This document shows, piece by piece, positions 1 through 12,860 of a stretch of 12,860 nucleotides of DNA (positions within the stretch are counted from its first letter, which is position 1; every line of letters starts with the position of its first letter). The notes under the pieces are model-generated. The model searched no databases and had not been told where the DNA came from. It saw nothing but the letters and a program-made list of their open reading frames with translations. A program made the translations under genes and the position numbers. This stretch comes from an uncultured Clostridia bacterium (GTDB lineage Bacteria; Acidobacteriota; Blastocatellia; Chloracidobacteriales; JADJPF01), in the NCBI GenBank assembly GCA_964536575.1, contig CAZHXL010000176.1, positions 1 through 12,860 on the forward strand. Reading direction: 5' to 3'.

Positions 1-549
1 ACTTTAGAAGAGTATTTTGAGGTAGTTAAGTCCTCAGAAGAAAAGTATGAATATTGGAACGGTCAAGTTTTTCTGATGTCTGGTGGAACAAGAACACATG
101 CTTTTATCTCTGATAATCTACAAAAAGCTATTAACAACCAATTAAGTAATAGATGTCGTGTCTTTAGTTCTGGAATGGCAATAAAAGTCCCAACCGTACC
201 ACCTTTTCGTTATGCAGATCTTAGTGTTGCCTGTAATCAACTAGTATTTGAAGAAATAGGAGGTGTAGATACTTTAGTTAATCCAATATTAATTATTGAA
301 GTATTATCTCCAAGTAGCCAATATTACGACCGAGGAGCTAAATTTACTTTCTACCAATCTATTGCTAGTTTTAGCGAATATTTATTAGTTGAACAAAATC
401 AACCACGAATCATTCACTATGTTAAAGAAAACGACAACACTTGGACACCTAATGAAATAATAGGGAGAGAAAGTAATTTGGTTTTACCTTCAATCGATTG
501 CACACTAGCTCTTAGTGATGTTTATCAGGACGTGATTTTTCCTACTTAG
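1..549 (+). CDS. Uma2 family (DUF820) putative PD-(D/E)XK endonuclease, 5'-partial (runs off the left edge of the window)
   Basis: Frame 1 is open from nt 1 (TLEEYFEVVKSSEEKYEYWNGQVFLMSGGTRTH...), so the ATG at 76 is internal. Motif pattern EYWNGQV..MSGGT..H, then NPILIIEVLSPSS..YDRGAKF..YQSI..F.EYLLV, matches my recollection of Uma2 proteins. Stop TAG at 547-549. Confidence 0.75.
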   Translation, partial: TLEEYFEVVKSSEEKYEYWNGQVFLMSGGTRTHAFISDNLQKAINNQLSNRCRVFSSGMAIKVPTVPPFRYADLSVACNQLVFEEIGGVDTLVNPILIIEVLSPSSQYYDRGAKFTFYQSIASFSEYLLVEQNQPRIIHYVKENDNTWTPNEIIGRESNLVLPSIDCTLALSDVYQDVIFPT

Positions 550-618
550 ATAAATATTGTTTAACTATTAAACTTATCGGACAAATGCAAAGAGTTTATC
601 GCCCTTAACAAATTAACT

Positions 619-627
619 TGTTATAAT
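619..627 (+). promoter_or_regulatory. Candidate extended -10 promoter element (TGtTATAAT) upstream of the Nfu gene
   Basis: TGTTATAAT at 619-627 is a perfect TGnTATAAT. No convincing -35 hexamer at 16-18 nt spacing, which is tolerated for extended -10 promoters. It lies 63 nt upstream of the ATG at 690. Confidence 0.3.
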
Positions 628-636
628 GACCAAAAC

Positions 637-663
637 ATCATAAAAATTATCATAAAAATTATC
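637..663 (+). repeat. Tandem 12-nt repeat (ATCATAAAAATT x2 plus a partial third copy ATC) in the putative 5' leader of the Nfu gene
   Basis: 637-648 and 649-660 are identical, and 661-663 restarts the unit. It lies between the candidate -10 (622-627) and the GGAGG Shine-Dalgarno at 673-677. Confidence 0.8.
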
Positions 664-689
664 TAATTGTTTGGAGGAATAATAAACAA

Positions 690-1283
690 ATGAGTCAAGG
701 TCAAAGTCAAAGCCAAAGTCAAGCAATAATGATTCGTGCCAATGTAGACAAACAAGATATTAATATCTGTAGGTTTATAGCTGATCGTCCTTTAACTAAC
801 GGTTCACTAGTATTTACTAGCAAAGCCGAAGCTAAAGGAAATAGTTTGGCAGAAAATCTTTTCAGCCTTCCAGAAATTAAAAAAGTAGAAATTAATGACA
901 CTACTTTAACACTAGTAAAAAGCCTAGGGGACGACTGGTCAGTATTAGGAAAGCGAATTGGTGGTTTTATTCGCACTTTTCTACAACCAGAAGCCTATGC
1001 TAACGCACTCCCATCAGAAGAGCTTAAAAAGAAAGTTCAAGAAGTATTAGACTTACAGATTAATCCTAGCGTAGCTTCTCACGGTGGGTTTGTAGATTTA
1101 ATTGCAGTAGAAAACAACAATGTTTACATACGTATGGGTGGAGGCTGTCAGGGTTGTGGCGCAGCCAATATGACCCTAAAAATGGGAATTGAGCGAACGA
1201 TTCGTGAAGCTATTCCTAGTATTGGTCAAATTCTAGATTCGACTGATCATGCTAGTGGTAATAATCCTTACTATTCTAAGTAG
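690..1283 (+). CDS. Nfu/NifU-like Fe-S cluster scaffold/carrier (N-terminal Nfu_N-like domain plus C-terminal NifU domain with CXXC)
   Basis: The C-terminal half reads INPSVASHGGFVDLIAVENNNVYIRMGGGCQGCGAANMTLKMGIERTIRE, the classic NifU_C/Nfu CXXC cluster-binding motif. The N-terminal half resembles the Nfu_N fold pattern (..F.......SPLAENLF.LPEIKKV....TLTLVK....W). GGAGG at 673-677 lies 12 nt upstream of the ATG. The N-terminus carries a (QS)n low-complexity run. Confidence 0.85.
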   Translation: MSQGQSQSQSQAIMIRANVDKQDINICRFIADRPLTNGSLVFTSKAEAKGNSLAENLFSLPEIKKVEINDTTLTLVKSLGDDWSVLGKRIGGFIRTFLQPEAYANALPSEELKKKVQEVLDLQINPSVASHGGFVDLIAVENNNVYIRMGGGCQGCGAANMTLKMGIERTIREAIPSIGQILDSTDHASGNNPYYSK

Positions 1284-1298
1284 TTGATGGTTTAACTT

Positions 1299-1919
1299 AT
1301 GGAGCTTTGTTTTAGAAAAGCCACGCCAGAAGATACTTCAGCCTGTGTTGATTTGGTCTATAGTTCTGGGCCAGAGCTATTAGAGTATATGTTTTCTATT
1401 GGCAATAAAACCGCTAAAGACTACATAACTTATGAGTTTCAAGAAGGCGGAGGCTTTATTGGTCACCGTATTCATACAGTAGTTGAGCATAAATCAGCTA
1501 TTGTTGGTGTTGGGGCTTTTTATGATAAAAGACAGTTAATTAGACTCTATTTAGGAAGCCTAAGAAATATCATTAGATTTTATGGCTTACTTGGGTCTTT
1601 TGAAGTGCTAAAAAACGCGCTTCATTCAAGCTCTGTAATTGAAAAACCTCCTCCTAAAACGATGTATATTTGTAATCTTGGAGTTAGTCCTAAAAGTAGA
1701 GGGTTAGGTGTTGGTTCAGCTTTGATTAAATATGAAACTGAAAAAGCCTCTAAGAATGGCTACAAGGATATAAGCCTTGATGTAGCAACAAACAACCCAA
1801 AAGCAGAGAGCCTTTATCAAAGATTAGGGTTTAAGCTAGTAAGAGAAAAAGTATTTCGAGGTAAAAAAGGTGCAAAAATACCAGGAACTAGATTTTTAGT
1901 ACTTCCTATAAGCTCATAA
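1299..1919 (+). CDS. GNAT family N-acetyltransferase, substrate unknown
   Basis: N-terminus is typical for the family (FRKATPEDTSACVDLVY). Acetyl-CoA binding motif A-like segment ICNLGVSPKSRGLGVGSALIKY (R/Q-x-x-G-x-G/A), followed by A..LYQRLGFK. Starts 15 nt after the Nfu stop with no clear SD, so possibly translationally coupled. Confidence 0.8.
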   Translation: MELCFRKATPEDTSACVDLVYSSGPELLEYMFSIGNKTAKDYITYEFQEGGGFIGHRIHTVVEHKSAIVGVGAFYDKRQLIRLYLGSLRNIIRFYGLLGSFEVLKNALHSSSVIEKPPPKTMYICNLGVSPKSRGLGVGSALIKYETEKASKNGYKDISLDVATNNPKAESLYQRLGFKLVREKVFRGKKGAKIPGTRFLVLPISS

Positions 1920-1979
1920 AATTGTTCTATCTGCCAAAATATAAAAGATAGTTTATTTGCACCTTTTAAGAAGGTAAAT

Positions 1980-3812
1980 ATGTCGGAAATATCTGAGAAA
2001 AATGATAGCCCTAGACCCAAACGTTTAGGGCTATCGCTTTCTGGTGGTGGGTTTCGCGCTTCGTTCTTTCATATTGGTGTGCTAGCAAAAATGGCGGAAC
2101 TTGGACTACTTAGGTATGTAGAAGTTATATCTACGGTTTCTGGTGGAGCAATCATTGGCACACTTTATTATCTTCACTTAAAAAAACTTCTAGAAAACAA
2201 GTCTGATAGCCAAGTTTTAGATAGTGATTACTGTCAAATTTTACAAGAAATAACAGAAGATTTTCTTAAAGCTGTCCAAAGCAATATTATTATGACAGCT
2301 TATAATAACCCTCTAAAAACTATTAAAATGGCTTTGGACAATTATTCTTCTAGTTTGCGACTTGCTGAGCTTTACGAGCAATATTTTTACCGGCCTGTAT
2401 TTAATCCTAATGAAACAGCCCCAATCAAAATGTCGGAGCTAAAAATTATGCCTAAAGGAGATTTAGACTTTTATCCTCTAGAACATAATATTCATCGTAG
2501 TGCTAAAGTCCCTATTCTTTTAATCAATACAACTTCACTAAACACTGGGCGTAATTGGTATTTTGAAGCAACTCATATGGGTGAAGCACCTCGTGAAAGC
2601 ATAGCCTCACAGGAAATTGATAAAAACCTGCGCCTAGCTAGACCTAATTCATATGACTTACTAGATAAAGAACATGAAGATTTTTTACTAAGCCATGCAG
2701 TAGCAGCTTCAGCAGCTTTACCAGCAGTTTTTGCCCCTATAAAAATTTCTCACCTATACCCAAACGAAATAGACCTACGATTAGTAGATGGCGGAGTACA
2801 CGATAATCAAGGAATTGAAGGACTACTAAACTTTGATTGTACAGACTTTATAATCAGTGATGCTTCACGCCCCTTGGAATTTGAGGCTAAACCAAATATT
2901 GGTAATGAAGGATTATTACTTAGGGTAAGAAGTATTTTAGGTGATCGTCTACGTGAAGAGCAAATTTACCGAATGCTAGAAGGAAAGTATAAAAATCATA
3001 CTGCTTTTATGCATTTACGAAAAAATTTTTCTATTATAAAACAAGGCTATTTAACCTCTGCCAGTAAAGCTAAAAAAGTAAAACCATTAACTTCTATTAG
3101 TGACTTTACCTTGTCAAATTGCGACATAGGGATTGCCCCAGAAGTACAACAATCGCTAGCTCGTATTCGTACTCACTTAGACTCTTTTACTGATCTAGAG
3201 GCTTATTCTTTGATGTTTTATGGCTATCAAGTAAGTCAGCAAGTGATCTTAAAAACCCCTAACCTCAACCAAATTACTAAACAACCACCACTTAATCTTA
3301 ATTGGCAGTTCCTTAAAATAGCTCCTTGGGCTAAACAACCTACCCTTAATTACTTGCACCAACTAAAAGTAGGTAGCGAGAGATTCTTAAAAATATTTCA
3401 ACTTAACCCGCTAGTAAAAAGAATTAGTCTATTGGTCTTATTTTTAATTTTTCTGTTAATAGTTTGGTGCCTTTTTTCTTTCTTAAGTATTTTGTCGAGC
3501 ATTAATGAAGTTCAAGAATTACTCGCTATCCCACTAAACCAAGTTATTTCAATATTTAGTCCAATAGTCATAGTTCTTTTTTTATTAAGGGTTGTTTTTG
3601 CTCGACGATATTCACTAATGAGAGAACAGTGGTTTAATTTTTGGGCAAAAGCCTTATTACCAGCTTTATGTTTTCCTCTTGTTTGGTTACACCTGCTTTT
3701 CTACGACAAATTATTCTTAAAAGCTGGCCAGCTTGATCAATTAGAAAAGCCTCTTTATCAAAATGATCTTGATTCATTAACAAGCGTAGATCGACAGCTA
3801 GAAAGTCAATAA
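1980..3812 (+). CDS. Patatin-like phospholipase domain protein with a C-terminal three-helix membrane anchor
   Basis: Oxyanion motif GLSLSGGGFRASFFHIGVL (G22-G-G-x-R26). Nucleophile elbow TVSGG (Ser54, nt 2139-2141), where the first Gly of GXSXG is Thr. Catalytic Asp in LVDGGVHDNQG (D270, nt 2787-2789). Hydrophobic stretches at about aa 482-507, 522-541 and 556-575. GAAGG lies 5 nt upstream of the ATG. Confidence 0.85.
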   Translation: MSEISEKNDSPRPKRLGLSLSGGGFRASFFHIGVLAKMAELGLLRYVEVISTVSGGAIIGTLYYLHLKKLLENKSDSQVLDSDYCQILQEITEDFLKAVQSNIIMTAYNNPLKTIKMALDNYSSSLRLAELYEQYFYRPVFNPNETAPIKMSELKIMPKGDLDFYPLEHNIHRSAKVPILLINTTSLNTGRNWYFEATHMGEAPRESIASQEIDKNLRLARPNSYDLLDKEHEDFLLSHAVAASAALPAVFAPIKISHLYPNEIDLRLVDGGVHDNQGIEGLLNFDCTDFIISDASRPLEFEAKPNIGNEGLLLRVRSILGDRLREEQIYRMLEGKYKNHTAFMHLRKNFSIIKQGYLTSASKAKKVKPLTSISDFTLSNCDIGIAPEVQQSLARIRTHLDSFTDLEAYSLMFYGYQVSQQVILKTPNLNQITKQPPLNLNWQFLKIAPWAKQPTLNYLHQLKVGSERFLKIFQLNPLVKRISLLVLFLIFLLIVWCLFSFLSILSSINEVQELLAIPLNQVISIFSPIVIVLFLLRVVFARRYSLMREQWFNFWAKALLPALCFPLVWLHLLFYDKLFLKAGQLDQLEKPLYQNDLDSLTSVDRQLESQ

Positions 3813-3819
3813 TTGACAA

Positions 3820-3838
3820 TTTGTGTCTTTTTGATACA
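3820..3838. repeat. Copy 1 of a perfect 19-nt direct repeat TTTGTGTCTTTTTGATACA, a candidate operator
   Basis: Identical to 3925-3943. It begins 2 nt after a perfect TTGACA hexamer (3813-3818) and overlaps a weak -10-like TACAAA (3835-3840, 16-nt spacer). It contains the imperfect dyad TGTGTC-N5-GATACA. Confidence 0.7.
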
Positions 3839-3862
3839 AATTTCTTCTATTAGCCCGCTAGT

Positions 3863-3881
3863 GTGAGTCTTATTGACTCAC
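3863..3881. other. Perfect 7-bp inverted repeat GTGAGTC-TTATT-GACTCAC between the two 19-nt repeat copies
   Basis: 3863-3869 pairs with 3875-3881 across a 5-nt loop. There is no adjacent U-tract on either strand, so it is not a classical intrinsic terminator. Confidence 0.4.
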
Positions 3882-3924
3882 TAAAAAGTATTACTATCTA
3901 CATTTAGAAGGTATTCCCATTCGG

Positions 3925-3943
3925 TTTGTGTCTTTTTGATACA
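3925..3943. repeat. Copy 2 of the 19-nt direct repeat TTTGTGTCTTTTTGATACA
   Basis: Identical to 3820-3838, with start-to-start spacing of exactly 105 bp. In this copy the flank completes a perfect dyad TTGTGT-N9-ACACAA (3926-3946). Confidence 0.7.
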
Positions 3944-4070
3944 CAAGGACGTTTTACAGAAAAATACCAATTGGTTTCATATTTCTAACTTGTTGTAAAC
4001 GCTATAGATAACATTATTCTCATGTCTGGCATAATTTTTGCTTACGACCAGTAGTGAAGCACACCTGGCA

Positions 4071-4145
4071 AATTGTAACTATAAAAAGAAGCTTAATAGT
4101 ACCTTAGACCTACCTTTTCATAGGCACTAAATCAAAGTTACAATT
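4071..4145 (+). promoter_or_regulatory. Candidate structured leader: perfect 10-bp inverted repeat AATTGTAACT / AGTTACAATT enclosing 55 nt
   Basis: 4071-4080 is the exact reverse complement of 4136-4145. It lies about 100 nt upstream of the radical SAM ATG at 4243. I recognise no riboswitch consensus in it. Confidence 0.25.
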
Positions 4146-4242
4146 AAACCTTGGGGACTCTAAAAAGAGAAGCAAACTTGTTGAAATATCAAAACTTATT
4201 GCTATTTTCTGGATCTTGTAAAGGAGCTATTGACTTTTTAAA

Positions 4243-5349
4243 ATGATAAATAGTAAGACTTACGCTGCTTGCCAAAGAAAAGTACGGGAACTAAAGTTTA
4301 TTGCTAAAGGACTTGCTTCTACTAGTCATCCACTAGTTGCTCATATCATCCCAATCCGTAAGTGTAACTTGTCATGTGTTTATTGCAATGAATATGACAA
4401 TTATTCTAAAGGAATTGCTTTGGAAACAATGAAACAGCGTATTGACCACCTAGTAAAGCTAGGGTTGTCAGCGTTGGTTTTTAGCGGTGGTGAGCCACTT
4501 TTGCACCCAAATCTAGACGAGCTAATTTCTCACGCTCGCAGTTCTGGACTTTTAGTCGGCCTAATTACTAATGGTTACTTGATAGTGCCAGAACGTATTA
4601 AACGTCTAAACAAAGCTGGTTTAGACTATATGCAAATCAGCATTGATAATATTCAACCAGATGAGATTTCTGTTAAAAGCTTAAAAGTACTTGATAAAAA
4701 GCTACAAATGCTTAAAGAGCATGCTGATTTTGCTGTAAATATTAATTCTGTTATTGGTGGTGGCATTCGTAACCCTGAAGATGCTTTAGTAATTGGCAAT
4801 CGAGCTGTAGAGCTAGGGTTTTCTACTACTATAGGCATTATTCATGATGGTAACGGTCAACTAGGAAAGCTTAACGAAGTAGAACAAACTGTATTCAAAC
4901 AGTTACGAGACCTAGGTAAAAGCAGCTATGCTCGTTTTAACCGATTCCAAGATAACCTAGCTACAGGTCAAGCGAATGATTGGCGTTGTCGTGCAGGTAG
5001 TCGTTATCTCTACATATGCGAAGAAGGTTTAGTACACTATTGTTCTCAACGCCGTGGTTATCCTGGAGTAAACCTACTTTCATACACCACTAAAGATATA
5101 ATTCGTGAATTTAATACTAAGAAAGACTGTGCAGACTATTGTACAGTAGCCTGTGTCCATAAAGTGGCAGTAATGGATAACTGGCGTTCTGCTCCTCAAT
5201 TATTAGCAGACCCAGAAAATCTAATGTTATCTCCAGGTAGGTTAATTGCTGAAGAATTAAAGCTAATACCTTTAAAGTCTAAAAAATTAGCCCCTCAACC
5301 TGTGGTAACACAAAAAACAGAACAAGAACAACTAGTAAGTGCTCAGTAA
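4243..5349 (+). CDS. Radical SAM enzyme with a twitch/SPASM-like Cys-rich C-terminal domain, function unknown
   Basis: CX3CX2C at C41/C45/C48 (IRKCNLSCVYCNEY, nt 4363-4386). GGEPLL glycine-rich SAM motif (SGGEPLLHP) and ITNGYL. C-terminal C249-X9-C259-X2-G-X4-C267 and C296-X3-C300-X3-C304. No room for an N-terminal B12 domain. An in-frame TGA at 4231-4233 fixes ATG 4243 as the first possible start. AAGGAG at 4221-4226 is 16 nt upstream, which is long. Confidence 0.85.
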   Translation: MINSKTYAACQRKVRELKFIAKGLASTSHPLVAHIIPIRKCNLSCVYCNEYDNYSKGIALETMKQRIDHLVKLGLSALVFSGGEPLLHPNLDELISHARSSGLLVGLITNGYLIVPERIKRLNKAGLDYMQISIDNIQPDEISVKSLKVLDKKLQMLKEHADFAVNINSVIGGGIRNPEDALVIGNRAVELGFSTTIGIIHDGNGQLGKLNEVEQTVFKQLRDLGKSSYARFNRFQDNLATGQANDWRCRAGSRYLYICEEGLVHYCSQRRGYPGVNLLSYTTKDIIREFNTKKDCADYCTVACVHKVAVMDNWRSAPQLLADPENLMLSPGRLIAEELKLIPLKSKKLAPQPVVTQKTEQEQLVSAQ

Positions 5350-5468
5350 TATTTTTAATAAATTTTTATTTAAGCCCCATTTTGTGAGGGTAAGTTGCTA
5401 GGTAAGCAAATTAATAGAAAATTAGTTAATGCGACTAAATAAGTCACTGTAAGGAGAATAGTAAAAAC

Positions 5469-7508
5469 ATGTCGTTGAAGAAAATGGTAGAAAAGGGATT
5501 AAGCGTAGTTGCCGGTAAAGCCTTTAATGGAATTCAAAAATTTAACCAATTTAGACCAAATGCATCATTTACCCCAAACTGGTCTGAAAAACCAATGTTA
5601 AAGTCCTGGCAAAAATCTAAACCTGTACTAGGGTGGCCACGAACAACAGATTCTCTTTGTCCCAAGTGCGTTATTGAAGCTCGTAATCAAATCATTAATG
5701 GTGAGAAAGATTACCGAATGCTTATCAATGAGCAAGTTGGAGAAGTAAAAGCCCAAATTGTTGAGCGTGATGGACAAGTTTGGATGGTAAAAGAATGCCA
5801 TATTCACGGTAAATGCGAAGATATAATGGCAATGGATACCAAGTTCCTTGAACACATTGAAAAAATGTTCCCAGGCCGCGACATTGCAGCACATAACGAC
5901 GAAAAACTACACAATCATGGTAGCAGTACAATTAAGCATGGTCGTGGTGCAGTATTAACTGTAGACCTTACAAATCGATGCAATATGATGTGTGATCCTT
6001 GCTTTATGGACGCAAACCAAGTGGGTTTTGTACATGAGCTAAATTTTGACGATATTAAAGAAGTCCTAGATAATGCAATGCAAATCAAACCACGTCGTCA
6101 AATGTCAGTTCAATTTTCGGGCGGCGAACCAACAATGTCACCCTATTTCTTTGATGCTATTCGTTATGCTAGAAAAGTTGGTTATAACAGTGTTCAAGCT
6201 GCCACTAACGGAATTGAATTTGCCAAAGATATGAACTATGCCAGAAAAGCCGCCGAAGCTGGCTTGCGCTATGTTTATCTTCAATTTGATGGTATTGGTA
6301 ATGATGCTAATAGCCATCGTCAGATTGGCAACCTCTTTGATGTTAAACTCAAAGCTATCAATAATATTCATGCTGCTGGTATTGAAATTGTTCTAGTCAC
6401 TACCCTAGTTAATGGTGTAAATAATGACCAAGTAGGTAGAATTATTGAGTTTGCATTACAAAACCCCAAAAAGATTGCTTTCTTGGCCTTCCAACCTGTT
6501 TCTTTTACAGGCCGTGACGAAGAAATTACCGATGAACGTCGTATGCGTCAACGTTACACTCTTTCTCATTTAGCTCATGATGTAAAAAACCAAATGAGTT
6601 TAACTGAGCCAACTCGTGATTGGTTTCCTCTTTCATTAATGAGTTCTTTTGCCGATTTTGCTGACCTATCCCACGGCCCTAAAGCTGAATGGGGACAAGT
6701 AAGCTGCGGTTGTCACCCAAATTGTGGTGTAGGAACAGCTTTAATGATCAACAAAGAAACAAAAGAAATGGCTCCTGTGCCTCAATTCTTAAATATCCCT
6801 GGCCTAGTCAAAGACATGACTCATATCACAGACGCTGCTCGCAGTAAATGGATGTCTAACCTTATGATGGGATTGGCTTTACTGAAAAACTACAACCCTT
6901 ATGGTGCTCCTAAGAGCTTTTCATTAGCAGCAATGTTTAAGAAATTTGACAAGTCATTTGGGTTAACTGGTAAAAGCTATGGTAAAGTTTCTGGCGATCG
7001 TAGTCGCGAAGATATCGAGAAACGTCGTAGTGATCCTTGGAACTTCCTCTTTGTTGCTGGTATGTGGTTTCAAGACTTGTTTAACTATGATTTCCGCCGT
7101 ACAGAAATGTGTATTATTCCTTACGGTACACAAGAGGGTGAAATTTCTTTCTGTGCTTATAACACTGGGGTTGGTTGGAGAAATATCATTGAAAATATGC
7201 ACCAAAACGCTACTGTAGGCAAATGGTATAAAGAATATGGAAAACACGAAGTCTATGCTAACAATAGAAATGTTAACTTAAATTCTTTTGAACATGGCTT
7301 AGTGGTTAATGATGAAGCGGCTAATGCGATACGTGATCGTGATAAAACCAAACCAATGAATGCTAGAGAAGAAGCTAGAATGATGAAAAAACTTTATCAA
7401 CAAAGCGTACTCAAGCAAGTTGGTCAACCAGAACAAACCGAAGGAAAACTCTTACAGCTTGGCATTAAACGCGCCAAAAAGAATGCTCCTACTAGTGTAG
7501 GCGATTAA
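5469..7508 (+). CDS. Large radical SAM enzyme with Tes / GDGT-MAS (MJ0619, COG1964)-like architecture: N-terminal Cys/His metal site, radical SAM core and a C-terminal auxiliary Cys cluster
   Basis: CPKC (C64, C67; nt 5658-5669) plus ECHIHGKC (C110, H111, H113, C116) precede CX3CX2C at C171/C175/C178 (TNRCNMMCDPCFM, nt 5979-6002). FSGGEPT SAM motif. Later cluster SCGCHPNCG (C413, C415, C419; starting nt 6705), C548, and ISFCAYNTG (C562). Lys/Glu-rich tail of about 100 aa. AAGGAG at 5451-5456 is 12 nt upstream of the ATG. The radical SAM call is firm. The Tes-like assignment rests on remembered family hallmarks only. Confidence 0.8.
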   Translation: MSLKKMVEKGLSVVAGKAFNGIQKFNQFRPNASFTPNWSEKPMLKSWQKSKPVLGWPRTTDSLCPKCVIEARNQIINGEKDYRMLINEQVGEVKAQIVERDGQVWMVKECHIHGKCEDIMAMDTKFLEHIEKMFPGRDIAAHNDEKLHNHGSSTIKHGRGAVLTVDLTNRCNMMCDPCFMDANQVGFVHELNFDDIKEVLDNAMQIKPRRQMSVQFSGGEPTMSPYFFDAIRYARKVGYNSVQAATNGIEFAKDMNYARKAAEAGLRYVYLQFDGIGNDANSHRQIGNLFDVKLKAINNIHAAGIEIVLVTTLVNGVNNDQVGRIIEFALQNPKKIAFLAFQPVSFTGRDEEITDERRMRQRYTLSHLAHDVKNQMSLTEPTRDWFPLSLMSSFADFADLSHGPKAEWGQVSCGCHPNCGVGTALMINKETKEMAPVPQFLNIPGLVKDMTHITDAARSKWMSNLMMGLALLKNYNPYGAPKSFSLAAMFKKFDKSFGLTGKSYGKVSGDRSREDIEKRRSDPWNFLFVAGMWFQDLFNYDFRRTEMCIIPYGTQEGEISFCAYNTGVGWRNIIENMHQNATVGKWYKEYGKHEVYANNRNVNLNSFEHGLVVNDEAANAIRDRDKTKPMNAREEARMMKKLYQQSVLKQVGQPEQTEGKLLQLGIKRAKKNAPTSVGD

Positions 7509-7531
7509 TTTTATAGAGCAAATCAAAATAT

Positions 7532-7572
7532 TTAACCCAGATTAACAAGTTTAATATGTTGATCTGGGTTAA
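7532..7572. terminator. Bidirectional intrinsic-terminator-like hairpin between convergent genes
   Basis: TTAACCCAGATTAACA (7532-7547) pairs with TGTTGATCTGGGTTAA (7557-7572). That gives 16 bp with one T:G position (7543:7561) and a 9-nt loop. On the plus strand it is followed by GTGTTTATAGATCTTTTG and on the minus strand by ATATTTTGATTTG. It sits between the stop at 7506-7508 (+) and the stop at 7612-7614 (-). Confidence 0.6.
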
Positions 7573-7611
7573 GTGTTTATAGATCTTTTGCAAAATATTC
7601 TTTAAGATTAA

Positions 7612-10203
7612 CTATCCCTTAGGGATGCTCTTGGCTGCTGGTGCATCCTTCATTGGTAAAGAATAACGTCGTATTCCATCAAACTTATAAAGTGCTCCTG
7701 CGACGGCGTCTGATGTTCGTACAAGGCCGATTTCCCCTACTCCTTTGGCACCAAATGGGCCTTGTGGGTCATATTCTTCAACAAAAATCAACTCACACTC
7801 TGGCATATCTTTAGCCCTAAGCAGTCCTAATGAGCGAATATTTGTATTAGGAAGCTTGCTGTCAACTACTTTAAGTTCTTCACTTAAGGCATAGCCCAGT
7901 CCCATATGAATAGAGCCTTCTATTTGACCTTCTAATAATTTTGGATTAAGCACTTTACCAACATCATGTGCTGCAACCACTTTTTTAAGCTTGCCTTTGT
8001 CATCCAAAATCACAACTTGAGTAGCAAAACCATAAGAAAAATGAGTGATTGTTTTTTCTACCTTAGCGTTTAGGGCGGTAGTGAAATCCACTACATGCTC
8101 ACCATAATATTCTTTTCCAATTAATTCTTCTAATGTGTGATTCTGTAAGTCTTCCTTAAGCTTTTGTGCAGCAATCCGAACAGCATTTCCACCAAGCGAA
8201 GTAGCCCTAGATGCTGTAGTCATACCGCAATAAAGCGGCTTAGATGTATCAACAACGGCTCGAACCCTACGAGGATCAACCCCTGTTTCTTCACATAAAC
8301 ACTGGATTAAAACTGTATAAAGCCCTTGTCCCATTTCAGTAAAACCTTGGTTAATGGTCACAGTCGCATCTTTTTCCACTACCAGTAAAACCCTACCATA
8401 TTCAGGCATTCCATTGCCAATACCAACATTTTTAATCCCACAAGCAATGCCTGCATATTTAGCATTTTGGTAGGCATCTTTAACTGCTAGTAGGGTTTTC
8501 TTAAGCCCTACGCTATGTTCAAACACTTGTCCTGTAGCAAAAGTGTCTCCAACATCAACAGCATTACGGTAGCGAATTTCCCAGCCATCCAAGCCAATTT
8601 TTTCTGCTAGCTGGTCTAAGGCGCCTTCTAGGGCAAAAGCCGCTTGGTTAGCACCAAAACCCCGCATTGCTCCACAAGGAGGGTTATTTGTGTAAACAGC
8701 TAAAGCCTCAACATCAACATTATCAACACGATAAGGGCCGCAAGAATGACCAGCAGCACGCTCTAACACTTTTGACCCTACTGAGGCATAAGCACCTTTA
8801 TCACCAATCATTTTAGCTTTTACTCCTAAAAGCCTTCCCTCATTATCACAACCAACCCAATATTCCATCTTGATTGGGTGACGTTTAGGATGCAAGCAAA
8901 TGCTTTCATCACGCGAAATTGTGATTTTTACTGGTCGATTGGTCATTAACGCGAGTAAAGCCGTTTGACCTTGAATGCTCAAATCCTCTTTACCACCAAA
9001 CGCTCCACCATTTGAAACTAGAGTGACTATAACTTTTTCTTCAGAAACATTTAGGAAAGATGCGATTTGACGACGATCATCAAACACCCCTTGACCTTGG
9101 CTATAGACATGCATTGCACCTTCGTCTTTAGGAACAGCAATACAGCTTTCTGGCTCAAGGAAAGCGTGTTCAATAAGTTGAGTTGACCAAGTATGATTAA
9201 CTACGTGAGGCGCGTTTTTCAAAGCTTCATCAGCATCACCACGTTTGATTAGCGATGTAGAAAGCAAGTTTCCTTTTTTATGAATTTTAGGTGCGTCAGA
9301 AGCAAGTGCCGCTTCGGGTGAGCTTACAGGCTGTAAAACTTCATAGCGAACATCTATTAGTTCTAATGCTTTACGGGCTAGTTTAGGTGTGGTAGCAGCA
9401 ACAGCAGCAATAACATCTCCAACAAAACGAGTTTCTTCACCCTCTGCCACAAATAGTGGCCAATCAGGATATATTAACCCTTGAAAGCGTTGTCCTGGAA
9501 CGTCTTTAGCCGTAGCAACCGCCATAACTCCATCAATGTCTAAGGCTCTAGCAGGGTCTACAGAAAGCACTTTAGCACGAGGGTGAGGAGAAAAAAGTAG
9601 TGCTCCATAAAGCATATCTGGCATTTTCATATCGTCAATATAAGGGCGATCCCCTAGTACAGCTTCACAGCCATCATAACGAGGTAGGCTTGTGCCAATC
9701 AGCCCAGAAAAATCTTGCTCTGGTAGTGGCTCTCCCTGCAAGGCTTTTGCTGCTAACTCAATAGAATCAATAATTTTAGTGTAACCAGTACAGCGACAAA
9801 TATGAGGGTTAAGTACGCCAGTAATTTCCTCTCTAGTAGGATTAGGTTTTTTATCTAGCATATTTTTTGCGCGTGCCACAATACCGGGAATACAAAAACC
9901 ACATTGCAACCCACCACCAAGCACAAAAGCTTTAGAGAAAATATCCCGCTCACGCTCGCTTACACCTTCTAAAGTAAGCACCGTTTTCCCTGCCACTTTT
10001 TCAGCGTTTACCACACAAGAAACCGTTGCACGATTATCAACAATCACAGTGCAGCATCCGCATTGACCTTGAGGGCTACAACCATTCTTAGGAGAAATTA
10101 GCCCAAACTCTTCTCGCAACAGGTCTAAAAGCGTAGTGTCATGGTCGATTTGGGCGTTAACCAAATTGCCATTAAGAGTAAATTCTACTGTTTTTATACT
10201 CAT
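7612..10203 (-). CDS. Molybdopterin-dependent hydroxylase of the xanthine dehydrogenase/aldehyde oxidoreductase family, with two [2Fe-2S] domains fused to the MoCo domain and no FAD domain (MOP/XdhD-like)
   Basis: N-terminal plant-type 2Fe-2S motif GCSPQGQCGCCTV...SC (C42, C48, C51, C63). Second cluster QCGFCIPG...CRCTGY (C101, C104, C136, C138). MoCo-domain signatures GGAFGGKE, AMRGFGANQ and the C-terminal GAKGVGEIG catalytic-Glu region. Strong AGGAGG about 9 nt upstream of the ATG at 10203-10201. Confidence 0.9.
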   Translation of the reverse strand: MSIKTVEFTLNGNLVNAQIDHDTTLLDLLREEFGLISPKNGCSPQGQCGCCTVIVDNRATVSCVVNAEKVAGKTVLTLEGVSERERDIFSKAFVLGGGLQCGFCIPGIVARAKNMLDKKPNPTREEITGVLNPHICRCTGYTKIIDSIELAAKALQGEPLPEQDFSGLIGTSLPRYDGCEAVLGDRPYIDDMKMPDMLYGALLFSPHPRAKVLSVDPARALDIDGVMAVATAKDVPGQRFQGLIYPDWPLFVAEGEETRFVGDVIAAVAATTPKLARKALELIDVRYEVLQPVSSPEAALASDAPKIHKKGNLLSTSLIKRGDADEALKNAPHVVNHTWSTQLIEHAFLEPESCIAVPKDEGAMHVYSQGQGVFDDRRQIASFLNVSEEKVIVTLVSNGGAFGGKEDLSIQGQTALLALMTNRPVKITISRDESICLHPKRHPIKMEYWVGCDNEGRLLGVKAKMIGDKGAYASVGSKVLERAAGHSCGPYRVDNVDVEALAVYTNNPPCGAMRGFGANQAAFALEGALDQLAEKIGLDGWEIRYRNAVDVGDTFATGQVFEHSVGLKKTLLAVKDAYQNAKYAGIACGIKNVGIGNGMPEYGRVLLVVEKDATVTINQGFTEMGQGLYTVLIQCLCEETGVDPRRVRAVVDTSKPLYCGMTTASRATSLGGNAVRIAAQKLKEDLQNHTLEELIGKEYYGEHVVDFTTALNAKVEKTITHFSYGFATQVVILDDKGKLKKVVAAHDVGKVLNPKLLEGQIEGSIHMGLGYALSEELKVVDSKLPNTNIRSLGLLRAKDMPECELIFVEEYDPQGPFGAKGVGEIGLVRTSDAVAGALYKFDGIRRYSLPMKDAPAAKSIPKG

Positions 10204-10277
10204 CTAATTTTTCCTCCTAAAATGTATGTGAAGAATAGGCAAACCTTGTAAGAGTAGACACATAGGTCTGCCCGCCC

Positions 10278-11885
10278 TTACATTACCACATGTTTTCGTA
10301 CAATTTTACCAGGAAATCTTCCCTGTTCTTGATTATGTTTAATTACTGCTACACCTTGAACTATTACATGCTCAATACCTGTCGGATACTGGCGAGGATT
10401 GCTAAAAGTAGCATTGTCAATCACTGTCGCAGGATTAAAGGCTACTAGGTTGGCAATGTAACCTTCTTTAACTAGACCATAGCCGGTTAAACCTAAGTTT
10501 TGTGCTGCTAAATGGCTGAGTTTATAAATAGCTTGCTCTAGATTTAATATACCTAAATCGCGTGTATAACGCCCTAAAATCCTAGGATAAGTCCCAAAAG
10601 CGCGTGGATGCGGTCTAGCACCTAGTAACCCATCAGTACAAGCATTAACATAGGGTAATTGCCAAATTCTTTGCACTACGTCTTCTGACTGACTAAAGGA
10701 AATCATTGAAACGCCCATTCGCTCTTCTAGAAGCAAGTCAAAGGCAAATTCTACTGGATCTTTTTCTCGCAGTTTAGCAGCATCAGCGACACTTAAACCC
10801 ACTATATCTTGGTTTTTTCCTGAAGGGATATCAGAAATAATAATGCCTTCTGGGCCTGACCATTTCCAAAAATTATCCCACTCTGCCCGATCAGCATTAA
10901 GAATTTGAGTACGCATTTTTTCTCTGTCTACAAGATTGGCTAGCCTCCTTAAAGTAGCCTCTATACCACCAGCATGTGTCCAAGGAGGCAAAATTGCTCC
11001 CATCATTGTAGATCCTGCTACGTAAGGATATTGATCAGCAGTAAACTTTAGCCCTTCAGCTTGTGCTTGGGTTATCCGACGCAAAACCTCGTCGACTTGT
11101 GCCCAATTTTCTTTTCCTGCTGCCTTAAAGTGAGAAATATGGACATGCACGCCACTACCACGAGCAATGTCTATCATTTCCTGGATGCCTTCAACTAAGT
11201 AGTCGCTTTCGCTACGAATATGAACAACTAAACGTCCATCTAATTCTGCAACTTTACGGCATAAATAAATTAATTCATCTGTGTTGCTATAACAGCACGG
11301 AGGGTAAATTAGTCCTGTAGAAAGCCCAAAAGCCCCTTCACGCATACCTGTTTCTAGTAACTTGGTCATTTCTTCGCGTTCAGTAAGGGTTGAGTCACGA
11401 TCCTCCATGCCCATTACCCAAAGCCTTAACGCACCATGTGGAATAAGATAAGAACAGTCTACACCAGGTTTTGCTTGTTCTAGGGCTAATAAATACTCAG
11501 CCACAGATTGCCATGGCCAAGGTCGCCCTAATGTACCAAGTAGCCCAGCAAGTTGCTTTCCTGATTGTTCTTTGTGTTCTTCTTTAACAGGAGCAACAGA
11601 AATTCCATCTTGGCCAAAAATTTCTAGGGTGATACCTTGACGAACTTTCATAAAAAGCGAAGGATCATTAAGCACTTTTAAGTCTGAGTGGCTATGGGTA
11701 TCAATAAATCCTGGTGCGACAACTAACCTTTGGCAATCAATCTCCTCAGTTGCTTTTAGCTTTCCTGTAGGAGCAATCGCAACTATTAGGTTATCAGACA
11801 CACCTACATCAGCAATAAAACGTTCTTGACCAGAACCATCTATTACAGTACCACCTCGCAAGACCAAGGTTAATTCTTTAGCCAT
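10278..11885 (-). CDS. Metal-dependent amidohydrolase, N-acyl-D-amino-acid deacylase (D-aminoacylase, Amidohydro_3)-like
   Basis: N-terminus LRGGTVIDGSG....DVGVSD..I.AI.........EIDC..LVVAPGFIDTHSHSD is the hallmark of the D-aminoacylase subgroup. The ORF track starts at a TTG (11891). I prefer the ATG at 11885-11883 because AAGGA (11897-11893) is then 7 nt upstream (6 nt if only the AGGA core is counted), whereas it abuts the TTG directly. Confidence 0.8.
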   Translation of the reverse strand: MAKELTLVLRGGTVIDGSGQERFIADVGVSDNLIVAIAPTGKLKATEEIDCQRLVVAPGFIDTHSHSDLKVLNDPSLFMKVRQGITLEIFGQDGISVAPVKEEHKEQSGKQLAGLLGTLGRPWPWQSVAEYLLALEQAKPGVDCSYLIPHGALRLWVMGMEDRDSTLTEREEMTKLLETGMREGAFGLSTGLIYPPCCYSNTDELIYLCRKVAELDGRLVVHIRSESDYLVEGIQEMIDIARGSGVHVHISHFKAAGKENWAQVDEVLRRITQAQAEGLKFTADQYPYVAGSTMMGAILPPWTHAGGIEATLRRLANLVDREKMRTQILNADRAEWDNFWKWSGPEGIIISDIPSGKNQDIVGLSVADAAKLREKDPVEFAFDLLLEERMGVSMISFSQSEDVVQRIWQLPYVNACTDGLLGARPHPRAFGTYPRILGRYTRDLGILNLEQAIYKLSHLAAQNLGLTGYGLVKEGYIANLVAFNPATVIDNATFSNPRQYPTGIEHVIVQGVAVIKHNQEQGRFPGKIVRKHVVM

Positions 11886-11912
11886 TTCCAATCCTTTTTA
11901 AAAGTTTTTGAC

Positions 11913-11976
11913 CTGGGAGCGCAGGCATCTTGCCTGCATTTTTTTAGATATGCGGACGAGACGTCCGCGCTCCCAG
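11913..11976. repeat. GC-rich composite palindromic (REP/MITE-like) element: an outer 8-10 bp stem enclosing two different 7-bp hairpins
   Basis: Outer arms are CTGGGAGC(GC) at 11913-11922 and (GC)GCTCCCAG at 11967-11976. Hairpin A is GCAGGCA-TCT-TGCCTGC (11921-11937). Hairpin B is GCGGACG-AGA-CGTCCGC (11952-11968). The A/T-rich linker is ATTTTTTTAGATAT. It lies in the 99-nt gap between stop 11985-11987 and start 11885 of two co-oriented minus-strand genes. Confidence 0.75.
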
Positions 11977-11984
11977 TCATTAAT

Positions 11985-12860
11985 CTATCTTTTCACGCGT
12001 GAAATATCATCATAGAGTTCTGGTCTACGATCACGGTAAAATTGCCATTGAATACGAACATCTTGGATCATACCTAGGTCTAGGTCTGCTACTACTAATT
12101 CGTCTTTATCCCGGCTAGCCTGTGCCATAATTTTACCGCGTGGGTTACAGAAATAGCTTTTACCGTAAAACTCGCCTATATCCCAAGGTTTTTCATGACC
12201 TACACGGTTGATAGTGCCAACAAAATAACCATTAGCAACTGCATGTGAGGTTTGTTCTAATTCCCAGAGATATTCAGAGTGTCCTGCAACAGTAGCAGAA
12301 GGAATAAACACAACCTCTGCACCATTTAACCCTAAGACACGAGCACCTTCTGGGAAATGACGATCATAACAAATATAAACCCCTACTCTACCAAAAGCTG
12401 TGTCAAAAACAGGGTAACCTAGGTTTCCTGGAGTAAAATAGAATTTCTCCCAAAAACCGGGTAAACAATGTGGGATATGTGTTTTCCGATATTTTCCTAG
12501 ATATTTTCCATCAGCATCAATTACAGCAGCAGTGTTGTAATAAACACCTGTCATATCTTCTTCATAAATTGGTACGACTATAACCATTTGGTGTTTTTTT
12601 GCCAATTCCATCATTAGTTGAGTAGTGGGGCCGTCTGGAATGCGTTCTGTTGTACCATACCAACGAGGGTTTTGCTCAGCACAAAAGTATGGGCCATAAA
12701 AAATTTCTTGTAGACAAAGCATTTGTACACCTTGACTTGCAGCTTGTTCAATCATAGGTAGGTGTTTATCAATCATTGCTTGTTTTATTACTTCTAAAGG
12801 TTGATCAGAAGCAGTAGGATTACTAGCTTGAATTAAACCGCATTTAACAATTCGAGGCAT
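11985..12860 (-). CDS. Carbon-nitrogen hydrolase (nitrilase superfamily), beta-ureidopropionase / N-carbamoyl-amino-acid amidohydrolase-like
   Basis: Catalytic triad context: CLQEIF (E52), YRKTHIP (K126), VYICYDRHFPE (C164). The overall pattern resembles beta-alanine synthase-type carbamoylases. The ATG occupies the last three bases of the window (12860-12858), so the RBS and any longer N-terminus cannot be assessed. MPRIVKCGLIQ looks like a genuine N-terminus. Confidence 0.8.
   Translation of the reverse strand: MPRIVKCGLIQASNPTASDQPLEVIKQAMIDKHLPMIEQAASQGVQMLCLQEIFYGPYFCAEQNPRWYGTTERIPDGPTTQLMMELAKKHQMVIVVPIYEEDMTGVYYNTAAVIDADGKYLGKYRKTHIPHCLPGFWEKFYFTPGNLGYPVFDTAFGRVGVYICYDRHFPEGARVLGLNGAEVVFIPSATVAGHSEYLWELEQTSHAVANGYFVGTINRVGHEKPWDIGEFYGKSYFCNPRGKIMAQASRDKDELVVADLDLGMIQDVRIQWQFYRDRRPELYDDISRVKR

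What the first reader, a model, noticed from the sequence alone, without database searches (positions are those of the whole stretch)
4243..5349. Partner twitch/SPASM-like radical SAM forming a stand-alone two-gene unit, with no precursor peptide in sight
Seen in the sequence:
- The 368-aa radical SAM (C41/C45/C48) has six extra C-terminal Cys residues arranged as C249-X9-C259-X2-G-X4-C267 and C296-X3-C300-X3-C304. This fits the CX9-15GX4C part of the SPASM/twitch signature.
- It lies 119 nt upstream of the large Tes-like radical SAM on the same strand, with no terminator between them.
- The pair is bracketed by a 430-bp leader upstream and a hairpin terminator (7532-7572) downstream, so it looks like an autonomous bicistronic unit.
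- I translated the flanking non-coding DNA by eye. It contains only tiny ORFs of 3-15 codons with no SD, for example MSGIIFAYDQ at 4022-4054.

Inference: SPASM/twitch enzymes usually act on peptides (RiPPs) or cofactors. With no obvious peptide substrate, and paired with a lipid-synthase-like enzyme, this gene may be an accessory tailoring enzyme on the same non-peptide substrate, performing cross-linking, cyclisation or desaturation. Radical SAM enzymes are known to tailor archaeal GDGTs in this way. I do not know of a characterised system made of this pair.
Basis: partly seen in the sequence, partly recalled or inferred. Interest (0 to 1): 0.7.

Follow-up and report, generated by a model that had tools for sequence, protein, structure and literature searches.

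The report
Orphan radical SAM beside lipid synthase
This gene encodes an iron-sulfur "radical SAM" enzyme of an unstudied family found throughout soil Acidobacteria; here it sits next to a relative of the archaeal membrane-spanning-lipid synthase, which makes it a testable candidate for a missing step in bacterial membrane-lipid (brGDGT-type) synthesis.

Summary
A 368-aa radical SAM (rSAM) gene lies at 4243-5349 with the reported Cys pattern. It sits 119 nt upstream of a 679-aa Tes-like rSAM, has a 430-nt leader and a strong hairpin after the pair, and has no conserved peptide gene nearby.

It is not a RiPP maturase and not MoaA, PqqE, AhbD/Gms or HpnH. It belongs to an uncharacterised Twitch-type family that is 55-65% identical across the acidobacterial lineages sampled. 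All six C-terminal Cys are invariant in the 34 aligned orthologues.

The pairing with Tes-like is real but occurs in a minority of lineages:
- About 9 of about 117 orthologue loci have it, in four arrangements and with changing flanks.
- One locus is a five-gene row: Ger/PlsA-like, Tes-like, rSAM, B12-type rSAM, this gene.
- Most orthologues stand alone, often just downstream of a LolA-like gene.

Relatives of about 40% identity in Proteobacteria sit among inositol-phospholipid, glycosyltransferase, sugar-deacetylase and lipid-export genes. Some family members are fused to GT2 or DedA domains.

Best reading: an envelope-lipid tailoring enzyme. It more likely acts at the polar end of the lipid than on the alkyl chain. 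Its function remains unproven.

The leader carries a conserved sigma-54 promoter with two upstream dyads.

The parts
3820..3838 (+). Dyad box 1, TTTGTGTCTTTTTGATACA (core TGTGTC-N5-GATACA); putative enhancer-binding-protein site
   Evidence: It is an exact direct repeat of the copy at 3925-3943. It is near-invariant in L007, L008 and L009. In L138, two dyads about 103 nt apart lie upstream of the same gene pair. A pattern search gave 2 sites (4 matches, both strands, <= 2 mismatches) against 0.69 matches expected by chance. Its function is inferred.
3863..3881 (+). Perfect palindrome GTGAGTC-N5-GACTCAC between the two dyad boxes
   Evidence: Both arms are kept in the four aligned leaders; L009 has one change in the 3' arm. 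The site overlaps repeat D1 copy 2. Its role is unknown.
3925..3943 (+). Dyad box 2, identical to box 1 and 105 nt downstream of it
4027..4042 (+). Sigma-54-type -24/-12 promoter element TGGCATAATTTTTGCT, about 200 nt upstream of the start codon
   Evidence: It is the only match to TGGCAY-N5-TTGCW in the 12.9-kb window; 0.04 matches are expected by chance. The TGGCAT and TTGCT parts are invariant in the L007, L008 and L009 leaders. A one-mismatch version lies upstream of the pair in L138. Promoter activity is inferred, not shown.
4243..5349 (+). Small radical SAM enzyme (368 aa) with a Twitch-like C-terminal Fe-S domain: the feature under study
   Evidence: PF04055 hit, 75.8 bits. The CX3CX2C motif and six C-terminal Cys are invariant in orthologues. 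The model has pLDDT 71 and pTM 0.76, with a beta-hairpin at 255-259/263-266 between C249 and C267. A family profile aligns into the SPASM/Twitch domains of PqqE, SkfB and CteB.
5350..5468 (+). 119-nt intergenic spacer with no terminator and no significant structure
   Evidence: The same spacer is about 110-240 nt in L007, L008, L009, L070 and L138.
5469..7508 (+). Tes-like radical SAM (679 aa), a homologue of the archaeal tetraether lipid synthase GDGT-MAS
   Evidence: NF045702 Tes scores 326 bits over profile positions 2-483 of 486, below the 450 cut-off. PF23545 Zn-ribbon scores 44.6 bits. Against the M. jannaschii GDGT-MAS structure 7TOL: E = 1.3e-60, residues 92-566 aligned to 35-494.
7526..7578 (.). 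Long hairpin between the convergent Tes-like and xanthine-dehydrogenase genes; likely a terminator serving both
   Evidence: 22-bp stem, z = -6.55. The simple terminator scan missed it because the loop is longer than 8 nt.
1980..3812 (+). Patatin-like phospholipase (610 aa), conserved upstream neighbour in the window's own clade only
   Evidence: PF01734 hit. Synteny is kept in L007, L008 and L009. It is absent next to the pair in L138, L070, L017 and L019. Membership of the system is uncertain.
690..1283 (+). NifU/Nfu-type Fe-S scaffold protein, conserved two to three genes upstream in the window's clade
   Evidence: PF01106 and PF08712 hits. Kept in L007, L008 and L009. It may supply Fe-S clusters; this is inference only.

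Best explanation
The gene encodes an active radical SAM enzyme with one Twitch-type auxiliary Fe-S domain. It belongs to an uncharacterised family that is highly conserved in Acidobacteriota. It does not mature a peptide.

It most likely tailors an envelope lipid. In this lineage it is probably transcribed from a sigma-54 promoter together with the Tes-like enzyme, so the two probably act in one membrane-spanning or ether lipid pathway.

Proposed mechanism, all inferred:
- The CX3CX2C cluster cleaves SAM to a 5'-deoxyadenosyl radical.
- That radical abstracts a hydrogen from the lipid substrate.
- The auxiliary cluster (C249, C267, C296, C300, plus C259 and/or C304) accepts or returns an electron, or anchors the substrate.

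I favour a site at the polar end of the lipid (a lipid-linked amino sugar, cyclitol or glycerol) over the alkyl chain. Candidate reactions are oxidation, dehydration or a carbocycle-forming ring contraction. The logic would follow glycosyltransferase, then de-N-acetylase, then rSAM, as in HpnI/HpnK/HpnJ, and resembles calditol synthase acting on GDGTs.

What is shown: the family, the motifs, the conservation and the genomic associations. What is inferred: co-transcription, the substrate and the reaction.
For: **Functional rSAM with a Twitch-like domain**
-.
- The C-terminal domain of the L017 paralogue passes PF13186. That paralogue aligns with this protein at 25% identity over 318 aa, including the Cys motifs.

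**Not a RiPP enzyme**
- No conserved small ORF next to 111 loci.
- Identity is 55-65% across the acidobacterial lineages sampled, in varied contexts.

**Linkage to Tes-like, with flanks that change**
- Window, L007, L008, L009: patatin, small, Tes.
- L138: small then Tes, flanked by a GAF kinase and QueA.
- L070: small then Tes.
- L019 and L020: Tes then small.
- L017: Ger/PlsA-like (two BcrAD_BadFG domains plus DUF2229), Tes-like, a 438-aa rSAM, a B12-type rSAM, then the small rSAM. All are on one strand with gaps of 483, 119, 69 and 15 nt.
- L019 also has a Ger-like gene just upstream, with one small opposite-strand ORF between it and Tes-like.

**Membrane and head-group theme in relatives of about 35-45% identity**
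- Four of six distinct contexts (L126/L127, L128, L130/L131, L132) show a CDP-alcohol phosphatidyltransferase, inositol-1-P synthase, IPCT-like transferase or GT4 beside the gene. L132 also has a PIG-L deacetylase.
- L136 and L137 both have a PF01522 deacetylase directly downstream (overlapping the rSAM gene in L136), plus GT4 and a CDP-alcohol transferase.
- LptFG or MMPL exporters are nearby.
- Fusions exist to a PpgS-like GT2, to a VTT/DedA membrane domain and to a methyltransferase.

**Acidobacterial neighbours**
- LolA or LolA-like directly upstream in 19 loci.
- An HDAC-type deacetylase directly downstream in 7 loci.
- In L001/L009, an HpnK-like YdjC deacetylase, an ArnC-like GT2 and a PMT-type glycosyltransferase lie 4-8 kb upstream, and an OlsE-like lipid hydroxylase lies downstream.

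**Closest solved proteins and regulation**
- The closest solved proteins by sequence include the sugar- and nucleotide-modifying rSAMs BlsE, AbmM, viperin, MoaA and DesII.
- The sigma-54 promoter and dyads are conserved upstream of the pair.
Against: - Only about 9 of about 117 orthologue loci have Tes-like nearby. In an NJ tree, eight of them fall into two clades of one Blastocatellia-related branch. L138 was not in that tree. Independent events are therefore few.
- Most acidobacterial orthologues show no lipid-synthesis neighbour at all.
- Head-group evidence comes mainly from Proteobacterial relatives of about 40% identity, which may have a different substrate. Acidobacterial loci lack GT4, PI-synthase or MIPS neighbours.
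- In L017 the gene sits in a row of rSAMs that resembles the archaeal tail-tailoring sets (Tes, Gms, Gmm/Grs).
- Profile matches to PqqE, SkfB and CteB are as good as those to the sugar enzymes.
- The model is of moderate quality (pLDDT 71), and its coordinates could not be inspected for a lipid tunnel.
- There are no expression or biochemical data.
- The Tes-like partner is itself below the curated Tes cut-off, and no bacterial Tes homologue has been shown to be active (PMC13459092, PMC11868695).
Confidence: 0.55

Rival explanations
1. It is an alkyl-chain tailoring enzyme. It would act on the hydrocarbon part of the lipid handled by Tes-like. Possible reactions are tail-to-tail coupling of iso-C15 chains (the iso-diabolic acid synthase still missing for Acidobacteria), chain-to-chain cross-linking as in brGMGTs, cyclopentane formation, or desaturation. 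The auxiliary cluster would hold the first radical intermediate, as proposed for Tes.
For: - It is adjacent to Tes-like in several arrangements.
- In L017 it ends a row of Tes-like, SPASM-type rSAM and B12-type rSAM genes, which resembles the archaeal Tes/Gms/Gmm sets (PMC11214058).
- Orthologues were found in Terriglobales, Bryobacterales and Blastocatellia. These correspond to subdivisions 1, 3 and 4, which make iso-diabolic acid. Mss is absent from Acidobacteria and Tes homologues were detected in only 3 of 14 producer genomes (PMC13159169).
- A conserved auxiliary cluster is available.
Against: - The protein is small (341 aa in most Acidobacteria). It has no extra hydrophobic or lipid-binding domain such as the N-terminal extension of Gms or the pockets of Tes.
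- Family members in Proteobacteria, which are not known (to my knowledge) to make such lipids, sit with head-group genes.
- Known tail methylases, ring synthases and desaturases are B12-type rSAMs (10.1101/2025.10.20.683597), and this protein is not one.
Confidence: 0.22
2. It is a conserved enzyme of some other pathway, for example cofactor, nucleotide-sugar or cell-envelope glycan metabolism. Its proximity to Tes-like in a few related lineages would then be inherited synteny without functional meaning.
For: - About 92% of orthologue loci lack Tes-like nearby.
- Very high conservation and a single gene in varied contexts are typical of core metabolism.
- Commoner neighbours are Lol-type genes, pyruvate kinase, ThiL and adenosine deaminase.
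- In the NJ tree, the Tes-adjacent loci included fall in only two clades.
Against: - The pair stays together while gene order and flanks change.
- The 15-nt spacing inside the L017 lipid gene row argues against chance.
- Ger-like genes lie beside the pair in two loci.
- Fusions to membrane and glycolipid enzymes exist.
- No curated cofactor family matches.
Confidence: 0.15
3. It is a maturase or helper of the Tes-like enzyme or of another protein. It would install a post-translational modification, as anSME-type SPASM/Twitch enzymes do, or assist cluster or electron supply, rather than act on a lipid.
For: - SPASM/Twitch enzymes include protein-modifying maturases.
- Profile matches to SkfB, CteB, PqqE and anSME.
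- A NifU-type scaffold gene is conserved nearby in the window's clade.
Against: - Most genomes keep the gene far from Tes-like.
- Proteobacterial relatives sit in lipid head-group clusters where no Tes-like gene was seen in the DNA held.
- No RRE/PqqD-type recognition domain was detected.
- No conserved peptide gene lies nearby.
Confidence: 0.08

Closest known systems
Gms (GMGT synthase), a SPASM/Twitch rSAM that cross-links GDGT chains; its bacterial homologues cluster with tes or mss (PMC11214058)
   Same: Both are SPASM/Twitch-class rSAMs. Both are encoded next to a Tes homologue in Acidobacteria. Neither has a peptide substrate, and both are lipid-pathway accessories.
   Different: - Gms is an AhbD homologue (36% identity, E = 7e-79 to AhbD). 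It is at least 400 aa in the published screen and has a roughly 100-aa N-terminal lipid-binding extension.
- This protein is 341-368 aa, and its rSAM motif starts at residue 41.
- It matches the AhbD model only over about 100 N-terminal residues: 62.7 bits against a cut-off of 500.
- It is therefore a different family.
Tes / GDGT-MAS (tetraether synthase; PDB 7TOL)
   Same: The partner gene at 5469-7508 is a full-length homologue (E = 1.3e-60). The small protein shares only the generic rSAM core with Tes (36 bits).
   Different: The small protein lacks the Zn-ribbon or rubredoxin-like domain, the N-terminal cluster domain and the C-terminal domain of Tes. The partner itself scores 326 against the 450 curated cut-off and carries a C-terminal extension of about 100 aa.
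HpnI/HpnK/HpnJ (BHT cyclitol ether pathway) and Cds (calditol synthase): rSAMs proposed to ring-contract a lipid-linked hexose (PMC13459092)
   Same: - The genomic logic of glycosyltransferase, de-N-acetylase and rSAM recurs around family members: GT4 with PIG-L, GT4 with PF01522, GT2 fusions, and an HpnK-like YdjC near L001.
- Cds is an rSAM head-group enzyme of an organism whose lipids are made by Tes.
   Different: - HpnJ is recalled as a B12-domain rSAM (my own knowledge). No B12-binding domain is detected here, and HpnJ is not among the 25 NCBIfam hits shown out of 66.
- No cyclitol lipid is known from these organisms, to my knowledge.
Twitch or Twitch-like small-molecule rSAMs: BlsE, AbmM, viperin, MoaA, SpeY, BtrN-type dehydrogenases
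   Same: These are the best sequence and fold matches: BlsE at E = 2e-21 with the family profile, and Foldseek TM about 0.5. They share a similar size, a single C-terminal auxiliary region and sugar, nucleotide or cyclitol substrates.
   Different: Identity is below 22% and confined mostly to the core. The pattern CX17C...CX3CX3C and its conservation are specific to this family. The genomic context is membrane lipid, not antibiotic or cofactor synthesis.
Mss (bacterial membrane-spanning lipid synthase; PMC13159169)
   Same: It is an rSAM that makes (iso-)diabolic acids, the chemistry expected in Acidobacteria.
   Different: Published searches found no Mss homologues in Acidobacteria. Mss is reported to share the catalytic architecture of Tes (PMC13274423), unlike this small protein.

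Membership tests
Radical SAM superfamily | CX3CX2C cluster motif and a SAM-binding core (PF04055) | tested here: met
   C41/C45/C48 are invariant. The GGEP motif at 82-85 is invariant in orthologues. PF04055 scores 75.8 bits against a cut-off of 29.5.
SPASM/Twitch subfamily | C-terminal domain with a beta-hairpin flanked by Cys (CX9-15GX4C) that carries an auxiliary Fe-S cluster | tested here: met
   C249-X12-G262-X4-C267 is present and conserved. The model places strands at 255-259 and 263-266. The family profile aligns through this region with PqqE, SkfB and CteB. Cluster binding itself cannot be tested here.
SPASM/Twitch subfamily | Match to the Pfam SPASM model PF13186 | tested here: not met
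   There is no hit for the whole protein or for the C-terminal domain alone at E <= 10. Only the L017 paralogue passes, with 25 bits against 21.5, over the first 40 of 67 profile positions.
Full SPASM (two auxiliary clusters) | Seven-to-eight-Cys pattern including CX2CX5CX3C plus a distal Cys | tested here: not met
   The second motif is CX3CX3C, and there are six Cys in total. The wider family keeps four invariant Cys plus C304 (at least 90%) or C259. This fits a single-cluster Twitch better.
RiPP maturase (PqqE, sactisynthase, etc.) | Adjacent precursor peptide gene, and an RRE/PqqD recognition domain | tested here: not met
   No small ORF is conserved across 111 loci. No RRE or PqqD domain is detected. 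PqqE scores 71 against a cut-off of 381.
Gms (GMGT synthase) | Close AhbD homologue, at least 400 aa, with a roughly 100-aa N-terminal lipid-binding extension (PMC11214058) | tested here: not met
   The protein is 368 aa (341 in most orthologues). The rSAM motif starts at residue 41. The AhbD model scores 62.7 bits against 500, over residues 39-137 only. No direct comparison with a Gms sequence was possible.
MoaA / NirJ-AhbC/D / HpnH / viperin / BlsE equivalogs | Score above the curated NCBIfam cut-off | tested here: not met
   All score 42-72 bits against cut-offs of 180-650, and the matches are confined to the N-terminal half.
Tes (applies to the partner gene 5469-7508) | Full-length homology to GDGT-MAS, with the N-terminal Zn-ribbon or rubredoxin-like domain and the rSAM core | tested here: met
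   7TOL: E = 1.3e-60 over residues 92-566. PF23545 scores 44.6 bits. C171/C175/C178 are present.
Tes (applies to the partner gene 5469-7508) | Score above the curated equivalog cut-off (NF045702, 450 bits); demonstrated coupling activity | tested here: not met
   It scores 326 bits. Activity cannot be tested here, and no bacterial Tes homologue has been confirmed (PMC11868695, PMC13459092).
Mss and Cds | Sequence homology to the characterised enzymes | not testable with these tools
   The reference sequences could not be obtained, and the Cds paper is not held. The literature reports no Mss homologues in Acidobacteria (PMC13159169).

The most novel reading that the evidence does not exclude
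This family is a missing, Acidobacteria-wide enzyme of the iso-diabolic acid / brGDGT lipid pathway. One possibility is a Cds/HpnJ-like enzyme that builds an unusual, hydrolysis-resistant polar head group on the membrane-spanning lipids. The other is the chain-coupling or chain-tailoring step that Mss and Tes homologues fail to explain in most Acidobacteria. Its Proteobacterial relatives would then define a new rSAM step in the synthesis of bacterial glycosyl-inositol-phospholipids.
Probability: 0.25. Interest if true: 0.85.

Novelty: new variant of a known kind. Interest (0 to 1): 0.6.

Why it matters
Branched GDGTs are among the most widely used terrestrial palaeotemperature and pH proxies. 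Their biosynthesis in Acidobacteria is still unresolved:
- Mss is absent from the phylum.
- Tes homologues are patchy and unverified.
- The ether-forming, methylating and ring-forming enzymes are unknown (PMC13159169, PMC13274423).

This gene family is a concrete candidate. It is very highly conserved across the acidobacterial lineages sampled and matches no known enzyme. It repeatedly joins Tes-like and Ger-like genes.

The conserved sigma-54 promoter suggests conditional expression, which could be compared with the conditions that induce brGDGT production in culture.

The Proteobacterial branch points to an undescribed rSAM step in inositol or amino-sugar lipid synthesis.

If the gene proves unrelated to lipids, it is still one of the larger unassigned rSAM families in soil bacteria.

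Tried and rejected
**Rejected readings**
- RiPP system. There is no conserved small ORF and no Rfam match in the window.
- MoaA, PqqE, NirJ, AhbD, HpnH, viperin or BlsE identity. All are far below curated cut-offs.
- Gms identity. It fails on length, N-terminal extension and AhbD similarity (PMC11214058).
- The L017 438-aa rSAM as a Gms orthologue. Its AhbD score is only 53.6 bits, so this is unlikely but unproven.
- Inositol, GT4 or deacetylase genes as general neighbours of the acidobacterial orthologues. tblastn found only weak GT4 hits in 3 loci.
- A sigma-54 motif upstream of stand-alone small rSAM genes. Only 3 of about 108 have even a one-mismatch hit, so the regulation belongs to the paired clade.

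**Attempts that led nowhere**
- Foldseek against the PDB gave only generic rSAM matches with TM about 0.5.
- The metagenome scan with a diverse alignment returned only 55-64% identical acidobacterial loci, not distant relatives.
- The genome scan uses exact peptide words. Its 36 hits cannot establish presence or absence in other acidobacterial classes.
- The calditol synthase paper and sequence were not obtainable.
Full report
**1. What is in the window**

The window carries nine ORFs. On the + strand:
- a Uma2 nuclease gene (76-549)
- NifU/Nfu (690-1283)
- a GNAT acetyltransferase (1299-1919)
- a patatin-like phospholipase (1980-3812)
- the small radical SAM gene (4243-5349)
- a 679-aa Tes-like radical SAM gene (5469-7508)

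Three convergent genes lie on the - strand: a selenium-dependent xanthine dehydrogenase, an amidohydrolase and a carbon-nitrogen hydrolase.

G+C content is 33-44%. The closest relatives come from Acidobacteriota MAGs. L007, at 89% identity, is from a groundwater 'Acidobacteria bacterium'. L009, at 84%, is labelled Blastocatellia.

**2. The observation**

- Cys positions.
- The 119-nt spacer, without a terminator or significant structure.
- The 430-nt leader.
- A strong hairpin after the Tes-like gene: a 22-bp stem at 7526-7578, z = -6.55.

The six C-terminal Cys are invariant in 34 orthologues. In a wider alignment, C249, C267, C296 and C300 are invariant and C304 is kept in at least 90% of sequences. 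The sequences that lack C304 carry a Cys at position 259.

**3. The type of enzyme**

Pfam detects only Radical_SAM and Fer4_12. NCBIfam models (NirJ, PqqE, MoaA, AhbD, viperin, HpnH and others) match only the N-terminal half, at 40-72 bits. This is far below their cut-offs.

The C-terminal domain has no Pfam match, even when scanned alone. Three other lines place it in the SPASM/Twitch group:
- A profile of the family aligns through the first Cys pair with the SPASM/Twitch domains of PqqE, SkfB and CteB.
- The AlphaFold model (pLDDT 71, pTM 0.76) puts a beta-hairpin between C249 and C267.
- A paralogue in L017 aligns with this protein at 25% identity over 318 aa, including both Cys motifs, and its C-terminal domain passes PF13186.

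With four to six conserved Cys and a CX3CX3C second motif, 'Twitch-like, probably one auxiliary cluster' fits better than full SPASM. Foldseek gives only generic neighbours with TM about 0.5: viperin, AbmM, PqqE, BlsE and MoaA.

**4. Distribution**

The family is large. Among representatives clustered at 50% identity, 296 score E <= 1e-30, though many of those listed are fragments. In the 90%-identity collection, the 120 best hits shown are almost all 341-aa or 318-aa proteins at 61-68% identity.

All 36 genome loci are labelled Acidobacteriota, except two MAGs labelled 'Clostridia'. These are probably mislabelled. The classes represented are Blastocatellia, Pyrinomonadaceae, Bryobacterales and Terriglobales.

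Such conservation, in many different contexts, argues against a RiPP maturase. So does the absence of any conserved small ORF within 1.2 kb of 111 loci.

**5. Whether the pair is a unit**

From the side of the small gene, the genome scan found Tes-like within reach in six of 36 loci:
- L007, L008 and L009 have the window's order, with patatin and NifU upstream.
- L017, L019 and L020 have Tes-like first.

The metagenome scan found Tes-like nearby in one of 80 loci, L070.

L138, at 66% identity, keeps small then Tes-like between completely different flanks: a GAF histidine kinase and QueA.

Matching longest-contig lengths suggest four more co-located pairs in that clade: P0002/P0127, P0007/P0134, P0009/P0138 and P0010/P0140. 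I did not verify these.

In an NJ tree, the Tes-adjacent loci fall into two clades of one Blastocatellia-related branch. L138 was fetched after the tree was built.

From the Tes-like side, Pyrinomonadaceae homologues at 74-76% identity stand alone. Korobacteraceae small genes also stand alone.

The pairing therefore recurs and survives rearrangement, which argues for a functional link. It is still the exception: about 9 of about 117 loci.

**6. The strongest contextual evidence**

In L017, five genes lie on one strand with gaps of 483, 119, 69 and 15 nt:
- a 1206-aa protein with two BcrAD_BadFG domains plus DUF2229
- the Tes-like gene
- a 438-aa SPASM-type rSAM, which is a paralogue of the small gene
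- a 557-aa B12-domain-type rSAM
- the small gene

The first protein has the 'BBD' core that Sahonero-Canavesi et al. describe for the ether-forming Ger/PlsA enzymes (PMC13159169).

L019 has a Ger-like gene, one small opposite-strand ORF, then Tes-like and the small gene. These look like ether and membrane-spanning lipid gene clusters.

**7. Other neighbours in Acidobacteria**

Counted within 5 kb in 116 loci:
- LolA or a LolA-like protein directly upstream on the same strand: 19 loci
- a LolD/MacB-type ABC ATPase: 14 loci
- a MacB/FtsX-type permease: 7 loci
- an HDAC-family deacetylase directly downstream in Bryobacteraceae: 7 loci
- an acyl-CoA dehydrogenase: 8 loci

In L001/L009, a PMT-type glycosyltransferase, an HpnK-like YdjC deacetylase (180 bits against a cut-off of 233), an ArnC-like GT2 and a flippase-like protein lie 4-8 kb upstream. 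An OlsE-like lipid hydroxylase follows the Tes-like gene.

**8. More distant relatives**

These share about 35-45% identity with the window protein. Those with source names are labelled Acetobacteraceae, Rhodospirillales, other Alphaproteobacteria or Deltaproteobacteria; most carry no name. Their contexts:
- *Gluconacetobacter azotocaptans*: inositol-1-phosphate synthase, an IPCT-like nucleotidyltransferase and a PIP-synthase-like CDP-alcohol transferase, then LptFG, the rSAM and a GT4.
- A deltaproteobacterial MAG: CDP-alcohol transferase, the rSAM, then a DIPPS-like transferase. The gaps are 24 nt and a 4-nt overlap.
- L132: CDP-alcohol transferase, LptFG, GT4, a PIG-L deacetylase, then the rSAM.
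- L136 and L137: the rSAM followed directly by a PF01522 deacetylase, plus GT4 and a CDP-alcohol transferase. L136 also has MIPS and LptFG. L137 has an MMPL exporter.
- L130: the rSAM followed 22 nt later by a GT4.

Fusion proteins join family members to a PpgS-like polyprenyl-phosphate GT2, to a VTT/DedA membrane domain (53% identity to the window protein) and to a SAM methyltransferase.

The recurring set is glycosyltransferase, sugar de-N-acetylase (four different deacetylase folds) and rSAM. This is the logic of HpnI/HpnK/HpnJ in BHT cyclitol ether synthesis. It also recalls calditol synthase acting on GDGTs (PMC13459092).

For this reason I favour chemistry at the polar end of an envelope lipid. 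The inference crosses about 60% sequence divergence. The acidobacterial loci themselves lack GT4 and PI-synthase neighbours.

**9. Regulation**

The leader is conserved in L007, L008 and L009. It contains:
- two identical dyads, TGTGTC-N5-GATACA, at 3822-3838 and 3927-3943
- a perfect palindrome at 3863-3881
- TGGCATAATTTTTGCT at 4027-4042

The last element matches the sigma-54 -24/-12 consensus. It is the only such match in the window, with 0.04 expected by chance.

L138 has different flanks, yet it also carries two dyads about 103 nt apart and TGGCACGACATTTGCC upstream of the pair.

The leader is therefore best read as an enhancer-dependent promoter region followed by a 5' UTR of about 190 nt.

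Stand-alone Tes-like genes in Pyrinomonadaceae have one-mismatch sigma-54-like sites upstream. Stand-alone small genes mostly do not.

**10. Comparison with the literature**

- Tes homologues in bacteria are proposed, but not shown, to make brGDGT-type lipids (PMC8941075, PMC11868695, PMC13459092).
- Acidobacteria lack Mss. Under strict criteria they mostly lack Tes, so their iso-diabolic acid synthase is unknown (PMC13159169). This is still the case in 2026 (PMC13274423).
- Gms, a SPASM/Twitch rSAM, clusters with tes or mss in bacteria (PMC11214058). A Twitch-type partner of Tes is therefore not a new concept, but this protein fails the Gms criteria.
- The tail methylases, ring synthases and the desaturase described so far are B12-type rSAMs (10.1101/2025.10.20.683597).
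- I found no paper that describes this family.

**11. Verdict**

It is an uncharacterised Twitch-type rSAM family with good, though indirect, evidence for a role in envelope-lipid biosynthesis. In some lineages that role is linked to the Tes-like and Ger-like genes.

The exact reaction is open. My estimates are:
- about 0.55 that it is a lipid-tailoring enzyme acting more likely at the polar end
- about 0.22 for alkyl-chain chemistry
- about 0.15 for an unrelated core function
- about 0.08 for a protein-maturase role

Noticed in passing
window 3820-4042; L007, L008, L009 and L138 leaders: The leader has a conserved sigma-54-type promoter (TGGCATAATTTTTGCT, 4027-4042). Two identical TGTGTC-N5-GATACA dyads lie about 100 and 200 nt upstream of it, with a perfect palindrome (3863-3881) between them. 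The same layout precedes the gene pair in L138, although the flanking genes differ. The activator is unknown.
   Followed up: partly
L017 574-10972: Five genes lie in a row on one strand: Ger/PlsA-like (two BcrAD_BadFG domains plus DUF2229), Tes-like, a 438-aa SPASM-type rSAM with an N-terminal extension of about 100 aa, a 557-aa B12-domain-type rSAM, and the small rSAM. It looks like a candidate bacterial tetraether-lipid gene cluster. L019 has Ger-like, Tes-like and the small rSAM.
   Followed up: partly
L126/L127, L128, L130, L132, L136, L137: Proteobacterial relatives of the small rSAM (about 40% identity) sit in clusters with inositol-1-phosphate synthase, an IPCT-like transferase, PIP-synthase-like CDP-alcohol transferases, GT4 glycosyltransferases, PIG-L or PF01522 deacetylases, and LptFG or MMPL exporters. 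This suggests an undescribed rSAM step in glycosyl-inositol-phospholipid synthesis.
   Followed up: partly
L013, L103 and 17 other acidobacterial loci: The commonest neighbour of the stand-alone small rSAM is a LolA or LolA-like gene 120-200 nt upstream on the same strand. It is often preceded by LolD/MacB-type ABC transporter genes. In seven Bryobacteraceae loci an HDAC-family deacetylase follows 45-60 nt downstream.
   Followed up: partly
proteins P0244, P0282, P0287, P0334: Natural fusions join family members to a VTT/DedA membrane domain, to a PpgS-like GT2 glycosyltransferase (twice) and to a class I SAM methyltransferase.
   Followed up: partly
window 5469-7508; L043-L045: Besides Tes, the Tes-like protein also matches the NCBIfam model for the rSAM (seleno)protein TrsS (216 bits). 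It is about 75% identical across Blastocatellia and Pyrinomonadaceae. Stand-alone copies in Pyrinomonadaceae have AGGCAC/T-N5-TTGCT sites upstream, which may also be sigma-54 promoters.
   Followed up: partly
window 7612-12860 (- strand): A convergent gene set encodes a selenium-dependent xanthine dehydrogenase (TIGR03311, 1023 bits), an amidohydrolase and an N-carbamoylputrescine-amidase-like CN hydrolase. It is probably a purine or nitrogen catabolism unit unrelated to the finding.
   Followed up: no
L008 and L019 (record titles): Two MAGs labelled 'uncultured Clostridia bacterium' carry loci 84% and 60% identical to the acidobacterial gene, with acidobacterial-type synteny. The taxonomic labels are probably wrong.
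   Followed up: no
window 1299-1919: A GNAT acetyltransferase gene lies between NifU and patatin in the window and in L007. No match to it was found in L008 or L009.
   Followed up: no
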